Source of the DNA: Candidatus Uhrbacteria bacterium
GTDB taxonomy: Bacteria; Patescibacteriota; Patescibacteriia; UBA9934; UBA10169
DNA length: 64,000 nt
Direction: 5' to 3'
NCBI GenBank assembly: GCA_016187485.1
Contig: JACPJO010000005.1
Location: 226,385 to 290,384, forward strand
In this document: in pieces, positions 1 through 64,000 of the stretch
How positions within the stretch are numbered: position 1 is the first letter of the stretch
How the letters are laid out: the number at the start of each line of letters is the position of its first letter
Made by a program: the position numbers and the translations under genes
Notes under the pieces: generated by a model
The model's database searches: none
What the model was told of the DNA's origin: nothing
Seen by the model: the letters and a program-made list of their open reading frames with translations, nothing else

Positions 1-814
1 TCGTCCAAAGCCTCCTGGAACGTACGTTTGAAAATGATAATGCCCGAAAGACGCACGCGTGTCGTTTCTTCAACAACATCTCGTGTATCCACGCGAAGCA
101 GCGTAAAGCGCCGACGGTCTTCGATCATCGGACTCACGCGCTCGATCTCAAGCGACTGCGCCGCAGATCGCCACTCTTCAGCAACGTCCTCCATATCCCA
201 CGTACCAAGATACCCATTGAGGACACTGGAGGAATCTTCGCTGTATTGAAGCACAACTTGATCAAATGGGACTCCTTCGGACAGGGCACGCGCAGCTTCT
301 TCTATCCGTTCACGGCGCGCGGACTGAAATGCTCGGCTCGACGCCACCCGTGTCTCGAGCATTCGCGCTTCCACATAAGGCCGCACAACGAGCCGCTTAA
401 ACGTCTCTGGCTCCCAATGAAAAACCTCTCGTATCTCTTCGGGGAGAGCGACACCTTCTGACGTAGATTGTAGGCGCAGATACGTGCTTTCCACCTCTGC
501 GTCGGAAACTACGACCCCCTCGCGTCTAAGCCAACGACGCACGACTCGCGTACGCACAATGGACTGAAACGCTTGGACATTCGCTTCGTGAGGGTCGAGT
601 TCGCTTCCGCGCCAGAGCGCCTGCGCCTGCAGACCGCCTGCAAGCGCAAGAACTTCCTTCATGGAGAAAAAAGACCCACCAACTCTTCCGGCGGGAAGAG
701 GAAGAATCTGCACAAATGGCTGCGTGACAGACGATCCAAGCGGCAACACAAAAAGGACAGCAAGCCAGAGAAGTCCCGCGACTAGCGCGGCCGTGCGTAG
801 ACGAATCGGCGTAT
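1..814 (-). CDS. PpiC/parvulin-type peptidyl-prolyl isomerase, membrane anchored (partial; 3' end lies outside the window)
   Basis: Uninterrupted minus-strand frame from ATG (rc of 812-814) to the window edge, translating MNTPIRLRTAALVAGLLWLAVLFV... with one N-terminal TM helix and a parvulin-like C-terminal segment (VLNGYLGTWDMEDVAEEW...SPMIEDRRRFTLLRV). Absent from the ORF track because no in-window stop. Its start overlaps the stop of the upstream ftsB-like gene (ATGA). Confidence 0.55.
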
Positions 815-1273
815 TCATAGCCCGGCACGCTCTAAGCGTTTAAGACGATCGAACGACTCTGTATTAAAAAAGTACCAGTACCAGCGCGAGAAGTTTGATT
901 CCGGTAAAGCCGCCTCTGGTATCTCGCGCGCGTCCACCGCACCGATAGTCTCGGCCGTGGCTTCCTGCGATCCCTCTTCGTTAAGGATAAATACACGCTC
1001 GCCGGGTTTCACAAGACCAAGCCGCAAACGCGCTTCGCGCTCCAAAAACGTCTCCGATTCCAGTTGCGCATTTATGCGTGCAATCTCCACATTGCGGGCT
1101 TCCAATGCACGGCTCTGTTCTTCCAGCTCCGCAATCGTTTTTTGCACTTGATTGTTGCGCCACACTTCTCGCCCAAACGAGAGAGCAAGAAATAAAAAAA
1201 GCGCAAGGTTGATCGCCAAGACCACCCGTTGTCGCAAAAGATGGCGCGCGGAAACTAACATCGGCCGACTCAT
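815..1273 (-). CDS. FtsB/DivIC-like septum formation initiator
   Basis: 152 aa with an N-terminal TM helix, a coiled coil (AELEEQSRALEARNVEIARINAQLE) and the LGLVKPGERVF motif typical of the DivIC/FtsB family. Confidence 0.6.
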   Translation of the reverse strand: MSRPMLVSARHLLRQRVVLAINLALFLFLALSFGREVWRNNQVQKTIAELEEQSRALEARNVEIARINAQLESETFLEREARLRLGLVKPGERVFILNEEGSQEATAETIGAVDAREIPEAALPESNFSRWYWYFFNTESFDRLKRLERAGL

Positions 1274-1764
1274 AGACGGGAAACGGACGGACGTTCAGCA
1301 AGAAGAAAAAGAATTTTTTCTTGAATGGCCCGTACGCGCGGCAGCATTCCCGAAACAGTGCGAGCACCGCCTTCCGTTTCTACGCGTATTTTACCATACC
1401 CAAACAAAGCGGAGAGGCCTCGCTGTCGCGCCTGTACGCTTTTCAAACGCGCAAGCGGCATCTCTTCTACATCTTTGGAGAATACTCCTCGTTGGTGCAT
1501 CCACACAACACGCAGAGACGTTACAACAAACCGTGTGCGGGAAAAACGGCGCCAGGAAGAAAAGAGAAACATCAACCCCGAGACGAGCAGGACGACGAAG
1601 AGAAACACCCCAACGGTTCCTTCACGCAGAAGCAGAGCGATGAAAAACAATGGGGCAAGCGTCCATGCGCCGCCGATAACAAATCGCGGAATCCACAAAA
1701 GGAGAGGCGCACGGACATCCAATTCCAGGGTCTCTCCGGGCGTGAGAAGGAGGAAAGTTTTCAT
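1270..1764 (-). CDS. membrane protein with bacterial PH (bPH_2/YdbT-like) domain
   Basis: 164 aa, two N-terminal TM helices followed by a PH-like segment; the 4-nt overlap with the neighbouring genes suggests operon context. Confidence 0.45.
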   Translation of the reverse strand: MKTFLLLTPGETLELDVRAPLLLWIPRFVIGGAWTLAPLFFIALLLREGTVGVFLFVVLLVSGLMFLFSSWRRFSRTRFVVTSLRVVWMHQRGVFSKDVEEMPLARLKSVQARQRGLSALFGYGKIRVETEGGARTVSGMLPRVRAIQEKILFLLAERPSVSRL

Positions 1765-3002
1765 AGCATTTTGCGAAGAGCCTCACGGATAACGACACGG
1801 TCGTCCCACGGGATCCTTTTCCCGCCGGCAACAACGATAGCCTGTTCGCTTGCTTTTCCCGTCACCAAGACGAGATCGCGCGGTTGTGCAAGTGAGAGAG
1901 CGCGCGCGATAGCCTCACCGCGGTCCAAAATTTTGAGCACCTCCGCCCGTTTCCCCTCTGGCGCAGAGTCAGCTCCGGCAGCAACGTCGTTAATGATCTG
2001 TTCCGGGTCTTCATCGTATGGATCTTCATTTGTCACAATCATCACTTGCGCACGTTGCGCAATGAAAGCACCCACCACGGGACGCTTATCGCGATCACGT
2101 CCGCCGCCCGCCGCGCCGGTAACGTGAATGATGCGATTGTGTGGAATCGTCGTAACAGCTTCGTAGAGTTTGGCGAGCGCGCGCGGCTCGAAGGCGTAAT
2201 CCACAATAACCATGAACGACTGACCTTCATCAATCTGCTCAAGCCGCCCCGGAATACACGTGACCGACTCAATCGCACGTGTGACCTTCGCGCGATCAAA
2301 CCCGAGAACCTCGGCCACCGCGCGGGCAAGTTTTGCATTTATCTGCATGTGAGCGCCGGGAATACGGAGGGCAAGATCGGTCTCCGCACTTGGCCGCACG
2401 ACAACGAGACGATCCACAGGAAAAATCGCGGCTTGCTTTGCTCCATTGTCTTCCCCATTCACCACAATCGCTTTTTCGATACGCTTCCCCGTAATGATCT
2501 TGTGCGGGCACGCACCAAGTTTTTTGAATAGCTTCATTTTTTCCGCACGATAGTTTTCGAAACTTCCGTGAGATTCAATATGCTCTGGATACAAGTTCGT
2601 AAAAACGCAGACATCGTAGTGCACGCCCGCATGTCGGTATTGCTTGATACCTTCCGATGTCGTCTCGATAATCGCGTGTGTGCAATCGGCACTCGCCATC
2701 CCGCGAAGAAGTTTTTGGAGCTGGAACCGGCCAACCATAGTCATTTTTTTGTCATTGAGCCGTTCCTGCTCACCCACCTTGAAAAGAATCGTCGAAGCCA
2801 TACCCACACGTGCGCCGCACGCTTCAAGTGCACGCGCCAAAAGGTAGCACGTCGTCGACTTCCCACTCGTGCCAGTTACGCCGATCACGACCATGCGCTC
2901 CGACGGGCGGCCATAAAGAATCGCCGAAAGAATCGCGAGGACATAATGATACGCACCGATCGCAAATGCCGGCGCCAGCTTGCGCAAAAAACCCTTTATC
3001 AT
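1761..3002 (-). CDS. murE: Mur ligase, UDP-MurNAc-L-Ala-D-Glu:diamino-acid ligase (MurE)
   Basis: P-loop VIGVTGTSGKSTT, Mur ligase middle and C-terminal domains, full-length similarity to MurE; located in the dcw context. Confidence 0.8.
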   Translation of the reverse strand: MIKGFLRKLAPAFAIGAYHYVLAILSAILYGRPSERMVVIGVTGTSGKSTTCYLLARALEACGARVGMASTILFKVGEQERLNDKKMTMVGRFQLQKLLRGMASADCTHAIIETTSEGIKQYRHAGVHYDVCVFTNLYPEHIESHGSFENYRAEKMKLFKKLGACPHKIITGKRIEKAIVVNGEDNGAKQAAIFPVDRLVVVRPSAETDLALRIPGAHMQINAKLARAVAEVLGFDRAKVTRAIESVTCIPGRLEQIDEGQSFMVIVDYAFEPRALAKLYEAVTTIPHNRIIHVTGAAGGGRDRDKRPVVGAFIAQRAQVMIVTNEDPYDEDPEQIINDVAAGADSAPEGKRAEVLKILDRGEAIARALSLAQPRDLVLVTGKASEQAIVVAGGKRIPWDDRVVIREALRKML

Positions 3003-3130
3003 GGAGGTATTCTAGCGTCTTTTGCTAAGCTCCTCAAGCGCCTGCTTCTTTGATCCATTCGCAGAGACACTTGCCCAAACCGCCCGGCAATTCTCGTAAA
3101 AAGACCACTAGCGTTACCTAGACATTTTTT

Positions 3131-3139
3131 TGATATAAT
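3131..3139 (+). promoter_or_regulatory. extended -10 element (TGaTATAAT) ending 9 nt before the ATG of the M23 peptidase gene; transcript is probably leaderless or near-leaderless
   Basis: tgatataat at 3131-3139, ATG at 3149, no Shine-Dalgarno in between. Confidence 0.4.
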
Positions 3140-3148
3140 CCATCCGCT

Positions 3149-3673
3149 ATGTTCTTGGAATTCTTCAGAAGACACAAAAAGTTCTCCTACCCGCTCGACA
3201 TCTCTGACGCACAAACAGGGGAAATGCTTAAGGGATGCGTGCCGAAGGATCAACTGTACAAGACTGGTCCTTTTTACTGTGATCTCAGTCCTAGTTCACA
3301 CAACGGGCCATACCAACGAGCTATCGATTTCATCGTGAAAGACGGGTCCATCGTATACGCCTCAAGAAGCGGACGAGTTGTCGATATGGTAGAAGCACAC
3401 AGCACGTACGGCCCCGGACCAGCATTCGCGGATAAGCTCAACTACATTACGATCGACCACGGTGATTGCCTTAGTCAGTATGGACACCTCCAAAAAGGTT
3501 CCCCGAGCATGTACGGGATACGTGCAGGAAAACAGGTTATGCGAGGCCAAGTAATCGGTATTGTCGGTAAGACTGGTTGGGTAGACTATGGCGAACAAGG
3601 AGATCATCTTCATTTTATGGTTTTTGTAGAAGACAAAAAAGGGTTTCACAGTATTTCTGTTGATTTCATATAA
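3149..3673 (+). CDS. M23 family metallopeptidase (LytM-like)
   Basis: M23 motifs IDHGDCLSQYGHL and GWVDYGEQGDHLHFMVF. Confidence 0.75.
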   Translation: MFLEFFRRHKKFSYPLDISDAQTGEMLKGCVPKDQLYKTGPFYCDLSPSSHNGPYQRAIDFIVKDGSIVYASRSGRVVDMVEAHSTYGPGPAFADKLNYITIDHGDCLSQYGHLQKGSPSMYGIRAGKQVMRGQVIGIVGKTGWVDYGEQGDHLHFMVFVEDKKGFHSISVDFI

Positions 3674-3678
3674 AATCT

Positions 3679-4881
3679 ATGAATACTCCTTCTCCATTTA
3701 TAGGAAAAACGGTCGGCGTTTTTTTTGGAGGAAAAAGTCCGGAACATGACGTTTCTATTATCACTGGGCTTTTGGTTTTAGATGAATTGGCAAAACTTGG
3801 AATCTTAAGTGAGCCGATTTACATAGGAACAGATGGCGCGTGGTGTATGGGTCAGCTGTTACGAGAAAGAAGCTTTCTCCAAGGTATCCATTCTCACGAT
3901 TTATACCCTCTTCAAAGGTGGTCGTTGGATACCCGCCACCGCACACCACGGCTTATTTTGACACGAAGGCCATCTTTTCTCTCACGCCGAGAGCAAAAGA
4001 TCATTGACATTGCCTTCCCCGTGTTCCACGGGGCATACGGTGAGGATGGTTGCTTCCAGGGACTTTGCGAAACTCTAGGCGTGCCCTACGTGGGTTGCGG
4101 CGTTGAGGGAAGCGCCATCGCAATGAATAAGATTCTTACAAAACAGTTTTTTCAGCAGCACGGGGTACAAACCACGCCCTTCGTCGGTTTCTCCGAAGCG
4201 GACTGGAAGTCAGACGCAAACTCCATCAAACGAAGGATCAATGAGACACTGACTTTCCCGGTTTTTGTGAAGCCATCGCATGCGGGCTCGTCTATTGGCA
4301 TTTCACGAGTAAAAAAACTTGAGGCTATAGAGGAGGCAATAGAGGCATCCTTTGAATTTGATACTCATTGCGTTATTGAAAGCGGTATTTCTCCGGTTCG
4401 CGACTTGACATGTTGTGTAAGAGAGTGTGCGAGTAGCTCTCCCAAAGCGTCGCTCGTTCAAGACTCCAGTTTTGGAAAAAGTGAGTTTTTTACGTACAAA
4501 GAGAAATACTTGCAAAGCGACGGCACTCATCTGGACGGAGCAGGAGAAAGTTTCACTATTCCCGCAGAGATACCTGTGGCAACCTCTAAAAATATCCAGG
4601 AGACTTCCGTTGCGATATTTAAAGAGCTCGGCCTCTCGGGAATTTCGCGAGTTGACTTCTTGTATAACCCAGAGACGTCCCAGCTCTATGCAAACGAGAT
4701 CAACCCGATGCCAGGAACACTCTACGAGCATCTGTGGAAGAAGAGTGGTGTCGAACCGAAAGAACTTATTTTAGATTTACTCGATGTTGCGATTCGTAAA
4801 CACACGGAAACCATTAAGAAGAACAAATACTTCCATTCACCGCTCTTATCAGATATGCAAGGACAAAAACTTTCTAAGTAG
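3679..4881 (+). CDS. ddl: D-alanine--D-alanine ligase
   Basis: N-terminal VGVFFGGKSPEHDVSIITG and ATP-grasp motifs (FVKPSHAGSSIGISRV, EINPMPG); Ddl-like over the full length, with one variable insertion. Confidence 0.85.
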   Translation: MNTPSPFIGKTVGVFFGGKSPEHDVSIITGLLVLDELAKLGILSEPIYIGTDGAWCMGQLLRERSFLQGIHSHDLYPLQRWSLDTRHRTPRLILTRRPSFLSRREQKIIDIAFPVFHGAYGEDGCFQGLCETLGVPYVGCGVEGSAIAMNKILTKQFFQQHGVQTTPFVGFSEADWKSDANSIKRRINETLTFPVFVKPSHAGSSIGISRVKKLEAIEEAIEASFEFDTHCVIESGISPVRDLTCCVRECASSSPKASLVQDSSFGKSEFFTYKEKYLQSDGTHLDGAGESFTIPAEIPVATSKNIQETSVAIFKELGLSGISRVDFLYNPETSQLYANEINPMPGTLYEHLWKKSGVEPKELILDLLDVAIRKHTETIKKNKYFHSPLLSDMQGQKLSK

Positions 4882-4898
4882 CCAAGTGAGCTTCCTAA

Positions 4899-4920
4899 CA
4901 AACATTCAATTGAATGTTTG
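4899..4920. repeat. perfect 22-bp palindrome caaacattcaattgaatgtttg, followed by a strong Shine-Dalgarno sequence and an ATG-GAG-TAA mini-ORF
   Basis: Read directly from the sequence; sits between the convergent ddl and Nudix genes. Confidence 0.5.
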
Positions 4921-4946
4921 GGGAGAGGTTAAAATGGAGTAAAACA

Positions 4947-5003
4947 AAGTTAACTATTCGCTTATTCGCACGAATTAGAGAAGGATGGACGTTTTTTCGA
5001 GAG
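4947..5003 (-). repeat. junction/leader repeat copy 1 (orphan, no downstream gene); overlaps the last codons and stop of the Nudix gene
   Basis: gttaactattcgcttattcgcacgaattagag...ttttttcgagag aligns with the copies at 7575-7633 and 9352-9414. Confidence 0.7.
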
Positions 5004-5508
5004 CCGCTAGCGCCAGAAGCCCTGTTGTCGTATCAGTAAGATCCCCCGTAGCAAGGTGATTGCGAAATTCGTCGACCGGCATGAGAATCACATCGATCTT
5101 TTCGTCTTCATCTGTATGAGGTTCTGTTACTTTCCGGCAATGGGTCGCAAGAAAATGATATCGTCGACAAGTTGAGTATGCACAATCCCATGTTGAACCC
5201 ACGAGGACGAGATCTCCTTCGTAACCTGTCTCTTCTAAAAGCTCACGACGCATGGCTTGGAGAGGCTCTTCCCCCACATTCATACCACCGCCAGGAAGTT
5301 CGCGTAAAATACTCCCGGGTCCTGGACGAAATTGCGCGGCGAGAACAGCGTGTCCATCTTCCGTAATAGGAAGACTACAGACCGTATTGCCCTCCAGTTT
5401 TACATCAATGTCTATCTCACGATCATCATCACACCGATACGTCCGCCGTTCGATTTTCCGATACCCATCATAAACAAGTTTCTTCGATACGAGTTCCCAT
5501 GGTTTCAT
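4975..5508 (-). CDS. Nudix hydrolase
   Basis: Nudix box GGGMNVGEEPLQAMRRELLEETGYEG. Start placed at the internal Met (MKPWELV) because the track's longer ORF (to 5631) runs through tRNA-Ala. Confidence 0.7.
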   Translation of the reverse strand: MKPWELVSKKLVYDGYRKIERRTYRCDDDREIDIDVKLEGNTVCSLPITEDGHAVLAAQFRPGPGSILRELPGGGMNVGEEPLQAMRRELLEETGYEGDLVLVGSTWDCAYSTCRRYHFLATHCRKVTEPHTDEDEKIDVILMPVDEFRNHLATGDLTDTTTGLLALAALEKTSILL

Positions 5509-5601
5509 AGCCGCTCTAGGATACACCCATTCGTGCACAAACCAAACCCCGCCCTTCGCGAAGGGCGGGGTTGGCGGTCTCGGGCGAAATCTTTCGATCT
5601 C

Positions 5602-5678
5602 TGGTGGACCTGACCGGGGTCGAACCGGCAACTCTAGGTGGCAACCATAGCGAGGTTACCGATTACCTCTACAGGCCC
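5602..5678 (-). tRNA. tRNA-Ala (anticodon UGC; G3:U70 and A73 identity elements; non-canonical anticodon-loop context)
   Basis: Minus-strand reading GGGCCTGTAGAGGTAATCGGTAACCTCGCTATGGTTGCCACCTAGAGTTGCCGGTTCGACCCCGGTCAGGTCCACCA: 7-bp acceptor stem with G3:U70, T-loop TTCGACC, encoded CCA. Confidence 0.75.
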
Positions 5679-5788
5679 GTACCCGAGGTAAAAATAAATA
5701 CAACTCTACTCATGAAGAGGGAGAGTTGTATCTTGCCACCTAGTTGAGCCCTTTGGGCTTCACCCAAAGACCTCGCTACGGTATCCCT

Positions 5789-5817
5789 ATTTCACCATAC
5801 TTTTTCTCTTCTGTCAA
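5789..5817 (-). promoter_or_regulatory. putative sigma70 promoter for tRNA-Ala (TTGACA-N17-TGAAAT, with TGg upstream of the -10)
   Basis: Minus-strand ttgacagaagagaaaaagtatggtgaaat about 100 nt upstream of the mature tRNA 5' end; same architecture as the promoter at 30310-30338. Confidence 0.4.
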
Positions 5818-5834
5818 CCGATTCTGGGGAAAAG

Positions 5835-7574
5835 TCATCCGTTTTTCTCGAGATACGCCAGATAACAATCACGACACAGAATACGTCGGTTTGGGTACCT
5901 ACGGCAAACAGTTACAAGAAGCGGCTTGCTACATTTTGTACACACGCGATTCTCAAACTGCGCGATTTGCGCTGACCACGACATCTGCTGCATACGTGGA
6001 ATAAAGTGCTCGCCGGGTGGAGCAATCCTCCATTTTCGGTAGTGCTCAACTTCCGGCTTCAAGAAGGAGAACGCACGCTTTGCCTGCTCGTCATAGATCG
6101 GAACGCCAATCCATGCGTCCGTGAGATCATCAATATTGTCGGGAATGTCCGCTAATTGGCGCGTCTTAGACATATCGTATCGATCGACACCCGTTGCACC
6201 CGCGTCTGTCGGAAGAAATTGGTTACCTCCAAGGATGCGTAGATCTTCTTCTGTGGAGCCTGCATACAACACCGAGCCAGACTCGGGAATGTACGAGGAG
6301 GAAAATGTCGTTGGGAAAATAGATCCGTATGTACCCTCGTCCATCATCGCGCACTCCATTGCGTCCACCGTCTTCCAGTACTCCTCTTCCGTGTACGGTT
6401 TGTTCAGAATGTGAAACTCCTTGTGCGCCAGACCGACGCATCCAAAACAGTTTCGACAATCGCGGCAGACCATGCAGTATTCGCTGTCCTCGCAACGCAC
6501 GGAACGATAACAAAACTTGAGACGATTCGAATCTGGACACGTTTCCACGCTGTAACTCTCATTCGTATTCACAGCTCCCCACGCATACGCGTTGCCTTGC
6601 GAAGCGCCGTATAACCATGCAGAGCGAAAATTATCCACGGCCGTGTCTTCCGAATCAAAGCAGAAATGACATCGTGTCGCGTTGTGGAGATAGTCTCCCG
6701 TTGCATCTGTCCCGCCGACGTTAAAGTTTTCGGGCCAAAAGGCGTGTGTAAGCAGCAGTTCGTCGAATCGCTTTGACCATTCATCAACAATCGAGCGCTT
6801 TCCAAGATCGATCGCCGCTATACGAGCTCGATACTCTCCTTCGGAAAGCTGTTCATTCATGAATAAAAACTTTCGATTCCGTTTGTTCGTGGCGCCAAAA
6901 CAGTGTTCGCAATTTCGGCAGTCAAAGAGAAAGGCTGACTCGAGACAGTCCTGTGATTCGCGCGCGTACCGACAACGATACATGCGATGAGAATGTGAAA
7001 TGTGGTGTGATTCTTTCACGCCAGAGGAAAGGTACACGACCGAGGAATCTTCCGTGTCCATGGCACCGACACCGAAAAACGTGCGTTTGCTCTGACATGC
7101 AAAAACAAAATAACTGTTCTGATCTCCAAAGGAGAGGAGTGCCAGTGAGTTTTCTGGCGGTACGATGTTTGCGGTTGCAAAAAACGGTACGCGGAGTTCG
7201 AGCGCACGCAGTTGTTCGAAAAATGGTTTCGAGAGGTCAAGCGTTTCATGGGTATTCGAAAAATCCTGCTCATACCATTCGGCATCGGGCAGCACGCGGA
7301 TGCCGGAGGCTGGGTGATGAAAGGAGAGGATAGGTTCCCCCGTTCGCGCATGTTTGTTCCACCAAAATTGAAAACCGATATCAAAATACCCTGCCCATTT
7401 CCATCGCGTATTCGGCGACAACTCCGACGGCGGGACATTAAACTTCTTGTACCACCCGATTTCCTCCTCGGTCATCATCCATTTCTCGCCCGTCAAAGCA
7501 CACACCCGCTCACCGAGTTTTGCGGCGTCGAGGACGGCTTTTACCTTCAAATCGTAGTTGGGAGTTTTACTCAT
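5835..7574 (-). CDS. Cys-rich protein of unknown function, paralog B (579 aa)
   Basis: Long ORF with repeated C-x2-C-x2-C-FG modules (DCRNCEHCFGATNKRN..., CMVCRDCRNCFGCVGL) and a C-terminal CxxC...CxxC zinc-ribbon-like end. About 50% aa identity to the upstream paralog, with nearly identical N- and C-termini. No recognisable enzyme motif. Confidence 0.6.
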   Translation of the reverse strand: MSKTPNYDLKVKAVLDAAKLGERVCALTGEKWMMTEEEIGWYKKFNVPPSELSPNTRWKWAGYFDIGFQFWWNKHARTGEPILSFHHPASGIRVLPDAEWYEQDFSNTHETLDLSKPFFEQLRALELRVPFFATANIVPPENSLALLSFGDQNSYFVFACQSKRTFFGVGAMDTEDSSVVYLSSGVKESHHISHSHRMYRCRYARESQDCLESAFLFDCRNCEHCFGATNKRNRKFLFMNEQLSEGEYRARIAAIDLGKRSIVDEWSKRFDELLLTHAFWPENFNVGGTDATGDYLHNATRCHFCFDSEDTAVDNFRSAWLYGASQGNAYAWGAVNTNESYSVETCPDSNRLKFCYRSVRCEDSEYCMVCRDCRNCFGCVGLAHKEFHILNKPYTEEEYWKTVDAMECAMMDEGTYGSIFPTTFSSSYIPESGSVLYAGSTEEDLRILGGNQFLPTDAGATGVDRYDMSKTRQLADIPDNIDDLTDAWIGVPIYDEQAKRAFSFLKPEVEHYRKWRIAPPGEHFIPRMQQMSWSAQIAQFENRVCTKCSKPLLVTVCRRYPNRRILCRDCYLAYLEKNG

Positions 7575-7633
7575 AATGTAACTATTCTCTTATTCTCACG
7601 AATTAGCCGAGTTAGCTGTTCTTTTCGAGATAC
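7575..7633 (-). repeat. junction/leader repeat copy 2: covers the stop region of paralog A and the 5' leader of paralog B
   Basis: gtaactattctcttattctcacgaattag...ttcttttcgagatac; contains the imperfect palindrome ctaattcgtgagaatag, which ends 4 nt before the start codon. Confidence 0.7.
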
Positions 7634-9351
7634 TCCAGATAGCACGGCCTGCAATAGATCGTTCTCTTCCGGTACGTCTGGTTAATTGTTACAAGCAGGG
7701 CCTTCGCGCACTTGCCACACGTCGTTTCTTTCCATACCTCGGAGTTTGCTTCCCTCCAGAAAGAGTAGACGCGGTCAATGAAATGACTCGTGGGAGGCGC
7801 AAGACGGTGCTTGCGGTAGAAATCAAGCTCGGGTTTGAGGTAGGAAAAACGTCGTTTGATGTTCGCGTCGTAGATCGGAACACCAAGCCAGTCCTCATCC
7901 TTCATGTCGTCAATGCAATCCGGAACGTCGTTTGTGCTACGTAACTTGCTCTCGTCAATCTCTCCAACAGCACCACCTGACTCCGGCTCAAAATCCAAAG
8001 GATGAAAGTCCTCGTTCCTTGCTGCCGTTTCCGGATACTGCACAACACCACCGTCCGGCCAGTAACCGACGAAAAAGCTCGCGGGAAAAAACATCCCATA
8101 CTCCCCTCGCTCAAGCATCGCCACTTTCACTTCGTCAAGTTTGGCGTAGTACTCCTCTTCCGTGTACTGCTTGTTGAAAAGGCAAAATCGTTTTCGCTGA
8201 AGTCCGAAGCATCCAAAACAATCTTCACAGTTGTAACAGTAGTAACAATACTCGACGCTCTGGCAATCCTGAATAGAGTACGAAAACGCACACTTCGCGC
8301 AGCGTGGGGCGATATTGCAAAGATAGATCTCACTCGCACTCATCGGTGCGCCAGAGAACGCACAGGCAGAACACTCCCCGTACGGATAGGAGACGTGATA
8401 GAGGTCTCGATACGGACCGTTCATGCCAGCAAAGACGAACTTGCAGTCCACGGCGTTAACCATGTACTCACCGATGACATCGGTACATTTTTCATTAAAG
8501 TTCTCTGGCCATACTGTATTCCTTTCCATGAGATCAAGGAATCGCGCCTTGTATTTCTCGAGTTCCGACCGTCGAGAGAGATCAACTTCCGCAAGGCGTT
8601 TTTCGTACTCGCTTTTTGAGAGTTGCTCATTGAACCAGAGGTACTGTTTATTGCGCTTGTTCGTTGCTCCAAAACATTTTTGGCAGTTGCGGCAGTCAAA
8701 AAGAAAGAGTGAATCGATGCAATCAAAACAGATGTGCGCAAACTTACAGTTGTGCATGCGGTGAGACTGCAAGATACGAAACGAGGAACTTATATTACTC
8801 CCGGCCGATGACTCGGCTGAATCTTCGAGCATGTAGGTATCGGTACTGTAAAAACTGTTCTTCGACTTGCACGCGCAGACGAAGTAACTGTTCACGTCAC
8901 CGATGGAGGAGATCGTAATGGAGTTGTGCGGCTGTTCGATGTTGCGCGAGGCAGGATAAGGGATTTTCAGCTGAAGCTCGCGCATCTGTTCAAAGAAGGA
9001 ACGCTCGAGATGGATAACGTCCTGAACAATGTGTGAAAAGTCTTCCCCAAACCATTCCTCGTCAGGAAGCGTCTGCAAACCGGTGGACGGATGGACCGTC
9101 GAGACAAACCGCTTCCCTGTCTTTGGGTGCGTGCGATACCAAAATTGATACATCTCAAAATACCCTACGACTTCTTTCATCCTCGTTTCCGGCGACCACG
9201 GATGCGGTGGCACATTGAACTTCTTGTACCACCCAATTTCCTCCTCCGTCATCTCCCATTTCTCCCCCGTCAACGCACAAACTCGCTCGCCTGGTTGTAC
9301 AGTATCGAGAATCGCTTTTACTTTGGCATCGTAGTTGGGAGTTTTGCTCAC
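7612..9351 (-). CDS. Cys-rich protein of unknown function, paralog A (579 aa, GTG start)
   Basis: Same architecture as paralog B (DCRNCQKCFGATNKRN..., CYYCYNCEDCFGCFGL, C-terminal CGKCAK...CRPCY). The first ~40 codons and the 5' leader are about 85% identical at DNA level to paralog B. Confidence 0.6.
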   Translation of the reverse strand: MSKTPNYDAKVKAILDTVQPGERVCALTGEKWEMTEEEIGWYKKFNVPPHPWSPETRMKEVVGYFEMYQFWYRTHPKTGKRFVSTVHPSTGLQTLPDEEWFGEDFSHIVQDVIHLERSFFEQMRELQLKIPYPASRNIEQPHNSITISSIGDVNSYFVCACKSKNSFYSTDTYMLEDSAESSAGSNISSSFRILQSHRMHNCKFAHICFDCIDSLFLFDCRNCQKCFGATNKRNKQYLWFNEQLSKSEYEKRLAEVDLSRRSELEKYKARFLDLMERNTVWPENFNEKCTDVIGEYMVNAVDCKFVFAGMNGPYRDLYHVSYPYGECSACAFSGAPMSASEIYLCNIAPRCAKCAFSYSIQDCQSVEYCYYCYNCEDCFGCFGLQRKRFCLFNKQYTEEEYYAKLDEVKVAMLERGEYGMFFPASFFVGYWPDGGVVQYPETAARNEDFHPLDFEPESGGAVGEIDESKLRSTNDVPDCIDDMKDEDWLGVPIYDANIKRRFSYLKPELDFYRKHRLAPPTSHFIDRVYSFWREANSEVWKETTCGKCAKALLVTINQTYRKRTIYCRPCYLEYLEKNS

Positions 9352-9414
9352 AAAGTAACTATTCGCCTATTCGCGCGAATTAGAGAAGACGGTTAGCCGT
9401 TCTGTTCGAGATAC
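9352..9414 (-). repeat. junction/leader repeat copy 3 (contains the perfect palindrome attcgcgcgaat)
   Basis: gtaactattcgcctattcgcgcgaattagag...ttctgttcgagatac immediately upstream of the paralog A start. Confidence 0.7.
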
Positions 9415-9461
9415 GCGAGATAGAAAGTATGAAACAGAATACGCCTATCTTGGCTTACGCA
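9393..9461 (-). pseudogene. relic C-terminal fragment of a third Cys-rich paralog
   Basis: Minus-strand frame gives (TGA stop) CVSQDRRILFHTFYLAYLEQNG*; compare the paralog B end CRRYPNRRILCRDCYLAYLEKNG*. No upstream body is present. Confidence 0.55.
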
Positions 9462-9483
9462 TCAATTTCTGGAGAAAAGTCTC

Positions 9484-10917
9484 TCATTTTAGTTCCCTCG
9501 CCGCTTTGGCAAATGCCTCGCCGAGTTGTTTAGCAGCTGACGTATCGCTGTAGCCCAACGCCGGAGAGAAAATGACAGCATCGGCACTTGTGGCCGCCTG
9601 ACTCGCCGTCACAACGGCATCTGGCATATTTTCTGCACGCAGTATTTTGACCTCCTCAGTTTTTCCCATCACATGCTCAAACGCATCGCTCCCCGCTCCC
9701 GGCAACAAGACAACACTCTTACACACCAGCTTGCACACCTTTGCGAGCTCGTCGAGGTTCCCTTCCTTTACGTCTCCACCGGAAATCAAATGAATCGAAC
9801 GCCCGCGTTCGCCAAATCGGCGCAGAACATTTGTCGTCGCTTCGGCCGAGGACCCAAGCGCATCGTTCACATAGATCACCCCCGACACATCAGTGACAAT
9901 CTCTTGGCGATCATCTTCAGAAGAAAACGCTTTCACAACTTCCGCGCAAGATGCATTCTCCACGCTGTAAAGTTTTGCAACCGCAATCGCCGCAAGCACA
10001 TTACGCACATTATCGTCGCCTTCGAGATGAATGTTAGAGACAGGCATGATGATGTCATTCAAAGAGGTGACGTTCCCATCCTTCACACACACCCCCTCCT
10101 TCCCTTCCAGCAGTAAGAGCGAAAACCAAACGACGCGTCCTGGTGCTTTCTCTGCTAATCCTCTTACTTGATCTTGATCAGCATTCAACACGGCAATGCC
10201 ATCCTTTCCCCCTTTTGCAAACACCCCAACCTTTGATGCCGCATACGCCTCCATCGACGCATAGCGATGTAAGTGATCGGCATACATGTTGGTCAACACC
10301 CCGACCTCTGGCCCACGATCAAGATGATCGAGACTCTCAAGCAACCAGGACGACAACTCAAGCACAATCGGCGCGGGTTCTTTCCATGCAAGAATCTCGT
10401 CCAAATATTCAAGTGGCGACACGCGCATGTTTCCCGCCACAATCGTTTGAGGATTCTTCTTTTTTAGAAGTTCGCCGATCAATGCCGTCGTGGTCGTCTT
10501 GCCACGCGCCCCGGTAACACCGATCACCGGATACGGACAAAACTGAAAAAATAAACTCACATCTGATTCCACCGGCACCCTATGCGCATACGCCATCTTC
10601 ACCCACGGCGAATCATGCGGCACATCGGGATTCGTGATGACAAGCGCCACATCCGTGAAATCCTCTTCACGATGTTCGCCCAGCACAAAAATCGGGTGGT
10701 ACAACTCCCGGTCGGGAAGTGTTTGGCGATATTCTTCAAACCACCGTGTAACTTCATCCACCGATTCACGAAGCTCCTCGTTCGTTCGATGATCGGTAAT
10801 CACCACTTGCGCGCCATGACGGATGAGCCACTTTGTTGCGCCTACGCCGCTTCCGCGTTTTAAGCGACCAAGCCCCATGACCGTCACAACAGCATCTTGA
10901 ATATTGGAGACCTCCAT
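9484..10917 (-). CDS. murD: UDP-N-acetylmuramoylalanine--D-glutamate ligase (MurD)
   Basis: Start placed at MEVSNIQDAVVTVMGLGRLKRGSGVGATKWL (MurD N-terminal Rossmann-like domain); Mur ligase P-loop GVTGARGKTTTTALIG. The track's N-terminal extension overlaps the upstream GT2 gene. Confidence 0.75.
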   Translation of the reverse strand: MEVSNIQDAVVTVMGLGRLKRGSGVGATKWLIRHGAQVVITDHRTNEELRESVDEVTRWFEEYRQTLPDRELYHPIFVLGEHREEDFTDVALVITNPDVPHDSPWVKMAYAHRVPVESDVSLFFQFCPYPVIGVTGARGKTTTTALIGELLKKKNPQTIVAGNMRVSPLEYLDEILAWKEPAPIVLELSSWLLESLDHLDRGPEVGVLTNMYADHLHRYASMEAYAASKVGVFAKGGKDGIAVLNADQDQVRGLAEKAPGRVVWFSLLLLEGKEGVCVKDGNVTSLNDIIMPVSNIHLEGDDNVRNVLAAIAVAKLYSVENASCAEVVKAFSSEDDRQEIVTDVSGVIYVNDALGSSAEATTNVLRRFGERGRSIHLISGGDVKEGNLDELAKVCKLVCKSVVLLPGAGSDAFEHVMGKTEEVKILRAENMPDAVVTASQAATSADAVIFSPALGYSDTSAAKQLGEAFAKAARELK

Positions 10918-10931
10918 AAAACAGAAGCATT

Positions 10932-11576
10932 TTACCTCTTGTGCCAAGAAGATGCCACCAACGCTCCGGCCACTTGGCCCCACATGCGCACATACTGCCA
11001 TAGTCCGCGCCGCCACCCGACCTTCGCCACTTTTGTCCGGATACGCACACCCGTAAGGAGAATCGCTTGTATTCTCCCTCCTTTTTCCCGACATAATGCG
11101 TTGAGAGCAATCTCCACACGATACCCCGAGAGCTGTCCAGACGGGCACGAGAGGAAAAGGGTGCGCGACAGACATCGTTCCCCGCTCACAAGGGGGAGAA
11201 GACGCATAAGCGCAACCAGCAAGGCTCCGCGATCCCGGAGCCCCACACTCATCACGGCTTGCCCTCGCTCCACGGGCTCAAAAAGTTTTTGCACGTGTTC
11301 ATGGGTGATACCGTAGATATCCGCATCCAAAAACATGACAAATGCCGTGTGCGCTGCCTCGACCCCCACACACATGGCGTGTCCCTTTCCTCCGCGGGCC
11401 AAAAGCTCAATCACGCGGGCGCCAGCCATATGAGCCCTTTGCACTGTCCTGTCCGTTGAACCATCCGAGACAACTAAAACTTCCTCCACAAGCGGAGCAT
11501 TCTTTACTGCCGCCGCAACATCCCCAACGGTAGCTTCTTCATTGTAGGCAGGAATGACGATGGTGAGAGATTTCAT
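10932..11576 (-). CDS. family 2 glycosyltransferase
   Basis: MKSLTIVIPAYNEEATVGDV...VVSDGSTDRT...FLDADI: the GT-A fold DxD region. Confidence 0.7.
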   Translation of the reverse strand: MKSLTIVIPAYNEEATVGDVAAAVKNAPLVEEVLVVSDGSTDRTVQRAHMAGARVIELLARGGKGHAMCVGVEAAHTAFVMFLDADIYGITHEHVQKLFEPVERGQAVMSVGLRDRGALLVALMRLLPLVSGERCLSRTLFLSCPSGQLSGYRVEIALNALCREKGGRIQAILLTGVRIRTKVAKVGWRRGLWQYVRMWGQVAGALVASSWHKR

Positions 11577-14197
11577 ACAGCGAGCGGTTTGGTAAGCGGG
11601 CGACGAAAAACCCGCATACCCCACTTATAGCACTCCACAAGAGCAAGCTCCGCAATAATAATCCCGCCGATCCACGCAAGGTGTACGGGCACTGGCAGAA
11701 CAAAACCAAACACGGGGAAAAACACCGGCAGAAAAGCAACGGCCGTCAGTGCAACACCGATAAGAAAAGAGAGATTGAGCAAGCGATTCGTGAAGAAACC
11801 ATCTTGCCATAACGTTGTGCGCGAACGCCGCAAAGGAAATGCTAAAGCGAGCGTTTGAAGTGAGACGAGCACAAAAATGACGGAACGTGCAGACGAAACT
11901 TCTGTTCCAAACGAGAGAAGAATAGCGTAAAGGATAAAAGGGATCGCAGAGAGAACAAGACCGAGACCAAAGACAAGCCCACGCATCTGCACATCGACAA
12001 TAGGCGTGCGACGGGGGCGCGGGGACTCCTCCATTACCCTTGCTTCTGCCGGATCAATCGTGAGCGCCAACGCAGGCGCAGAATCCGTGAGAAGGTTGAT
12101 ATAGAGAATGGGGGCTGCCAGCAACGGAGCAGGTAGCTTTGTAAAAATAGAAAGGATCACAAGGATCATTTCCGTCCAACTTGTAAGCAGGAGGAAGCTT
12201 ACAATCTTGCGGATATTTTCAAACATCGTCCTTCCCTCCTCGATCGCGGCAACAATCGTCTCCAAGTTGTTGTCGAGCAACACCATGTCTGCCGCTTCCT
12301 TTGCCACCTGCGAACCCGTGCCGAGCGCCACCCCCACATCCGCAGCCGCAAGTGCCGGCGCATCATTGACGCCATCGCCCGTCATGGCTACGACGCCGCC
12401 GTTGGTCTGCCACGCCCGCACAATACGCACCTTATGTTCCGGCAGAACACGCGCAAACACATCCACAGAAATGATGTGTTCCGCCAGCTCACGATCCGTC
12501 ATGCGGTCAACCTCTGTGCCAACAAGCACGCGCGGAACAGCGGCAAGGCGAATTTCTTTCGCTATTGTCTCGGCAGTTTCAGGATGGTCGCCCGTAATCA
12601 TTACCGTGCGTACACCGGCGGCACGCGCCCGTGCAATAGTGTCCGCCGCGGTTGCCCGCACCGGGTCGTGAAGCGCTATCCAACCGACAAACACACATTG
12701 ATCAAGCGTGAGAGAATCCAAACTTTTTTCCCCGTCGGCGGGCATAAAAGCAATGCCAAGCACGCGCAGCCCACGCCGTGTTTGTTCCCCGGCTTTGTGG
12801 AGAAATTGCTCACGCTGCTCGGGCGAAAGCATCTCCACTCCCCCTACTCCCAATGTACGCGAACACATACCAAGCACATGCTCTACCGCCCCTTTCACCA
12901 GCACTTCGTGAGAACCTTCCATATTTTCTGTAAGTACCACCATGTACTTGCGCGCAGAATCGAAGGGGATCTCATCTGCCCGATGATGCCGTTGCCGAAG
13001 ATCATCCACTTTGTATCCAAGATCTTTTCCTAGAAGTAACAGCGCCGTCTCGGTAGGCGATCCAAGTTCGGGAGACGTCGCGTCATTGCAGATCATGCCG
13101 ACTTCGATCATCTTGCGGCGCGCATGAGACATGCCGGCCTGGGAAAGCGCCGAGACTTCCGCGGGACCTTCCTGTGTCATGAGTACGGATGCGCGCATCT
13201 TTGCCTCGGTGATCGTTCCTGTCTTGTCGGCACAAATCACGCTCACGCTCCCGAGAGTCTCGGTGGCAATAAGCCGTCGGACAAGAGCCTTGCGCCCCAG
13301 CATGCGACGCATGCCCACGGCCAGAACAACGGTCACGGCCACAAGAAGCCCCTCGGGAATTGCGGCGACCGCGAGCGCTACGGCGAGAAAAAACATGTCC
13401 GACACTGTCGTGCCACTCGCCCATCCCACAAAAAAGATGAGAACAGAAAGGGATAAGAAAAGCACAGACAGAAACCGCCCGAGCTGACGCAGTTCTCTTT
13501 GAAGCGGCGTCTCTGGTTCCCGAGCTTCTCCCACCATTTTTGCAATCCGGCCGATCTCGGTATCCTTGCCCGTCGCCGTCACCACCACTTCGGCGCGACC
13601 CGCCACAATCAGAGTGCCCGCGTAGAGCATATTTGTCCGTTCAGCAAGCGGCGTCTCAAGAGAAAGCGCCCCTGTCGCCTTTGCTACCGGAAGGGACTCT
13701 CCGGTAAGCGGCGCTTCGTCCGCTTCCAAATGCTCCGCGCGCAACAGCCGCGCATCCGCCGGTACGCGATCTCCAAGCCCGAGCAATACAACATCACCGG
13801 GAACAACCTGCATCGTCTCGATTTCCTGTGCTTCACCAGCACGCCGCACGCGACACGTTTGCACGAAAAAGTTCTGTAACTCTTCAAGCGCATGGTTGGC
13901 TTTGTACTCCTGCAAGAATCCAACAGTGACATTAACCAGAGCAGCGCCAACGATAAAAAAGGCATCGACCAGATCTCCCACAAACACGCTTGCCACCGCC
14001 GCAAGAAGGAGGATTCCCATGAGAGGGCTCTTCGTCTGGCGGAGAAGAATAGTGACCGACCCTGCAGGTTTCTTGCGGGGCAAAGTGTTGAGTCCGTGTG
14101 TATGCAGACGCTCGGTGGCTTCGTCTGCGGAAAGGCCAGTTGCGCGCCCACGAAGACGTTCGAGCACATGCATTTCGGATGTCGTATGAAACAACAT
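11573..14197 (-). CDS. P-type cation-transporting ATPase (type II, Ca2+/Mg2+-like)
   Basis: DKTGTIT phosphorylation motif, MITGDHPETA, GDGVNDAPAL, N-terminal cation-ATPase domain, about 10 TM helices. Confidence 0.85.
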   Translation of the reverse strand: MLFHTTSEMHVLERLRGRATGLSADEATERLHTHGLNTLPRKKPAGSVTILLRQTKSPLMGILLLAAVASVFVGDLVDAFFIVGAALVNVTVGFLQEYKANHALEELQNFFVQTCRVRRAGEAQEIETMQVVPGDVVLLGLGDRVPADARLLRAEHLEADEAPLTGESLPVAKATGALSLETPLAERTNMLYAGTLIVAGRAEVVVTATGKDTEIGRIAKMVGEAREPETPLQRELRQLGRFLSVLFLSLSVLIFFVGWASGTTVSDMFFLAVALAVAAIPEGLLVAVTVVLAVGMRRMLGRKALVRRLIATETLGSVSVICADKTGTITEAKMRASVLMTQEGPAEVSALSQAGMSHARRKMIEVGMICNDATSPELGSPTETALLLLGKDLGYKVDDLRQRHHRADEIPFDSARKYMVVLTENMEGSHEVLVKGAVEHVLGMCSRTLGVGGVEMLSPEQREQFLHKAGEQTRRGLRVLGIAFMPADGEKSLDSLTLDQCVFVGWIALHDPVRATAADTIARARAAGVRTVMITGDHPETAETIAKEIRLAAVPRVLVGTEVDRMTDRELAEHIISVDVFARVLPEHKVRIVRAWQTNGGVVAMTGDGVNDAPALAAADVGVALGTGSQVAKEAADMVLLDNNLETIVAAIEEGRTMFENIRKIVSFLLLTSWTEMILVILSIFTKLPAPLLAAPILYINLLTDSAPALALTIDPAEARVMEESPRPRRTPIVDVQMRGLVFGLGLVLSAIPFILYAILLSFGTEVSSARSVIFVLVSLQTLALAFPLRRSRTTLWQDGFFTNRLLNLSFLIGVALTAVAFLPVFFPVFGFVLPVPVHLAWIGGIIIAELALVECYKWGMRVFRRPLTKPLAV

Positions 14198-14202
14198 ACA
14201 CC

Positions 14203-15330
14203 TCAGTGACGCACCGTGCGGTACACCTCCTCTGTCTCTTTCACAATATTTTCCCAGTGAAAATACGCGCGGACCGTCGCACGAGAACGCGCACGCGCTG
14301 ACTCAAGTTCGTGCGGGTGGCGCAACAGATGGAGAAGCTTGTCTTTCAAATCATCCACGTTTTTATTCGCAAAAGAAAATCCCGCATGGTGCATAGCTTC
14401 AAGATTCTCCGGAATATCACTCACAAGAACAGGAAGCCCGTAACTCATGGCCTCAAGCACCACAAGCGGGAGCCCCTCTGCGGAGGAAGGGTGCACGTAA
14501 AGAGCTGCGTGCGCAAAAAGTTCTGCAAGCGATTCCCCTTCTTGAAAGCCTAAAAAATGAATTTGACTATCTCCGCCGGCGCGAAATTTAAGATCGTGCA
14601 TGTACGCGTCGGTAAAACTCGGAGCCCCCACAAATACGAGGTCTGGGAGCGCATGTCCCTCCTGTTTCAGTGCGCGATAAGCATCAATAAGAACGTGTAT
14701 GCCCTTGTGCGGCACCATCCGACCCACTTGCAGAAGATAATGGCGCGGACGAAGGCCGAAGCGCGTGACCCACGCGTCACTCGTCACCGTACGTTCAACA
14801 GCTCCGTTTGGAATATAAATGACTTCGCGCCCAAAACGTTCCCGGCAAAAGACTTGAATCGTATGACTCACGGCAATACACGCATGGGGAAATCTTACCG
14901 CAGCCCACTCGCCAAAATACAAATACCAACGTGCGAAAAAACTCCATTTGGCATGAAAACGATCTTGGGAGTGAAACGTCACGATAATTTTTGTGTGATG
15001 TAAAAAAATCCGTGGAATCCAGGCAAGCGTCGCCGGACCTACGCCGTGGTAGTGGATAATGTCGTAGGATCCAAAGAGTGCGTGCGCGGTCGCCAAAAAG
15101 GAATGAACAATAGCTTCAAGATTTTTTCGATAAAGCGTGGGAAGATACACCATATACACACCCTCCACGCGTGTCCCCTTCTGCTCCATGTATCGCCGAC
15201 GCGCATAGACAAATACGTCATGTTTCCCTCCACGCGCAAGCCGCGTCGCCACCGCCTCCACATGCGTTTCAATGCCTCCGCCGCGCGCGCCAGTCTGGAT
15301 CCCTTTTTGTCCAATCATCGCAATGCGCAT
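14203..15330 (-). CDS. family 4 glycosyltransferase
   Basis: GT-B fold; C-terminal EGLPLVVLEAMSYGLPVLVSDIPE motif. Confidence 0.75.
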   Translation of the reverse strand: MRIAMIGQKGIQTGARGGGIETHVEAVATRLARGGKHDVFVYARRRYMEQKGTRVEGVYMVYLPTLYRKNLEAIVHSFLATAHALFGSYDIIHYHGVGPATLAWIPRIFLHHTKIIVTFHSQDRFHAKWSFFARWYLYFGEWAAVRFPHACIAVSHTIQVFCRERFGREVIYIPNGAVERTVTSDAWVTRFGLRPRHYLLQVGRMVPHKGIHVLIDAYRALKQEGHALPDLVFVGAPSFTDAYMHDLKFRAGGDSQIHFLGFQEGESLAELFAHAALYVHPSSAEGLPLVVLEAMSYGLPVLVSDIPENLEAMHHAGFSFANKNVDDLKDKLLHLLRHPHELESARARSRATVRAYFHWENIVKETEEVYRTVRH

Positions 15331-15351
15331 AATACGGCATTGTAGCGTGGG

Positions 15352-15391
15352 TTAAAAAAAAAGAACACCCCGCACACGCGGGGGTTCTTTT
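15352..15391 (-). terminator. Rho-independent terminator (GC stem ccccgc/gcgggg with a T-run on the minus strand; bidirectional in appearance)
   Basis: Minus-strand reading aagaacccccgcgtgtgcggggtgttcttttttttt. Confidence 0.55.
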
Positions 15392-15518
15392 ACTCTTCGT
15401 CTGCATCGTCTGCCGTATCATCCGCGGAGTCTTCACCCTCATCGGCGTCGAGATCCACTTCCTTCTCGTCGCTTTCGGTGGACTCCATGTCGTCGTTTGG
15501 CATGATGTCGTCGTCCAT
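15390..15518 (-). CDS. possible 42-aa highly acidic small protein (or the body of a small RNA)
   Basis: MDDDIMPNDDMESTESDEKEVDLDADEGEDSADDTADDADEE*, lying between its own TTGCCT-N16-TATAAT promoter and a strong terminator; below the ORF-track length cutoff. Confidence 0.25.
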   Translation of the reverse strand: MDDDIMPNDDMESTESDEKEVDLDADEGEDSADDTADDADEE

Positions 15519-15552
15519 AGGGGCGGCCAACCTTATGAATTAGATGGAGCGT

Positions 15553-15580
15553 ATTATACTAAGCATAGAACGGAAGGCAA
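15553..15580 (-). promoter_or_regulatory. sigma70-like promoter (TTGCCT-N16-TATAAT) driving the small acidic ORF / sRNA unit
   Basis: Minus-strand ttgccttccgttctatgcttagtataat. Confidence 0.45.
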
Positions 15581-15625
15581 GTATCTTGTCAAGAGATAGA
15601 AAAATTGGTACGCTCTGACCCGTAT

Positions 15626-15700
15626 GCGCCGGTAGCTCAGTGGTAGAGCAGGAGCCTTTTAAGCTCAAGGTCGAGGGTCCGATCCCCTCCCGGCGCACCA
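15626..15700 (+). tRNA. tRNA-Lys (anticodon UUU)
   Basis: GCGCCGGTAGCTCAGTGGTAGAGCAGGAGCCTTTTAAGCTCAAGGTCGAGGGTCCGATCCCCTCCCGGCGCACCA: canonical cloverleaf, anticodon loop CTTTTAA, encoded CCA. Confidence 0.85.
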
Positions 15701-16756
15701 TGATTGAAGGTCCTGGGCAATACGGCGCGCGACACCGATAACAGGAAAAAGCGAACGGATATTTTTTTCAAATTCTTGCCGTCGATTCAGAGCCTCGTGA
15801 ATCTTTGGGAGCAATGATGTCGGGGACGGATCCCGCAGAACAAGAGCCGCCCCGGCTTTTTCTGCAATGTGCGCATTTTTTTCTTGCGCGCCACGGAGAG
15901 GGACAAGCACCGCCGCTTTCCCGCCGGCCACCACATCAGCAAGCGCACCCATGCCCGCACGCGTCACCACCACATCGGCCAGCGCCATCGCGTGACTATA
16001 CGTTTCTTGCAGTTCCTCATGAACTACGTAGCCGTCCGGTTGCACACGCCCGATAAAAATATGCTTCCCCTTTCCCGTCAGGTGGATGACATTGTACGCC
16101 TGCGTTAACGTCATCGCCGCAGCTTCAAAACAATGATTCAAAGAGGATGACCCTAACCCTCCACCAAGAACCAGAATCGTTGGACGATGTTCCGTAAGAG
16201 AAGGGAACGCCGCACGCGCTGTTTCGCGCGATGGCAGATGTGTGCGGTCCGCGCTTATCGCCATCCCCACTACTCGTACATCTGCACCAAACTGCCGTCG
16301 TGTCCCTTCCCACACACCATAGAATCTATCGGCAATCGGAGCAATCAAACGATTGGCAAGCCCGGGTTTTACATCAAGCTGGTAGGCCATAACCCGCGCG
16401 CGACACCCTTTTCCCGCCCAGACGAGCGGCACGCTTACGTAGCTGCCAGCCGAGAGAATCCACGCGGGGCGAAGACGCTGGACAAGTCGCCACGATAACC
16501 ACAAAGACCTCACCGTGCGGGGAAGGATAAGAAGCCACGAAAGACTCGGGTAGCGTGTGAGCTTCGGCGCAGAAAGCGCGTAAAACGGTATGCCGGCCGC
16601 GCGCACAAACCGCTCCTCCGGCCCCTCATGCGTCCCCGCCCAGACAAATTCCACGGATGCATCAAGAGCGCGCCACGCTTCCGCAATGGCAAGAAGCGGT
16701 GTCACGGAACCGAGCGTCCCTCCGCCTGTTAAAAGAATAATTTTACCTTCTTGCAT
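15665..16756 (-). CDS. murG: undecaprenyldiphospho-muramoylpentapeptide beta-N-acetylglucosaminyltransferase (MurG)
   Basis: Start placed at MQEGKIILLTGGGTLGSVTPLLAIAEAW (MurG N-terminal G-loop); GT28 C-terminal domain. The last ~12 codons overlap tRNA-Lys on the opposite strand. Confidence 0.8.
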   Translation of the reverse strand: MQEGKIILLTGGGTLGSVTPLLAIAEAWRALDASVEFVWAGTHEGPEERFVRAAGIPFYALSAPKLTRYPSLSWLLILPRTVRSLWLSWRLVQRLRPAWILSAGSYVSVPLVWAGKGCRARVMAYQLDVKPGLANRLIAPIADRFYGVWEGTRRQFGADVRVVGMAISADRTHLPSRETARAAFPSLTEHRPTILVLGGGLGSSSLNHCFEAAAMTLTQAYNVIHLTGKGKHIFIGRVQPDGYVVHEELQETYSHAMALADVVVTRAGMGALADVVAGGKAAVLVPLRGAQEKNAHIAEKAGAALVLRDPSPTSLLPKIHEALNRRQEFEKNIRSLFPVIGVARRIAQDLQSWCAGRGSDPRP

Positions 16757-17852
16757 AGCGTGAAACATTAAGGACAACGCCGATTGCGCCCATCGTAATG
16801 GCAAGTGATGTGCCACCGTAACTCACAAGGGGGAGCGTCACACCCGTGATAGGCAGAAGGCTCATCATCGCGCCAATGTTCACGAACGCCTGGAGAACAA
16901 GCCACGAGACAATCCCTACCACAACGTAGCGGCCGAAGCGGTCTGGCGCGCCGGCAGCAATACGTAAGCCTCGCAGAAACAGTGCGACAAAAAGAAGGAT
17001 GAGAGGAACGGTGAAAAGAAACCCAAGCTCTTCGGCAATAACCGCAAAGATCGAATCCCCAACCACTTCCGGCAGATATTGGAATTTTTGAATGGAGTGA
17101 CCAAACCCTCGCCCGATCCACCCGCCCGTTCCAATAGCAAGAAGTGCCTGATTCACATGATACCCGATCCCAAGTGGATCACGGAGTGGGTCTAGAAAAG
17201 CAACAAAGCGGGCCAGACGATACGGCGCAACCAGCACAAGAATCCCTACAATGAAAGCACCGGCACACGCCAGAATCCCCACGTGCGAGAGGCGCGCGCC
17301 CGCCGCAAAGAATACCGCAAGCGCCATCGCGGCGAGAATGACCATCGTCCCCACGTCTGGCTGGAGGGCCATGAGAAACAAGATGATGCCGAGCACTGTC
17401 GCAAACGGCAAAAGCCCCGATGAAAGGTCTTGTACATTTGATGTGTCACGCCGCTCAAGCCACGCTGCCAAATAAAACAAGAACGTCAACTTCACAATCT
17501 CTGCCGGTTGAAGAGAAAACAACCCGCCAAATTGAATCCATGATTGCGAGGTGCCAAACTCCGCGCGCAATCCGGGAATAAAAACGAGCACCAGCAGAAC
17601 GATGCTCACGAGAAGAAGCTCCCACGCCCATGTGCGCCACCACTGATACGGAAGGCGTGAAAGGACAATCATGATGGCAAGTCCCGGGAGAAATCCGAAG
17701 ATCAGCTGATGTTTCAAAAAGTAATACGTATCTCCAAACTGCGCGTATCCTGTCGGCCCGCCCGCGGAGGCCAACATGAGAAGACCAAGCACCAATAACG
17801 CGACGGCAACAAGGAGAAACGGAACGTCCATGCCATGTGCGCTCCCCCGCAT
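16743..17852 (-). CDS. ftsW: SEDS-family peptidoglycan glycosyltransferase FtsW/RodA
   Basis: Ten-TM SEDS protein with C-terminal PITGVTLPLVSYGGTSL; dcw context. Start is uncertain (Met15 or Met22 of the track ORF). Confidence 0.75.
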   Translation of the reverse strand: MRGSAHGMDVPFLLVAVALLVLGLLMLASAGGPTGYAQFGDTYYFLKHQLIFGFLPGLAIMIVLSRLPYQWWRTWAWELLLVSIVLLVLVFIPGLRAEFGTSQSWIQFGGLFSLQPAEIVKLTFLFYLAAWLERRDTSNVQDLSSGLLPFATVLGIILFLMALQPDVGTMVILAAMALAVFFAAGARLSHVGILACAGAFIVGILVLVAPYRLARFVAFLDPLRDPLGIGYHVNQALLAIGTGGWIGRGFGHSIQKFQYLPEVVGDSIFAVIAEELGFLFTVPLILLFVALFLRGLRIAAGAPDRFGRYVVVGIVSWLVLQAFVNIGAMMSLLPITGVTLPLVSYGGTSLAITMGAIGVVLNVSRYARR

Positions 17853-17853
17853 A

Positions 17854-18915
17854 TTATGGCCGCAAGAGAACATCGAGCACCGCCAACGCCACACCCATCC
17901 CCGCCGCCACCATCGAAATTACCCATGCGCGCATGACAATCTTTGGCTCGGGCCACCCAACCGCCTCTAAGTGATGATGAAGCGGCGAAGAAAGAAAAAG
18001 TTTTTTCTTACGGATCCTTTTGGAGAACATCTGAAGGATACTCGAAAGCGATTCGATCACAAAAATAATACCGATAAGCGGCAGGAGAAGTGGCTGGTTT
18101 GTGAGCATGGCGATAACGCCAAGCGTAATGCCAAGCGACATAGACCCGGTGTCCCCCATGAAAAAACGTGCGGGATGAATATTGAACCACAGAAACGCCA
18201 AGAGCCCGCCGACCACGGCCGCACAGAGCGCGGCCAAAAATTCTCGGCCTTGCAGCAAGGCAATCGCCCCATAGGCACCAAACGAGGTGAGAAGGGCGCC
18301 GCCGGCCAGTCCATCAAGCCCGTCGGTTTGGTTCACAGAAAACGCCGTGGCTACAAGAATAAACGCGAACACGGGTATATACCACGGCCCAAGCGCCCAA
18401 TCTCCTACAAAGGGAATGTGCAAAGTGTCCCAATCCAACTTTGCATAGAACCACCAGGCGCCGACCAGAGCAATGGCAGTGAAAATAAGCAGACGATGGC
18501 GCGCGCGGAGGCCGCCGCCGTGTTTCCCGATACCCCGCGCATTCAAATAATCGTCCAGAAGTCCTACAACCGCCGAAGCAACAAGGGCCCCCAGCGGGAG
18601 CCACGTCTGCGATCGCACAAAAAAATTCAAGCGGTCCCAAAGGGCATTGGGAAACACGTCGGCGCCAGAAAGAAACGCAATGCCAAGAGAAAGTATCAGC
18701 ACCGGAATCCAGACGACAACGCCTCCCATTGTGGGAGTCCCCGCTTTCTTGGCATGAAGTGCGTGCATGATCGGCGCCTCTTTGGCGTCCCGAATGGTCT
18801 TCCCCATACGATAACGGTAAAGGATGTGCGTGACCACGGGTGTGATTGCCATCGAAACGCCGAAGGTCAAAACACTCACAAAGAGCACCCGCACCATAGC
18901 AAATGCTTGGACCAT
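17854..18915 (-). CDS. mraY: phospho-N-acetylmuramoyl-pentapeptide transferase (MraY)
   Basis: MraY-like polytopic protein. Start placed at MVQAFAMVRVLF so that it does not overlap the upstream gene. Confidence 0.8.
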   Translation of the reverse strand: MVQAFAMVRVLFVSVLTFGVSMAITPVVTHILYRYRMGKTIRDAKEAPIMHALHAKKAGTPTMGGVVVWIPVLILSLGIAFLSGADVFPNALWDRLNFFVRSQTWLPLGALVASAVVGLLDDYLNARGIGKHGGGLRARHRLLIFTAIALVGAWWFYAKLDWDTLHIPFVGDWALGPWYIPVFAFILVATAFSVNQTDGLDGLAGGALLTSFGAYGAIALLQGREFLAALCAAVVGGLLAFLWFNIHPARFFMGDTGSMSLGITLGVIAMLTNQPLLLPLIGIIFVIESLSSILQMFSKRIRKKKLFLSSPLHHHLEAVGWPEPKIVMRAWVISMVAAGMGVALAVLDVLLRP

Positions 18916-18916
18916 A

Positions 18917-19318
18917 TTAACTGTTGAGGAGAAGAAGAAAGACGACCGCGACCGCAAGGCCCACGTGCACAAGCCCGAGCCCCCACAAAAAGGCGCCGAT
19001 CATAACACGTGAACCGTATGCTTCAAAACGCGGCAAAAGCGCGCCATGAAGAGCCGTGGCCGCAAGTCCAATAATCGGGATACTCAATCCAAGCCACCAC
19101 GGCCCGTAACGATCAATACCGGTGAACACATTATAATGGAGAGGGATAAAAACCTCGCTCTCGCCTCTTGGATACAGGCGCCACAGAAGCAGCATTGCAC
19201 TCACAAGTGGAAGAACGATGCCAAGAAGAAAGGGCGAGCGTGTCGGCCATTTCGCGTGCGAGAAGAACGCACCGCGAGCGCGCCAAAAAAGAAAAAACTG
19301 TTCACGCCGTTGTCTCAT
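18917..19318 (-). CDS. hypothetical small membrane protein
   Basis: 133 aa with 3-4 predicted TM helices; no recognisable motif. Confidence 0.35.
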   Translation of the reverse strand: MRQRREQFFLFWRARGAFFSHAKWPTRSPFLLGIVLPLVSAMLLLWRLYPRGESEVFIPLHYNVFTGIDRYGPWWLGLSIPIIGLAATALHGALLPRFEAYGSRVMIGAFLWGLGLVHVGLAVAVVFLLLLNS

Positions 19319-19550
19319 AGGTATCGTCCACGGCCTCTACACTGCGTACAGCGGGAAGAGAGTCACAGAGCAGAGATTCAATTCCCATCTTAAGCGTTAA
19401 AGAGGAGAGCGGACACCCCTTGCAGGCGCCGTGAAATCGGATAAACACCGTGCCAGACTTTGCATCGAAAGACACAAACTCAAGACTCCCGCCATGCCGC
19501 GCAAGGGCGGGTTTTGCTTCCTCAAGAAGAGCTTGGATTTCCGCTTCCAT
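19302..19550 (-). CDS. NifU/Nfu-like Fe-S cluster scaffold domain protein
   Basis: MEAEIQALLEE...IRFHGACKGCPLSSLTLKMGIE matches the Nfu C-terminal domain signature GACxGC. Start placed at the internal Met. Confidence 0.6.
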   Translation of the reverse strand: MEAEIQALLEEAKPALARHGGSLEFVSFDAKSGTVFIRFHGACKGCPLSSLTLKMGIESLLCDSLPAVRSVEAVDDTYETTA

Positions 19551-19608
19551 GCGAGAGCTATGGTAGCAAAAACGAGGCTCTCCGTCGAACCTCGTTCTTT
19601 CATTTGTC

Positions 19609-19902
19609 TTAAGCGGCCACGGGTTGAAAGGGCTCAATGTGGACGTAGGTGCGGCGTTTCAGAGCTCCCGAATGTGTGGCCGATCGCTTTTGATTGAAAC
19701 GGACGATGCCCGTGATTGCTGCGTAGAGCGTGTCGTCTCCCCCGCGACGTACAAAACGTCCCGGGTGAACCGTCGTACCGCGTTGACGGACCAAAATAGC
19801 GCCGGCGTGTGCTTTTGCACCGTCAGAAAGTTTTACGCCAAGCCGTTTAGATTGGGACTCCCGGCCGTTTTGTGTAGAACCAGCCGCTTTTTTATGGGCC
19901 AT
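19609..19902 (-). CDS. rpmA: 50S ribosomal protein L27
   Basis: [24 protein letters not shown]...VRQRGT is the canonical bL27 N-terminus. Confidence 0.85.
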
Positions 19903-19988
19903 ACAAATTTGAGAGGGTAAAAAGGATGGTGAGAAAGGTACCGGATAAGGGAATTTTTGTCAAAGCCAACTGGCTGCCTTGAGCACCT

Positions 19989-20543
19989 TTATCGCGGAAC
20001 CGGTCTTACGGTTTTCAACATCTCCATGACTTCTTCTTTGGATACAACGGGATTTGACATCCATGGAGCATCATAATTCTCTGGGGGCGGCTCTGTGCTT
20101 TCAACACCAAGAAAGACAAAATAATCGTGCGCGCTCTCCGCATCGTCTTTCACATCCATCGCCACACCAAACCAACATCCCCCACATGCGCCAGTATAAA
20201 ACGTGGCGTTTTGTGTTGTTGCAATAGGTGTCTGCCCTCTATAGATCGATATGTCTTCTGGGGCAATCTGCATAACAAGTTTCGTCTGATATGGTTTCTC
20301 CGCGACAAGAATCTTTGTTGTTGATATCGTCTTCCCTGGTTTTCGTTCAAAAGACTCGACCTTCCACCCAGTAGGAAGAGTAAGCAGCACGTTTCCATCG
20401 CCAAAGGTTTCCCCGGTCAAAACAGAGGCGCTCGATGACGAAGAGACGCCGGAGTTTATCGGCACCTGCGTTTTTTGTGCGCATCCTGCCCCCAACAAAA
20501 GGAGTGGGACAAGGATCCAAAAAGTTCTATTCATAGAGAACAT
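19989..20543 (-). CDS. hypothetical lipoprotein
   Basis: Signal peptide with a lipobox (LLLGAGCAQ); no other recognisable motifs. Confidence 0.45.
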   Translation of the reverse strand: MFSMNRTFWILVPLLLLGAGCAQKTQVPINSGVSSSSSASVLTGETFGDGNVLLTLPTGWKVESFERKPGKTISTTKILVAEKPYQTKLVMQIAPEDISIYRGQTPIATTQNATFYTGACGGCWFGVAMDVKDDAESAHDYFVFLGVESTEPPPENYDAPWMSNPVVSKEEVMEMLKTVRPVPR

Positions 20544-20561
20544 GGTTGGGCCACAAAGCGC

Positions 20562-20888
20562 TTACGGCGTAATCTGCGGAAACACTTGAATGGCGCGCAC
20601 AGCATCAATCTCGTCCTTTGGGAGAACCTTGAATTTTTCAAGACCTTCCAAGAGGCGCCTAAAGCGATTATCTTCCTTACGCTGACGAGCCACAATGGAA
20701 CCCTCAAGATCAGCCAACTTATCATCCATGTGATCTAGAATGCGATGCTCCATAACACGAAGATCTTCCTTTGTCGCGAAGGACTTCGCATCATCTTTCG
20801 TAACAAAAGACTTCGCATCTTCCTTTGTAACCATATTCTCCTGAAGAAACTCCAGAAGCTCATTTGTTGTAATATCGCGATCCGTCAT
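20562..20888 (-). CDS. hypothetical protein with an in-frame 7-aa tandem repeat (KEDAKSFV/TKDDAKSFA)
   Basis: 108-aa ORF; a 21-23 bp direct DNA repeat at 20764-20831. Confidence 0.35.
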   Translation of the reverse strand: MTDRDITTNELLEFLQENMVTKEDAKSFVTKDDAKSFATKEDLRVMEHRILDHMDDKLADLEGSIVARQRKEDNRFRRLLEGLEKFKVLPKDEIDAVRAIQVFPQITP

Positions 20889-20913
20889 ATATCCACAGTC
20901 TACTCTCCTAAAT

Positions 20914-22539
20914 TTACTTCTTCAACGCCGCTTTGATAAACTCTCGAAATAACGGATGCGGATGCAGAGGGCGGGAGAGAAATTCGGGATGAAACTGCAC
21001 GCCCACAAACCACGGGTGTTTTTTAAGCTCAATGATCTCTACAAGTCCTGACTCCGGATTCACCCCCGATATCACCAGTCCTTTACGCTCCATGTCTGCG
21101 CGATAGTCGTTGTTGAATTCGTAACGGTGGCGATGACGCTCGGAGATATGCGACTTTTTATACGCCCGGAACGTTTTCGATCCGCGCGCGACATCACACG
21201 CATAAGCCCCAAGTCGCATGGTCCCGCCATAACGATTCTTGCGGACATTTTCTTCCTGTTTGGGATTGATGTGAATAATAGGGTCTGGTGTTTTCGGATC
21301 CACCTCAACCGTATGCGCCCTTTTCTTTCCGAGTACGTGCCGCGCAAACTCCACGCACGCCAACTGCATGCCGTAACACAAACCAAAATAGGGAATCTTC
21401 TGCTCACGCGCATAACGAATCGCCGCGATAACCCCCTCAATCCCCCGCGTGCCAAATCCTCCCGGCACCAATACTCCGCCAAAATTCCTCAATTCGGCCA
21501 CTTTGCGCGTTCCGTCTTCGAACTCCTCCGAATTAATCCATGTGAGCTCCGCACGGATACCATTTGCCCACGCGGCATGCTTCAGTGCCTGGATCACAGA
21601 AATATACGAATCCGAAAGTGTGTAATCCCCCGTGTTGAAATATTTTCCCACCACGGCAATCCGCACAGCGCGTTTTGCGTGCAGAGAAACATGTACCATT
21701 TTTTTCCAGGCATTCATGTTTGCGCGCCGCGGAGGAAGACCAAGCTTACGCAGTATATGCGCGCCCATCCCCTGCTCCTCAAGACGCAGAGGGATCTCAT
21801 AAATGCTCGGCACGTCAGGAGCAGAAATCACATCATCGGGTTTCACGTTGCATAAGATGGAGAGCTTCTCGCGGCGCGGCCGATCCATGTCCTGCTCTCC
21901 ACGGCACACAATAAAATCCGGGTGAATTCCTGCCGAGTTGAGTGAGCGTGTAGCGTATTGGGTCGGCTTCGTTTTCATTTCGCCCAGATGTCGAGGTACA
22001 GGCAGATAACTCACCAGAACAAAGAGTACATCATCTGGTTGCTCCAGGTGCAGCATGCGTGCAGCCTCCAAAAAAAGAATGTTCTGGTACTCCCCCACCG
22101 TGCCACCAACTTCTACAATCGTCACGTCCGCTTGGTTCATTTTTGCCGCACGTTTGATGCGGTCAATCACCTCAAGAGGGATATGCGGAACGACTTCCAC
22201 ACACTTCCCGTGATACCCAAGGTTGCGCTCGCGCTCGATCACCGACAGATACACGCGCCCCGTTGTCATGTAATTCGTCGAAAGAAGGTCGGTGTCTAAA
22301 AACCGTTCATAGTTCCCCATATCCTGATCCGTCTCATCCCCATCGTTCGTCACAAATACTTCTCCATGTTCGACAGGATTCATGGTGCCGGCATCCACAT
22401 TCACATACGGATCAATCTTGATGGCGGTGACGCGATACCCCCGCGCTTGCATAATGCGTCCGATAGACGCCGTCGTCACTCCCTTGCCCACGCCAGACAT
22501 GACCCCGCCAATAACGAAAATAAATTTATGGTGCTTCAT
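20914..22539 (-). CDS. pyrG: CTP synthase
   Basis: N-terminal MKHHKFIFVIGGVMSGVGKGV synthetase domain plus a C-terminal glutamine amidotransferase domain (GLCYGMQ, Cys-His). Confidence 0.9.
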   Translation of the reverse strand: MKHHKFIFVIGGVMSGVGKGVTTASIGRIMQARGYRVTAIKIDPYVNVDAGTMNPVEHGEVFVTNDGDETDQDMGNYERFLDTDLLSTNYMTTGRVYLSVIERERNLGYHGKCVEVVPHIPLEVIDRIKRAAKMNQADVTIVEVGGTVGEYQNILFLEAARMLHLEQPDDVLFVLVSYLPVPRHLGEMKTKPTQYATRSLNSAGIHPDFIVCRGEQDMDRPRREKLSILCNVKPDDVISAPDVPSIYEIPLRLEEQGMGAHILRKLGLPPRRANMNAWKKMVHVSLHAKRAVRIAVVGKYFNTGDYTLSDSYISVIQALKHAAWANGIRAELTWINSEEFEDGTRKVAELRNFGGVLVPGGFGTRGIEGVIAAIRYAREQKIPYFGLCYGMQLACVEFARHVLGKKRAHTVEVDPKTPDPIIHINPKQEENVRKNRYGGTMRLGAYACDVARGSKTFRAYKKSHISERHRHRYEFNNDYRADMERKGLVISGVNPESGLVEIIELKKHPWFVGVQFHPEFLSRPLHPHPLFREFIKAALKK

Positions 22540-22548
22540 AAAGACAAA

Positions 22549-22998
22549 TCAGCCGGTCGGGGCTGATTCGATAGTAAGACGGATGTTGGCTTCAAAGCCG
22601 CCATCAAAATTGATGAGAACCGGATACTCTCCCGTACTCTTGATCGGCCGCATCTCCACTTGCTCGGGCGACACGGCATATCCCTCTTTGCGAAGAGCCT
22701 TTGCGACATCTTTTTCATGCACTGCTCCGTAGAGAGCGCCCTCTGGGGTAGCTTTAAACGCCAACGTCATCTCGAGTCCATCCAGTTTCGCCGCCAATGC
22801 ACGGGATCCTTTTTCTGTATTCTTTTTTTCCCGCACGCGCGCGGCTGCCTGTGCTTTCATTTTAGCAAGCGCCGCCGGAGATGCTTCTACCGCGATATGC
22901 TCCGGGAACAAAAAGTTAAGCGCGTAGCCGGGCGCAACGTTCACCACGTCACCCACATGGCCTAACCCCTTATGTTCTTTTTGCAGAATCACCTTCAT
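22549..22998 (-). CDS. rplI: 50S ribosomal protein L9
   Basis: MKVILQKEHKGLGHVGDVVNVAPGYALNFLFP is the bL9 N-terminal domain. Confidence 0.85.
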   Translation of the reverse strand: MKVILQKEHKGLGHVGDVVNVAPGYALNFLFPEHIAVEASPAALAKMKAQAAARVREKKNTEKGSRALAAKLDGLEMTLAFKATPEGALYGAVHEKDVAKALRKEGYAVSPEQVEMRPIKSTGEYPVLINFDGGFEANIRLTIESAPTG

Positions 22999-23009
22999 AA
23001 ACGATGGGA

Positions 23010-23738
23010 TTATAGCACAGCCTCACTTCCTTTCCATTCTGCATATAGTTTGCCCGCAGCCGCAACGGCAAATGGAGGCACGAGAATATGTACGCCCGGA
23101 ATAAGGAGGAGGAGCACGAGAGGAAGTGCGAAAGCGGCCACGGATACCGGGTGAGTAAGAAGCAGACGAACACGCGCGGGAAATCGCTCTCCTTGCAAGG
23201 TGAACGCCTCGCCGAAAAACTCAAAAGCAAGCAAGAGGGCGCCGAGCAGAATCACTCCAATGGCATAGATGAGAGAACCGATCCCGGGCAAAACATTGAT
23301 GAGGAGAAGAAGCGTGTGGCCCAAGAGAAACAGAAGAATAAGCTGGATGGTGTAGACGATACCGCGTTGTATCTCCTGCCAAGCGGACACTTCCTTTGTT
23401 ATCATCCCTGCCTCGTGCAAAACAGCACGGGCAATGTCCCCATACCACGGAGCACCGATAATAAGCGTTGTGGCGCTAAAGAAAAGAATACCCATTATAA
23501 GGATAACGAGTCCTAACAGAATCCCTGCGCCAATCGCAAGAGCACTCGTGAGCGTCCCGGCAGGAATAAGAAAGGCAAACAACGCCATCCCTCCCCATAC
23601 CCCCAGACCAACAAAGAGAATAAGGAGAACCGCGTTTATAAGCGCCGGTACCCACAACAGACGACGGCGATCCGCCGAATCCATCACGAACCGCCAGCTC
23701 CAGGCAAACGCCCTAAGACTTTTCTGCACCTCCTTCAT
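23010..23738 (-). CDS. hypothetical polytopic membrane protein
   Basis: About 240 aa with 6 or more TM helices; start uncertain; overlaps the Nudix gene start region. Confidence 0.4.
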   Translation of the reverse strand: MKEVQKSLRAFAWSWRFVMDSADRRRLLWVPALINAVLLILFVGLGVWGGMALFAFLIPAGTLTSALAIGAGILLGLVILIMGILFFSATTLIIGAPWYGDIARAVLHEAGMITKEVSAWQEIQRGIVYTIQLILLFLLGHTLLLLINVLPGIGSLIYAIGVILLGALLLAFEFFGEAFTLQGERFPARVRLLLTHPVSVAAFALPLVLLLLIPGVHILVPPFAVAAAGKLYAEWKGSEAVL

Positions 23739-24267
23739 AGGGACGAAGATGATAGCGGCGTTCAATGGTGCGAATCGCCTGCCGGACAATGTCTTCCATA
23801 TTTTCGTAGCTCGACCGTTTCAGGACGTCGTACATAGGCACCCACAGCCCGCGTTTGATCTGCTCACCGTGTCCGCCGAGACGCCGTTCAATGCGAATGT
23901 TGGCATGGCGATCCGTCTCGAACAAATAGTAATGGATGAACTTGTGAATCAGATACCCCTTGTAAACGAATCGATCACGGAACCAGATGTCGTTCGTTCC
24001 AAGACGCCGAAGCAACCGCAGATTGCGCACGCCCATCTCTTCATAAATTTCGCGCGCGGCGCATTCCACCAACCGTTCTCCTCGACGCACATGTCCCTTC
24101 GGGAACGCGAGCTTGCCATAAGAATCCACGATCATCGCAAACACCACGCCACGTTGCGTGCGCTTAAACACGATACCGCCCGCCGCAACTTCACGGCGCA
24201 TCTTGGGCGCAGGTTTCGCCGCGGGTTCCTGTTCGTGGAGTTCAGTTTCTACCGGCAAGGTTTGCAT
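23713..24267 (-). CDS. Nudix hydrolase
   Basis: GHVRRGERLVECAAREIYEEMGV Nudix box. Confidence 0.7.
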   Translation of the reverse strand: MQTLPVETELHEQEPAAKPAPKMRREVAAGGIVFKRTQRGVVFAMIVDSYGKLAFPKGHVRRGERLVECAAREIYEEMGVRNLRLLRRLGTNDIWFRDRFVYKGYLIHKFIHYYLFETDRHANIRIERRLGGHGEQIKRGLWVPMYDVLKRSSYENMEDIVRQAIRTIERRYHLRPYEGGAEKS

Positions 24268-25489
24268 ACGTTCCTAAAATGATTTCCCCCGCCGCTTCCA
24301 TCTGCGGGTCTTCCCCTGCTGCCGCATCTTCTGCCGTAAACGCTACAGAAATATCCGGTGTAATCCCCACTTCGTGAATGGAATGGCCATTTGGCGTAAG
24401 CCATTCCGCCACGGTTAGCTTCACAGATGAATCATCCGGCAGTGTTTGGTAGTCCTGCACAGAGCCTTTGCCAAAGGTCTGTTCTCCCACAATCGTTGCC
24501 AGACCATAATCCTGAAGAGCCCCGGCAAAAATTTCCGACGCACTCGCCGAGCCGCCATTGACCAGCACCACGGTCTTCATCTCGGCAAGACGCGCCTGCC
24601 CCGACGCGCGGATAGGCGTGTCCACACCCCGTACGCGCTCGATCACCGCCGGTCGACCGGCAACCCACTCGCCGGTAATACGCACGACTTCATCAAGCAG
24701 ACCGCCGGGGTTGTTGCGGACATCCACCACGATCCCCCTTACATCCTTCGTGAGAATGTCTTGCACCGCCTCCTCAAAGAGAGAGAACACCTCTTCGTTA
24801 AAGAATACGATAGTGATGCGCGCCACGTTATCTTCTCCCACTTCCCACTTCACACTTTTTATGCGAATGGTGCCGCGCGTAATCGTGCTCTCAAATGCTT
24901 CGCCACGCCCATCGCGCGCAAAAAGAATTGTCACAGCTGTCCCTCCCGGACCGCGGATTTTTCGCACAGCGTCTTCCACCGTCATACCAGACGTATCCTC
25001 TCCATCGATAGCAAAAATCTTGTCGCCTGCCAGCACACCGGCTCGGGATGCGGGAGTTTCAGGAAGCGGTGCGATCACTTGAAGCTGCTCATCGCGAATG
25101 CCAATTTCCATCCCCACTCCCTCGAAACTTCCATTCAGCTCTTCTTGAAATGCTTCTGTATCTTCGGGGTTAAAGAATGTGGAGTACGGATCTCCGGCCC
25201 CCGCCACAAGTCCACGAAGGGCGCCATAAAATAATTCCTTGTCGGACACCGGCTGGCGATAGTAATTGTCCTTGATGTAGTTCCACACATCCCAGAAGAG
25301 ACCGAAATCGACATCCTCGGAAAAGGAGGGGCTGGCAAAGTTGCCGATCCCAAGAACACGCCCTTCCCCCTCTGGCACACGCGCGCGGCCGCTTGTCTCA
25401 CGCCCCACAAAAAACCCCGTGGCAAATCCGACAATAATCAGCACGGCAAAAAAGAGGCCCAAGACTGATCGGGAAAATGTTCGCTTCAT
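24242..25489 (-). CDS. S41 family carboxyl-terminal processing protease (Ctp/Prc-like) with PDZ domain
   Basis: TM anchor, PDZ region, and the S41 motif GGSASASEIFAGALQDYGLATIVGEQTFGKGSVQ. Start placed at MKRTFSRSVLGLFF. Confidence 0.75.
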   Translation of the reverse strand: MKRTFSRSVLGLFFAVLIIVGFATGFFVGRETSGRARVPEGEGRVLGIGNFASPSFSEDVDFGLFWDVWNYIKDNYYRQPVSDKELFYGALRGLVAGAGDPYSTFFNPEDTEAFQEELNGSFEGVGMEIGIRDEQLQVIAPLPETPASRAGVLAGDKIFAIDGEDTSGMTVEDAVRKIRGPGGTAVTILFARDGRGEAFESTITRGTIRIKSVKWEVGEDNVARITIVFFNEEVFSLFEEAVQDILTKDVRGIVVDVRNNPGGLLDEVVRITGEWVAGRPAVIERVRGVDTPIRASGQARLAEMKTVVLVNGGSASASEIFAGALQDYGLATIVGEQTFGKGSVQDYQTLPDDSSVKLTVAEWLTPNGHSIHEVGITPDISVAFTAEDAAAGEDPQMEAAGEIILGTYANLAGRN

Positions 25490-25583
25490 AATCTCCCCCA
25501 GTGTACCGGAGGCCTTGACCCTGGTCAAAGGAATTGGTAGAGTCGCTGGTCTGCAGGAGTCTTTCTGCAGAAAGGAGCGCACG

Positions 25584-26951
25584 ATGAGCCTCCCGGAATC
25601 TTGGACCTCTGAAAAACCGATTCTCGTATACCTCGACTTGGCAAACATGCGCCATGGGCAGGGTCTCGACCCGAGCCTCCTCACCCAGCGCATGCGATTC
25701 GTTCACATGGTGGCACGGCGGCACGGACGTATCCGGCGCATGGTGCTCTTTATGGACGTCGTGGCATTCGAGCCAATCTTGGAGCCGGTTGCCGAAGAAG
25801 CTGCGCGGCTCGGATTCATCATCCAGCACTGCCCACCCTTCGTGGGCAGGACACGCAAAGAGAGTGTGGATCGGCACATCCTCTGTGAACTCCAGATGCT
25901 TCTGGGAGAGGGCATTCGTCCGCACCAGGTGATTCTGGGTTCGGGAGACGGCGACTTTGCCGATGCCGCCACGTACCTTCGCAACAATGGCCACTTCGTG
26001 ATGGTTTTCCATGTGGGGCACGCCGCGCGAGTTCTCCTCGAGGCGGCAGATGCTTCCTACTCGCTGCGTCACCCCGCACAAGCAGGCGCGGCCGCGCGGC
26101 ACGCTGCCTTGCACCGTTTTGTGCAAGAGCACCTCGAGGACCTGCGCCTGCGCATACAGGGGTTTGGAAAGACACGTCACCTTACCCCCGCGGAGTATCG
26201 CCTGCTGCGCGCACTCATCATCGCCATCAACTACCACGTGTCGCAGCCTTCGGCACTCACGGACACGGATCTGGCGGTAGCTCTGCATCGGATTTCGAGG
26301 ACGGCGTACCTCGAGACCATCGAGATACCCTTCTTCGACCTGACAGTCTCAAACATCGGGTTCATAAACAGAATCTGGACAAGGAAAACTCCAGACCACA
26401 TCGCCCTTCTTAGAGTGGAACACCCTCTCGTCCAGTTCATCCTGGAAAAGTGGCGGCCAATCGAGGAGGCAATTCTGCAGGAAAGCCCTTCCCCTGTGGA
26501 AGAAACCGGTGAGACGCCTGGAACAGAGGATCCGGCAGATGCAGAAGGGCCTGTCATGGGCGCCGAGACATCCGGAGCGGATTCCACAGAGCCGGCGACC
26601 GATACGACAATGTCGGAAACCGCAGAGACGGCACCCGACACCACAGAGGCAGAGCTGGGACTTCCACAAGAAGTGATCCCGCTCCGCCTTCCAAGTCCGG
26701 TGCCTCTCCACAACGGCGCGCTCGCCACATGGGCGCTCGATCAGCTCAAGGAACGCCTCGCCCAAGCACGTCCTGGCGACCGGACGCGCCAGCCAGCGTC
26801 AGTCGTAAGCTGGCTCATGGGCCAAAGTCCTCCTCCCTCTCCATCCCGCGAGGACATCCGCGTGGCGTTGGAAGATCTGGTAGCACAAGGCGACTTGACC
26901 CGACGGGGTTCGGGAAGTCGCACGTACTTTTTCCTGCGCTGGGAATCATAG
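25584..26951 (+). CDS. NYN (LabA-like) domain protein with an acidic low-complexity linker and C-terminal HTH-like segments
   Basis: ILVYLDLANMRHGQG...VLFMDV...ILGSGDGDF resembles NYN/LabA; it is followed by an ETGETPGTEDPADAEGP... acidic tract. Start placed at MSLPESW. Confidence 0.45.
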   Translation: MSLPESWTSEKPILVYLDLANMRHGQGLDPSLLTQRMRFVHMVARRHGRIRRMVLFMDVVAFEPILEPVAEEAARLGFIIQHCPPFVGRTRKESVDRHILCELQMLLGEGIRPHQVILGSGDGDFADAATYLRNNGHFVMVFHVGHAARVLLEAADASYSLRHPAQAGAAARHAALHRFVQEHLEDLRLRIQGFGKTRHLTPAEYRLLRALIIAINYHVSQPSALTDTDLAVALHRISRTAYLETIEIPFFDLTVSNIGFINRIWTRKTPDHIALLRVEHPLVQFILEKWRPIEEAILQESPSPVEETGETPGTEDPADAEGPVMGAETSGADSTEPATDTTMSETAETAPDTTEAELGLPQEVIPLRLPSPVPLHNGALATWALDQLKERLAQARPGDRTRQPASVVSWLMGQSPPPSPSREDIRVALEDLVAQGDLTRRGSGSRTYFFLRWES

Positions 26952-27011
26952 ACCAGCGCTTCTCCCAAGCCCGGGTTTCCGGGCTTTTCAAATTGCCGTT
27001 TTTCTGCAACA

Positions 27012-28355
27012 ATGCCGCCCATTATGGAGAAGCACGCACGCAGTATTCTTTTCTGGAGCTTCTTCTTTGTTTTTCTCCTCATCGCTCCGCTGGTGATTCT
27101 TTATACATCAGGTTACCGCTATAACCCTGCCACGAAACGCTTGGCGCAAACCGGGGGAATCTCTGTCACTTCCATCCCGCGCGGAGCCGCGCTTACACTG
27201 AACGGCAAACGCACAAAGTATCTCTCTCCAGCGCTTCTACGATTCGTCCCCCCAGGAGCCGCAACTCTGCGGATTTCCAAAGAGGAATTTTTGCCTCTCG
27301 ATATGCGCTTCCCCGTTGTGCGCAGACAGACCGCACTGCTTGAAGACATTGTCCTATGGCGCAGAAGCGTGCCGACGCCGCTTGAGCAAGACCCCACTCT
27401 TCTTACCCCCAATCACCGAGGAACAACATATGCCCTCGCCGTCACAAGCGGAAACTGGACCGAAGTATGGATGGTAGATTTTCGCGATCCCAAGAAACGT
27501 CTCTTGATCACCCGTCTGCCCTCACTCGCAACAGGTCGCCTTATCATTGAATGGTCGCCAGACGACGAGTGGATTCTGCTTGTGCCGAAGGACAGGCCCG
27601 CAGATTCTCTCTTTGTGCGATTCGACGGGACACAGCCCGCACGCACAGCAGAAACCATTTCAAAAGCTCTAACCTCCCCGCTTTCTTCCATCACCTGGAT
27701 AGAAGGAGATCCCCACCGACTTCTGGCCACGACAAAAAATGGAAGCCTTCTGTGGGAACCAGGAAGAGCAGCGGAAAATATTCCCGTTGAAGCCGTGCTC
27801 GCAAAACGGGGTGAGCGCATCTACACGCTGGCCACGGACAAAAATAGAACAGTTGTCATGGAAGGATACGGACTGGAAGGGATGCCCCTCGCAAGCCTTC
27901 CGCCCTCTTCTTATCGTTTTGCGGAAAGTCCAGAAACATATCTGACGCTCTCTGATAAAACATCGCTTGTGGTTCTCTCTCTTGCATCAAAGGAAAACTC
28001 GCTCGTTCTTAAAACCGACGCCACCATGTTTGCATGGAGTCCAGACAAGAAAAGTATTGCGTATAGTAATGGGTACACAACCGCCCTTCTGCATCTGCCG
28101 TCTGGAAAGACAACAATCCTTTCGCACACAAGCGACCCCTCAACCGCACTCGCGTGGCACCCGAAAGGCACAGCGCTCGTGATAGCAGAAGCAAAAGAAC
28201 TTGTCGCGTATGACCTCTCCGTGGGTCGTGCAGTAACGCCTCTCACGGCTGCACGCGGTGTATCAACAATTATCTTTGAAAAAGACGGGGAAGCGTTTTG
28301 GTTTTTGGGGAACGTGAATGAGGCCAACGGGCTTTACCAAATACGCGTGCGCTAA
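27012..28355 (+). CDS. membrane-anchored PEGA-domain protein with a TolB-like beta-propeller region
   Basis: N-terminal TM helix; PEGA-like GGISVTSIPRGAALTLNGK; later repeats consistent with a WD40/TolB-type propeller (SPDKKSIAYSNG..). Confidence 0.5.
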   Translation: MPPIMEKHARSILFWSFFFVFLLIAPLVILYTSGYRYNPATKRLAQTGGISVTSIPRGAALTLNGKRTKYLSPALLRFVPPGAATLRISKEEFLPLDMRFPVVRRQTALLEDIVLWRRSVPTPLEQDPTLLTPNHRGTTYALAVTSGNWTEVWMVDFRDPKKRLLITRLPSLATGRLIIEWSPDDEWILLVPKDRPADSLFVRFDGTQPARTAETISKALTSPLSSITWIEGDPHRLLATTKNGSLLWEPGRAAENIPVEAVLAKRGERIYTLATDKNRTVVMEGYGLEGMPLASLPPSSYRFAESPETYLTLSDKTSLVVLSLASKENSLVLKTDATMFAWSPDKKSIAYSNGYTTALLHLPSGKTTILSHTSDPSTALAWHPKGTALVIAEAKELVAYDLSVGRAVTPLTAARGVSTIIFEKDGEAFWFLGNVNEANGLYQIRVR

Positions 28356-29440
28356 AGTTCCACTTTTGAATTTTCGCCAATAACCATGCGATGTCCCGAA
28401 TGCGGGAGAGAGTCCCCCTTTGCCGTCACTTCGGTGTTGCGTCCGAGAATCGAATCCACAATACGCTCTGGCGAAGTGATCTTCGCGCCTTCAAGCACAA
28501 TCGAGTGTTCAATTTCGCCCCCGTCGATGACGACGTCATTTCCGATGGCGGTGTAGGGACCGAGATACGCGTTCTGAACGGCAACGCGTTCGCCAATCGT
28601 CACCGGACCTCGAATCACGACGTCGGAGCTGATATGAGCGGCGGCCTCGATACGCACGGGGCCCTGAATCGTCGCACCAACCTCAACCGTCGCTCCCGCA
28701 TCGATCGTCCAAAACGCGCTTGGTTTGTCGTTCATGATGAGCTGGTTCCCCTCAAGAAAGTCACGCGGCATGCCCGTGTCCTTCCACCACCCCGTGATTT
28801 CTTCCGCACCGACCTTGTAGCCATTTTGTAAAAACCACGTGTGGATATCGCTGATCTCGTACTCGCCGCGATCACTCGGTTGGATATTTTTGAACGCCTC
28901 AAAAAAACTTTTGTCGTAGAGGTAAATGCCCGTAACCGCCATCTCGCTCGGCGGCACTTTGGGTTTTTCGTGAACGCGCACGAGATTGCCTTCCGCATCG
29001 AACTCCGCTACGCCGAGGTGCGTGGGATTCGGGACGTGTGAGAGAGCTAAGAGACAGTGAAGCGCTTCGCGCTCAAATCGTTCCACAAATCGTTTGAGGC
29101 TACCCAGAATAATATTGTCGCCCAAGTAGAACACGAACGGCTCCTCGCCGATCCAATGTTGTGCGTTATTGACGGCATGCGCGATGCCCTTCGGTCCACC
29201 TTGCTGTTCAAGGTACGTGATCGAAACACCCCAGCGCGAACCGTCGCCAACCGCGCGCTCCATTTCCGCATCGCCCGGATTAATGTTGATAGCGATCTCT
29301 TTAATACCCGCTTCAGAAATTTTCTCGATAGCATTAAAAATTAGCGGGCGGTTGGCCAACGGAATCAAATGTTTGTTCATGGTCCACGTGATCGGGCGAA
29401 ATCGCGTGGCGTGCCCGCCAGCGGCAATGAGAGCTTTCAT
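28352..29440 (-). CDS. rmlA: sugar-1-phosphate nucleotidyltransferase (RmlA-like, long form with C-terminal left-handed beta-helix)
   Basis: MKALIAAGGHATRFRPITWTMNKHLIPLANRPLI G-loop plus C-terminal hexapeptide repeats; adjacent to rmlD, rmlC and rmlB. Confidence 0.6.
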   Translation of the reverse strand: MKALIAAGGHATRFRPITWTMNKHLIPLANRPLIFNAIEKISEAGIKEIAININPGDAEMERAVGDGSRWGVSITYLEQQGGPKGIAHAVNNAQHWIGEEPFVFYLGDNIILGSLKRFVERFEREALHCLLALSHVPNPTHLGVAEFDAEGNLVRVHEKPKVPPSEMAVTGIYLYDKSFFEAFKNIQPSDRGEYEISDIHTWFLQNGYKVGAEEITGWWKDTGMPRDFLEGNQLIMNDKPSAFWTIDAGATVEVGATIQGPVRIEAAAHISSDVVIRGPVTIGERVAVQNAYLGPYTAIGNDVVIDGGEIEHSIVLEGAKITSPERIVDSILGRNTEVTAKGDSLPHSGHRMVIGENSKVEL

Positions 29441-30264
29441 AAGAGATATTCATTCAATGCCTCTTGCCACAAACGTTGGAGTGGAAGTTTGATGCTCACA
29501 AGAGATGCGTCGTGTGGACGAGAAGCGGCTCGAGGAAACATCTTGCCAGAGACGGGCGAAATGTCAATCACCATATCCTTAAGACGAAAGATCTCTTTGG
29601 CAAACTCGTACCAACTGCACTTGCCGCTGTTGGCGGCATGGTAGAGGCCGGGAGGATATTTTTCGACGATCTCTCGCGTGGCACGTGCAAGGTCTAGCGC
29701 GTACGTCGGACTCGCAATTTCGTCATCCACGAGGTTAAGGTGATCTTTTTTTGAAGCGAGATCGAGCATCAAATCCACAAAACTTTTCTTGCCGCCTTCG
29801 CTCACGGCAGGCTTGCCAAAGAGTCGCGCAAGCCGAATGACATAGGCGCGTGCGCCTGACGCAAGCACGGCCTGTTCACCCTTGAGCTTGCTCGCACCGT
29901 AGACGGAGATCGGATGCGGCTCGTCCTCTTCCGAGTAGGATCCCTTCTCTCCATCGAAGACAAAATCCGTCCCGTAGTGCACAAACGTTGTATTAAGCTC
30001 TCGCGCAATCCGTGCAAGGTTCCCCGGCGCTTCGGCGTTGAGTTTATACGCGAGTTCCTTTCCTTCCTCCTCGGCACGATCGACATCGTTGTAAGCCACG
30101 GCATTCACGATCAAATCAGGAGCTAAGCTCCTGATTTTTTCTTCACTAACCGGAGTTAAAACATCGCACTCCTCCCGATCCCAAGCCGTAAGCTCGTGAT
30201 CGGCAAACGCCTTCACCAGTTCCTGCCCCAGCATCCCCTTCGCGCCGAGAATAAGTGTTTTCAT
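29437..30264 (-). CDS. rmlD: dTDP-4-dehydrorhamnose reductase
   Basis: MKTLILGAKGMLGQEL...YGASK: RmlD-type SDR. Confidence 0.8.
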   Translation of the reverse strand: MKTLILGAKGMLGQELVKAFADHELTAWDREECDVLTPVSEEKIRSLAPDLIVNAVAYNDVDRAEEEGKELAYKLNAEAPGNLARIARELNTTFVHYGTDFVFDGEKGSYSEEDEPHPISVYGASKLKGEQAVLASGARAYVIRLARLFGKPAVSEGGKKSFVDLMLDLASKKDHLNLVDDEIASPTYALDLARATREIVEKYPPGLYHAANSGKCSWYEFAKEIFRLKDMVIDISPVSGKMFPRAASRPHDASLVSIKLPLQRLWQEALNEYLL

Positions 30265-30309
30265 AACGCGCGTATCATAACGAACTGACTACTTTTCCAC
30301 AAACCACCA

Positions 30310-30338
30310 TTGACTTTTTGAGAAAAGTGTGATGAAAT
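30310..30338 (+). promoter_or_regulatory. putative sigma70 promoter (TTGACT-N16/17-TGAAAT, with TGa upstream of the -10) for the structured leader + tRNA unit
   Basis: ttgactttttgagaaaagtgtgatgaaat; the same arrangement as the tRNA-Ala promoter at 5789-5817. Confidence 0.4.
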
Positions 30339-30425
30339 ACTTCCGTCGATGAGGCGAAAGCCTACCTCGAGTGTCATACAAACTCCCCCTCAAAGGGAGT
30401 TTGTATTTGTTATCCAAGGACGTAC

Positions 30426-30501
30426 GGGACGGTGGAGGTAGTGGTAGCCTCATCGAATTTGACACTCGAGGGCACGGGTTCGATCCCCGTCCGTTCCACC
30501 A
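30426..30501 (+). tRNA. tRNA with alanine identity elements (G3:U70, A73) but apparent anticodon UGA; assignment uncertain
   Basis: GGGACGGTGGAGGTAGTGGTAGCCTCATCGAATTTGACACTCGAGGGCACGGGTTCGATCCCCGTCCGTTCCACCA: 7-bp acceptor stem with G3:U70, D arm GAGG/CCTC, anticodon arm TCGAA-TTTGACA-CTCGA, 4-nt variable loop, T arm ACGGG-TTCGATC-CCCGT, encoded CCA. Confidence 0.6.
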
Positions 30502-30525
30502 AACGTACAACCTTGGACTAGAGCG

Positions 30526-30557
30526 CCCCGCGTCCTCATGACGCGGGGTTGCTGTTT
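30526..30557 (+). terminator. Rho-independent terminator (ccccgcg-tcctcatga-cgcgggg followed by ttgctgttt)
   Basis: Hairpin plus U-rich tract 25 nt after the tRNA 3' end. Confidence 0.55.
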
Positions 30558-31110
30558 AAGAAAGATTGTTCAGAAATAGATGCTTGCGGTCGCGGTCAGA
30601 GATGATCGCTTCAGAAAGTGGGACCGGCCAGGGGATAGCAAGTGTTGGATCGGCGAGGTTGACGGCGGTTGCTGTTTTGTACGCCTCCTCGCTCCAGTGT
30701 TTGTTGACACTGTAGAGATAATACACCTCGTCGGTGAGACATTGGTACGAGTTTCCCACACCTTGTGGCACAAAGACGGCTTTGTTGTTGTCGAGTTCAA
30801 GCGTTACGACACGACCGAAAGCCTCGCCTTTGCGCAAGTCCACATACGCCACGAACACACGACCCGTCACCACAGAAACGTATTTGTCCCACGGTTCCGC
30901 ATGAATCCCTCGCGTGACGCCCTTCTTGTTGTACGCAAGCGAGTTCTGCACGACATGGAAACTCTCCGGCATTCCCGCCGCCACGAGCTTTTCTTTTTGA
31001 TACTTTTCCTGAAACCATCCACGCTCGTCTCCGACGGACGTTACGTCAAACACAATGAGTCCAGAAATCTCGGTCGTATGGCCCGTGACTTGGGTAGTTG
31101 GTACGCTCAT
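30556..31110 (-). CDS. rmlC: dTDP-4-dehydrorhamnose 3,5-epimerase
   Basis: Cupin-fold RmlC motifs (GDERGWFQE, RGIHAEPWDKYVSVVTGRVF). Confidence 0.85.
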   Translation of the reverse strand: MSVPTTQVTGHTTEISGLIVFDVTSVGDERGWFQEKYQKEKLVAAGMPESFHVVQNSLAYNKKGVTRGIHAEPWDKYVSVVTGRVFVAYVDLRKGEAFGRVVTLELDNNKAVFVPQGVGNSYQCLTDEVYYLYSVNKHWSEEAYKTATAVNLADPTLAIPWPVPLSEAIISDRDRKHLFLNNLS

Positions 31111-32123
31111 ACCATGTGCCCTTTCGAGGCGTAGTTCTGTTTATAATATTCCAGGTAAGCACCCGATTTGAGCGGCTTCCACCACGCCTCATGCTCCCGA
31201 TACCACGCAATGGTTTTCTTCAACCCCTCTTCGAAATCCACCCGTGGCCTCCAACCAAGCTCTTGCGTAAGCCTTGTGTGATCCACGGCGTAACGCCAAT
31301 CGTGTCCCGGACGGTCTTTCACTCGTTCAATCATCTCCTCGCCGACTCCCATGAGCGCGAGGATCTTCTGTGTGAGCTCGATATTTGAAATGCGGTAATC
31401 CGTTCCGATGTTGTACACCGAGCCAGACGCCGCTTTTTCTATAATCATTTCAATCGCCGAACAGTGATCTTCTGTGAAAATCCATTCGCGTACATTACTG
31501 CCGTCGCCGTAGAGTGGCACTTTTTTGCCCTCAATAAGATTGGTGATAAAAAGTGGAATCACCTTTTCGGGATACTGGTTGGGACCATAGAAATTACAGG
31601 AGTGTGTGACAACCACTGGCGTGCCATACGTTTTGAAATAGGCGCTGCACAAATGATCCGCTCCCGCTTTTGCCGCCGAGTATGGCGAGCTTGGATCAAA
31701 GCGCGTTTCTTCCGTAAACAATCCGTCCACCGTCGAGCCGTACACTTCGTCTGTAGAGACTTGCACCATCTTTTTAATGCCGAACTTTTTTGTGGATTCA
31801 AGCAAATTGTACGTCCCAATAATCTCTGTGTACAAAAAAGCGGTTGGATCGAGAATCGATCGGTCCACATGGGTCTCGGCCGCGTAGTTCAAAATGACAT
31901 CCACACCCCCTCCAACAACCTCATCCACAATCTTTTGGTCGGCAATGTCTCCTTTTACAAAATGATAGCGCGTATTCCCATCAAGATCTCGAAGATTTTC
32001 CAGGTTACCGCAATAGGTAAGTTTATCAAGTACAACCACTTCGACGTTTTCCTGGCGACCCAACAGGTAATGCACCATGTTGGAGCCCATAAACCCTGCT
32101 CCGCCAGTAATGAGAACCTTCAT
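31107..32123 (-). CDS. rmlB: dTDP-glucose 4,6-dehydratase
   Basis: MKVLITGGAGFMGSNMVHYLL...YSAAKAGADHL (YxxxK); start placed at the internal Met. Confidence 0.85.
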   Translation of the reverse strand: MKVLITGGAGFMGSNMVHYLLGRQENVEVVVLDKLTYCGNLENLRDLDGNTRYHFVKGDIADQKIVDEVVGGGVDVILNYAAETHVDRSILDPTAFLYTEIIGTYNLLESTKKFGIKKMVQVSTDEVYGSTVDGLFTEETRFDPSSPYSAAKAGADHLCSAYFKTYGTPVVVTHSCNFYGPNQYPEKVIPLFITNLIEGKKVPLYGDGSNVREWIFTEDHCSAIEMIIEKAASGSVYNIGTDYRISNIELTQKILALMGVGEEMIERVKDRPGHDWRYAVDHTRLTQELGWRPRVDFEEGLKKTIAWYREHEAWWKPLKSGAYLEYYKQNYASKGHMV

Positions 32124-32163
32124 AAATCGGTACCAGGTACAAAATATGGATGACTCCCGCACC

Positions 32164-32712
32164 CTACCTCTTTTTAATCAATTTGAGAACATGCGGACGT
32201 GCGAGAGCCCACGCAGCGATAGTCAGACTGTCTTTCACGCGATTCGTTGTGATCGCACGATCCGCCTCCAGAACCGTGAGCCAGCATAAGCTGATCTGCT
32301 CCGTTTCGGTAAAGGTAGCTTCTTCTTGTGTCAATCCTGTCGCAAGAAAAACCTGCGCTTTCTCATCCGAAAGACCGTTGTTGGAGTAAAAATCTCTGAT
32401 TTTTTTGAGATGTCGCGCGGTAAGACCCGTCTCCTCCTTAAGCTCCGCCGCCGCTGTCTGACGAAACGTATCCGCTGGCTTCACTCCACCTCCCGGAAGC
32501 TCCAGACCGACCTTTTGAAAGAGATAACGATAATTGTTAATCCATGCGACCCTTCCCTCTGCATCTACCGCAACAATAAAAGCAACCCCGGGCGTATGCA
32601 TGTAATGAAACCGACCCTTCTTCCCGCTCGGCAACTCAAATCGATCGAGCCGATATTCCCACCATGGATTTTTCTTCACGACCTTCGTCGAAAGTGTTTT
32701 CCATTTTTTCAT
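32164..32712 (-). CDS. Nudix hydrolase (ADP-ribose pyrophosphatase-like)
   Basis: GGGVKPADTFRQTAAAELKEETGL Nudix box. Confidence 0.7.
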   Translation of the reverse strand: MKKWKTLSTKVVKKNPWWEYRLDRFELPSGKKGRFHYMHTPGVAFIVAVDAEGRVAWINNYRYLFQKVGLELPGGGVKPADTFRQTAAAELKEETGLTARHLKKIRDFYSNNGLSDEKAQVFLATGLTQEEATFTETEQISLCWLTVLEADRAITTNRVKDSLTIAAWALARPHVLKLIKKR

Positions 32713-33110
32713 AACGCGGCACGGATGTTCTCGGCAAGAGTTGGCAAGTCAGGTTTGGGATCCATCTGTCCCCACAGCGCCTTTCCGTCACCTGCCTTGC
32801 GCGGAAGGATATGGAAATGCGTGTGCATCACCATTTGACCCGATACTTTGCCTGTATTGCACGTGAGATTAAATCCTTCCGCCCCAACGGCCTTCAAAAT
32901 TCCCGGAGTAATCTTTTGTACCGCCGCAACCGCAGCTTCCGCTTCGTGCGGTTCAAGACCAAGCATGTTTTCGGAGTGCTTTTTGGGAACGACAAGCGTG
33001 TGTCCGAGAACGCTTGGAAAAATATCGAGGAATACAACGACATGATCGTCCTCGTAGAGTTTGTGCGAGGGCAACTCGCCCGCAATAATTTGGCAAAAAA
33101 TACAAGGCAT
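32709..33110 (-). CDS. HIT family protein (histidine triad nucleotide hydrolase)
   Basis: MPCIFCQIIAGELPSHKLYEDDHVVVFLDIFP...HTHFHILPR histidine triad. Confidence 0.8.
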   Translation of the reverse strand: MPCIFCQIIAGELPSHKLYEDDHVVVFLDIFPSVLGHTLVVPKKHSENMLGLEPHEAEAAVAAVQKITPGILKAVGAEGFNLTCNTGKVSGQMVMHTHFHILPRKAGDGKALWGQMDPKPDLPTLAENIRAAL

Positions 33111-33114
33111 ATAT

Positions 33115-33450
33115 TTAGGAGTTTGAAACGAGGAGAACCCGATAAGCAATGTAGGGGATGAGGGCGCTTAGGAAGGTGAAGAGAATCCGATACTCCTCAA
33201 GCGGACGGCCGAGGTTCCATGTGACGATCGTGGCCCCAAATCCGAAAAGAACGACGATGCCACGCTCGACTCCTGCATGCCGCTCGATAGGAATACCCTT
33301 TGCCGCGAGGACAATGTAGAGGGCGAGGCCGATCAACAAAAGCCAGTGCGCCGAGAGATAGTTGGATACAAGGCCCGGAAATGTCACGTCTAAAAAAACA
33401 AGCAAGAAATACATGGCGATGGAGAGCAGAAACGCAAAGCGGATATACAT
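33115..33450 (-). CDS. hypothetical small membrane protein
   Basis: Start placed at MYIRFAFLLSIAMYFLLVF; 3-4 TM helices. The longer track ORF upstream is Arg/Trp/Cys-rich junk. Confidence 0.3.
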   Translation of the reverse strand: MYIRFAFLLSIAMYFLLVFLDVTFPGLVSNYLSAHWLLLIGLALYIVLAAKGIPIERHAGVERGIVVLFGFGATIVTWNLGRPLEEYRILFTFLSALIPYIAYRVLLVSNS

Positions 33451-33451
33451 A

Positions 33452-34915
33452 TCAAGGGCGCACAGCCTGCCATATGCGGCGCAAAGCCGTCGCAAGAGTG
33501 AGGGGGGTGCGCGATAAGGTCGCCTTGTAACTATGCACGTCAAGCGACCCCTGTGTATCGTAAATCCCAGGAAGCGAAAGCGCAAATTTCCACGCTCCGC
33601 GCATCTTCGCCAGCATCTGCGCATCAAATGTCGCTTGTGCCAACACAAGCCCGTCCCTTTCTTCCGGCGGTGTGTAGGTCGCCACGACGTAATTAATCCC
33701 GCGTGCATCAAGATGTGTATCCCATTCCAGACGGAGAGGTTCCGGATTGAAGAAAGATTCTGCGGAGAGAGCGAAATGCCCGGCGCCGCGAAGAAGGATG
33801 TCCCCCTTTGGAATGTCTGCCACCACCACGTTTGCCTCGCGCACGCGCACGCGCGCCTGCACAAACGGTTCCTCCACCGCCACAAGCATGCGCCCAAAGG
33901 TCACTTCCTGCACGCCCTCCGCATGTTGCGTTTCCAGACTCACATTTTTTGCGTCTGTCCACACGCGTGTTGCGCGCACACCCTCACGATACCCCACTTC
34001 ATCACCAAGAAAAATCTGATGCAAAAACACAAGCTTTTGTTGCGGCGTCGTGATACGACGGATAAAGATGTCTCGATTGGCTTTCCAGATAATTTTGTAC
34101 ACGCCATCGGGCACCTGTGCGCGCACGGATACCTCGCGAAGTGCACTCCCCTCTCCTCCGCTTCCCACATTCCCATCATCCCCGATAGCCTTAGCGGCCA
34201 CAAGCTCGTTTGATTGGTTGAACACAAGAAGTTCAATCGGGTCTTCCCCCTGCGTTCGGTTCATGTCGGTATAAGCAACAGTAAACCGAAGCTCCTCGCC
34301 AGAGATGTAGGTGAGCGCCTCGTGCGCTCCGCGAAGCGAGACAGAAAATGTCTGTGGTACAGACATGGGACGGTATCCCGATAATCGGAACGGGCGATCG
34401 AACCGATAATGATACGTCGCAATCTCTGAAAGCGGCGGCGGATTCACTAAAAAGTCCGCAAGGGAAGCGTAAACCCCCGTTCGATCGTAGAGGACGACAT
34501 CTCCCTCACGGCGCTCCGTCCAATCAAGTGCGTCAAGCAGTTTGTTTTCCAGAGGCTTCAGGGTGTACGCGTCGCTTTCTGGATTTACCAACCCGCCGAT
34601 TTCCACCACGGGAAGTTCCGTGGGTTTATAGGCCACTTGCACCTTCACCGTCTCAAAATCGGTTGGCGGAGCAAGCGTGATATACACGGGATCCCCAACA
34701 ACTGACTGGAACGACCGGCCGTCCTCGTCCACATATACCTCTTCGGTACGTTCGTCAGGCAACGGGCGACTCCAGAATGGTGACGACTTCCCCGTTTCTC
34801 TTTGGATAGTAAGCGTGCCCGTGGGAACAAGTTCACGAGAAAGAAGAAAACCGACAAGCCCCACAGCGGCCGCAAGAAGAACGCCTTGATAGAGACGATA
34901 GACAACCGTCTTCAT
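33452..34915 (-). CDS. hypothetical membrane-anchored / exported protein
   Basis: About 487 aa, one N-terminal TM helix, a large beta-rich extracytoplasmic domain, no recognisable catalytic motif. Confidence 0.4.
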   Translation of the reverse strand: MKTVVYRLYQGVLLAAAVGLVGFLLSRELVPTGTLTIQRETGKSSPFWSRPLPDERTEEVYVDEDGRSFQSVVGDPVYITLAPPTDFETVKVQVAYKPTELPVVEIGGLVNPESDAYTLKPLENKLLDALDWTERREGDVVLYDRTGVYASLADFLVNPPPLSEIATYHYRFDRPFRLSGYRPMSVPQTFSVSLRGAHEALTYISGEELRFTVAYTDMNRTQGEDPIELLVFNQSNELVAAKAIGDDGNVGSGGEGSALREVSVRAQVPDGVYKIIWKANRDIFIRRITTPQQKLVFLHQIFLGDEVGYREGVRATRVWTDAKNVSLETQHAEGVQEVTFGRMLVAVEEPFVQARVRVREANVVVADIPKGDILLRGAGHFALSAESFFNPEPLRLEWDTHLDARGINYVVATYTPPEERDGLVLAQATFDAQMLAKMRGAWKFALSLPGIYDTQGSLDVHSYKATLSRTPLTLATALRRIWQAVRP

Positions 34916-36531
34916 AGCGACGCAAATTGATACAGCGTTTGATCTCCCATTGTCCAACGTTCCTCTGCTCGCAGACCACGAGGAGAAAGCAGTGTGCCGT
35001 TCAAGTACAAGAGGTCGTCTGCGGGAAGAGTGAGACCGAAGTAATACAGAGGTACGTCGCGCGTAACAAGAAGAGGGAGGACATCCAGAGTCGCCTCTCT
35101 GCGCAACGGCGTCACGACGCGGCGACGTGGAAAAAGAACTTTGTCCGCGCGGTCAACCACAATCACACTGTCCGCTTCCGTACGCGAGATAATTTCTGCG
35201 CGCACCTCTACGTTCTCCAAAAGTATGCGGCGCGTAGCTAATAGTCCATCGTCGGGGTGAAAGTAGACGATACGAATGGAGAAAAAAACAACAAGGAGAA
35301 TAAGTGCGGATGCCAGCATCCCGCGGCCGGTAGCATGGCGAACACGCGCCAGAAAACTATCCAGGGCAAGCGCGGCGGGGATCGTCATAGCAAACGAGAG
35401 CGGGAGCCAGTACCGTACATAGGAATTTGCCAGCGTCTCTGCTGTGGGGTCCGGCGTATCGGAAATATTCCACGAGCCGTAGAAGAGCACAAGATAGGTC
35501 CCGGCAAGAAGAGAGGCAAGCCCTATGGCACGCCCAGAGCGGGTAGCAAAAAGAGCGGGAAGACCGAGCAGAGCGAGAAGGGCAATCCACCACATCCGTT
35601 CAAATTGATACGTCGCAACCTTCCCGAGAGCCGCCTTCGGAGCGATCCCAAAGGGAAAAAGAACGCGTGTATCCTCGCTCTGAACAGACAACAGGCTACG
35701 AGAAACTGATAACGAGGAACTGGCAACGTTCGTTGCGTATCCCGTTCGGAGGGGCGAGCCAAAGGCAATCGTGTTCCAGAGAAAAAACGGGGCGGCGAAA
35801 AGAAGCACGCTCACAAAAAGCAGACTAATCTGTTTCCAAGAGAGGGCTCGGGGGAAAAAGAAAAGGAGGACGGCACCAACACCGGCAATCCATATCCCCT
35901 CGGAAGTGCGGAAAAAAAGGGCTGTGCCAAGAGCAGCCCCAGCAAAAAAGAGGTCTCGCCAGCATGGAGAGGGCCACGAAGAAACAACCCTCACAGAGCG
36001 GCGCGTTAATGGACGCTCCAAGAGAAAATAAAGTCCGATGATAAGGAGCGAGACGAACGGCACGCTTGGCATGAATAGGCGTGCGCTATAAAACAAGAAG
36101 CCTGGTAAAAGAAGAGCGATCCACCCTGCAAGCGTCCCCACGCGTTCCGACACAAACACACGGGCAACAATGCGACGCCACGCACAGAGCGCAAGCACAG
36201 CAAGAGCGGGCGTGATCCAGCCTACCATAGCAAACGGCAAAAGAGCGCCAAGAATGCCATACCACACGGGAAGCCCCATAAATCCTACCGGCAAAAGGCG
36301 GTCGCCCAAAGAGCGCATGCTTCGCGGCCCCAAAACTCCACCGACCGACGGATTTAGGAACTCTCGCTCCCAAAAGACACCCTCGTCGCGAAATCGCTCG
36401 ATCACGGTGGCAAAGGCGCGTTCATCCGGCGAGTTGTACATGTCCGGCACGCCCACCGACAAAATAAGGCTTGCAAAAAAGAAGAGAACGAGAGCCACAC
36501 GCCATACCCATCGCTCTTTACAGACCATAGG
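34912..36531 (-). CDS. GT-C fold membrane glycosyltransferase (PMT/ArnT-like, GT39/GT83-type)
   Basis: Eleven or more TM helices; an N-terminal loop with a DE-type motif (PDMYNSPDERAF); the architecture of ArnT/PMT-family transferases. Confidence 0.5.
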   Translation of the reverse strand, partial: PMVCKERWVWRVALVLFFFASLILSVGVPDMYNSPDERAFATVIERFRDEGVFWEREFLNPSVGGVLGPRSMRSLGDRLLPVGFMGLPVWYGILGALLPFAMVGWITPALAVLALCAWRRIVARVFVSERVGTLAGWIALLLPGFLFYSARLFMPSVPFVSLLIIGLYFLLERPLTRRSVRVVSSWPSPCWRDLFFAGAALGTALFFRTSEGIWIAGVGAVLLFFFPRALSWKQISLLFVSVLLFAAPFFLWNTIAFGSPLRTGYATNVASSSLSVSRSLLSVQSEDTRVLFPFGIAPKAALGKVATYQFERMWWIALLALLGLPALFATRSGRAIGLASLLAGTYLVLFYGSWNISDTPDPTAETLANSYVRYWLPLSFAMTIPAALALDSFLARVRHATGRGMLASALILLVVFFSIRIVYFHPDDGLLATRRILLENVEVRAEIISRTEADSVIVVDRADKVLFPRRRVVTPLRREATLDVLPLLVTRDVPLYYFGLTLPADDLLYLNGTLLSPRGLRAEERWTMGDQTLYQFASL

Positions 36532-37093
36532 TAAACAAACTGATGATCCCAAAAACAATCGCGAGCGATAACGTCCCCACCGAAACCGGAATAAACAAAT
36601 CCACCCCAAGCCACACGGCTACCAAAAGCGACATTACGCCGACCACTTGTAGAAACATCTTAATCTTCCCCCACACGTTTGCCGTCACCGCAATCCCCTG
36701 TCGCTTGCGGATAAGACCGCCCATGACAATGGTAAGCTCCACAAAAATGATGAGGAGGCCAAACAATATGTTAATATGTTGCATGACAATGAGCAGCACG
36801 ACCGAGCTGATAAGAAGTTTGTCGGCCACGGGGTCATAAAATGTGCCCCACGCCGTTATCTGCCTTCGGGTGCGGGCCAGTGTGCCGTCAAGAGCATCCG
36901 TGAAGGCCGCAAACAAAAAGAGCGGCACGCCGACACGATAACTTTCTTCCGCTAAGAGCCACAGCACAAGCGGCGTCAAGGTCATGCGTAGAACGGTAAG
37001 GTGGTTCGGCCGGAGCCACAAGGGAAAAAGGTCTGTGAGCACGCGTAAGAGGTGGTCGAACGGATAGAGCTTAAGCGGATCGCGGTCCTTCAT
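36518..37093 (-). CDS. CDP-alcohol phosphatidyltransferase family protein
   Basis: DALDGTLARTRRQITAWGTFYDPVADK matches the D-x2-DG-x2-AR...G-x3-D-x3-D signature. Confidence 0.7.
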   Translation of the reverse strand: MKDRDPLKLYPFDHLLRVLTDLFPLWLRPNHLTVLRMTLTPLVLWLLAEESYRVGVPLFLFAAFTDALDGTLARTRRQITAWGTFYDPVADKLLISSVVLLIVMQHINILFGLLIIFVELTIVMGGLIRKRQGIAVTANVWGKIKMFLQVVGVMSLLVAVWLGVDLFIPVSVGTLSLAIVFGIISLFTYGL

Positions 37094-37106
37094 AAGAAGC
37101 ACAGTT

Positions 37107-39215
37107 TTGGGATACAATAGCCTGCATATGCTCGCACGAGCGCCGATCAACTATACCATCGCCAGCTTCTTCTATCTAGCGGTATTCGTGGCAAACCGAT
37201 TTGTTTTCGCATCTCCCCTCATCGGTGTCATTCTCCTCGGCCTCTTCTTTGCTCTCTTTGGCCGACAGCTTGGCGCGTGGTGTGTGCGGAATCTCTCCGT
37301 GTGGTGGCAAACCGCGATCGGGAGCGTGTTGCTTCTGAGCGCACTCATGGTTGCCGGTACAACGCTCTACTACGTCGCCTTTCTTCCAGAAGAACTGTGG
37401 GTTGTGCTCGTCCTTCTTACACCTGTGGCGGTCTGGCTTCTTCATCCACATTACCCCGCCTCTTTGAGTGAATTTTGGAAGAGCCGCCCGCATGCCGTTG
37501 CCCGCCCCCTTCTTCTCTCCGTCGCCGCGGGAATCGCGTTTCTCGTCGGACTCTTTCTGCTTGTGGGAAATGTTGAAATTCTCGACGCCGTGCGGTCCCC
37601 ATGGGAGCGTGTCCCCCTCGTTGTTTTTTGGCTTTTCGGTCTCCTTGCACTCATCCTCTCTACTCTTTGTTTCTACGGACGGAGCCGCGCGCTCACCTTC
37701 CCCCTCGTTGTCACGTCTCTTTTTTTGGTCCTCGCGGTCGCCATTCTCGTTTATCCCCTCGGATTTGGATTCGACAGCTTCCTTCACCGTGCCACGGAAT
37801 CCCACATCGCACAGTTCGGTTCTATTGATCCAAAACCTCTGTACTACATCGGGCAATATGTGCTCGTCTTATTCACCAGTTCGGCTTTTTCTCTTTCCCT
37901 TCCCCTTGTTGATCGGCTTCTCGTTCCCGTCCTTGCCGCTCTGCTCATCCCCGCCGCGTGGTATTTCGCAAGCGGTACGCTCGGAAAAAATAAACGGGGG
38001 AGCTTCTTTTCCCTCATTGGTGTTTTTCTTCTCCCGCTCTCTGGATGGATTGTCACGACCCCGCAGGGACTAGCAAATCTTTGGACGCTCCTCCTCATCC
38101 TTCTCTCTCTTCCCTATCTCTCCACCCGCGAAGGGCTGGGCCTCCGCCCTCTTGCCCTCCTCACAGCCGCCGCACTCGCCATCCATCCGCTCGCCGGCAT
38201 TCCCGCCCTTCTCTACCTTGCCCTCGTCATCGCGCATGTGCACAGCTCTAAAAAAGTCCTTTGGCTTGTCGCGCTCGGAGGAAGCGTGAGTTTGCCCATC
38301 ATCTTTGCTATCAACTCGGCCATCTCCGGCCTTCCCATGCGGTTTGACCTCTCCGCTGTCTCTCCTCTCTCCTGGCTCGACTCCATGCGTCTCAATTTAG
38401 TCTTCCAAAGCGGCTACGACATTTTGCTTGACGTTGTCTATCTCTTTTCTGCTAACCACCTCCTTCTTTTCCTTCTCATCGGTGGCTGGATGCTCTGGAG
38501 CTTGCGACATGCGATGCCGGCTTCTCTTCGTCTCCCCGCCATCATGGCCGGCGTCATGCTCATCAACTATCTATTCTTATCGAGTGCCGTCGAGTTCAGT
38601 TTCTTGATTGATTACGAACGGTCCAACTACGCCAACCGCCTTCTGGTTCTTGTGTTCTTTTTCTTGGCGCCCTACCTCCTTTTATTTTTGTCGCGCACGT
38701 GGGAACGTGTAGCGAATGGCCCTGTGGTGAGTCGTGCCTTCCTCTGCATCATCGTTGCATCCCTCCTCACGAGCCAGTTCTACCTCACCTACCCACGCCG
38801 TGATAACTACGAGACGAGCCACGGGTTCAACACAAGTGTGGCAGATGTTGCCGCTGTGGAATACATTCACGAGAACGCGCCGACGGACTACCTTGTGCTC
38901 TCCAACCAGCAGGTAGCCGCAGCCGCTGTGGAGCGCTACGGGTTCCTGCGATATTACGATGACGCCTTTTACTACCCTATTCCCACCGGCGGCGAAATGT
39001 ACCAGAAGTTTCTTGCTATGAACGAACGGCCGACACGCGAGATTATGCTCGAAGCCATGCAGAAAGCCAGCGTGTACACGGCGTATTATGTCGTAGACAA
39101 TTATTGGTGGGAGGCGCCGCGGATTATTGAGACCGCAAAAACTAACGCGGACGAATGGATCGCCCTTCGTGAGGGGGCAGTGCACGTGTTTCGTTACAAT
39201 CGGCTAGATCGTTGA
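37107..39215 (+). CDS. large polytopic membrane protein with a C-terminal extracytoplasmic domain (possible GT-C-like glycosyltransferase)
   Basis: 702 aa, about 13 or more TM helices, then a roughly 180-aa soluble C-terminal domain; no clean family motif recognised. Confidence 0.4.
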   Translation: MGYNSLHMLARAPINYTIASFFYLAVFVANRFVFASPLIGVILLGLFFALFGRQLGAWCVRNLSVWWQTAIGSVLLLSALMVAGTTLYYVAFLPEELWVVLVLLTPVAVWLLHPHYPASLSEFWKSRPHAVARPLLLSVAAGIAFLVGLFLLVGNVEILDAVRSPWERVPLVVFWLFGLLALILSTLCFYGRSRALTFPLVVTSLFLVLAVAILVYPLGFGFDSFLHRATESHIAQFGSIDPKPLYYIGQYVLVLFTSSAFSLSLPLVDRLLVPVLAALLIPAAWYFASGTLGKNKRGSFFSLIGVFLLPLSGWIVTTPQGLANLWTLLLILLSLPYLSTREGLGLRPLALLTAAALAIHPLAGIPALLYLALVIAHVHSSKKVLWLVALGGSVSLPIIFAINSAISGLPMRFDLSAVSPLSWLDSMRLNLVFQSGYDILLDVVYLFSANHLLLFLLIGGWMLWSLRHAMPASLRLPAIMAGVMLINYLFLSSAVEFSFLIDYERSNYANRLLVLVFFFLAPYLLLFLSRTWERVANGPVVSRAFLCIIVASLLTSQFYLTYPRRDNYETSHGFNTSVADVAAVEYIHENAPTDYLVLSNQQVAAAAVERYGFLRYYDDAFYYPIPTGGEMYQKFLAMNERPTREIMLEAMQKASVYTAYYVVDNYWWEAPRIIETAKTNADEWIALREGAVHVFRYNRLDR

Positions 39216-40379
39216 AAGAAGATGAAGAAAACGTTCTCGATAAAGATCCGCGCTGAATCGTTCCGCGCGCGTTTTGATTTCTTCTCTCGCGTTGGGTCGC
39301 GTAAGAACCACGTTGATCTTCTGCGCGAGTTCTTCCGCGTTTCCCGGCGTCACCAGTTCACCATCTCCCACTTCTAACAACTCCGGGATACCCCCAATGC
39401 GCGAAGCAACCACCGGCGTGCCCACCGATAAGGATTCCAAAATTACGTTGGGGGTATTTTCATAACACAAAGACGGGACGACAACCACGCGCGCGTGCTG
39501 CATGCGCGCGTGTACTTTTGCAGGCGAGAGCCGGCCCAACACTTCCACCGACGCGCAGCTTCCCACAAACGCCGCAACTTCCTTGACGAGCGATCCGTCT
39601 CCGGCAACGGCCAATCGCGCGCCTTGCACATGTGGCCATGCCTCAAGCAGTGTACGGAGTCCCTTGTGAGGCTCAAGCTGGCTTACACACAACACGACCG
39701 GTTCTTTTGTCTCCCCTCCAGATTCATCGGCCACAAGCGTCGGATCCCACGACACGGGATTTTGCACAACGGCTGTCTGGCTATCCGGGAAAAATCCTGC
39801 CGCGCGGTGCTCATCCAAAAGATAGCGCGAGGGTGACACGACAAGGGCGGGATTGCCAATCAAGGAACGCGTCGTCGCCATATAGCGGCCCTGAAAAAAA
39901 CTCTCGGTCTGCCAATGATGTTCCGCCCCCCATATCTTGAGCCCGCTTGGCACAAGAAGTTGAAGATCGTGGAGGACGTGCACGTGCGGGATGCCGCTTG
40001 ACTGAATTGCGCGGAACGCTTGAAGACCAAATCCCTTCATGTTATGCGTCACAATGAGATCCGGCTGCTCCGTCTTGATAGCAGAAACGACAAGGGCCGC
40101 GGGAAACCTTCCAAACGTGTCGCGCGCGTGCCACAGCATGCGTTTCCAAAACGGCTGCCCGGCATCGTGTAGCGTGTGATACAGATTGCGCGGCCGGAAA
40201 CGCCGAACCGTGAGCCCCGACTCCATACGTGTCTCGGGCATCGCGCCGGACGGAGTGGTGGAAAGAACCACGACTTCGTGGCCGGCACGTGCTAAAAGCT
40301 TGGCCTGCAGCTCGGCGATACGCTCCGCGCCGCCGCGCACGAAGGGCGGAAAAAGATTGGAGAGAAGAAGAATCTTCAC
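39204..40379 (-). CDS. family 4 glycosyltransferase
   Basis: GT-B fold; C-terminal ENTPNVILESLSVGTPVVASRIGGIPE. Confidence 0.75.
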   Translation of the reverse strand: MKILLLSNLFPPFVRGGAERIAELQAKLLARAGHEVVVLSTTPSGAMPETRMESGLTVRRFRPRNLYHTLHDAGQPFWKRMLWHARDTFGRFPAALVVSAIKTEQPDLIVTHNMKGFGLQAFRAIQSSGIPHVHVLHDLQLLVPSGLKIWGAEHHWQTESFFQGRYMATTRSLIGNPALVVSPSRYLLDEHRAAGFFPDSQTAVVQNPVSWDPTLVADESGGETKEPVVLCVSQLEPHKGLRTLLEAWPHVQGARLAVAGDGSLVKEVAAFVGSCASVEVLGRLSPAKVHARMQHARVVVVPSLCYENTPNVILESLSVGTPVVASRIGGIPELLEVGDGELVTPGNAEELAQKINVVLTRPNAREEIKTRAERFSADLYRERFLHLLSTI

Positions 40380-41515
40380 ACGGATTTCACAAGGCCGCGG
40401 TACACACTTGCAAGCCGTTCAATGATAGGCGGCCAGGCATACTCAATCTCGGCACGGCGGCGCGCCTGTTCCCCCATGCGCTCCGCAATCGTCGGGTTTG
40501 TCACAAAGGTGCGGAGCGCACCGGCCAACGATGTTGCATCGCGCGGCGCGGCTCGCAGTCCCGTCTGTCCATCAAGCACGACCGTGCGCACACCGGGCAG
40601 ATCGCTCACGACGGAGGGGATGCCGCTTGCCGCCGCCTCAAGCGTCACCATGCCAAACGCCTCCGAACGGTCGGTCGAAGGCAGAACATGCACCGTTGCG
40701 GCGCGGTAATAATCGGGAAGATCTTTGTGCGCCACTTTGCCGGCAAAATGCACGCGCTTGGCCACGGCGCTTATTTGCGTCATGGCTTCATAACTTGCGC
40801 GCGCATTTCCCTCGCCCACAATGAGCGCGTGCCAGCCCACATCGGCCATCTTCTCAAGCGCATCCAGAAGAACGGCGACACCTTTGAAGTAATGCGCATC
40901 GTCAAGGCCACCCACAAACAAAATCACCGGCTCCGTGTCGGGGATATTATGGCGCGCACGAATAGAGGGGGCGCGTCCGGGCGAAAACCGTTCAAGGTCT
41001 ACGCCAAAGGGAATCTCCTCCACGCGCATATCGTCCAAAATAAGCCGGATGTCGGATGACTCGGCGTAGTCCATCGAGCTCACCAGAATCCTGTCCGCAC
41101 GACGCATGATGGACGGCATGAGCGCGCGGCGGTGCGCCGCAAATACAAGCCGCTTCGCGCCATGCGCCACAACGTCCATGTGGTATGTCACGACAAGCGG
41201 AATTTTTTTGTTGGTCAGCTCCTCAAACGCCACGACCTCCGCTCCTCCAAAAAACGGGTAATGCAAGTGGATCAGATCATACTGCGACAAGACACTGCGC
41301 AGACGTGGAATAAATGCGGCATTTCCCCACTCCACCAGCGGTGCCATGCGGTGCACATACGGAGGATCCTCCGTATAGTGATTCGTCCTGTATGCAGGCG
41401 TGGTCACATGCACATCCATCCCCGCATCGCGGAGCCGACTCGTGTATTCTTGCGCAATGGCTCCGATTCCTCCCGCATACGGAGGATACACGGGGGTCAC
41501 CTGTACTATTTTCAT
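40376..41515 (-). CDS. family 4 glycosyltransferase
   Basis: MKIVQVTPVYPPYAGGIG...EAFGMVTLEAAASGIPSVVSDLPG. Confidence 0.75.
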   Translation of the reverse strand: MKIVQVTPVYPPYAGGIGAIAQEYTSRLRDAGMDVHVTTPAYRTNHYTEDPPYVHRMAPLVEWGNAAFIPRLRSVLSQYDLIHLHYPFFGGAEVVAFEELTNKKIPLVVTYHMDVVAHGAKRLVFAAHRRALMPSIMRRADRILVSSMDYAESSDIRLILDDMRVEEIPFGVDLERFSPGRAPSIRARHNIPDTEPVILFVGGLDDAHYFKGVAVLLDALEKMADVGWHALIVGEGNARASYEAMTQISAVAKRVHFAGKVAHKDLPDYYRAATVHVLPSTDRSEAFGMVTLEAAASGIPSVVSDLPGVRTVVLDGQTGLRAAPRDATSLAGALRTFVTNPTIAERMGEQARRRAEIEYAWPPIIERLASVYRGLVKSV

Positions 41516-42588
41516 AGACATCTCTTTGCAATAATCCAATAGAGAGCGAGGGAGGGATTTAAAAGCGCGCGTACAAAAAACCGATCAACCTCTTGATGCT
41601 TGATGCGCCCAACAAACAGCGCACAAACTTCGCGGTCACTTTGCATACGCAGTTGCCCTATCATTTTGCGCGTTTTCCGTATATAGCGCCAGCAGCACGG
41701 GTCTACCATCCACAACCAACTGCGCACTTTTTGCCCTCCCCAGCCGCCAGAGAGCGCGCCTGCGAACACAACTGCCTCCATAAAAAGAAGGGCCGGAGCA
41801 AGAAGAAGGAGGCTCCGCCACGACAAATGGGAAATATGCGTGAGCAGGCGGTTGCGCTCCATCCAGTACATTTTTTTCGTACTGCGGCGAAATTCGTAAT
41901 CATGAAAAACTTCCGCCGAAGGGGCAAGGATACTCTCCCACCCTGCAAGTCGCAGTCGCCACCCCATTTCCAAATCTTCGTGGTACATCCAAAAAAACTC
42001 TTCCAGTAGTCCAACATCACGAAGGGCTTTTGCGCGATAGAGCACTCCCGCACCGCTTGCGTACCCGATCCTCTCTCCCTCTCTGTAGGCATATGACGTG
42101 CGGAACTCTCCAAGATTACGTGTGATGCCAAACCCAAGATAGTGTATATCGTTGCCGCTTGTGTTGATACGTGTCGGATCATTCCACAGAAGAATCATTG
42201 GCTGCACGGCACCGGCTTGTGGATGCACCTCTGCCACACGAACAGCTTCGCTGATTGTTGTAGGAGCGAGTTTCGCGTCGTTGTTGAGGAGAAACACATA
42301 GTCATAGCCGTGATCAAGCGCCCAGCGGATGCCTTGATTATTCCCTTTTGCAAAGCCAACGTTTTCGTCATTCTCCACAAAGATGACTTCGGGAAGATTA
42401 CGACCGGAACGCGGCACGATATGCTCACGCACATATCGCGCGGAAGGGCCGTGACACGAATTGTCTACAATCACCCACGCCACGTGGTCACGCGGGTATA
42501 CCGTCTCCGTCAAAGACAAAGCCGCCTCGTTGAGGTAACGAGGCTCGTCGTAATAGGTAAGCGAGATGACGGCGACACGCTTAGTCAT
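41512..42588 (-). CDS. family 2 glycosyltransferase (rhamnosyltransferase-like)
   Basis: GT-A fold with VAVISLTYYDE...VFLLNNDAKL...DxD-like region. Confidence 0.65.
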   Translation of the reverse strand: MTKRVAVISLTYYDEPRYLNEAALSLTETVYPRDHVAWVIVDNSCHGPSARYVREHIVPRSGRNLPEVIFVENDENVGFAKGNNQGIRWALDHGYDYVFLLNNDAKLAPTTISEAVRVAEVHPQAGAVQPMILLWNDPTRINTSGNDIHYLGFGITRNLGEFRTSYAYREGERIGYASGAGVLYRAKALRDVGLLEEFFWMYHEDLEMGWRLRLAGWESILAPSAEVFHDYEFRRSTKKMYWMERNRLLTHISHLSWRSLLLLAPALLFMEAVVFAGALSGGWGGQKVRSWLWMVDPCCWRYIRKTRKMIGQLRMQSDREVCALFVGRIKHQEVDRFFVRALLNPSLALYWIIAKRCL

Positions 42589-42913
42589 GAGGATCTTCCT
42601 TAAGAGCAATGGAGCGCACAAGCTGGCTCATGTCCTGTTCCACGCGCTCCAGTTTCACAAAGAGACGAAAGACCAGATAAAAGAGCGCGGCAAGCGAGAC
42701 ATAAATGACGAGATCTGCACCGCGGCCTACTCCAAGCCGATTGGCAAACCACTGGGTTGTCTGCGGCAAAAGCGCCACAAGTCCGACCGCAAGCCAAAAC
42801 AACACCCACCCCGCGGCCCGCACAAGGGAAAGCTGGCCTCGCCGCACTTGGCCGAGCGCGCGCACGATGGCAAACAGACAGAACAAGAGAATAGCAACTT
42901 GAATACCGAGCAT
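42581..42913 (-). CDS. small membrane protein (DUF2304-like, commonly next to GT2 genes)
   Basis: 110 aa, 3 TM helices, hydrophilic C-terminal tail; position immediately downstream of a GT2 gene. Confidence 0.35.
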   Translation of the reverse strand: MLGIQVAILLFCLFAIVRALGQVRRGQLSLVRAAGWVLFWLAVGLVALLPQTTQWFANRLGVGRGADLVIYVSLAALFYLVFRLFVKLERVEQDMSQLVRSIALKEDPHD

Positions 42914-42915
42914 AA

Positions 42916-43581
42916 CTACATCAGTTTACGCAAGAGAAGTTTCCCTGCCGTAGAGAGTCCCACAAAAAAGCTCTGGCCCTTTGACAGAGAGTAGTCTGTG
43001 TACTTCACCGAACAAGGAATTTCACAGAAAGAAATATTTTTATCGCGGATTTCCTTAATGAACTCAGACGAGACTTCCATGCGATTGCTCCGAAGCGTCA
43101 GACGCGAGGCGCCCGCCCGTGTGAACGCGCGGAAACCGCTTTGCGAATCCGTGACCCACAGACCGAAGAGTGCCCACGTCACGGCATTGCCAATCCAATT
43201 ATACAAACGGCGATACGCCGGCATACCAGATTTCTGGAGCAGCCGCGAGCCGATAACCGCATCTACATGCTTCTCTTCGATTGCGCGGATAAAATGCGGG
43301 ATCTCGGAGGGATCGTGCTGGCCATCGGCGTCAAGCGTGATAAGTATGTCTGCACCGCGCTTGAGCGCTGCAGAAATCCCTGTGGCAAGGGTCGCCCCAA
43401 GTCCGCGGTTCATTATGTGCGCGTACACGCAAGCCCCTGCTTCTTTTGCCCGTTTGGCCGTTTCATCTTTCGATCCATCGTCAATCACCACAACTTCGGA
43501 AACAAAAGGAAGAGCGGCTCTCACCACCGATCCTACCATCGACGCCTCATTGTACGCGGGAATAACCGCAATAATTTTCAC
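42916..43581 (-). CDS. family 2 glycosyltransferase (polyprenyl-phosphate sugar synthase / DPM1-like)
   Basis: MKIIAVIPAYNEASMVGSVV...VIDDGSKDET...LDADGQHDP. Confidence 0.75.
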   Translation of the reverse strand: MKIIAVIPAYNEASMVGSVVRAALPFVSEVVVIDDGSKDETAKRAKEAGACVYAHIMNRGLGATLATGISAALKRGADILITLDADGQHDPSEIPHFIRAIEEKHVDAVIGSRLLQKSGMPAYRRLYNWIGNAVTWALFGLWVTDSQSGFRAFTRAGASRLTLRSNRMEVSSEFIKEIRDKNISFCEIPCSVKYTDYSLSKGQSFFVGLSTAGKLLLRKLM

Positions 43582-44582
43582 ATGGCAGCAAGAACAATTT
43601 TGTTGGCTTGGATGTACTCAACCGTTTTACGCAAACCATCTTCAAGCCGCATGAGCGGGATCCAGCCGAGCTCTTTCGCTTTGTGGATGTCCGGCAGCAC
43701 AAGCTCGCTCAAAAACGGTAGGGGTGGCTGCTCGACAATCTCCGAAGCCGATCCTAACATGTCCTTAATTTTTTGAGCAACATCCGACAGAAGAAGATCT
43801 TGGTCGGACCCAATGTTAATGGGGCCTTCCACTTTTGCCGCCCGCATAAGTCGGATAAGACCGTCCACCACATCCTCCACATACACAAGCGACGTACGGA
43901 ACTGTCGGCCGCCGAAAATCTCCAGCGGCTTGCTCTCGATGGCGTTCAGAATGAAGTCGGGAATCAAATGCCCGTCAAAGAGCGGCATGCGCGGACCATA
44001 CGTGCGGAAGATACGTGCAATGCGCGCATCAATGCCGTGCACCTGCCGATACGTTTCAAACATCGTTTCGGAAAATCGCCGTCCTTCGTCGTAGCACGCG
44101 CGGGGGGAAAGGTGGTCCACAATGCCTTTCGCCTCTTCAGGCAAAAACTCTGCCGTGTTGTCTTCCCTTTTGCCGTAGACGACGGAACTTGAGGCAAGTA
44201 AGATTTTTGCGCGATACTTCACGGCCATTTCCAGCGCATAGTAATTTCCAAGCGAGCTTGAGAGAAGTGTTTGGATCTTAAATTGGTCAAACTGTTTAAT
44301 GGAAGTGGGGCACGCCAAGTGGTAAATTTCCTGAATGCCGTCGTAGGGGATCCGAAACGCGGAAAGTTCGCGGAAACGCTCCAGATCAAACGGTTCGTTT
44401 ACGTCCAACCGCAAGAACTGAAAGTTCGGATGCTGAAGGAGAGGCTCAATGTTGCGCACATGGCTCGTGGCAAAATTATCCACGCATACCACTCGCATCC
44501 CCTGCCGCAAAAGCTCCTCGCACAAAAAGGAGCCGATAAATCCCGCCCCGCCCGTCACTACCGCTGTATGCATTTGACTCAT
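43578..44582 (-). CDS. NAD-dependent epimerase/dehydratase (UDP-glucuronate decarboxylase / UXS-like)
   Basis: VVTGGAGFIGSFLCEELLRQGMRVVCVDNF plus YxxxK; extended SDR. Confidence 0.75.
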   Translation of the reverse strand: MSQMHTAVVTGGAGFIGSFLCEELLRQGMRVVCVDNFATSHVRNIEPLLQHPNFQFLRLDVNEPFDLERFRELSAFRIPYDGIQEIYHLACPTSIKQFDQFKIQTLLSSSLGNYYALEMAVKYRAKILLASSSVVYGKREDNTAEFLPEEAKGIVDHLSPRACYDEGRRFSETMFETYRQVHGIDARIARIFRTYGPRMPLFDGHLIPDFILNAIESKPLEIFGGRQFRTSLVYVEDVVDGLIRLMRAAKVEGPINIGSDQDLLLSDVAQKIKDMLGSASEIVEQPPLPFLSELVLPDIHKAKELGWIPLMRLEDGLRKTVEYIQANKIVLAAM

Positions 44583-44597
44583 ATAGGCCCTAGTATA

Positions 44598-46601
44598 TCA
44601 GAATGTCCACGCACCTACGGTAACCCCCGTCCCGCTCACCTCGTTGGTCTTCCATCTTTCTTCGCTGTCCCCCTTATACATCACAAGCTCACGCGCCTGA
44701 TCGTCCGTCATTAAAAGGTCGTCCGTGCCGTTCCCGTCAATATCTCCCACCCCAACTTGTACAAGTTTAGCCACATCCACAAAGCGCGGTTTGCGCGTCC
44801 ACAAAAGCGTGCCTTGATAGGTAAAGGCCCGTGCCTCCATCACGCCGTCACGGCTTCCGACAACAATATCTTTCCGCCCGTTCCCGTCCACGTCGCCAAG
44901 CGCCAGCGTGACGCCTTTTGCATCCGTAGCATTAAAGACTTCGATGCGATTGAGTTCCGTGCCGTCTCCACGCAAGATAATCGCCTGGTTAAGCCCATTG
45001 GCCGACGTAAGCACGATTTCGTCACCGAGTTTCCCGTCCACATCCCCTACCGCCACATGCGCACCGCGAAGCGCGGGGTCCATCGGCAGGCGTTTCACCA
45101 GCTCACCCGTAAGCGAATAAATTTCCACTTGGCTTGCCGTAGGCTCAAAAGCGCTCACGACGAATTCCATCTGCCCGTCACCGCCGATATCGCCAACCGC
45201 AACGTCAAACCCGGAGCGGAAACCGGCAAACGCTTGAAACTGCCCGCGGAGCGCTCCATTCATCTCAAACCATCGTACATGCGCCGTTCCCTCGCTTGCC
45301 GGAACGACCACGATTTCCGCTTCTCCATCTTGGTCAATATCAGCAACAGTCACCGTCACGCCGCCCGTAAATGACTCATCATACACAAGGTAGCTCCCAA
45401 GATGCTCGCGTTCCGCATTGAAAACATTCACTTCGGGTCGCGCGCCGGGGCCTGCGGCAAAAACTACTGGCGAACGCGTGAGACCTCGCACGACAGGCGG
45501 CGCAAAGTGCGGAGCGATCTCAAATGCGCGAGCAATGTTCAGACGTCCTGCCCCCACTTTTGCCGCGTGAGGAGTTCCGGCCGTGCGCAGGGGATCCACA
45601 GAAAGTTGCAGTACAATTTTCACTTCTTCCGGCGTGAGCGAAGGAAAACGGGAGAGGAGAAGCGCAACGGCTCCCGTTACAACCGGCGCCGCTGTAGACG
45701 TGCCTTGCCAGTTGCCTCGATAATAGTCACGGAAAAATTGGTTAAGATCGTTTTGATAAATAGGGCCGAACATCTCAAGCCCCGGGGCGGCAATGTCCGT
45801 ACAGCGTTTGCCGTAATTCGAGAAATCCGCTTTCTCGTCAGTGCGCGTGGACGCCGCCACCCCGATGACCCAATCCTCGCCGGTGGAGCCAAAAAGACAC
45901 GCAGGGTAAATAGGATGGACATCGAGATCGGCTTTGCCGTTGCGCCCATCGTTCCCCACTGCTGCCACCACCACCACGCCATGATCGTACGCGCGCTTGA
46001 TCGTCTGTGAAAACGTATTGTCAATCCGGTCACCAGTGAAACTTAAATTGATTACCTCGGCACCGTTGGCCACCGCATAATTTACTGCGGCAATCGCCGC
46101 GTCTTCAGTTCCGGAACCGAGCGCATTCAAGATACGAAGCGGCATAATCTTCACCTGCCAGCTTATCCCCGTCACCCCCTCGGAATTGTCGCCCACTGCT
46201 CCGATAATGCCGGCCACAAGCGTTCCGTGATTGATCGCTGCCGGATCGAACGGTATCTGATCTGTTGGCGACGGGTTGTTGTCGTTTTCCACAAAATCCC
46301 ATCCGTCCACATCGTCTACGTAGCCGTTCAGATCGTTGTCTATACGGTCTCCGGGGATCTCGCGCGTGTTCTTCCAAAGATTCTCTGCAAAATCAGGATG
46401 GTTTAGATCTACGCCTGTATCAATCACCGCCACCACCACTTCACGGCTGCCCGTTGTCGTGTCCCACGCCGCTAGCGCTTGCACTTTCGGGAGAAACCAT
46501 TGGTTGCCAAAAAAGAAATCGTTGGGCGTGCGCGCCAAAACAGAGAACGGAACAAAAAAGACGGCAAGACCTACGACCAGTGCACGTTTCATCCTCCACA
46601 T
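44598..46601 (-). CDS. secreted subtilisin-like serine protease (S8) with C-terminal FG-GAP/VCBS repeats
   Basis: Signal peptide; catalytic triad motifs VAVIDTGVD, HGTLVAGIIGA, GTSTAAPVVTGAVALL; four or more FG-GAP repeats (VGDIGGDGQMEFVV, LGDVDGNGRKDIVV...). Confidence 0.75.
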   Translation of the reverse strand: MWRMKRALVVGLAVFFVPFSVLARTPNDFFFGNQWFLPKVQALAAWDTTTGSREVVVAVIDTGVDLNHPDFAENLWKNTREIPGDRIDNDLNGYVDDVDGWDFVENDNNPSPTDQIPFDPAAINHGTLVAGIIGAVGDNSEGVTGISWQVKIMPLRILNALGSGTEDAAIAAVNYAVANGAEVINLSFTGDRIDNTFSQTIKRAYDHGVVVVAAVGNDGRNGKADLDVHPIYPACLFGSTGEDWVIGVAASTRTDEKADFSNYGKRCTDIAAPGLEMFGPIYQNDLNQFFRDYYRGNWQGTSTAAPVVTGAVALLLSRFPSLTPEEVKIVLQLSVDPLRTAGTPHAAKVGAGRLNIARAFEIAPHFAPPVVRGLTRSPVVFAAGPGARPEVNVFNAEREHLGSYLVYDESFTGGVTVTVADIDQDGEAEIVVVPASEGTAHVRWFEMNGALRGQFQAFAGFRSGFDVAVGDIGGDGQMEFVVSAFEPTASQVEIYSLTGELVKRLPMDPALRGAHVAVGDVDGKLGDEIVLTSANGLNQAIILRGDGTELNRIEVFNATDAKGVTLALGDVDGNGRKDIVVGSRDGVMEARAFTYQGTLLWTRKPRFVDVAKLVQVGVGDIDGNGTDDLLMTDDQARELVMYKGDSEERWKTNEVSGTGVTVGAWTF

Positions 46602-46604
46602 ACT

Positions 46605-47300
46605 CTACGGCGTCGCCTCTTGGCGCTTTTCAATAGAAAGTTGGCGCATTTCCTCAATTAACTCATCGTAGTCCGTCGTACTACTTATCTGCTTGGCTAC
46701 TTCATAATGCGACTGCGCCCGCACATAATCCCCCCCCTCGCGATACCAGTGTCCGAGACGAACCACAAGCGAGAGGTCCTGCCCAAATTGCTCGACTGCC
46801 AGTTCAAGAATTTTTCCTACGCGGTCTTTGTGTTCTGGAATGGATTCGTTGATCAAGTCCACAAGACGGGTAACGGTAACAATCTGCGCGCTCTCCTCAA
46901 GCGCCTGCAACCACCGCGCCTCGGCGCCTGAAACGTCACCCATGTCCGCAAGCGTCTGTCCCAAGTTTTCCAGTGCCGCCGCGTCCTTAGGATTAATCGC
47001 AAGAATGGCATTGTATTCCTGCTTCGCCAATCCAAGTTCCCCCGTCTGGTAGTAGAGGTTCCCAAGCCGCAAAAGTTTCACTATATCCGGTTTTTCATCG
47101 GCCGCGATGGAGGCTTTAAGAGTCGCGATGCGCACATCGTATTCCGCCCGCATCTCTGGCGTAAGTCCTTTGTCAATGTAGGTTTTAAACTTCTCATCAG
47201 AACGGTTCGCAAGCTCAGGCCGGACAATGAAGATAAGGAGAAGAGCAACCCCTACAGCGGCAACCGCCGCTACAACGCCATGATAATGCCTGGTGGCCAT
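46605..47300 (-). CDS. TPR-repeat protein (membrane anchored)
   Basis: TM helix followed by three or more TPR-like repeats (LGNLYYQTGELGLAKQEYNAILAINPKDAAALENLG...). Start placed at the internal Met. Confidence 0.55.
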   Translation of the reverse strand: MATRHYHGVVAAVAAVGVALLLIFIVRPELANRSDEKFKTYIDKGLTPEMRAEYDVRIATLKASIAADEKPDIVKLLRLGNLYYQTGELGLAKQEYNAILAINPKDAAALENLGQTLADMGDVSGAEARWLQALEESAQIVTVTRLVDLINESIPEHKDRVGKILELAVEQFGQDLSLVVRLGHWYREGGDYVRAQSHYEVAKQISSTTDYDELIEEMRQLSIEKRQEATP

Positions 47301-47389
47301 AATGCCGATAGTATACGCAAGAAAGTAACGGATAGCAAAACCAAACTCCCCGGTCTCCCGGGGAGTTATGGTTCTTACTAAGCGAGTGC

Positions 47390-50300
47390 TTAGAAGATGA
47401 GCGATCCACCGGTGATGGGCAGGTTCTTCACCATGTCGCCATCGATACCGTTCGTGCCGCCCTGGTCGTTGGCGCCTGCTCCGATAGAGCCAGCGTCCAT
47501 ATCGCCAGAAGTGGCATTGGAATCGTTCCACACAATCGCATCGAAATCTGTCGTGAGGGCCGCATCGAGCGCAACCTCATCTGGGATGTCAATGCGCAGC
47601 GAGTCGTCGTTTACGGCGCTCGGAGAGTTCGTGTCCTGTACATCAAGTTTCAAGATGTACGTTGCGGTTGTTCCCGCCGCAATGTTCTCTTCTCCGACCG
47701 TTGTAGAACCGTCGAAGTTGATGTTGATGTAAGTCAAGTCTTCCCCGTTGCCGCAAGACGCACCTGCGCTATCCAAGAGACTTACGTCGGAGTCTTCCGC
47801 AAGGTCTGTCGCCAGATCTTCGGAATCATAGAGGTAGACGTCGCCCGCCTCCATGCTGGCCCCGCCGCTTGTACACTCGTTCCACACTCCGCTGCTTGCC
47901 GCCGTGGAGCTCATCTTGAAGGTGAGTTCTTCCACGTTGACGTCGCCACGAGAGTCGGCCGCAATGTTGAAGCGGAGCACTTCGATGATACCGGCAATGG
48001 CCGCGCCGGACGGAGAGCCGCTTGCGAGGCTGATCGTCGGTTTGGTCTTGCGGATTTCATGATCGTAAGCCGCGATGATTCCAGCGCCAGAGCCTGTAAA
48101 CGAGGCATCTACATCGCTGTCATCAATCGTTGTGCCAGATCCAGAACCGACGGCACGGAATTCGCCTTCCGTCGTGTCTTGGTTGGACATGTCAAGGTTG
48201 ACCAAGTCGCCAGACGCGCTGTTCGAGGAACTGACCTCGCCTGTGTTGATCTTCACTGTGAGCACGGCGTTGTCATCCTTCGGCACATAGAAGTCAAGGC
48301 CGTTGAACGTGTACGTGCTCGACGTAAGGAACCCAGAGGCCACCTTAGCTTCACCAGCCTGGTTGGCGTAATGGAGTTCCACGCTCGCCACTGCCGTATC
48401 GGAACCGCTCGTATTGTCAATCGTCAAGCGATCAACAACGAAGGCTTCGTTACTTGAGGTAAAGCGGAACTTCGAAGCGCTGAGACCCGTGCTGTTGCTA
48501 AGAAGGATCGTCGAGTTCGGACTTCCGCCGTCGCGAGCGATCGTGAGCGAACCAGCATTGGCAACCGTCTGGAAGATGGTCTGCGTCGTGTTGGCCGTAG
48601 AGCCATTGACCGCATTACCATCCTTGTCCACCGCCGTGATGTCTCCTGCCGCATCAACCTCGGCCGTGAGCGAGTCGTTCGTTGAACTTGTCGGCGTCAC
48701 GTTTGCCAAGTTACAGCGGAGCACCATCTTAAGCGACTGGCTCGCCGGCACCGTCCAGCTGAATCCGCTGAAGGTGATGTCGGAACCTGTGCCGCTCGTG
48801 AAGGCCGCTGGAGACTCTGGGCCGTCAATCAAGGCGCCTGTGGCTGCATCGTAAACAGAGCAGCTGTTTACGGTATTGCGCACGTTGACGTCCTTGTTGT
48901 CGTTCGTTGTGTGTTCCGCATCGTCATCTCCATACATCTTGAATGTCGTGGAGCTAACGGTGATAGAGGAAGCTGTTCCAGCCGAGAAGCTGAAGCCGAC
49001 CACATCAACGTTGCTTGTGCCCTTCACGTACGTGGAGGACGCAGGCGTGCTGGCCACCGTTACGGTGAGGCTGGCAAGACGAACCGTAAGCATGTTGCCT
49101 GTAAGGTCCGAGCCAGGAATGATGTCCGTTCCAACCGTAAGCGAGTCATTGTTGGTATCGCGGGCGGTTGTTTCAGAGACATCGAGCGTGGCGCGGATGG
49201 CGTCATTGGCAGAGATATCCGTGAACGTGGCGTTGTCCTGGACATCCACTTTGAGCTGGACCACCAGGGACTCACCGGCATTCATCGTAAAGTCATCCGT
49301 CAGGTTAACCGCAGCAACAGTGTCAGACGTAACCGTCATGTCATACGGACCGCTGATCGTGGCGCCTGTGGTCTTACTGACCAAGCGGGCGTTCTGATAG
49401 TTGTGCGTGGTAGAAGCCGTGCCGCAAGCACCCGTGCAGAAGTCTGCCGTTCCAGAGCCACCATCAAGGTCGAACTGGAGGTTGCGGATTTCCACAAGGT
49501 TCTGTGCCGTGAACGTTCCTTCCCAGATCACGACGCCATTCTGGTTCTCCCCAATGTCACCGGTCGAAGGACCGTTGAAAGCAAAAGTGAGTTGACCAGC
49601 CTGGATTTGCGAACAGTCGTAGCCAGCAGCATCAGTTGTACAGGTTGTAAACGCCGTGCCGAAGTTGTTCGTCACGCGCACACCGAACCCGTACTTAAGA
49701 CCGATGGCATAGACGTCCGTTGTTTCCTCAACGCGGACGCGAAGTCCGTCGCTGTTTTCCCCACCAACCTTTGCGTACACTTCGAATTCACGGTTATTGC
49801 CTTGCGCAACTTCGTAAGGCGTCGTGAGTTCAAAGAGAACGTAGTTCCCAGACTGGGCACCCGTGGCAAGCACGGAGTTGTTCTGGCGGAGTTCGTATTG
49901 CGAGTGATCCTTAGCCTCGTCTACTTCCAAGCGCAAGCGGTAAAGCTTGAACCCTTCTGTGGAGTTGGCTGTCAGGCGGAAGTTCGCAATTTTGGCGATC
50001 TCACCAACCTTGGGGTTGGAGATTGTTCCTGTGTCATCAACCGTCACAAGACCGACGTCTGTTGCAGACGTTGTCATGACGTTGCTTGCAACCGGGAACG
50101 AACCAGACACCGTGGCATTGGACGCAACTGCGGCCGCCGAAGCGATCTGGAATTGGATGGTATTACCACCATTGATACCGTTGGTCATGTCACCCACCAC
50201 CGTAATGGTACGGGTCTGACCGGCAGAGACTTTGAGCGACATACCACCGAAGATGGCCGTACGCGTCGTCGAGTTAATCGAGCGAGCGTTGGTCAGACGG

Positions 50301-51232
50301 TTGTTGCCCTCAAAGAGGTAGAGGGAGCTCAAGTCCGATGTCACTCCAAGTCCCGCCATCGTCACGGTGAGAGACGTAACCGTCGCATCGCCGCTGGCTG
50401 CGGAAAGATTGAAGCTCATGAAGCGAACCTGCGAAGCACCGTCCGCGATGGTAGCGGCGGCAGGCGTGTCAGACGACAAGCTTACCGAGAGACCACCAGC
50501 GGCTGGTGTCGAAGAACTCGCGATTTGTGCCGGATTCGAGAGAGCATTCTCTGCACCCGTCACTTCAGCTCCTGCGGGAACGGAGGCAAGCACATCGGAG
50601 CTCGGCGTGAGGAAGAAGCGATCCTGAATGCCATTGGCAGATTGACCCGCCGCTGACACCAAGCGCTTCTGGCCACCCCAAACCACATACTTGCTGGCAC
50701 CAGAGGACACATACATACCGTCATACGCTGCGGCGCTCATCAACGAGGAGCCGACAGAGTAATCAACAAAGAAGACTTCTGGAACGTCGTCAATAAACGT
50801 GTTCCATGCAGCACCGGCAAGACCCATAGCCACGGCCTCGGTTTCAATCCAGCGGATTGCTCCGTTTGGCGTAACGGCGTAGGTCTTGGGGTCGCTTTGA
50901 ATTTTCACCCAGCGTGAGCCCGGGCGATAGACAACATTGCCGGCAAGCGGGATCGCTGCCAGTTCGCTGTCAGAGAGCATTACAACTCCAGCAAAGCTCG
51001 TGTACCAAGAGTTGAATGTCTTCACGTTCGGGAAGGTGTAGCGCTGTCCATCGGCTGCATAATAGTAGACCGTGGAAAGAGAACCCTTTACCAATGAGCC
51101 GGGAGCAGCCGCGCTGGCCGTTTGCGGAACCGCAAAGGCAGCGATGCCCACCGTCCAAAGGATCGTGGCCGCCACGACAATCATCGTGAGCGCCTTCTTC
51201 CCAAAACGAAGGGAATTATCCATACGTAACAT
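47390..51232 (-). CDS. giant (1280 aa) secreted cell-surface protein, beta-rich with low-complexity Thr/Ser/Ala/Asp repeats (putative S-layer/adhesin-like)
   Basis: Signal peptide (TMIVVAATILWTVGIAAFAVPQTASA); N-terminal globular domain followed by about 1000 aa of T/S/A/G/D/N-rich beta-strand repeats; no enzymatic motifs. Confidence 0.55.
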   Translation of the reverse strand: MLRMDNSLRFGKKALTMIVVAATILWTVGIAAFAVPQTASAAAPGSLVKGSLSTVYYYAADGQRYTFPNVKTFNSWYTSFAGVVMLSDSELAAIPLAGNVVYRPGSRWVKIQSDPKTYAVTPNGAIRWIETEAVAMGLAGAAWNTFIDDVPEVFFVDYSVGSSLMSAAAYDGMYVSSGASKYVVWGGQKRLVSAAGQSANGIQDRFFLTPSSDVLASVPAGAEVTGAENALSNPAQIASSSTPAAGGLSVSLSSDTPAAATIADGASQVRFMSFNLSAASGDATVTSLTVTMAGLGVTSDLSSLYLFEGNNRLTNARSINSTTRTAIFGGMSLKVSAGQTRTITVVGDMTNGINGGNTIQFQIASAAAVASNATVSGSFPVASNVMTTSATDVGLVTVDDTGTISNPKVGEIAKIANFRLTANSTEGFKLYRLRLEVDEAKDHSQYELRQNNSVLATGAQSGNYVLFELTTPYEVAQGNNREFEVYAKVGGENSDGLRVRVEETTDVYAIGLKYGFGVRVTNNFGTAFTTCTTDAAGYDCSQIQAGQLTFAFNGPSTGDIGENQNGVVIWEGTFTAQNLVEIRNLQFDLDGGSGTADFCTGACGTASTTHNYQNARLVSKTTGATISGPYDMTVTSDTVAAVNLTDDFTMNAGESLVVQLKVDVQDNATFTDISANDAIRATLDVSETTARDTNNDSLTVGTDIIPGSDLTGNMLTVRLASLTVTVASTPASSTYVKGTSNVDVVGFSFSAGTASSITVSSTTFKMYGDDDAEHTTNDNKDVNVRNTVNSCSVYDAATGALIDGPESPAAFTSGTGSDITFSGFSWTVPASQSLKMVLRCNLANVTPTSSTNDSLTAEVDAAGDITAVDKDGNAVNGSTANTTQTIFQTVANAGSLTIARDGGSPNSTILLSNSTGLSASKFRFTSSNEAFVVDRLTIDNTSGSDTAVASVELHYANQAGEAKVASGFLTSSTYTFNGLDFYVPKDDNAVLTVKINTGEVSSSNSASGDLVNLDMSNQDTTEGEFRAVGSGSGTTIDDSDVDASFTGSGAGIIAAYDHEIRKTKPTISLASGSPSGAAIAGIIEVLRFNIAADSRGDVNVEELTFKMSSTAASSGVWNECTSGGASMEAGDVYLYDSEDLATDLAEDSDVSLLDSAGASCGNGEDLTYININFDGSTTVGEENIAAGTTATYILKLDVQDTNSPSAVNDDSLRIDIPDEVALDAALTTDFDAIVWNDSNATSGDMDAGSIGAGANDQGGTNGIDGDMVKNLPITGGSLIF

Positions 51233-51404
51233 TTGTGTATTAGAGACTTTTAGGTCGGAGTGTCCTGCGCCCGCCTTTTACGGGTCGACCTTTTATGCAG
51301 AGACACAGAGTTAACAAGAGGCCCTTGGCCGTTTGAACCGTTGGTTCAACAGACCTTCTCGCTCGTGAACGCTTGGCGCACACAAGCGGGAAGGGACGTC
51401 GAAA

Positions 51405-52505
51405 TTACTCGGCTGGGGGAAGCGGGAGGGGTTCTTCTTTCGGTTGTAGACTGATCTGAATTTCCAGCTGAACCAACAGGTCGTCCACGACGAGCATCGT
51501 GGTCTGCAGACGAGAAAGAGTCTCGAATGCCGACCGGAATCCACCCGCGACCAATTGATTCGTTGCTTTATCCAAATCCGGCTGTACGGAAACAAGCTGT
51601 GCACGGATTTTCGACACGAGTGCACGCGCGGAGGCCGCCAGTTCGCCATCCATTTGCCCACGATCCAACACCGCTTGAATTGTGCTCAACCGTGCTTTCA
51701 CTATCGCCACGCGCGCCTGCAAATCGTTCAGGTTGTTGCGGAAGACATTCTGCAGGTCGTCTTTACTCTCCCCCCCGGGAACCGTTTCTTGTTTCTCCAC
51801 CAGCGTCTCGACTGCCCGTTGTCCCACAGAAACGACATCTTGCTGGGCACCACGGACGTTTTCCAATACTTGTTCATCGGCACGCACGTCGCTTGCCGGT
51901 GCCACATCTTTGCGGATGGTCGCCGCATACGCATTCGTCTTCTCGCCCACAAGTTCAACAAGAGCCGCCGCTTCAGACGGATTGCTCTCTTTCACCGATG
52001 CCAAGTGGGAATTTACGGAGGCCATTTCTTTGCGGAATTGATCTACCGCGCTTTGCACGCGCACCTGTTTGCCCGAGCGTGTGGACGACTGGACATTCTT
52101 GATTTCCGCCAAACGACGGCCGGCAAATTCGAGCTGAAGCTTTGTGCGTTGTTCGACTGACGTTGTGAGGGTAAGGTGAACTTTTTCGGCAGCCATCTTA
52201 ATAGGATAAAGCGTGTCGCCGGGAACAGATTCGGACGAGGCATTAACCGCCACGACCCAGCCGCCAAGTGTGAGAACAATGGAAGAAACACCCACCGCCA
52301 GAGGGCGTGCGACAGACTCAGCAACAAAGCTCAATACAAACTGCCACACATGTTGCCCGCCATAAACAGGGCGCGCCACATCTTCAGCACCAAGAGAACG
52401 CAAAAGCGCCAAGCGGCCCCCCTCAAGCTTGGCGTCAGTCGTCGCACCAAACTCCTCGCGCGAGCGAAGAGAGCGGAGATTTATTTTGAAAAATTGAGAG
52501 TTCAT
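51405..52505 (-). CDS. putative membrane-anchored anti-sigma factor / coiled-coil protein
   Basis: Cytoplasmic N-terminus, a single TM helix (VWQFVLSFVAESVARPLAVGVSSIVLTLGGWVVAV), long extracytoplasmic coiled-coil region; 4-nt overlap with the upstream ECF sigma factor gene. Confidence 0.45.
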   Translation of the reverse strand: MNSQFFKINLRSLRSREEFGATTDAKLEGGRLALLRSLGAEDVARPVYGGQHVWQFVLSFVAESVARPLAVGVSSIVLTLGGWVVAVNASSESVPGDTLYPIKMAAEKVHLTLTTSVEQRTKLQLEFAGRRLAEIKNVQSSTRSGKQVRVQSAVDQFRKEMASVNSHLASVKESNPSEAAALVELVGEKTNAYAATIRKDVAPASDVRADEQVLENVRGAQQDVVSVGQRAVETLVEKQETVPGGESKDDLQNVFRNNLNDLQARVAIVKARLSTIQAVLDRGQMDGELAASARALVSKIRAQLVSVQPDLDKATNQLVAGGFRSAFETLSRLQTTMLVVDDLLVQLEIQISLQPKEEPLPLPPAE

Positions 52506-53047
52506 GGGTTTGACAGACGCTCCTCCAGCGTCCGGAGCGCGCGGTGTGTGAGCACGCGCACGTTGTTTTCTGTCTTCTGTAGATGATCGGCAACCTCGCT
52601 TACGGACAACCCGTCGAAGTAGCGGAGAAGAACAACGGCTTGCTGATCTTCTGGCAGGTCTTTCAACGCCCGCCGGACCACTTCCGCATCGGCAAGGTTC
52701 TCAATGTGTTTTGCCTCTACACCGGCATCGCTTGAAAATAACTCCCCCTCAAGATCTGCACTCACCGTCTCCTTTCGACCGCGTGAGCGATAAAAGTCTG
52801 AAATGCGGTTTCGCGCCACCGAGAACAGGAGTCCGCTGATACTATCCACCGGCGTAGCCGTCAGATAGTCCCAAACCTTGAGAAAGACGTCCGAGAGGAC
52901 ATCATCCGCATCGGACGGAGCCGGCAGGCGGAAGGTAAGGTATCTGCGCAGACGAGGCGCAAACTCCATGTAAAGCTCGCCATAGGCTTGCTTATCGCGG
53001 AACCGCAATATGCGGAAGAGCAGGAATTTTTCGCGCAAAGTCTGCAT
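52502..53047 (-). CDS. ECF-type RNA polymerase sigma-70 factor
   Basis: Region 2 (DVLSDVFLKVWDYL) and region 4 HTH (LPEDQQAVVLLRYFDGLSVSEVADHLQKTENNVRVLTHRALRTL). Confidence 0.8.
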   Translation of the reverse strand: MQTLREKFLLFRILRFRDKQAYGELYMEFAPRLRRYLTFRLPAPSDADDVLSDVFLKVWDYLTATPVDSISGLLFSVARNRISDFYRSRGRKETVSADLEGELFSSDAGVEAKHIENLADAEVVRRALKDLPEDQQAVVLLRYFDGLSVSEVADHLQKTENNVRVLTHRALRTLEERLSNP

Positions 53048-53136
53048 GTAGGATGACGCGCTTTTCGGCCCATGTGTTACATGGTGGCTAAAAATAGCAG
53101 AAAAGCTTTAAAAAATCAATATTTCAAACCCGGACC

Positions 53137-53166
53137 TTGACATTTACATCCTTTTTTGGCTACACT
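53137..53166 (+). promoter_or_regulatory. sigma70-like promoter (TTGACA-N18-TACACT) for the HTH gene
   Basis: ttgacatttacatccttttttggctacact. Confidence 0.35.
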
Positions 53167-53183
53167 AGCGTACACAAATCACC

Positions 53184-53228
53184 GTCTCTTAGTGATCACT
53201 TAGTTGTCACTAAGAGACAACTAAGTGA
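53184..53228 (+). promoter_or_regulatory. nested inverted-repeat operator array (A-B-A'-B': gtctcttagtga / tcacttagttg / tcactaagagac / caactaagtga)
   Basis: Four T(T/A)AGTGA-type half sites in alternating orientation, including the 10-bp palindrome agtgatcact; ends 10 nt before the ATG of the HTH gene. Confidence 0.5.
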
Positions 53229-53237
53229 GATTACCCT

Positions 53238-53537
53238 ATGCCAATCAATGCCATCATTCGCCTGTCTGTTTCCGAGGCTGCTCGCCTATTTGGGGTAAGC
53301 CAACGAACCATCCGACGGGCTCTGGCTGCAGGCGAGATTACCTATGTAGTCGTTCAGGGACGGTACAAAATTAATTTCGAGTCGCTTTTGAAGTGGAGCC
53401 AGACGACCACAACGGCGAAAAATAAGCTGGAACAGAAGGGTATTGGCCAATACGTCGGGCAATGGAAGATCAAGAACAAACTGTTTTCGCCAAACCCCAA
53501 GGCCTTAGAAAACGAGGAGAAAACAACGAACATGTGA
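53238..53537 (+). CDS. excisionase-family (HTH_17/MerR-like) DNA-binding protein
   Basis: LSVSEAARLFGVSQRTIRRALAAGEITYVVVQGRYKINFESLLKW matches the excisionase-family HTH. Confidence 0.65.
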   Translation: MPINAIIRLSVSEAARLFGVSQRTIRRALAAGEITYVVVQGRYKINFESLLKWSQTTTTAKNKLEQKGIGQYVGQWKIKNKLFSPNPKALENEEKTTNM

Positions 53538-55537
53538 AACGGCTCATCCTCGCCACCCTCTTCCTCGCGCTCCCAACCCTTTTTGTCCACGCCGCGGTAC
53601 AAACCGACCCGGACAAATACGTACGCACGGCAAATTACTTTCTACTCTCGGGCCGCGCGCTCGAAACCCCCGAAGCGAAGGCTACCCTTCCCAAGTTCGA
53701 CCTTCTCATTTTACCGGTAGAAGCGCAGGTCTACAATGCGGCATTTTTTGCGCACGCTCGGCAAATGAATCCCGACATCATTATTTTGGCATACGTCGTC
53801 TCGACAAGCTGGAATAACTTGTACTGGAATGACACACTGCACACGCGCATGCGGCAAGGGATTGCAGATGCATGGTGGCTCACAGACGGAAACGGAAACC
53901 GCACATCAAACTGGCCTGGGCTCACGCTCCTTAATCTCCACAGTGGGTGGACGGACTACTTGGCAAATTTTACCGCCACGCAGATTCTTGCTACAGGGTT
54001 GTGGGACGGTGTGATGTATGACGATGTGGGGGAGGGCATCAGCTCGATTGGGTCAGCTGATGTGAATATGGACGGACGTGCCGACGAGGCAGGGAGCGCC
54101 GATGCTCTGTGGCGCGCGGGGTATGTGCGCCTTGCCGCACGAACGCGCGAATTGGCAGGACCAGGCAAACTCATCCTTACCAACGGTTCTTCACGAACGG
54201 AACTCGCTCCGTATGTGAATGGGCGCATGTTCGAATCGTTCCCGACACCGTGGGAAGGCGATTGGGCGACGGTGACGCGCAAATATGTTGCCGAGGAGAG
54301 TCGTGTGAAGTCGCCGGTTACAAATATTGTCAATGGCGGCACAGATAACACGGGACGGCAGAATGATTATGCAGACATGCGTTACGGGCTTACGACCACC
54401 TTGCTCGGCGGCGGATATTTTGGCTATGACTTCGGCACGACACGCCACAATGATTTGTGGTATTACGACGAATACGACGCGTGGCTGGGCGCGCCAAGCG
54501 AGGGGCGACGCGATCGCATGACGCCGGGCAACACCACTATTAAGCCGAGCGTGTGGGAACGTCGGTTCGAGCGCGGTACCGTAATTGTGAACTCCACGAC
54601 CGAGCGCAAACGCGTTCGGCTGAATGGTGAGTATGAACACTTGCGCGGAACCCAGGATTCCACGGTCAACAGCGGACGCATCGTCTCAAGCGTAGACGTG
54701 AATGCGAAAGACGGGGTGATTCTGCTGCGCACTATCGAAGAAATCATGGACGCCGTATATCAAAATGGATCCTTTGCCCGCGTTTTTCGCGCAGACGGAA
54801 GTGTGAAGCGCAACGGGTTCTTCCCGTTCGATGATCGCGCAAGCGGCGGGGAGCGCGTCATGCGTGTGAATCTTGACAGCGATACCGGCCGCGAGTGGAT
54901 TGTCGCAGGAAATTCGCGCGTAGATCTGTACGACGAAAACGGCAGCAAATATAAAAGCTTCTTCCCCTATACCGAGGCCTACAAACTCGGCGTGAATATT
55001 GCTGTGGGAGATTTGGAAAACGATGGGAGCATGGAAATTGTCACGGGCACTGAGCGGGGCGGCGGCCCACAGATCCGCATCTTTAATAAAGATGGGAACT
55101 TGATCCACCCCGGATTTTTCGCCTACGACAAAGCATTCCGCGGCGGAGTGAACGTGGCTATCGGTGATTTAAACGGGGATGCGATTTCGGAAGTGATTGC
55201 GGGGGCAGGCGTCGGCGGCGGCCCGCATGTGCGCGTCTTTAACAAGGACGGCAAGGTTATCAACCCCGGATTTTTCGCCTACGATCCCGCCTTTCGCGGC
55301 GGCGTCAACGTTGCGTCTGCCGATGTTACGGGAGATGGGATAGATGATATTATTACAGGGCCGGGGAAAGGTGGCGGGCCAGAGGTGCGCGTGTTTGATC
55401 GAAACGGAAAACGTTCGGCCGCCTTCTTTGCCTTCGACAAAAATTCACGTGCGGGCGTAGAGGTCTCCGCCACGGATCTTGATCATGACGGCACCGCAGA
55501 AATTCTTGGATTCAGTGACGAGCCTTTTGCCCCCTAG
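53534..55537 (+). CDS. secreted glycoside-hydrolase-like (TIM-barrel GHL/GH114-type) protein with C-terminal FG-GAP repeats
   Basis: GTG start overlapping the upstream stop (ATGTGA); signal peptide KRLILATLFLALPTLFVHA; GHL-like N-terminal domain; four FG-GAP repeats (VGDLENDGSMEIVTG, IGDLNGDAISEVIAG, ADVTGDGIDDIITG, TDLDHDGTAEILG). Confidence 0.5.
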   Translation: MKRLILATLFLALPTLFVHAAVQTDPDKYVRTANYFLLSGRALETPEAKATLPKFDLLILPVEAQVYNAAFFAHARQMNPDIIILAYVVSTSWNNLYWNDTLHTRMRQGIADAWWLTDGNGNRTSNWPGLTLLNLHSGWTDYLANFTATQILATGLWDGVMYDDVGEGISSIGSADVNMDGRADEAGSADALWRAGYVRLAARTRELAGPGKLILTNGSSRTELAPYVNGRMFESFPTPWEGDWATVTRKYVAEESRVKSPVTNIVNGGTDNTGRQNDYADMRYGLTTTLLGGGYFGYDFGTTRHNDLWYYDEYDAWLGAPSEGRRDRMTPGNTTIKPSVWERRFERGTVIVNSTTERKRVRLNGEYEHLRGTQDSTVNSGRIVSSVDVNAKDGVILLRTIEEIMDAVYQNGSFARVFRADGSVKRNGFFPFDDRASGGERVMRVNLDSDTGREWIVAGNSRVDLYDENGSKYKSFFPYTEAYKLGVNIAVGDLENDGSMEIVTGTERGGGPQIRIFNKDGNLIHPGFFAYDKAFRGGVNVAIGDLNGDAISEVIAGAGVGGGPHVRVFNKDGKVINPGFFAYDPAFRGGVNVASADVTGDGIDDIITGPGKGGGPEVRVFDRNGKRSAAFFAFDKNSRAGVEVSATDLDHDGTAEILGFSDEPFAP

Positions 55538-55541
55538 ACCT

Positions 55542-57395
55542 ATGCCAGAACAGAACATAAAACAAAAAACTCTTGGACTTGCGCGTCACCCGGGCTCATG
55601 GATCACCGCGCCTCTGCATCGCCGCTATCACCGCCACTATCACGGAAAGCACACGTACCCAAAGATCGTCTTTGGCATAGACCTCACCCTGTTTGGCATC
55701 GTGATCGGTACTCTTGCCTCTGCCGCTTTTGTTATTTTTTTTGGTCCGGCGCGCATTATTGACCAAGTAGATTTTACCGCGAGCGTAGCCCCAACAGAGA
55801 TCCGCTCAGGTTCTCCCTCTACCCTCCTCATGGAATGGCAGAACACGTCCAAAGAGGAATTACGCGATGCCAACATTACCTTTCTCTATCCTGATCACTT
55901 CCTGGTACAGAACTTGTACTTCGGGGGTATCGAGACAGACCAACAAACCATCCGTGTGGGAACCATCCCGCCGGGCGGTTCGGGGGCCGTGAAAATCCGC
56001 GGCGTGATGTTTGGAGATGTTGGCGGACAGCAATCGTTCACGACTACACTTTCTGGCCGTTACGGGAAATGGAACCGGCGAGTGCAAAAGTCCGTGACGC
56101 ACGATTTTGTTCCCGGCGCATCGGCTCTTGCTATTTCTGACACACTCCCCGATACCCTTGTATCCGGACAAGACGTGGAGGGTGTCATCATGGTAGCAAA
56201 CACGAGCACGATAGATTTCGGCGCCATCGCTATTCGTTCACGCCGGACAGATTTTGGATTTGTGGCGCACGATGGGGATGTGCGCACACGACAAGAAGAC
56301 GGTACCGTTACATGGATCATTCCCTCCCTCAAAGCGGCGTCGACACGCACTCTTCGTGTCCTGGGTCGCGCCCCAAATCGTACAGAGGAGTCCGTGGAGC
56401 AATGGGGATTCGAAGCCGCCTTCACGTTTGAGAACTCCACGTATGCGCAAGGAAAAACCGTGCACGATTTCCGTCTGATCCCCTCTCCGCTCTCTGCTAA
56501 CCTCGAGGCAGATCATACCTTTTTGAATCCGGGAACGGACTTCTCCGCACACGTGACCTTCAAAAATATCGGCGAGGAGACGCTCGAGAATATCGTGTAT
56601 ATTCTCGAGGCTCGTTCCCCTTTCTTCGCGGCGCGCGACGGAGAGGGCACGGTATACGACCGGGCCAAGAACCGTTGGCGCGTTGAAGCCGATCTCCCGC
56701 GCACGCTTGAGCCTGGAGAGGAAGTCTCCGCTCGCGTGCGTCTGCCCGTTCGGCTCTCCATTCCCGCATCATCGGTACAAACACACGAACGATTAACAGG
56801 CACCGTGCAATCAGGCGCCTCGTTCGCCCTGCGTTCGTCGGGAATTTCTATAGAAGTCCGATCACGCGAGCTTGTCCTTCCTATCACCTCACCCATAGCA
56901 CTCTCCTCATTTGGTCGTTATGCCACAGCGCAAGGTGACCAGCTAGGTCGCGGCCCGCTTCCGCCAAGCGTGGGGGAGGAAACACGTTATTGGGTGTTTT
57001 GGAACATTGCCGGCACCACAAACCCCATCAAGAATATTGTGGTGGAAGGAACGCTCCCGCCGTACGCGCGTTTCACCGGCAAGCAGACAATTTCCGCCGG
57101 GGCACGTGTAGCAAAGGAGGGAGAGTATGTGCGCTGGAAAATTCCAGAACTTGCCCCAAATTTTGCGCCAGGAAGCCCCCGTGCCGGCGCGGCATTCGAG
57201 ATCGGAGTGACGCCAAACGAGGCGCACCTCGGCCGTCCGCTGTCTGTCCTCGATGAAATCACTCTTACTGGCATTGATGCTGTCACGGGAGAAATTGTGC
57301 GCGCTTTCGGCGCCCGCGTAACAACAAACCTGCCTGATGACCCCATGGCGCGCGGGCTTGGCAATGTTATCGCAACCCCCGAGGTTATTTTCTAG
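55542..57395 (+). CDS. hypothetical membrane-anchored beta-rich protein (DUF11-like repeats?)
   Basis: N-terminal TM helix (IVFGIDLTLFGIVIGTLASAAFVIFF) then about 540 aa extracytoplasmic beta-rich region; start placed at MPEQNIK. Confidence 0.4.
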   Translation: MPEQNIKQKTLGLARHPGSWITAPLHRRYHRHYHGKHTYPKIVFGIDLTLFGIVIGTLASAAFVIFFGPARIIDQVDFTASVAPTEIRSGSPSTLLMEWQNTSKEELRDANITFLYPDHFLVQNLYFGGIETDQQTIRVGTIPPGGSGAVKIRGVMFGDVGGQQSFTTTLSGRYGKWNRRVQKSVTHDFVPGASALAISDTLPDTLVSGQDVEGVIMVANTSTIDFGAIAIRSRRTDFGFVAHDGDVRTRQEDGTVTWIIPSLKAASTRTLRVLGRAPNRTEESVEQWGFEAAFTFENSTYAQGKTVHDFRLIPSPLSANLEADHTFLNPGTDFSAHVTFKNIGEETLENIVYILEARSPFFAARDGEGTVYDRAKNRWRVEADLPRTLEPGEEVSARVRLPVRLSIPASSVQTHERLTGTVQSGASFALRSSGISIEVRSRELVLPITSPIALSSFGRYATAQGDQLGRGPLPPSVGEETRYWVFWNIAGTTNPIKNIVVEGTLPPYARFTGKQTISAGARVAKEGEYVRWKIPELAPNFAPGSPRAGAAFEIGVTPNEAHLGRPLSVLDEITLTGIDAVTGEIVRAFGARVTTNLPDDPMARGLGNVIATPEVIF

Positions 57396-58266
57396 CTTTC
57401 CCGTAAACGGGGTCAGGTCTTGAATTTTGAATTTTAGCTAATTCGATAATTTTACTCACCGTGGAGTAATGAAGGTCAAGATACTTTGCAATATCCGTTT
57501 GAGTGTATCTTGCTCGAAAATAGGCCAAAACGATGCCCTTATTGCGATCCGTCTTGTCCCCTATTCTGTAAAAGATCTCCTTAAGGGAAGGGCGACCAAT
57601 CATACGCTCTTCCACCGGGATCTCAATGAGGTCATCCACGTCATGAATGGACTCACGCAACGCGTGTTTAAATTGCAGGTATCCGAGAGGACCATCGGTG
57701 AGTCCAGCATCATCCAAAAACATGCCATCGCTGATAAACTTTTTGTAAAGAATCTGCGCCTGTCGCCTTTTTGTACTGAACTGGGAGAGGAGCCAATTCA
57801 CCGAGAGGCACGGAGGGATAGACACGAGACCAGAGGTTGCCCCATAACTGCTCCACCGCCATTGCTGCGGATACTTCACGACTCGAGCGCGTACGGGGTT
57901 AAGGACAATATATCTTGCCACTTCTAAAAGGTAGGGCTCTTTTTCGATTACGAAAGCTTTATAACGCCCTTCAAATACATGTCCATTTCGTCCGTGAGCC
58001 TTGTTGAAGTGTTGAGAGTAAACACCGTTGAGCTGTTTCATTCCACGCGCAAGGTTTGCTTCACCCGTCTCGACAAGAAGATGGTAGTGATTATCTAACA
58101 GACAATAGGCATGGCAAGACCACTTATAAGACGACACGGTGTCTGCCAGTACACGAAGAAAATCTTTTCTATCTCTTGAACCCAGAAAAATTGGAAGTCG
58201 TGAGTTGCCTCGAGAGATGACGTGGTAAAGCGCTCCCGGATACTCAATCCGAAGTGGACGAGCCAT
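57385..58266 (-). CDS. IS200-like / REP-associated tyrosine transposase (Y1 HUH) with C-terminal DnaA-type HTH
   Basis: HUH motif CHAYCLLDNHYHLLVE and the catalytic Tyr region (WRWSSY) in the N-terminal Y1_Tnp domain; C-terminal GIVLAYFRARYTQTDIAKYLDLHYSTVSKI resembles the DnaA domain IV HTH. Confidence 0.75.
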   Translation of the reverse strand: MARPLRIEYPGALYHVISRGNSRLPIFLGSRDRKDFLRVLADTVSSYKWSCHAYCLLDNHYHLLVETGEANLARGMKQLNGVYSQHFNKAHGRNGHVFEGRYKAFVIEKEPYLLEVARYIVLNPVRARVVKYPQQWRWSSYGATSGLVSIPPCLSVNWLLSQFSTKRRQAQILYKKFISDGMFLDDAGLTDGPLGYLQFKHALRESIHDVDDLIEIPVEERMIGRPSLKEIFYRIGDKTDRNKGIVLAYFRARYTQTDIAKYLDLHYSTVSKIIELAKIQNSRPDPVYGKARK

Positions 58267-58308
58267 AAAGTTGAAAATTCAAAATTCAAGACCTGACCCC
58301 GTTTTGGG
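57400..58308. mobile_element. REPtron-like element: transposase gene bounded by 35-bp inverted repeats (cccgtaaacggggtcaggtcttgaattttgaatttt), each carrying a small hairpin
   Basis: Left IR 57400-57435 and right IR 58274-58308 are reverse complements (31 of 35 nt perfect); the left IR lies within the transposase 3' coding end. Confidence 0.65.
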
Positions 58309-59461
58309 TTTTTTTGAAAATTTCGAGAAGACGGTCTATGTGTTTTTCTGGAGAGAAAACCATCTCTGCACGCAGGCGTGCCGCGCGGCCATATGTTTCG
58401 GCGGACAGAGGATCTTGCAAAAGAATCTCGATGGTCTTCTTCCACGCATCCACATTTCCGGCAGAAACCACACGTCCAGAAACCCCATCTTCTACGACCT
58501 CCGGTAATCCTCCCTGATCGCTCACAAGAACGGCTTTTCCGTGCGCCATTGCTTCAAGAGCTGTAAGGCCAAAGACCTCCGGCCAGAGTGAGGGAACGAT
58601 TACCACAGATGCCGCGAGGTACCACGCCGCCAGTTCTTCCCGCAGAAGCCACCCGGTGACCTCGCAATTTTTTGACGCTGTTCCTTTTATAAAGGGGAGC
58701 AACGGTCCATCGCCAGCAATCACAAACTTTACATCTGGCATGGCACGTGCAAGTTCCACGACAAACCGCGTCCCCTTCTCCTCTACGAGTCGAGAGACGA
58801 ACAACACAGAGCCGTCCCCACGCGACGAGATGGGGACGTTTTTTGTTTCCACAAAATGCGGGAGGTGTACGAGCTTTGTCGGAGCAAACCCAGCTTCGCG
58901 CATCTGCTCAAGAACAAACCGGGACGGGCAAACAAACGTGGCAATACCGCGATCATACAGGCGAAGAAAACGATGCGTATGAAACACGGTCGCCTGTGCC
59001 AGATGCGCAGCAAAAGAGTTTTTGTGAAAGCGCTCATGCGGTGCGCGCCATTGCATGTAATTTGGAGAAAGCATGTGGTAATCATGCACCGTCATCACCG
59101 CAGGAACATGGGCGTCACGAAGCGCGTCCAACACGGACGGAGAGAGCTGCGTGTAAATATTGTGGACATGCGCCACCTCTGCGTGGAACTCGTCCGCAAG
59201 GCGCTTCACGCCGTCACGCGCTTTCCAATTGTAAAGCATGCGACCGAAGGCACGCGCGCCCTCACCGGTGAATTGCGCAGCGTGTGTATCCATCGGCGGA
59301 GCAAAATACTTTGCCCACGGACTTGGCAGGTTATGAGGATCTTGCATCGCAAATGGAGCAACAGCATGCCCGCGCTCTGCAAGAAGCCGGTTTACTTCTA
59401 ACTGATAGCGCGAGGCGCCATCACGATCCCAATAATACTTATGTATGCTGAGGATGTTCAT
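58286..59461 (-). CDS. family 4 glycosyltransferase
   Basis: GT-B fold with EVFGLTALEAMAHGKAVLVSDQGGLPEVV; the last 7 codons and the TGA stop lie inside the right inverted repeat of the transposase element. Confidence 0.75.
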   Translation of the reverse strand: MNILSIHKYYWDRDGASRYQLEVNRLLAERGHAVAPFAMQDPHNLPSPWAKYFAPPMDTHAAQFTGEGARAFGRMLYNWKARDGVKRLADEFHAEVAHVHNIYTQLSPSVLDALRDAHVPAVMTVHDYHMLSPNYMQWRAPHERFHKNSFAAHLAQATVFHTHRFLRLYDRGIATFVCPSRFVLEQMREAGFAPTKLVHLPHFVETKNVPISSRGDGSVLFVSRLVEEKGTRFVVELARAMPDVKFVIAGDGPLLPFIKGTASKNCEVTGWLLREELAAWYLAASVVIVPSLWPEVFGLTALEAMAHGKAVLVSDQGGLPEVVEDGVSGRVVSAGNVDAWKKTIEILLQDPLSAETYGRAARLRAEMVFSPEKHIDRLLEIFKKTQNGVRS

Positions 59462-60939
59462 AAGACACCTTCTTTTCTTCCAAGAACTGTCACAAACCCC
59501 CCATAAAGCCAGAAGTGATATGCCAGAGTTCGGGTTTCAAGAAAGCTCGCCAAGAATGCATGGATGCTCATAGCGACAATGATCCCCATAAACCCGAGCG
59601 CCATGGCACGCGCAAATGGATCGTGCGCACCACGCCACGTACGCGCCGCCAGCGCGCCGAGCGCTGCAAACATCCAGAGATAAAAGATGAGGCCTAAGGT
59701 TCCCGTTTCGCCCCACAAGGATAGCCAGTTGTTATCAATATAGCCTTCCGTTCCACCGACGCCAAACGGGAGTCCAAGCATATCATAGACACGCGTGTTT
59801 CGAAGCGCGAGCACAGCTCCGCCGCCAAACTGCCCGGGGCCGTGGCCGAAAAGCGGCGCTGCCGGGACGACATGCAGCGGCGTATTCACGATCCAAAACA
59901 AGCGGCCGAGTCCGTAATATTCCCCTTGCCAACGCGAGAGAGAAAACGCTTCAAAAAACCGCTCCGCAACTCCCTGCCGCGGCACATCGATAAGACGGCT
60001 AACGACGACTCCAGAAAAAAGTACATACGCGCTTGTGAAAAGAAGAAAAGTGACAAGCGCCACGCGCACGCGCATATCACGCTTGAGGAGAAAACCGATG
60101 AGGAGAAACCCTAAGACAAATCCAAACCAGCCGCTGCGAGAATACGTAAGAACAAGCGCCGGAAGGCCGAGAAGAAAGAGTGCGCGTAATTCAAACCGAT
60201 GGACGAGATGCCGCATTTCATAGAGGATCCCCGCGCCAAGAAGAAGCGCAAACGAAAGAAAGGTCGCAAGACGATCATAGCGGCCAAGAGTGGCAAATAC
60301 GCGCGACCCGGGATCCCAAAACCGGAATGCGTTGGGTGCAAGTGTGAGTTCCCCAAAAAATCTCCCTTCCGAAGGAAAGAGCAGCGTATCGAGCCGCTCG
60401 CCAACAATGGCTTGGAGAATACCGAGTCCGGCTTCCGCAAGAGCAAGCGCCAAGAGAGCTATGGTGAGGCGTTTCATGAACGTGCGCGAGGGGTGAAGGT
60501 AAACTGCGGCAAAATAGACAATGGGAAAACGGAGGATCTGGCGTGCGCCAAGAAGAGCCGTCTCGGGCGGAAGAAGATTAATGACGATAGACGCAAGCAT
60601 CGTGACCAGAAAAAGGGCGAACGGGAGATCAAGCGGAGTACATGTCCGGCGAGAAGATGCAAGAACAGAAACAATGGCAACGCCCGCGACACCGTAGAGC
60701 AAGACTTCAGGAAAAAACCTGGCGTAGACAAAGAGGTGGTCGGGGACAAATTTGAGAACAAACGGCTCAAGAGGAAAATAGAGCGCAAGACCAGCAAGAA
60801 TCCACAGAGGTCGCAAAAGGGCAACACCAAAACACAAGATGCCGATGAGCACAGCGAGCGCGGTTATGGGGGACAAGAAGACGGCAAGAACAATCGTGAG
60901 AGCCGTAGTAAAAATAATCCACAACGCAGGAGCCTTCAT
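59458..60939 (-). CDS. O-antigen ligase/polymerase-like membrane protein (Wzy_C-type)
   Basis: 493 aa, about 12 TM helices with a large external loop; located in the glycosyltransferase context; 4-nt overlaps with both neighbours. Confidence 0.45.
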   Translation of the reverse strand: MKAPALWIIFTTALTIVLAVFLSPITALAVLIGILCFGVALLRPLWILAGLALYFPLEPFVLKFVPDHLFVYARFFPEVLLYGVAGVAIVSVLASSRRTCTPLDLPFALFLVTMLASIVINLLPPETALLGARQILRFPIVYFAAVYLHPSRTFMKRLTIALLALALAEAGLGILQAIVGERLDTLLFPSEGRFFGELTLAPNAFRFWDPGSRVFATLGRYDRLATFLSFALLLGAGILYEMRHLVHRFELRALFLLGLPALVLTYSRSGWFGFVLGFLLIGFLLKRDMRVRVALVTFLLFTSAYVLFSGVVVSRLIDVPRQGVAERFFEAFSLSRWQGEYYGLGRLFWIVNTPLHVVPAAPLFGHGPGQFGGGAVLALRNTRVYDMLGLPFGVGGTEGYIDNNWLSLWGETGTLGLIFYLWMFAALGALAARTWRGAHDPFARAMALGFMGIIVAMSIHAFLASFLETRTLAYHFWLYGGFVTVLGRKEGVL

Positions 60940-61910
60940 AGCGTTTTTTCAAAAGCAATGTTCAAGTACGGAAAGAGCGCGTTAATCGGCACACGACGGC
61001 TCCACGTAGAAAAGCAGATAGCAAGCACAAAAAACATTATACGCAAGAGAAAAACAAGGAGTGCCACTGGACCGCGCTTACGCTCCCCCAGGCGCTTGAA
61101 GTACGCGCGGTACTCTTCAAGCGGGCGGGTCAAAGCTGGTCGCATGTCCTCTGGGAGCAGTCGCCGAATGCCCCACCACGTGCCGCCGACAATACCGTCG
61201 TAGACAAGTTCGTCGTTGGTCTTTTTCCCAAACTCTTCCGGACGGAGTATCCGTGCTGCCTTGCACGCAAGAGTAAGCGGCATCCAGCTTGTAAACGGCA
61301 GACGCGTGGTGTGTCCGTCGTACGGCCAGAGACGATTGGGGGTTTCCGTAATAATAAGAAGGCCGTGCGGTTTTAAAAATGCACAAAGCTGGTGCAGCAG
61401 ACCGCGTCGATCTTTTGGGTGGATATGCTCCACAACCGCACTCATGGTCACGAGATCAAACGATGCACGAGGAAATGGCAGAGTGCCTACATCATGCTCC
61501 CCCACGATGCCCACACGGTCGGCAAGACCTTCATCCCGCAGCCGAAGCCGCGCCGCTTGGCGGTAGAGCGGCATAAGTTCGACAGACGTGACGGCCGCTC
61601 CTTCACGCGCTAAAAAAATCGCGGAGCTCCCGCACCCGCTTCCAAAATCGAGTACAGACTTCCCCGCTACATCCGTCTGGCGCCGGACAAATCCGAGAAA
61701 CTGCTCCTGCACGTACCCCGGGTCGTCAACGCGGAGAATCTCGTCATAGAGATAGTCTCCCTTTGCCGCAAAGAGCGCGTCAAGAGTCCCCTTGCGGTAG
61801 GGGGTGCGGAACGTCACGCCGTCCGTGTGCCAGCGCCCATCAAAAAAAACACGCCCGTGAAGCGTTGCCTCCCGTTCGTCTCCCAGATCTTTCACAAGAA
61901 GATGAGACAT
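60936..61910 (-). CDS. class I SAM-dependent methyltransferase
   Basis: Motif I VLDFGSGCGSSAIFLAREGA and a post-I acidic residue (VTSVELM). Confidence 0.7.
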   Translation of the reverse strand: MSHLLVKDLGDEREATLHGRVFFDGRWHTDGVTFRTPYRKGTLDALFAAKGDYLYDEILRVDDPGYVQEQFLGFVRRQTDVAGKSVLDFGSGCGSSAIFLAREGAAVTSVELMPLYRQAARLRLRDEGLADRVGIVGEHDVGTLPFPRASFDLVTMSAVVEHIHPKDRRGLLHQLCAFLKPHGLLIITETPNRLWPYDGHTTRLPFTSWMPLTLACKAARILRPEEFGKKTNDELVYDGIVGGTWWGIRRLLPEDMRPALTRPLEEYRAYFKRLGERKRGPVALLVFLLRIMFFVLAICFSTWSRRVPINALFPYLNIAFEKTL

Positions 61911-62069
61911 AAGGGTAGTATAGCAAAAAAGAGATCAACGTAAGGAGGACAACATAGGTACACAACAATTCGAAAACCCCGCGGATATGCGGGGTTGGGT
62001 GAGAGCGAGGCCTAACGCTGGGTCAGGCCCCGCTCCACCAAGAAAGAACACTCTGTACGAGAACCTGCT

Positions 62070-63999
62070 CTACGGAACGAGCGGGTTCGTGTCGTCCGGA
62101 TCGTCGCAGACGTTGGTTCCGTCCGCGTCCTCGTCCACACCGGGGTTCACCGACGGGTCGAGGTCGTCGCAGTCGTCACCGCCCACAGCAGGCGGATCGC
62201 CGACCCAGGGCGAGCACTCGACGTAGAGGTCGCCGTCCTGGTCCTCTTCGAGGTCCTGGTCGGTCACATCGCAGTCGGAGTCCACGCCGTCGCACGCTTC
62301 GGGAGCGCTCGGGAAGACGGTGTCATCCGTGTCGTCGCAGTCGCCCGGCGCCGATCCGTCGCTGCAGACGGGAGTGGCGTCGCAGAACCCGTCGCCGTCG
62401 TCGTCCACAAAGGGGGTGCCTTCGTCCACGTCACCGTCGCAGTCGTCGTCCGCGAAGTTGGGAACCTCGGGATCGCCGGGAGAGATGGCGGGGTTGGCGT
62501 CGTTGCAGTCGCCGGCGCAAGTGGTAAATCCATCGCCGTCGGCGTCGAACCCTTCGTCCACAGACGTGTCGCAGTCGTCATCCACGCCGTTGCACGTCTC
62601 CGTGGCAGCGGGGTTGACGGCCGGGTTGGCGTCGTTGCAATCGCCTGCGCACACGCGCGACCCATCACCGTCGCCGTCAGCTTCGGTGGCGGGAACGGAA
62701 CCCGAGCAGTCGTTGTCGAGTCCGTCGCAGATCTCGGGATTGCCAGGGAACATGGCCGCGGAAGTGTCGGCGCAATCGCCGTTGCATTCCGCCACCCCAT
62801 CGCCGTCGTCGTCCGTTTCGGTTGCGGGCACCGCGCCGTCGCAGTCGTCGTCGGCCCCGTTGCAGGCCTCGGCAGCGGCCGGGTTCACGCTCGGGAGGAC
62901 ATCGTTGCAGTCCCCTTCGCAGACCCGGAAGCCATCGAGGTCGCTGTCGGCCTCACTGCTTGGCACGTTCCCGTTGCAGTCGTTGTCGAGTCCGTCGCAC
63001 GCTTCGGGAGCGCCGGTGAAGACAGTGGCGTCCGAGGCGTTGCAGTCGCCCTCGCACGCGCTCTGTCCGTCCCCGTCGGGATCCAGTTCGTTGGCTGGCA
63101 CACCGCCGGCGCAGTCGTTGTCGAGTCCATCGCAGATCTCGGCGGCACCGGTGAAGATCGTCGGGTTGGCGTCGTCGCAGTCGAATTGGCACTCGAACTG
63201 GCCGTCGCCGTCGGCGTCGTCTTCGGTGCTTGCCACAACGCCATTGCAGTCGTCGTCCACGCCGTTGCACGTCTCCGTAGCAGCGGGGTTGACGGCTGGG
63301 TTGGCGTCGTTGCAGTCACCCTCACAGATCATTGAGCCGTCAGCGTCCGCGTCGGCCTCGTTGGCGGCCGGAGAACCGTTGCAGTCCTCATCGTCCCCGT
63401 TGCAGAGCTCGGAAGCTCCCGGGAGCGTCGCGGGATCGGTGTCGTCGCAATCGCCAGCGCAGACGGAGACGCCGTCGGCATCGGCGTCGGACTCAGTGGC
63501 GGGAAGCCCGCCGTCGCAGTCGTCGTCGTTGCCGTTGCAGAGTTCCGGCGCGCCGGGATAGGTGAGCGGCTCCAGGTTGTCGCAGTCGCCCTCACAGGAG
63601 GTGAAGCCATCCGCGTCGCCGTCGAAACCCTCGTCGATCACGCTGTCACAGTCGTTGTCCTGGTCGTCACAGATCTCCGAGGCCGTCGGGAAGACAGTGG
63701 GTTCCGTGTCGGCGCAGTCGCCTTCACACGTGCTCCAGCCGTCGGCGTCGGCGTCGAATCCTTCGTCCACGAGGGCATCGCATTCGTTGTCCTGCCCGTC
63801 GCAGACTTCGGTGGCGTCGGGGTTCACGAGGGCGTCGCCGTCCTGGCAATCGTCCTCGCAGACCATGAAGTCGTCGCCGTCGTTGTCCACCTCGTCGCTT
63901 GGCAGGCCGTCCACGCAGTCGTCGTCCACGCCGTTGCACGTCTCCGTGGCGGCAGGATTCACGCCTGCGTTGCCGTCGTCGCAGTCTCCGCCCGGCACG
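62070..63999 (-). CDS. secreted Cys/Asp-rich repeat protein with MopE-like putative metal-binding motifs (partial; N-terminus lies beyond the window end)
   Basis: About 13 tandem ~45-aa repeats of DADGDG...C.GDCND..P.VNPAA.E.CNG.DDDC.G; the frame is open to the window edge, so the GTG/Met at 63998 is probably internal. Confidence 0.55.
   Translation of the reverse strand, partial: VPGGDCDDGNAGVNPAATETCNGVDDDCVDGLPSDEVDNDGDDFMVCEDDCQDGDALVNPDATEVCDGQDNECDALVDEGFDADADGWSTCEGDCADTEPTVFPTASEICDDQDNDCDSVIDEGFDGDADGFTSCEGDCDNLEPLTYPGAPELCNGNDDDCDGGLPATESDADADGVSVCAGDCDDTDPATLPGASELCNGDDEDCNGSPAANEADADADGSMICEGDCNDANPAVNPAATETCNGVDDDCNGVVASTEDDADGDGQFECQFDCDDANPTIFTGAAEICDGLDNDCAGGVPANELDPDGDGQSACEGDCNASDATVFTGAPEACDGLDNDCNGNVPSSEADSDLDGFRVCEGDCNDVLPSVNPAAAEACNGADDDCDGAVPATETDDDGDGVAECNGDCADTSAAMFPGNPEICDGLDNDCSGSVPATEADGDGDGSRVCAGDCNDANPAVNPAATETCNGVDDDCDTSVDEGFDADGDGFTTCAGDCNDANPAISPGDPEVPNFADDDCDGDVDEGTPFVDDDGDGFCDATPVCSDGSAPGDCDDTDDTVFPSAPEACDGVDSDCDVTDQDLEEDQDGDLYVECSPWVGDPPAVGGDDCDDLDPSVNPGVDEDADGTNVCDDPDDTNPLVP
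62100..63999. repeat. tandem DNA repeats (period about 135 bp, GC-rich) encoding the MopE-like protein repeats
   Basis: Recurring gtcgtcgcagtcgcc / gccgttgcacgtctccgtggcagcggggttgacggc blocks. Confidence 0.6.
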
Positions 64000-64000
64000 C

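Follow-up and report, generated by a model that had tools for sequence, protein, structure and literature searches.

A conserved palindromic site at the start regions of two cysteine-rich genes of Candidatus Uhrbacteria, a probable operator of a small ArsR-family regulator

A pair of paralogous genes encoding cysteine-rich proteins (paralogs A and B) is located on the minus strand of a 64-kb stretch of DNA (the window) from a Candidatus Uhrbacteria bacterium, upstream of a tRNA-Ala gene and a gene encoding a NUDIX hydrolase (Table 1). A repeated sequence is associated with these genes. The 28-nt pattern CTAATTCGYGMGAATARGMGAATAGTTA matches the window at exactly three sites, each of them on the minus strand (4951-4978, 7579-7606 and 9356-9383); none is expected by chance (100 shuffles of the window). 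Sub-patterns shorter than 28 nt return the same three sites, and all copies are confined to 4.5 kb. Of the 25 core bases, 21 are shared by copies 2 and 3, and 23 by copies 1 and 3. The core contains the palindrome ATTCGCGCGAAT, which is perfect in copy 3, followed by two direct G(C/A)GAATAG units. The original prediction had described three minus-strand copies of a leader repeat of about 58 nt with a palindromic core and direct repeats, and the three copies, the palindrome and the direct repeats are borne out.

The same prediction placed each copy directly before a paralog start codon, with no Shine-Dalgarno sequence. This placement is correct for copies 2 and 3, in which the start codon (ATG at 7574 and GTG at 9351, respectively) follows the core after 7 nt and the sequence GTTAC after 3 nt. 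It fails for copy 1, which overlaps the TAA of the NUDIX gene and is followed only by a 13-codon TTG frame and no gene, because a convergent Ddl gene runs towards it. The sequence 3' of copy 1 shows no similarity to the paralog starts (equalled by 540 and 1552 of 2000 shuffles). Copy 1 was also considered as the mark of a deleted paralog 5' end or of a deleted ArsR gene 3' end and, with no significant similarity found, neither was accepted.

The unit of about 58 nt, which had been treated as a single repeat, is composite in all three copies. Its 5' part is a real or decayed 3' end of a cysteine-rich paralog and is a by-product of tandem duplication, and its 3' part is the 25-nt core CTAATTCGCGCGAATAGGCGAATAG. 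In copy 2, the segment 5' of the core is the genuine 3' end of a paralog. In copy 3, it is a decayed remnant (9393-9443) that shares 77% identity with positions 5834-5885 (repeat family D2) and has lost both cysteines of the terminal CxxC; none of 2000 shuffles scores as well. In copy 1, only a weak trace of about 22 nt is present. Copies 2 and 3 occupy equivalent places relative to the two paralogs, with a period of 1777 nt. The view that the tRNA-Ala and NUDIX genes form an insert between CTCGARAAAAACG direct repeats was not retained; its basis is the marginal paralog-trace match of copy 1 (10 of 2000 shuffles).

Table 1. Features of the repeat region (positions in the 64-kb window)
Feature	Position	Strand	Description
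Core copy 1	4954..4978	-	CTAATTCGTGCGAATAAGCGAATAG; cTAA is the stop codon of the NUDIX gene
NUDIX hydrolase gene	4975..5508	-	Pfam NUDIX; stop codon within copy 1
Weak paralog 3'-end trace	4990..5010	-	CTAGCGGCTCTCGAAAAAACG compared with CTGGCGTATCTCGAGAAAAACG; within the last NUDIX codons; 10/2000 shuffles, marginal
tRNA-Ala(UGC)	5605..5678	-	Between paralog B and the NUDIX gene; context, outside the element
Cys-rich paralog B	5835..7574	-	579 aa, 46% identical to A; no core after the stop codon
Core copy 2	7582..7606	-	CTAATTCGTGAGAATAAGAGAATAG; follows the paralog A stop codon TAA (7612-7614) and precedes the paralog B ATG (7574)
Last GAAT unit, copy 2	7584..7589	-	GAGAAT, 9 nt before ATG; candidate -10 hexamer of a putative leaderless mRNA
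Cys-rich paralog A	7612..9351	-	579 aa, GTG start
Core copy 3	9359..9383	-	CTAATTCGCGCGAATAGGCGAATAG, identical to the consensus; 7 nt separate its end from the paralog A start codon (GTG)
Last GAAT unit, copy 3	9361..9366	-	GCGAAT, 9 nt before GTG; -10 position for a putative leaderless mRNA, poor match
Decayed 3' end of lost upstream paralog	9393..9443	-	Reads RILFHTFYLAYLEQNG*; 5' part of copy 3 as originally described

The core is not confined to these three sites, contrary to part of what the original prediction had named as grounds for regarding it as a mere by-product of gene duplication. It was detected in at least 120 other, metagenome contigs, beside unrelated genes and in otherwise unrelated sequence. 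The information content is about zero outside positions -8 to +27, where the flanks share nothing. The site comprises the 25-nt core and, 5' of it, a weaker stretch of 8 nt (25-33 bp overall). It forms a 32-nt imperfect palindrome, with 13 of the 16 arm positions of the consensus being complementary. Within it, four ATTC/GAAT tetramers are arranged in a strict 8-bp register, two inverted and then two direct ([CTATTCTC][TAATTCGC][GCGAATAG][GCGAATAG]). The core of copy 3 is 100% identical to those in contigs L003 (at 5760) and L050 (at 1371), which lie beside proteins that are 35-54% identical to paralog A. No match to the motif was found in the viral contigs scanned.

A co-oriented gene is located downstream of the motif in about 77% of instances; such a gene is missing behind copy 1 and behind about 20% of the instances outside the window. 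The genes 3' of the motif have no common function and include those encoding TrpRS, Mur ligases, GreA, PGK and uracil-DNA glycosylase. The cysteine-rich genes are the second largest downstream family (12/123), including distant members in other lineages. In Uhrbacteria genomes, the motif is found at only about 7 of 168 paralog starts, and the others carry different palindromes. Some copies are located inside coding regions on either strand; copies there occur in the one open frame, with the reading SLIRANKRI. Five MiaA genes carry the motif on the antisense strand, and the peptide (I/V)RLF(A/S)RI(R/S) is conserved in all five. These copies were not counted as evidence, since the search was made by DNA pattern and the conserved peptide may partly be a selection artefact. 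Literature searches on the motif sequence, on ArsR proteins in Parcubacteria or Patescibacteria, on leaderless promoters in CPR (Patescibacteria) organisms and on cysteine-rich proteins of Uhrbacteria returned nothing relevant.

The largest family directly downstream of the motif (16/123) encodes an ArsR-family protein. The motif-linked regulator is a winged-helix protein (ArsR/HTH_5) of about 88 aa (86-91 aa) that matches the Pfam families HTH_5 (28.8 bits, cut-off 22) and HTH_20 (29 bits, cut-off 27). Its closest solved relatives in the PDB are HlyU (5.7e-13), CzrA (3e-9), NolR, PagR and SmtB, and CadC is also among the matches. At E <= 1e-8, the family comprises 4186 members. Where classical ArsR proteins have the CxC metal site, the regulator has SVGEIA (A3 alignment).

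The linkage was tested independently of the motif at six regulator loci that were picked by protein identity only, with flanks of ±10 kb and a GC content of 38-56%. These loci belong to Zambryski-, Lloyd-, Nomura-, Colwell- and Liptonbacteria (Parcubacteria candidate lineages) and to one unassigned contig. The motif was found directly 3' of the regulator gene in all six loci, with 0-5 mismatches and often sharing the TAA of the regulator. An intact motif was also found directly 5' of the gene in five loci, and the copy at that place in the sixth (L207) is split at its centre. All 16 scan matches in the six loci lie within about 800 nt of the regulator gene, and none was found in the remaining 100 kb or so of flanks. 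In two relatives of the window organism that were found via the paralog (L197 and L025), the regulator gene lies inside or beside arrays of cysteine-rich genes, with the motif on its flanks. No homologue of the regulator was detected in the 64-kb window itself (best tblastn E = 0.16).

Variants of the recognition helix occur together with variants of the site, in a correlation that is confounded by phylogeny. The helix LS(F/L)KSTSRHL (five loci) pairs with GTGAGAAT..GAGAAT, a variant seen at one of the flanking sites or at both, LSF(K/R)ATSKHL pairs with CG(C/T)GCGAAT, and the diverged regulator of Lloydbacteria pairs with CTAATTGTAGCGAATAGGGGGATAG, which is present in three copies.

The position of the core relative to the start codons would fit a role at the promoter. 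A Shine-Dalgarno-like sequence precedes only 6 of 43 long open reading frames of the window, so the absence of this sequence before 7574 and 9351, correctly noted in the original prediction, is a window-wide property and not specific to the cysteine-rich genes. Leaderless or near-leaderless expression is the probable reason for the missing Shine-Dalgarno sequences. Several genes of the window carry TAnnnT 6-9 nt before the ATG, and -10-like hexamers are found near the start codons of 6 of 43 genes, a modest enrichment of about 2-fold. Among the motif instances, TANAAT hexamers are enriched about 3-fold in the 35 nt after the motif. In 23 instances, TAGAAT occupies motif positions 17-22, usually within TGGTAGAAT, and an ATG follows 6-9 nt further. 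The ATG lies 3-9 nt past the core in 10 of 12 motif-linked cysteine-rich genes.

If the mRNAs are leaderless or nearly so, the site would overlap the -10 position of their promoters. Compared with TANNNT, the GAGAAT of copy 2 has the A at position 2 and the T at position 6 and lacks the T at position 1, and the GCGAAT of copies 1 and 3 has C at the normally essential position 2. If a promoter is located at the GCGAAT unit it would be weak; otherwise it would lie elsewhere. A sigma-70 consensus scan of positions 4800-9600 detected no promoter at the repeats. The same scan flagged copy 3 as terminator-like, with a weak 6-bp stem that was not credited.

The core is probably the operator of the small ArsR/SmtB-family winged-helix regulator in CPR bacteria of the Parcubacteria type, including Uhrbacteria. 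We infer binding from co-localisation, and the direction of regulation, the leaderless state of the mRNAs and the signal sensed are likewise inferred. The site sits on the start regions of both cysteine-rich paralogs, with its last unit, G(A/C)GAAT, at the usual -10 place of leaderless or near-leaderless genes of this organism. At this place, a bound regulator would occlude RNA polymerase and repress both paralogs through one site each, although activation instead of repression is possible. The operator function suggested in the original prediction is thus retained in an altered form: the site is not private to the cysteine-rich genes and precedes many different genes, most often the ArsR-family gene.

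The three copies in the window probably arose by tandem duplication of a unit composed of operator and paralog, followed by partial deletion of the array. What the deletion left behind would be the stump of a paralog 3' end ahead of copy 3 and, past the NUDIX gene, copy 1 as an orphan operator. Copy 1, the instances without a co-oriented downstream gene (about 20%) and the copies in coding regions are not required by a simple promoter-operator model.

The proposed pair resembles known systems in several respects. In the classical arrangement of ArsR/SmtB repressors, an imperfect inverted repeat is located on the repressor's own promoter region and on that of a neighbour; SmtB and CzrA have operators of the 12-2-12 type, and HlyU, NolR, PagR and BigR are non-metal members. 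The linked protein is a bona fide member of the family by its Pfam and PDB matches, and an imperfect inverted repeat is found at its own promoter region and at that of the neighbouring gene. Unlike the classical members, the protein is minimal and has no CxC at the alpha-3 site, and in place of the 12-2-12 repeat its presumed binding site consists of four ATTC/GAAT tetramers at 8-bp spacing, two inverted followed by two direct. The site is also nearly invariant over a very wide phylogenetic span and is found before functionally mixed genes, with some copies inside coding sequence.

The core may instead be itself a promoter, read by a housekeeping or alternative sigma factor for leaderless transcription, with the ArsR gene as one client of many. 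At both paralogs of the window, the distance from the last unit to the start codon is 9 nt, most instances have a co-oriented downstream gene, and the variant GAATGGTAGAATAG contains a canonical extended -10 element (TGnTAGAAT) with an ATG 6-9 nt after it. Promoters of leaderless mRNAs with an extended -10 element (TGnTAnAAT) occur in Actinobacteria and Deinococcus. The likeness extends to the absence of a Shine-Dalgarno sequence and to a hexamer located 6-9 nt upstream of the start codon, and the TGGTAGAAT variant fits that consensus exactly. The majority form GCGAAT, however, lacks the A at -11 and breaks this rule, so that the entire motif does not amount to a promoter consensus. Its 25 nearly invariant, dyad-symmetric bases far exceed the information needed by a sigma-70 or ECF promoter. 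Separate canonical -10 hexamers occur at variable distances of 0-35 nt after the motif, which is therefore not at a fixed promoter position. Copies are also found antisense to genes and, in convergent pairs, behind the final gene, and the clustering of 16 copies within 800 nt of one regulator gene is unexpected for a general promoter. A promoter identity of the core is accordingly considered unlikely.

The dispersed, palindromic nature of the core would also fit a selfish or structural repeat of the REP, MITE or RPE kind that has no dedicated regulatory role and of which the cysteine-rich array has merely collected copies. Tandem clusters occur (e.g., eight copies in 3.5 kb of L107), GC-rich inserts interrupt some copies at the centre, upstream genes often take their stop codons from the motif, and copies are translated in frame (SLIRANKRI). 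In these features the core resembles the REP/BIME-RAYT, Correia and RPE elements, which are short intergenic palindromes that at times supply stop codons or promoter parts and are occasionally translated in frame. Yet no transposase, RAYT or integrase was found in about 130 kb of flanks by called genes and Pfam, where the only such match was a faint one to TnsA_N in L107 (E = 7e-4, below its cut-off). In YchF and MurD, the embedded motif takes the place of native residues: alignment to homologues shows a length difference of no more than 1 aa, and the target is not duplicated. REP families are species-specific, whereas the core is kept across distant lineages with a GC content of 38 to 56%. 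Its density is low away from the regulator (three copies per 64 kb in the window and none in about 100 kb beyond 800 nt), and it flanks this one gene on the 3' side in all six test loci and on the 5' side in five intact copies and one split copy. A mobile repeat is thus quite improbable.

A related suggestion of the original prediction was a recombination or duplication junction of the attC or REP type. Its duplication part is upheld by the flanking paralog 3'-end segment, and the core itself lacks attC and REP traits and has no integrase or transposase nearby. Like integron attC sites, the core is a repeated site with inverted-repeat character between co-oriented array genes. However, attC sites measure 57-141 nt and conserve structure and RYYYAAC/GTTRRRY ends, whereas here a 25-nt sequence is conserved, no intI gene is present and the "cassettes" include tRNA and housekeeping genes. 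The possible attC ends (GCTAAC with GTTACT, GTTACA or GTTAAC) are unconserved among 160 instances, and an attC identity was rejected. No recombinase was found in the motif clusters of L107 and L197, and an integron or transposon reading was rejected on this basis. The junction repeat gives no grounds for proposing a cassette or recombination system.

It is very unlikely that the core acts as RNA, that is, as a 5'-UTR or intercistronic hairpin governing translation, processing or stability of the cysteine-rich mRNAs; a hairpin controlling translation had been offered in the original prediction beside the operator. The consensus 35-mer does fold as a hairpin (-9 kcal/mol, z = -2.2), the orientation of about 80% of instances matches that of their flanking genes and the site is placed between stop and start codons. 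The window copies, however, fold no better than shuffles (z = 0.05, -0.52 and -0.46), and copy 2 folds unlike the others. Over 216 instances, base pairs of the outer stem are retained in only 59-79% of cells with no compensatory covariation, and the "loop" bases are conserved as strongly as the "stem" bases. Moreover, leaderless mRNAs would not include most of the site. No Rfam family matched at the repeats, either in the whole window at the gathering threshold or in positions 4850-9500 at E <= 10.

That the repeat is a mere functionless scar of tandem gene duplication, with the spacer copied along, fits the paralog 3' end in its 5' part and the 1777-nt period but is hardly credible, as the paralogs have diverged to 46% protein identity with many synonymous differences while the core kept 21-23 of 25 bases, and the core is identical in other genomes and beside unrelated genes.

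The operator reading can be extended. The nearly invariant operator and the minimal ArsR-type regulator could form a module that is common to much of the CPR, spreads to promoters and into coding sequence (as SLIRANKRI) by a templated, conversion-like process instead of insertion and controls expanding arrays of genes for large cysteine-rich proteins in Uhrbacteria; this wider proposal is speculative and is put forward only tentatively.

CPR organisms are largely uncultured and encode few transcription factors, and to our knowledge almost nothing is known about their gene regulation. The core and the linked protein provide a candidate regulator-operator pair for the CPR that is recognisable from sequence alone. 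The pair is small (an 88-aa protein and a 33-bp site), so it can be readily made and assayed in vitro, and its targets can be listed for each genome. For annotation, probable leaderless expression accounts for the cysteine-rich genes that lack a Shine-Dalgarno sequence. The pair also ties a strongly amplified and unexplained family of cysteine-rich proteins of about 579 aa to a defined candidate control circuit.

The triplicated ~58-nt repeat of the original prediction is real, since the 28-nt pattern CTAATTCGYGMGAATARGMGAATAGTTA has exactly three matches in 64 kb where none is expected by chance, yet its description was too narrow. At this locus the gene strand is the minus strand, and the order runs from a Mur ligase gene to a NUDIX gene, followed by a convergent Ddl gene.

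Features around the three repeat copies, in minus-strand order
Feature	Position	Strand	Remark
Mur ligase gene	11175..9484	minus	first in order; 132-nt spacer to paralog A
Remnant of lost paralog	9443..9393	minus	5' of core, copy 3
28-nt pattern, copy 3	9383..9356	minus
Cys-rich paralog A	9351..7612	minus	GTG start, 579 aa; 37-nt spacer to paralog B
28-nt pattern, copy 2	7606..7579	minus
Cys-rich paralog B	7574..5835	minus	579 aa
Promoter-like TTGACA-17-TGAAAT		minus	3' of paralog B, 5' of tRNA-Ala(UGC)
tRNA-Ala(UGC)	5678..5605	minus
Strong terminator hairpin	5572..5545	minus	3' of tRNA-Ala(UGC)
NUDIX gene	5508..4975	minus	93-nt spacer to Ddl, with palindromic terminator
28-nt pattern, copy 1	4978..4951	minus
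Ddl gene	3679..4881	plus	convergent

In copy 2, the sequence 5' of the core (the 25-nt 3' part of the repeat) is the genuine 3' end of paralog A. The same part of copy 3 is the decayed 3' end of a lost paralog, which translates as RILFHTFYLAYLEQNG followed by a stop and shows 77% identity to the end of paralog B (0/2000 shuffles score as well), and in copy 1 it is at most a 22-nt paralog-end trace within the last NUDIX codons (10/2000 shuffles score as well). These genuine, decayed and trace ends indicate that the outer part of the repeat is best read as a by-product of tandem duplication and subsequent partial deletion of the array. The earlier reading as a duplication junction thus holds for the outer part and fails for the core, which is conserved beyond the paralogs' protein identity of only 46% (21/25 identical bases between copies 2 and 3, and 23/25 between copies 1 and 3). 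The claim that every copy precedes a paralog start fails for copy 1, which has no paralog downstream and is followed by sequence without similarity to paralog starts in a shuffle comparison. The tRNA-Ala(UGC) gene has an Rfam score of 35 bits and was missed by default filters. In the region 5605-5830 (minus strand), its leader extends ~110 nt after TTGACA-17-TGAAAT and contains segments that seem, by eye only, complementary to the D and anticodon-arm region of the tRNA.

The core was scanned at up to six mismatches in 646 kb of genomic loci collected via the Cys-rich protein, which yielded 10 occurrences, every one on the gene strand. It precedes paralogs in L003, L025, L041, L050 and L074 (L-numbers denote comparison loci from other genomes or metagenomes), and also lies 3' of a paralog with nothing after it in L003 (at 5760) and L046 (at 5779). 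Three copies, each from a different genome, are 100% identical. At least 120 metagenome contigs were positive for CTAATTCGYKMGAATRRKMGAAYAR, with up to eight copies in 3.5 kb on some contigs among the matches listed, and none was found in the viral contigs scanned. The flanks of 160 distinct instances among the matches listed have nothing in common; information content is high only from ~-8 to +27, with the consensus tcTATTCT CTAATTCGCGCGAATAGGCGAATAG tt. In this consensus an ATTC/GAAT tetramer occurs four times at an exact 8-bp spacing; the first two units are inverted, the last two direct, and the four make up a 32-nt imperfect palindrome. By crude ORF calls on these listed instances, 133/160 are intergenic, the gene 5' of the motif is co-oriented in 94 cases versus 21, the gene 3' of it in 96 versus 28, and the next ORF starts -1 to 9 nt from the core end in 24/96 cases. 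The motif's own TAA or TAG is often the stop codon of the preceding ORF. No gene lies behind the motif in copy 1 or in roughly one instance in five overall, and no common theme was found among the genes 3' of it. In L107 (1987-2330), a TATAAT hexamer and a SAM riboswitch (Rfam, 48.4 bits) are immediately preceded by three copies, whose spacing is 71 and 80 nt and whose spacers resemble one another.

The ORFs directly 3' of the motif were clustered into families (n=123, among the matches listed). The largest family (16/123) is an 86-91-aa ArsR-family winged-helix protein, and the second largest (12/123) is the Cys-rich family of the paralogs, which includes distant members from other lineages. 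The regulator matches Pfam HTH_5 and HTH_20 above cut-offs, has HlyU, CzrA, NolR, PagR, CadC and SmtB as its closest solved relatives, and lacks, in the family alignment, the CxC motif of metal-sensing ArsR proteins. The family comprises 4186 members at E <= 1e-8, and its named sources include Zambryski-, Lloyd-, Nomura-, Colwell- and Liptonbacteria, Minisyncoccia and Paceibacterota. In an independent test, six regulator genes were chosen by protein identity only, with 10-kb flanks. The motif (0-5 mismatches) was present directly 3' of the regulator gene in 6/6 loci, its cTAA often being the regulator stop codon, and an intact motif was also present directly 5' of the gene in 5/6; in the sixth, L207, the pre-gene site is a centre-split copy outside the mismatch-scan count. 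All 16 scan matches lie within ~800 nt of the regulator, with none elsewhere in the 10-kb flanks of the six loci. The Lloydbacteria locus carries a diverged regulator with three copies of a diverged motif, CTAATTGTAGCGAATAGGGGGATAG. Where the recognition helix is ..KSTSRHL, one or both flanking sites are of the GTGAGAAT..GAGAAT variant; ..KATSKHL or ..RATSKHL helices accompany CG(C/T)GCGAAT. This correlation is not phylogenetically independent. Two loci come from relatives of the window organism. In L197, which encodes a paralog 75% identical to paralog A, the regulator lies within the Cys-rich array, in the order paralog, site, HD hydrolase, site, regulator, split site and paralog. In UBA10169 (L025), the regulator comes after four tandem paralogs and has one site on either side. 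The regulator gene is absent from the 64-kb window.

SD-like sequences precede only 6/43 long ORFs in the window, and in several genes a TAnnnT hexamer stands 6-9 nt 5' of the ATG (e.g., starts 3002, 3149, 15330, 30264, 44582 and 61910), with modest positional enrichment near starts. These two features suggest that leaderless expression may be common in the organism. Among motif instances, the 35 nt 3' of the core show a ~3-fold enrichment of TANAAT hexamers, and in 23 further instances TAGAAT occupies core positions 17-22, usually inside TGGTAGAAT, a textbook extended -10, with ATG 6-9 nt later. In the window, copy 2 has GAGAAT and copy 3 has GCGAAT as the matching unit, 9 nt 5' of the start codon in both cases. 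The enrichment, the TAGAAT variant and the 9-nt spacing would place the site on or just 5' of the -10 position of putative leaderless or near-leaderless promoters, which would account for the missing Shine-Dalgarno sequence remarked on earlier before the paralogs. A repressor at the site would block initiation at the -10 position. That the motif is a promoter pure and simple is disfavoured by the excess of information in the site, its dyad symmetry, its variable distance to separate -10 hexamers and the lack of A at -11 in the majority form.

The original prediction had offered an operator or an RNA hairpin. The operator is supported by the sites flanking the ArsR-family gene; the hairpin is not, as the window copies have no fold in common and none that beats shuffled sequence, 216 instances give no compensatory covariation, the 'loop' is conserved as much as the 'stem', and no Rfam family matches. 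Some motif copies are located inside coding regions, on the sense strand and in one open frame (SLIRANKRI), and occupy equal positions in diverged orthologs, e.g., of MnmA and a glycosylase-like protein. Coding copies occur in L086 and L186 (MnmA), L156 (YchF), L112 (MurD-like), L084 and L183. In MiaA genes (L164, L178, L093, L166 and L131) the motif is antisense to the peptide (I/V)RLF(A/S)RI(R/S); these five cases may be an artefact of a conserved peptide and a pattern-based search. In three copies (L197 4152-4197, L025 ~7585-7625 and L207 ~7685-7705), GC-rich inserts of 18-47 nt with gcctgcccg-type repeats in either orientation interrupt the motif exactly at its dyad centre; these inserts may represent a second small element targeting palindrome centres. 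A REP, MITE or attC identity of the motif itself, close to the attC/REP-like unit first proposed, is opposed by the lack of transposase and integrase in any flank examined, by a sequence kept across lineages of GC 38 to 56%, and by the YchF and MurD copies, which take the place of native residues and alter the protein length by one residue at most. A duplication scar only is contradicted by the wide distribution of the core and its linkage to the regulator.

Paralogs A and B are members of a Cys-rich protein family (~578 aa) nearly confined to Candidatus Uhrbacteria and related Patescibacteria. The family is strongly amplified, with many, often tandem, paralogs per genome, including at least seven on one 17-kb contig (L197 1-15257) and four in tandem in UBA10169 (L025 275-7563). 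Many relatives have no spacer between the tandem genes, which overlap instead (ATGGCTAA). The protein has no Pfam family and no PDB relative by sequence, and its model (pLDDT 80.7) gave no Foldseek match in PDB. Other palindromes stand before the paralog ATG in other lineages; strong ones are directly 5' of it in other Uhrbacteria (L001, L004, L016; L008, L051, L063; L034, L050; L039, L018, L064), e.g., gacaggcgtaagcctgtc with gacacccttacgggtgtc, ccgtgaatagtgaccgaccggtcactattcacgg and attgtcacgtcgtgacaat, and could be either terminators or operators for other regulators. Another leader type (L004 ~5730-5812, L012, L036, L045, L060, L062, L071 and L197 ~7935-8000) consists of the first ~9 paralog codons (ATGTCnAAAACnCCnAAyTACGAC), a conserved ~52-nt element (atcccccttcgctcggacaagccgagctacggagggatttcgtcaaaattgt) and a second ATG, which opens the full paralog gene; this arrangement resembles a duplicated start or an upstream ORF. 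Several MAGs with this family (L001, L002, L005 and others) are titled 'uncultured Gammaproteobacteria bacterium', which looks like mislabelled taxonomy.

The functional part of the repeat probably serves as operator for a minimal, CPR-wide regulator of the ArsR family and sits on the start region of each Cys-rich paralog. No earlier description of the motif-regulator pair was found in the searchable literature; as a candidate operator and regulator, the pair falls within an already known sort of regulatory system.

Follow-up and report, generated by a model that had tools for sequence, protein, structure and literature searches.

In the 64-kb stretch of DNA that was analysed here (the window), which the protein names of its best matches assign to a Candidatus Uhrbacteria MAG, a repeat of 28-33 nt, to which we give the name J, occurs three times (Table 1). 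Two of the copies, B and C, lie in front of P1 and P2, respectively, paralogous genes for Cys-rich proteins, with 7-9 nt between the end of the repeat and the start codon. Copy A is an orphan. No Cys-rich gene comes after it, and what is found on its 3' side is about 25 nt, a hairpin around another palindrome, and then the convergent ddl gene, whose stop codon is at 4881. On its other side the reading frame of a Nudix hydrolase gene terminates within the repeat. A preliminary description of this locus had pointed out both the orphan copy and the stop codon inside it, and both were confirmed; it had gone on to interpret them as the scar of a deleted or translocated paralog. This leads to the question what copy A is and how it came to lie at the end of a Nudix gene.

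Table 1. Positions of the features around copy A and the P array in the window
Feature	Position	Strand	Remarks
ddl, D-Ala-D-Ala ligase	3679..4881	+	convergent with the Nudix gene
Hairpin around the perfect palindrome CAAACATTCAATTGAATGTTTG	4889..4929		between the convergent ddl and Nudix genes
J copy A, orphan, operator-like palindrome tccttctCTAATTCGTGCGAATAAGCGAATAG	about 4951..4986	-	core 4951-4978; PWM score 45.2 bits
Nudix stop codon TAA	4975..4977	-	coincides with the TAA that is invariant in the left half-site of J
Nudix hydrolase CDS	4975..5508	-	177 aa
Tract like the 3' end of a P gene, CTGGCG CTAGCG GCTCTCGAAAAAACG	4990..5016	-	encodes Nudix ...LALAALEKT
Terminator hairpin, perfect 14+14 palindrome	5545-5572	-	3' of tRNA-Ala(UGC)
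tRNA-Ala(UGC)	5602..5678	-	
P1, Cys-rich paralog	5835..7574	-	579 aa
J copy B	7579..7611	-	between P2 stop and P1 start; core 7579-7606; PWM score 41.5 bits
P2, Cys-rich paralog	7612..9351	-	579 aa
J copy C	9356..9388	-	upstream of P2; core 9356-9383; PWM score 47.3 bits
P pseudogene stub, RILFHTFYLAYLEQNG and stop	9393..9449	-	last 18 codons and stop
MurD-like Mur ligase ORF	9484..11175	-	upstream limit of the array; not a paralog

J is an imperfect palindrome of the 12-2-12 type, TATTCTCTAATTCG-CG-CGAATAGGCGAATAG, and its consensus over 143 sites is TATTCTCTAATTCG-CG-CGAAT(AGGC/TAGA/AAGC/AGGA)GAATAG. This is an operator-type geometry, with arms of about 12 nt and a spacer of 2 nt, and perfect 13-2-13 forms exist, such as ATTCTCTAATTCGCGCGAATTAGAGAAT, found 5' of a truncated P-like ORF in L069, a locus from a Liptonbacteria MAG. 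The 28-nt core, CTAATTCGTGCGAATAAGCGAATAGTTA, is present three times in the window, always on the minus strand, and the cores of copies B and C have two mismatches each to that of copy A, when no match at all was expected by chance. The centre of copy A reads CG-TG-CG, and the same central GTG variant is found upstream of an ArsR gene in locus L166. When the 64-kb window was scanned with the core and with the matrix, J sites were found only at this array. A fourth, degenerate copy considered 3' of P1 was rejected, with alignment p values of 0.4-0.96; the 3' end of P1 leads into structured terminator hairpins and not into J. Conservation of J is limited to about 34 nt (-9 to +25) and has palindromic symmetry. 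The folds of RNAs containing J were no more stable than those of shuffled sequences (z -0.3 to -1.5), from which it follows that J acts as a DNA-level site; with these z values and no Rfam matches, an RNA hairpin or terminator was ruled out. The sole significant hairpin among the folds around copy A is that of the separate palindrome on the ddl side. As to a promoter, a simple scan for a fixed-geometry sigma-70 promoter found nothing at J, and -10-like hexamers after J showed no positional enrichment over 131 sites, so a promoter role of J is putative. A leaderless mRNA with AATAGT as the -10 box is a speculation; P2 starts with GTG.

In the preliminary description J was called a junction repeat, which taken literally would make it a junction left by gene duplication. 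Its distribution does not agree with that, as exact matches to the core CTAATTCGCGCGAATNNNNGAATA are present at no fewer than 147 sites (that is, at least 147) in at least 120 unrelated metagenome contigs, often two to five in a contig. The genes on its 3' side encode P-like proteins, TrpRS, topoisomerase I, ClpP, ribosomal protein S16, Mur ligases, a Nudix protein, peptidase S51, ArsR and others, and in contigs that have no P gene J precedes ArsR, peptidase S51, TrpRS, topoisomerase, ClpP and S16. It ends 0-40 nt 5' of many start codons, and the sites cluster immediately before the starts. Loci from Uhrbacteria and Liptonbacteria MAGs also carry J directly before start codons, and a near-identical element lies just 5' of some of the P genes of other species, as CTAATTCGCGCGAATAGGCGAATAG in L055 and in variant form in L021 and L045; in L021 J precedes a non-P gene as well. 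Among about 200 P junctions in other genomes about 5 carry J, and the P junctions elsewhere are mostly 2-12 nt long and without it. A search of 2.9 million viral contigs found no copy of J, and a phage or mobile origin was rejected on that ground. J is thus a lineage-wide conserved regulatory palindrome in Patescibacteria, and copy A is an extra copy of a widespread site and not a new kind of element.

The left arm of J reads (C/A)TT CTC TAA, and ORFs that stop there therefore end in (L/I)-L and the stop. At least seven ArsR genes, an unrelated Nudix gene in L112 and a Ham1-like gene in L180 end at the TAA of a J. A stop codon inside J therefore recurs elsewhere and is not in itself a recombination scar, as had been proposed for the Nudix gene in the window. 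At L112:1282 the Nudix gene ends at the TAA of J, and at L168:934 another Nudix gene starts 25 nt after J; from these two cases it appears that Nudix genes recur beside J independently of P arrays. Nor do orphan sites need to be scars, because 47 of the 137 J sites with enough flanking sequence also lack an ORF of at least 50 aa that starts within 90 nt downstream.

The product most frequently encoded 3' of J is a protein of 86-93 aa with the motif ...LKALANRRRLAIL.... In the J-selected metagenome loci J lies within 110 nt upstream of all 19 ArsR-type orthologues among the matches listed, and for at least 7 of these 19 a second J provides the stop codon with its TAA. In these loci only about one gene in eight has an upstream J, and 19 out of 19 is therefore far beyond chance. 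The regulator passes the NCBIfam model NF033788 (ArsR/SmtB) with 64.1 bits against a cut-off of 55, and its Pfam scores are 26.7 for HTH_5 (cut-off 22) and 27.4 for HTH_20 (cut-off 27). The closest solved relatives of the 86-aa form are NolR and HlyU (E 3.5e-6 to 2e-5). This form has no Cys and one His, and neither of the metal-ligand arrangements, the alpha3N Cys pair or the alpha5 Asp/His cluster, was found in it; as it is Cys-less, has a single His and has non-metal proteins as its nearest structures, we class it as an ArsR-fold protein and not as a metal sensor. Its gene is absent from the 64-kb window. A second P array of the same genome (L191/L192) has the order HTH_5 (81 aa) - P - P - peptidase S51 - ArsR (86 aa) - P - P, in which J precedes five consecutive genes, the regulator's own gene included, and the ArsR ORF ends ...ISLL with its stop codon inside the next J. 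This second array, which lies outside the window, adjoins SecDF and two genes for TraG/TrwB-like coupling proteins. Imperfect inverted repeats of the 12-2-12 type are known binding sites of SmtB/ArsR proteins and lie upstream of their targets or inside them, genes for Cys-rich metallothioneins among them (PMC8790569). Most likely J serves this small Cys-less winged-helix regulator of the ArsR/SmtB family as its operator and at some sites also contributes to the promoter, and the architecture and co-occurrence described above suggest that the regulator would bind J and repress. As a family J lies upstream of the genes that would be regulated, but this does not hold for copy A, which has no downstream gene.

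The Nudix CDS is identical to an NCBI Uhrbacteria protein. Its last residues are ...ALEKTSILL, and the TAA that follows them belongs to the CTCTAATTCG half-site of J. When orthologues from elsewhere were compared, they were found to end ...GLDYLGLL; the tail in the window is four residues (EKTS) longer than that of all close orthologues. There was no J downstream of the orthologues at the four orthologous loci, and conserved gene order around Nudix orthologues was not found. Since the family natively ends ...GLDYLGLL and a stop, the terminal LL of this Nudix protein fits J and the Nudix family alike. It had also been claimed that the last Nudix codons resemble the 3' ends of the paralogs, and this resemblance proved to be weak but significant. 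When the tract upstream of copy A (5016-4990) is aligned to the 3' end of P1 with a single gap, 19 of 22 positions agree, and both the frame and the register relative to the repeat are kept (p 0.001 against shuffled sequences and 0.003 against random 45-mers of the window). The identity of 86% between the tract and the P1 end compares with 78% between the P1 and P2 ends. By a profile of 168 P-gene 3' ends from other genomes, the P-like 18-mer ranks in the top 0.074% of the 18-mers of the window. Homology to a P 3' end, as would be expected at a junction scar, is thus present with moderate support, as some of these nucleotides may have belonged to the Nudix gene all along. The portion CTnGCnnnTCTCG, which codes for L-x-x-L, could be native, because orthologues end ...L(D/E)YLGLL (e.g. 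gaa tat ctc ggg), and then only the A-rich GAAAAAACG would be P-specific.

On the downstream side the picture is different. The flank of copy A there showed no significant similarity to P starts (p 0.29-0.80) or to the region 3' of P1 (p 0.12-0.14), and tblastn of P in the window found only P1, P2 and the stub. A remnant of a P start, or of sequence downstream of P, after copy A was rejected; the sequence in that place belongs to the ddl hairpin. What is left of the proposed scar of a deleted paralog is a P-like 3' tract in register on the Nudix side, and the 5' remnant of a paralog on the other side is missing.

The palindrome on the ddl side belongs to a second family, which we call K. The hairpin that contains it is a significantly stable RNA fold on the ddl strand (z = -3.06); no U-tract follows it on the minus strand, and no Rfam match was found in the region. 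The 22-bp palindrome itself (4899-4920) is a one-unit version of K, AACATTCCAACATTCT-N4-AGAATGTTGGAATGTT. There are 11 copies of K in the J-selected metagenome loci (L091, L109, L114, L115, L135 and L160) and none in 883 kb of P-selected loci. They lie mostly just upstream of gene starts and some of them adjoin J, and K may be the operator of another regulator. That J and the 22-bp palindrome form one unit was rejected, as K is a separate family whose position relative to J is inconsistent.

P1 and P2 are 47% identical, and the P family had no sequence match in Pfam, NCBIfam or PDB. P genes form tandem arrays in many Uhrbacteria MAGs, the longest of at least nine genes, with several arrays per genome; distant relatives with about 28% identity were seen in Liptonbacteria, Jorgensenbacteria, Saccharibacteria and Minisyncoccia. 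The array in the window consists of two intact paralogs and an 18-codon stub of a P 3' end, which sits between the MurD-like gene and copy C. The stub is 77% identical to the P1 end over 52 nt of DNA and 67% identical over 18 aa by tblastn, and both of its CxxC cysteines are mutated to Phe. The presence of this stub beside copy C means that the array has lost at least one paralog before, at that end. The suggestion that the array was once longer or is mobile can thus be divided: a longer array in the past is plausible from the stub, and mobility is unsupported, with no mobility genes beside copy A and no viral copies of J. There was also no strain-level variation in paralog copy number, as three independent Logan assemblies of the same population were 100% identical across 4700-9381. 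In the collections searched the nearest relatives were 53% identical for the Nudix protein and 60% for P1, and no locus with the same gene order was found in the other genomes compared.

Some further observations were made along the array. Two independent Logan contigs (L001 and L002) end at the identical base inside copy C (window position 9381); this shared end is probably an assembly break due to J copies shared with a sister array, and a strain difference upstream of P2 could also account for it. The gene beyond the stub, which the preliminary description had counted as a paralog, encodes a MurD-like ligase instead. Its ORF seems to reach too far on the 5' side: no Pfam domain starts before residue 97, the first 90 codons or so overlap an adjacent glycosyltransferase-like ORF, and the real start is probably further in. 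At the P1 end, the stretch from the P1 stop to the tRNA (5685-5800, minus strand) has two hairpins (z -4.1), the second of which is followed by a U-tract, and a sigma-70-like TTGACA-N17-TGAAAT precedes them both. This structured stretch, for which no Rfam match was found, could be the terminator region of P1 or a small RNA. The CCA end of tRNA-Ala(UGC) is encoded and its anticodon loop, GUUGCCA (G32, C37), is unusual; Rfam missed this tRNA at default filters and detected it with 35.1 bits in the sensitive mode.

A probable explanation for copy A, which on balance we favour although with little confidence to spare, is that it represents an ArsR-type operator that is still intact but has no target gene, on the margin of a P array that has eroded, and that the Nudix frame reads through a P-derived tract into the stop codon built into this operator. 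J would serve the ArsR-fold regulator that is encoded in the second P array of the genome, and at the sites before P2 and P1 it would do so in the window. Copy A would lie at the eroded 3' edge of the window array, where the Nudix ORF appears to run through about seven codons derived from a P 3' end before it stops at the TAA in the left half-site of J. Most probably there was once a P-J junction, or a P-J-gene junction, whose flanking genes disappeared by deletion or else through ectopic recombination or gene conversion with neighbouring junctions; the same kind of loss would have taken place at the other end of the array, with the P 3' stub surviving by copy C. Today copy A would probably still bind the regulator and control no gene. 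This origin from an eroded P-J junction is plausible but unproven, and it speaks against a scar that at least two events are needed to arrive at the present arrangement. The core of copy A is as near to the consensus (45 bits) as those of the functional copies, which is unexpected for an old neutral relic and suggests that the copy arose recently, was homogenised by gene conversion or has a function today.

It is also conceivable, but we think it unlikely, that copy A never lay beside a paralog but was placed, or evolved, as an operator in its own right where the Nudix gene stops, as is seen with other genes of these compact genomes, and that the resemblance of the Nudix tail to P is coincidental. 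That ORFs of several families (ArsR, the Nudix gene of L112 and the Ham1-like gene of L180) end at the TAA of J elsewhere, and that J lies upstream of another Nudix gene in L168, would agree with this, as would the absence of a P 5' remnant downstream of copy A. The native coding sequence for L-x-Y-L-G-L-L and stop shares TATCTCG with P 3' ends, and the left arm of J, CTTCTCTAA, encodes LL and stop, so that some likeness could have been there from the start. Such a coincidence is harder to reconcile with a flank that ranks in the top 0.074% by the P 3'-end profile at a pre-specified register and agrees at 19 of 22 positions with the end of the adjacent P1 gene. The four extra residues of the Nudix protein, EKTS, relative to all close orthologues, the restriction of J in the 64-kb window to this one array, and the undoubted P stub at the other end of the array also argue against it.

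Somewhat less probable than an independent operator is that copy A is functional now, either by giving rise, when derepressed, to a short transcript toward the 3' end of ddl or by binding a regulator that, where the Nudix gene ends, serves as a roadblock or a decoy. The transcript could be an antisense or small RNA or could carry a 13-codon ORF that starts with TTG (4905-4946), and this TTG is 6 nt after GAATAG compared to 7 nt to the start codon in the P genes. The core of copy A is fully conserved, its central variant is that of the ArsR-upstream site in L166, and a similar order of an ORF ending in J, an orphan J and a K palindrome is found in L160. About one third of the J sites elsewhere likewise have no obvious downstream ORF. 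However, neither a conserved ORF nor a conserved RNA was found after copy A, where the ddl hairpin lies without a U-tract on the minus strand and the region has no Rfam match; J has no consistent promoter geometry, and the arrangement of J and K is inconsistent across loci. To a wider reading we would give the same low probability. It holds that J and the Cys-less ArsR-like protein make up an undescribed Patescibacteria-wide regulon with arrays of Cys-rich proteins of about 580 aa and housekeeping genes as targets, and that the gene-less sites are working decoys, roadblocks or switchable antisense promoters; the promoter at copy A would then face ddl.

That J is a functionless tandem-duplication junction, with copy A a pure scar, or else a small mobile palindromic element of the MITE or REP kind is very improbable. 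Copies B and C do sit precisely where a P 3' end (that of P2 and that of the stub) meets a P start, long tandem arrays of P genes are found in many Uhrbacteria genomes, and J is palindromic and abundant. But the same element of 24-34 nt precedes unrelated genes in contigs without a P gene, its sites cluster right before start codons, and it is present at only about 5 of about 200 P junctions elsewhere. Its conservation stops sharply at -9 and +25, a span shorter than that of a MITE, and outside the palindrome neither flanks nor terminal structures are conserved; it has no copies in the viral contigs.

With copy A read as an operator left at an eroded array edge, the scar-like feature is mainly the outcome of regulatory sites being packed against stop codons in a compact CPR genome, together with the erosion of the array. 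A by-product of this analysis, which may be the more useful lead, is a 34-nt palindrome that is tied to one ArsR-fold regulator across many Patescibacteria contigs. To our knowledge, almost nothing is known about transcriptional control in Patescibacteria. J and its regulator provide a concrete and testable candidate operator-regulator pair and a candidate regulon, which would include the uncharacterised family of Cys-rich arrays. In the literature searched, AATTCGCGCGAATT was not found in any paper, and no paper on an ArsR regulon in Patescibacteria was found.

When the locus is compared with known systems, the first likeness is to the eroded edges of paralog arrays, at which stubs and orphan promoters or operators are left. 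Here there is likewise a 3' stub at one end (9393-9449) and, at the other end, a P-like tract with a gene-less regulatory site. Unlike at typical eroded edges, the remnant at copy A is only about 22 nt long and has been absorbed in frame into a functional neighbour, and the core of the site is undecayed. The second likeness is to the operators of SmtB/ArsR proteins, such as the smtA operator/promoter with SmtB and nmtA with AzuR (PMC8790569). J is, like these, an imperfect palindrome with arms of about 12-14 nt and a 2-nt centre, it lies upstream of or overlaps its putative targets, and it precedes the gene of its own regulator, which suggests autoregulation. Its local targets would be Cys-rich proteins, which may be compared with the metallothioneins controlled by SmtB and AzuR (PMC8790569). 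J differs from the known SmtB/ArsR boxes in that its sequence is unrelated to theirs and its regulator has no Cys and none of the usual metal ligands. It differs also in being repeated before nearly every gene of an array, often with the stop codon of the previous gene inside it, and in having housekeeping genes among its targets in other contigs, and its binding is putative. The third likeness is to NolR of Sinorhizobium and HlyU of Vibrio. The similarity of the J regulator to these two is distant (about 30 bits), their operator sequences are different from J and the organisms are unrelated, but both are small dimeric winged-helix proteins of the ArsR/SmtB fold that, like the J regulator, lack metal-sensing residues, and both recognise palindromic or variable operators at several promoters.

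Follow-up and report, generated by a model that had tools for sequence, protein, structure and literature searches.

Two adjacent genes for Cys-rich proteins of equal length lie directly downstream of murD in the 64,000-nucleotide stretch of a Candidatus Uhrbacteria genome analysed here (the window). They raise the question of whether such paralogs form a rapidly diversifying locus, as a first-pass annotation of this DNA had proposed, or an old family with a role of its own.

Two divergent paralogs in the dcw region

7612 to 9351, minus strand: gene A, GTG start, 579 aa, called as an open reading frame
5835 to 7574, minus strand: gene B, ATG start, 579 aa, paralog of gene A
9484 to 10917, minus strand: murD, directly upstream of the block, with Pfam Mur_ligase_M, Mur_ligase_C and MurD-like_N
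5602 to 5678, minus strand: tRNA-Ala(UGC), downstream of gene B, by ARAGORN and Rfam tRNA

Both reading frames were verified at these positions, and across their entire length the two proteins are 46% identical with 62% positives (BLASTP). The product of gene B is in the public record as HYW18_03940, from a Candidatus Uhrbacteria MAG, and at least 513 homologs were found for gene A, whose GTG start is supported because the N-terminus MSKTPNYD is kept family-wide. Both products are acidic (pI 5.6), have a mass of about 67 kDa with 23-28 Cys each, lack any TM or signal-like hydrophobic segment (maximum KD19 about 1.0) and are predicted to be soluble. Neither matches a Pfam, NCBIfam, PHROG, PADLOC or PDB family, in agreement with the earlier statement that no enzyme family is recognisable: profile and structure searches gave no enzyme match, and homology to a housekeeping enzyme, which the annotation itself had named as evidence against its reading, was searched for with no confident match.

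The surroundings form a loose dcw cluster with MraY, FtsW, MurG, MurD, Ddl, a Mur ligase and DivIC, as had been noted. The listed murD frame extends to 11175, its N-terminal extension overlapping a GT2 gene, and the gene has a 64% identical ortholog in a syntenic locus of UBA10169 (L006). That orthologous locus holds one family copy, against two and a relic here, so copy number does vary, between species.

The N-terminal ~50 residues had been called nearly identical, which holds with 80-82% identity over residues 1-60, compared with 20-60% in other parts. The same was claimed of the last ~40 residues, but these are only about 45-63% identical, the agreement being limited to the last ~10 residues (CYLxYLEKN) and four Cys. 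The variable core is likewise real but not uniform, since two C-x2-C-x2-C-F-G blocks (residues 221-260 and 381-420) are as conserved as the ends.

Repeated DNA and a relic of a third copy

A direct repeat of 209 nt relates 7398-7606 to 9175-9383 (78% identical, ungapped). Nucleotide identity between A and B is 82% in -23 to +36 and 40-60% within the gene bodies; the value of about 85% given earlier for the 5' DNA is therefore slightly too high, while its large excess over the gene bodies stands. The repeated elements are the following.

9359 to 9383, minus strand: 25-nt motif, copy 1, CTAATTCGCGCGAATAGGCGAATAG, ending 7 nt ahead of the GTG of gene A
7582 to 7606, minus strand: 25-nt motif, copy 2, CTAATTCGTGAGAATAAGAGAATAG, ending 7 nt ahead of the ATG of gene B
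4954 to 4978, minus strand: 25-nt motif, copy 3, overlapping the stop codon of a NUDIX gene (4975 to 5631)
9393 to 9461, minus strand: relic of a third gene copy, last 22 codons and stop, translated as CVSQDRRILFHTFYLAYLEQNG
8668 to 8695, minus strand: 28-nt repeat (family D3), encoding the first C-x2-C-x2-C-F-G block of A
8212 to 8239 (gene A), 6894 to 6921 and 6441 to 6468 (gene B): further copies of the 28-nt repeat, four in total
9467 to 9481, minus strand: 15-nt GACTTTTCTCCAGAA, immediately past the murD stop

The leader that had been described as conserved is a dispersed 25-nt cis motif: it is indeed shared by A and B, but in other species it stands upstream of both family and non-family genes. 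No chance match (0) is expected within the window; both 8-mers of copy 2 are altered in concert (GCGAATA to GAGAATA), and copy 3 has no ORF downstream on the minus strand. As for the relic, its translation, a tblastn match within the window (E 0.049) and a repeat of 77% nucleotide identity across 52 nt with the end of gene B (family D2) agree with the C-terminal remnant first reported, and of 154 family C-termini that of gene B matches it best. Both zinc-ribbon Cys of the relic are replaced (F, F), and it is therefore dead. The four 28-nt copies mark an internal duplication. The 15-nt sequence recurs, imperfectly and in direct orientation, at 5822-5836 (GACTTTTCCCCAGAA), where the copy takes in the final two bases of gene B's stop codon; the pair brackets the block of relic, A and B, and 0.06% of random window pairs score equally high.

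A large family confined to CPR/Patescibacteria

On the whole, the family comprises about 3,400 clusters at 50% identity and is confined to CPR/Patescibacteria, the taxon names in the homolog listings being Uhrbacteria, Peregrinibacteria and Gracilibacteria only; phage, plasmid and IMG/VR collections hold no members. The CPR restriction that the annotation had raised as a question is thus borne out, and A and B are genuine members of a large CPR-only family without a name. Its genes are arranged head-to-tail in arrays of 2 to about 12, often with gaps of a few nt (1-2 nt in the array of locus L073), and at least 22 copies occur in one MAG of the ~1 Mb class. Within arrays the paralogs are 32-50% identical with the length strictly held at about 577 aa. 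Fragments or pseudogenes are present in other arrays too, so that tandem copies with decayed edges are seen here and elsewhere.

Age of the paralogs

Diversification by recent duplication or gene conversion, as first proposed, would make this a contingency-type locus for effector, receptor or immunity proteins, with recombination homogenising the ends. The tandem layout, the relic, the fragments and pseudogenes of other arrays and the varying copy number at the orthologous locus would suit such a locus, and so would a slightly reduced synonymous divergence over codons 1-60, where pS is 0.55-0.58 against about 0.75-0.9 elsewhere and the same codon is used at 26/40 against 88/200 positions; apart from this 5' end, synonymous sites between A and B are saturated. 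However, the nearest relative sits in another MAG or species for 143 of the 154 family members, and best matches have a median identity of 45.8% inside a MAG versus 61.7% across MAGs. A and B are themselves each closer to relatives in other species (75, 58, 57 and 54% for A, 58% for B) than to one another. Their identity profile tracks family-wide conservation (r = 0.69), the strictly kept length argues in the same direction, and the 5' nucleotide identity is just as high (0.73-0.82) when A or B is compared with paralogs from other organisms, so that purifying selection suffices as an explanation. Small conserved partner or immunity-like ORFs are absent both between and beside the copies.

Judged from these comparisons, the paralogs are ancient lineages of equal length, whose conserved ends probably reflect purifying selection across the family. 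Old paralogs, family-wide constraint and a dispersed motif together leave a fast-diversifying, gene-converting locus unsupported, and we regard it as very improbable; a polymorphic toxin/immunity or contingency locus likewise finds no support, there being no recent lineage-specific expansion and no immunity genes.

Domain architecture

The AF2 models of A (pLDDT 91.3, pTM 0.90) and B (pLDDT 89.2, pTM 0.88) have an identical secondary-structure layout, namely an N-terminal helix with a degenerate treble-clef domain, then two beta-solenoid modules with Cys ladders, both of which end in a conserved four-Cys block and a long helix, and a variable linker before a C-terminal zinc ribbon. The solenoid modules are homologous to each other (residues ~164-257 and ~315-409; hhalign probability 98.6%, E 7.5e-16), and their closing blocks read C-x8-C-x2-C-x2-C-F-G and C-x2-C-x2-C-x2-C-F-G-C. 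The Cys modules listed earlier, CRNCQKCFG and CYYCYNCEDCFGC, were found in the translations. The family alignment has conserved Cys/His columns, and its invariant polar residues are E38, D97, D104, Q243, E367, N393, Y396, D406, D495, R500, E508, H523 and R527.

The two conserved blocks (C211/220/223/226 and C372/375/378/381) and the 23-35 Cys per protein could suggest Fe-S cluster or redox/metal-buffering proteins, in which C-x2-C-x2-C-x2-C blocks bind clusters and the ATPase linkage described below is incidental. Against this, in many of the remaining Cys columns Ser, Val or Thr can stand instead, the pattern that solenoid-core positions would show, and such a role leaves the conserved synteny unexplained. 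The translations of A and B contain neither the radical-SAM motif CxxxCxxC nor the ferredoxin motif CxxCxxCxxxCP, as the annotation had it, and match no Pfam Fe-S family. We give this explanation little credit.

The C-terminal ribbon, already described as zinc-ribbon-like, is C545-x2-C548-x18-C567-x2-C570 with all four Cys shared by A and B; C545, C548 and C567 never vary, and C570 is kept in 38/50. This agrees with the CxxC-x17-CxxC spacing of zf_Tbcl_2, though x18 is one residue longer. Proteins with CxxC-x17-CxxC bind zinc experimentally among the small proteins of Methanosarcina mazei (PMC12704099). A and B fall under every cut-off, that is, 36 and 27 bits for TIGR04272 and PF23477 and the hmmscan gathering cut-off of 24 bits for zf_Tbcl (PF13451), while the relative P0144 reaches 23.1 and 26.2 bits for the former two, distant members reach 14-16 bits for zf_Tbcl, and precomputed PF13451 matches exist for Peregrinibacteria homologs. 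In the N-terminal finger of A and B, C25 alone is kept and three of the four Cys are lost (GERVCALTGEKW ... SPETR), whereas Parcubacteria relatives have a CQNC...CPEC N-terminus with the canonical finger CxxC...F.I...E.F.FYEK..VP.P..CP.CR, and full CxxC...CxxC N-termini are found in Jorgensen-, Brenner- and Giovannonibacteria members. The N-terminal domain is therefore homologous to zf_Tbcl but degenerate here. Unlike these proteins, the known zf_Tbcl and zf_Tbcl_2 members are small and stand-alone.

Foldseek on the models gave TM-scores <0.12 and E-values >1e-3. Solenoid matches are generic, with curli, adhesins and antifreeze proteins ranking higher: CsgA (8c50), the Tenebrio antifreeze protein (1ezg) and LpxA/LpxD/GlmU show 2-11% identity and cover less than 1/4 of the family protein. 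The family differs from them in having no hexapeptide Pfam match and no signal peptide, and in having zinc ribbons and helices on either side of its solenoids. Neither Hexapep Pfam repeats nor a trimeric LbH fold with an interface active site was found in A and B.

Linkage to coupling ATPases

The primary array of the family adjoins, on the same strand, a module of SecDF, then a DUF8128 protein, then 1-2 VirD4/TraD-like coupling ATPases. Of 78 loci centred on the family, about 18, from at least 16 species-level MAGs, have a T4CP-like gene directly adjoining the array, and 19 of 76 independent metagenome loci have such a neighbour, 18 of them on the same strand. In the reverse test, centred on T4CP2 homologs, family members follow downstream on the same strand at a distance of 0.06-3.5 kb in all five loci (5/5), which represent five CPR lineages, among them the window organism, Jorgensen-, Brenner- and Giovannonibacteria. 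The position of the module after secDF is fixed across CPR classes, and some lineages have a single conserved family copy per module. A and B of the window have no adjoining coupling ATPase, their neighbour being murD, while an ATPase-linked family locus (L155) exists elsewhere in the window organism or a near-identical strain. Where a genome has multiple copies, most of them lie in satellite loci.

In the single DUF8128 copy checked, the N-terminus has a TM-like stretch; simple hydropathy reveals no clear TM segment in the DUF8128-T4CP fusions of Peregrinibacteria. In the loci checked, the longer ATPase carries a CxxC-x17-CxxC ribbon like that of the family. The C-terminus of T4CP1, CTRCGKHMILPVELDKSRPIYCEDC, resembles the family C-terminus, and its ribbon is weakly similar to that of the family (hhalign probability 39%, E 3e-4), a hint, at the level of sequence, that the T4CP may physically recognise these proteins.

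The neighbouring ATPases also match PADLOC mad8 (E 1e-13 to 1e-18) and, weakly, HerA models. This, and the frequency of zinc ribbons and diversified paralogs in conflict systems, could point to sensor or effector parts of an anti-phage/anti-plasmid system driven by a HerA/FtsK-type ATPase. Yet the same ATPases pass the Pfam T4CP thresholds (TrwB_AAD_bind 45 bits vs 20.5; T4SS-DNA_transf 30.8 vs 20.1), nuclease, protease and NADase domains are absent, A and B have no PADLOC match, the paralogs are ancient, with orthologs in other species, and the fixed module is unlike patchy defence islands. A conflict system is accordingly an unlikely reading.

BacA is the second recurrent neighbour of the arrays (at least 12 loci), and glycosyltransferase contexts with Wzy_C also occur around family genes. 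Together with murD in the window and L006, and with the many invariant polar residues, these neighbours would suit stand-alone cell-envelope or lipid-carrier enzymes, e.g. solenoid-type transferases whose paralogs differ in substrate, and an envelope-related role has some room. However, the BacA gene invariably occupies the distal end of the array, as in plain ancestral synteny; no Hexapep or other enzyme Pfam is matched, the Foldseek scores and generic solenoid matches speak against a transferase, and 10-22 paralogs in ~1 Mb genomes would be odd for a housekeeping enzyme. We hold the enzyme explanation, too, to be unlikely.

Comparison with secretion systems and possible function

The arrays resemble VirD4-type systems in that genes are linked to a T4CP-family ATPase, that terminal modules are conserved with a variable remainder, and that several paralogs occur per genome. 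In DotL complexes a VirD4-type coupling protein works with adaptors. The X-Tfe effectors of Xanthomonas/Stenotrophomonas are recognised via a conserved XVIPCD domain (PMC8740702). Differing from such substrates, the family has both termini conserved and a fixed length, carries no toxin domain or immunity gene, and in some lineages also occurs as one conserved copy within the ATPase module, as would suit a core partner more than a secreted effector. Neither VirB4 nor other T4SS channel genes were found in the loci examined. Gene linkage to a coupling protein is seen for the family and at L155 and not for the murD-linked pair, and translocation is putative.

Patescibacteria are described in PMC12102498 as having about 2 VirD4-like T4CPs per genome, mostly far from virB4, and the array-neighbour ATPases belong to the class counted there. 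Its T4CP and effector sections make no mention of a partner family or conserved neighbours; the linkage of T4CP genes with the 550-580-aa family and DUF8128 is new in the present analysis. The VirB2 pilins that its text reports, in tandem arrays at ~25% identity, are likewise head-to-tail, strongly diverged paralogs of CPR genomes with T4SS-family genes nearby (32-50% in our family), but they are small membrane/secreted proteins next to virB4, whereas ours are soluble 67-kDa proteins next to T4CP genes.

From gene linkage, we put at about even the chance that the family proteins are partners or clients of an orphan coupling-ATPase module. They would act jointly with the DUF8128/T4CP module, the conserved zinc-ribbon termini docking onto the ATPase and the variable solenoid faces and linker giving each paralog its own binding specificity; paralogs may serve as substrate-specific adaptors or be translocated clients themselves. 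The pair A and B would then be a satellite locus, with the ATPase-linked locus elsewhere in the same organism or a near-identical strain, and since most copies lie in satellite loci and A and B are not beside an ATPase, they would act in trans. More tentatively, we envisage a CPR machine of the DUF8128 protein, a small TM protein and two VirD4-like ATPases, with no T4SS channel genes in the examined loci, to which the zinc-ribbon/beta-solenoid family is the dedicated partner, either as a substitute for relaxase or pilot proteins in DNA/protein trafficking of Patescibacteria or as paralog-specific adaptors. In the first case the family would be the long-sought stand-in for those proteins in Patescibacteria; in the second, up to 20 or more adaptors per Uhrbacteria cell would choose the traffic into or out of a host-dependent cell. 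The linkage of the arrays gives a first testable clue to the role of the orphan VirD4-type ATPases.

Two paralogs and a relic downstream of murD

The first-pass annotation had described two adjacent minus-strand genes of equal length in the window, and both prove to be complete reading frames of the same size:

5835-7574, minus strand: gene B, ORF of exactly 579 codons, ATG start
7612-9351, minus strand: gene A, ORF of exactly 579 codons, GTG start

The public gene call for gene A is a 546-aa product (P0001) with an internal ATG start (region 9253-9351, minus strand); since the MSKTPNYD... N-terminus is conserved, the GTG at 9351 is the true start. The location had been given correctly as downstream of murD in the dcw region: the surroundings form a loose dcw cluster encoding MraY, FtsW, MurG, MurD, Ddl, a Mur ligase and DivIC, and murD lies directly upstream of the block formed by a relic, gene A and gene B. 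The relic of a third copy is likewise real. Between the gene A leader and the murD stop, the minus strand encodes CVSQDRRILFHTFYLAYLEQNG followed by a stop, which corresponds to the final 22 codons of a family gene, the two ribbon cysteines both being substituted; it is 77% identical to the end of gene B across 52 nt, and of 154 family C-termini it is that of gene B which matches it best. No integrase or transposase gene is seen beside A and B among the annotated ORFs of the window.

The entire block is bracketed by a 15-nt imperfect direct repeat, GACTTTTCyCCAGAA (minus strand), one copy being directly 3' of the murD stop (9467-9481) and the other overlapping the stop-codon end of gene B (5822-5836). 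About 0.06% of random window pairs reach the score of this pair, which may be the trace of an old insertion or of a recombination junction. In addition, the murD ORF as listed has 563 aa with an N-terminal extension of ~86 codons (10918-11175, minus strand) that overlaps the GT2 gene (10932-11624), and translation probably begins near 10917 (MEVSNIQDAVV...). Just downstream of tRNA-Ala, at 5545-5572 (minus strand), a T-rich tail follows a strong 12-bp GC-rich hairpin, AACCCCGCCCTTCGCGAAGGGCGGGGTT; the hairpin falls within the 5' end annotated for the NUDIX ORF, which suggests that NUDIX starts later than the listed TTG. G+C rises from ~0.54 to 0.67 at 62000-64000, and an ORF at 62070-63998 (minus strand), continuing past the window edge, has 13 Cu-binding_MopE-type Cys-rich repeats (E 1e-106) and looks like the large Cys-rich surface proteins described for CPR.

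Age of the duplication

The pair had been read as a locus that diversifies by duplication or gene conversion, with conserved ends and leaders around a variable core. A and B align end to end with 46% identity (BLASTP). The N-terminal end is indeed conserved (80-82% at residues 1-60), but over the last 40 residues only about half of the positions match; the core does fall to a minimum of 20% around residues 300-360, but two core blocks are conserved like the ends. At the DNA level, the leader and the first ~177 coding bases form a 209-nt repeat (7398-7606 vs 9175-9383), which stands above the 40-60% identity of the gene bodies, though at 78% and not ~85%.

This identity profile follows the family-wide conservation (r = 0.69), and synonymous sites between A and B are saturated save for a mild deficit in codons 1-60. 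Both genes have closer relatives in other organisms (75, 58, 57 and 54% identity for A, 58% for B) than they are to each other. Across the family, the nearest relative belongs to another species-level MAG for 143 of 154 non-redundant members, with a median best identity of 45.8% within a MAG against 61.7% across MAGs. A regional comparison first hinted at A-B gene conversion, in the form of an A-like 5' end of B, but other organisms' paralogs are equally similar: the first 150 nt of A or B show 0.73-0.82 identity to them and 0.79 to each other, therefore purifying selection on the N-terminal domain is sufficient and gene conversion is unneeded. Birth and death of copies does occur, and copy number varies between species, the orthologous UBA10169 locus (P-type ATPase, GT2, murD ... 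family gene, Mur ligase) having one copy against two and a relic here. A and B are ordinary old family members in a satellite locus rather than a hot spot of ongoing diversification; the observation itself was real, and its evolutionary interpretation right only in part.

Predicted architecture of the proteins

Neither protein had been assigned to a recognised enzyme family, and we likewise find no match above threshold in Pfam, NCBIfam, PHROGs or PADLOC (hmmscan), nor in the PDB by sequence search with single proteins or profiles. Confident AlphaFold2 models built on 50-54 homologs (pLDDT 91.3 and pTM 0.90 for gene A, 89.2 and 0.88 for gene B) predict one layout common to both:

residues 1-60: N-terminal helix and beta-hairpin-helix unit
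then: further small hairpins with two near-invariant histidines, H75 and H87
residues about 150-240: first beta-solenoid, then a long helix
residues about 300-395: second solenoid, then a long helix
residues 420-475: variable linker
residues about 490-530: second E-x2-FY-x-K-x3-PP unit
C545/548/567/570: C-terminal ribbon, from the models and the conserved cysteines

Profile comparison shows homology between the two solenoid modules (hhalign probability 98.6%, E 7.5e-16), and four C-x2-C-x2-C-F-G coding blocks are also recovered by a DNA repeat search. Besides the ribbon, the conserved cysteines form two groups, C211/220/223/226 and C372/375/378/381, while many remaining Cys columns swap with Ser, Val or Thr, the pattern expected of solenoid-core positions. 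Fe-S or redox proteins are a possible reading of the family, which explains less than the partnership with ATPases proposed below. Relatives have sub-threshold matches to zf_Tbcl at the N-terminus and to zf_Tbcl_2 or CxxC-x17-CxxC at the C-terminus, and zinc binding has been demonstrated for proteins with the latter motif (PMC12704099). Parcubacteria relatives carry a complete CxxC...CxxC finger at the N-terminus, so that the form in Uhrbacteria is a degenerate finger. Both proteins are acidic (pI 5.6) and show no hydrophobic stretch fit for a signal peptide or TM helix; they differ in class from the Cys-rich extracellular proteins of Peribacteria, which are large (~1,655 aa) and have signal peptides (PMC4736985). 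One member, P0240 (731 aa), has an N-terminal GNAT acetyltransferase domain in its predicted gene model, a possible fusion clue.

Distribution and arrays

More than 513 relatives, 575-581 aa long, come up in a word-indexed search, every one named 'hypothetical' and all from Candidatus Uhrbacteria or Patescibacteria. The profile search against 1.84 billion cluster representatives matches 3,400 clusters, 1,269 of them at E <= 1e-30. Distant members are present in Peregrinibacteria, Peribacteraceae and Gracilibacteria, and also in Jorgensen-, Brenner- and Giovannonibacteria. A mobile-element origin was rejected, the phage, plasmid and IMG/VR collections giving no family match. Our literature search on the family, PF13451/PF23477 and DUF8128 found nothing relevant, and the family is uncharacterised. 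Several MAGs titled 'uncultured Gammaproteobacteria' carry these CPR-specific arrays together with coupling-ATPase modules (L004, L005, L008, L012, L017, L023 and others), and the titles are probably mislabels.

In species-representative genomes the family genes form head-to-tail arrays, with eight copies within 12 kb in L017 and an unbroken run of about twelve in CAMTUG010000001; the loci retrieved from one MAG contain at least 22 full-length copies. Often no more than a few bases separate neighbouring genes, 1-2 nt in the case of the CAMTUG array, and some positions hold fragments or frameshifted copies. In locus L001, a stray ATGTCCAAAACTCCCAACTACGAC (MSKTPNYD) at about 8220-8245, ~65 nt upstream of the real start of gene A's 75% relative, is an N-terminal relic, so end-fragments occur in other arrays too; further such sites are at 5813-5890 in L007 and 195-284 in L046. 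In L075, a gene for a 23S_rRNA_IVP / bAvd-like four-helix bundle (11557-11904) lies between the array and bacA, with no reverse transcriptase seen near it.

Linkage to orphan coupling ATPases

Two kinds of protein recur beside the arrays, encoded on the same strand: a DUF8128 protein, which has an N-terminal TM-like segment (Uhrbacteria form, one copy checked), and VirD4/TraD-type ATPases exceeding the Pfam cut-offs for TrwB_AAD_bind, T4SS-DNA_transf and TraG-D_C. This holds for about 18 of the 78 loci centred on family genes (at least 16 species-level MAGs), as well as two Peregrinibacteria, and for 19 of 76 metagenome loci retrieved independently, with the strand shared in 18. In reverse, all five loci centred on homologs of the 470-aa form, ATPase 2, have family members just downstream on the same strand (family HMM, E 1e-50 to 1e-252); they come from five lineages, namely the window's organism or a near-identical strain, Jorgensenbacteria, Brennerbacteria, Giovannonibacteria and one more. 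From locus to locus the genes run secD-secF-(sigma factor)-DUF8128-(small TM protein or ATPase 1)-ATPase 2-family gene(s), with ATPase 1 in some cases placed last. In the loci checked, the C-terminus of ATPase 1 is a CxxC-x17-CxxC ribbon, CTRCGKHMILPVELDKSRPIYCEDC, resembling the family C-terminus. In the Giovannonibacteria locus L158, an inserted IS200-type Y1 transposase gene (9197-9832) separates the coupling ATPase from the family gene.

These ATPases match PADLOC mad8, and a conflict system with HerA-like ATPases is a possible reading. Another frequent neighbour is BacA, on the far side of the arrays, and the family proteins could also be envelope enzymes. Both explain less than a partnership with the ATPases. 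The locus in the window, which has neither a coupling ATPase nor a BacA gene, is thus a satellite. L155 is the main locus: it derives from sequencing runs of the same project, and one of its proteins is recorded on gene B's 303-kb contig. Its two coupling ATPases are encoded at 8131-9987 (ATPase 1) and 9991-11436 (ATPase 2), and an ArsR-type HTH gene is at 11498-11743.

In a 2025 survey (PMC12102498), 2,918 Patescibacteria genomes have 5,713 VirD4-like coupling proteins, about two per genome, only 148 of them near virB4; nearly all lie far from it and their role is left open, relaxases are almost absent, and the authors state that exaptation cannot be excluded.

A 25-nt leader motif in one clade

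The conserved leader is a 25-nt motif, CTAATTCGCGCGAATAGGCGAATAG, in which a 12-bp palindrome, ATTCGCGCGAAT, overlaps the first 8-mer of a tandem pair. Exactly three copies are present in the window, where none is expected by chance:

9359-9383, minus strand: before gene A
7582-7606, minus strand: before gene B, both 8-mers changed together
4954-4978, minus strand: overlapping the NUDIX stop codon

Other copies are at 5971-5995 and 7760-7784 in L006 (the UBA10169 murD locus), 1648/3438/4123/10017 in L001 and 13551/15322/16003 in L155. In other species, 10 of 17 non-redundant instances end 2-14 nt before a family start codon, and others precede HD_3, ArsR-type HTH and Mur-ligase genes; in the main locus of the window's organism the motif also precedes Peptidase_S51 and HTH genes. 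It occurs in one Uhrbacteria clade and was not found in the arrays with 1-2-nt gaps or in Parcubacteria loci. A structured RNA was rejected (no Rfam match, and the small hairpin of the A leader is not kept in B), as was an attC site, for which the motif is too short and too different. We infer a clade-specific DNA-level element, which may act as an operator, possibly for array-encoded ArsR-type regulators, or as the promoter of mRNAs with short leaders.

Proposed function and significance

Every functional statement on the family is based on gene linkage and structure prediction. The conserved linkage makes the family the best candidate partner of the orphan Patescibacteria ATPases. The zinc-ribbon ends would dock on the ATPase module, and the variable solenoid surfaces may set the specificity of each paralog. 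Some lineages retain just one copy, located within the module, which speaks for a partner or adaptor; the massive Uhrbacteria expansion, for its part, speaks for a diversified client set.

The practical outcome for the window itself is more modest than for the family as a whole. What is new here is the CPR-wide link of the family to orphan coupling ATPases. Its core has no Pfam model, and the family is thus a gap in annotation as it now stands. CPR/Patescibacteria account for a large share of bacterial diversity and are epibionts with genomes of ~1 Mb. The 10-22 copies kept, about 3-4% of such a genome, show that the family must matter to these bacteria, and the linkage supplies their orphan coupling ATPases with a candidate partner family open to experimental testing.
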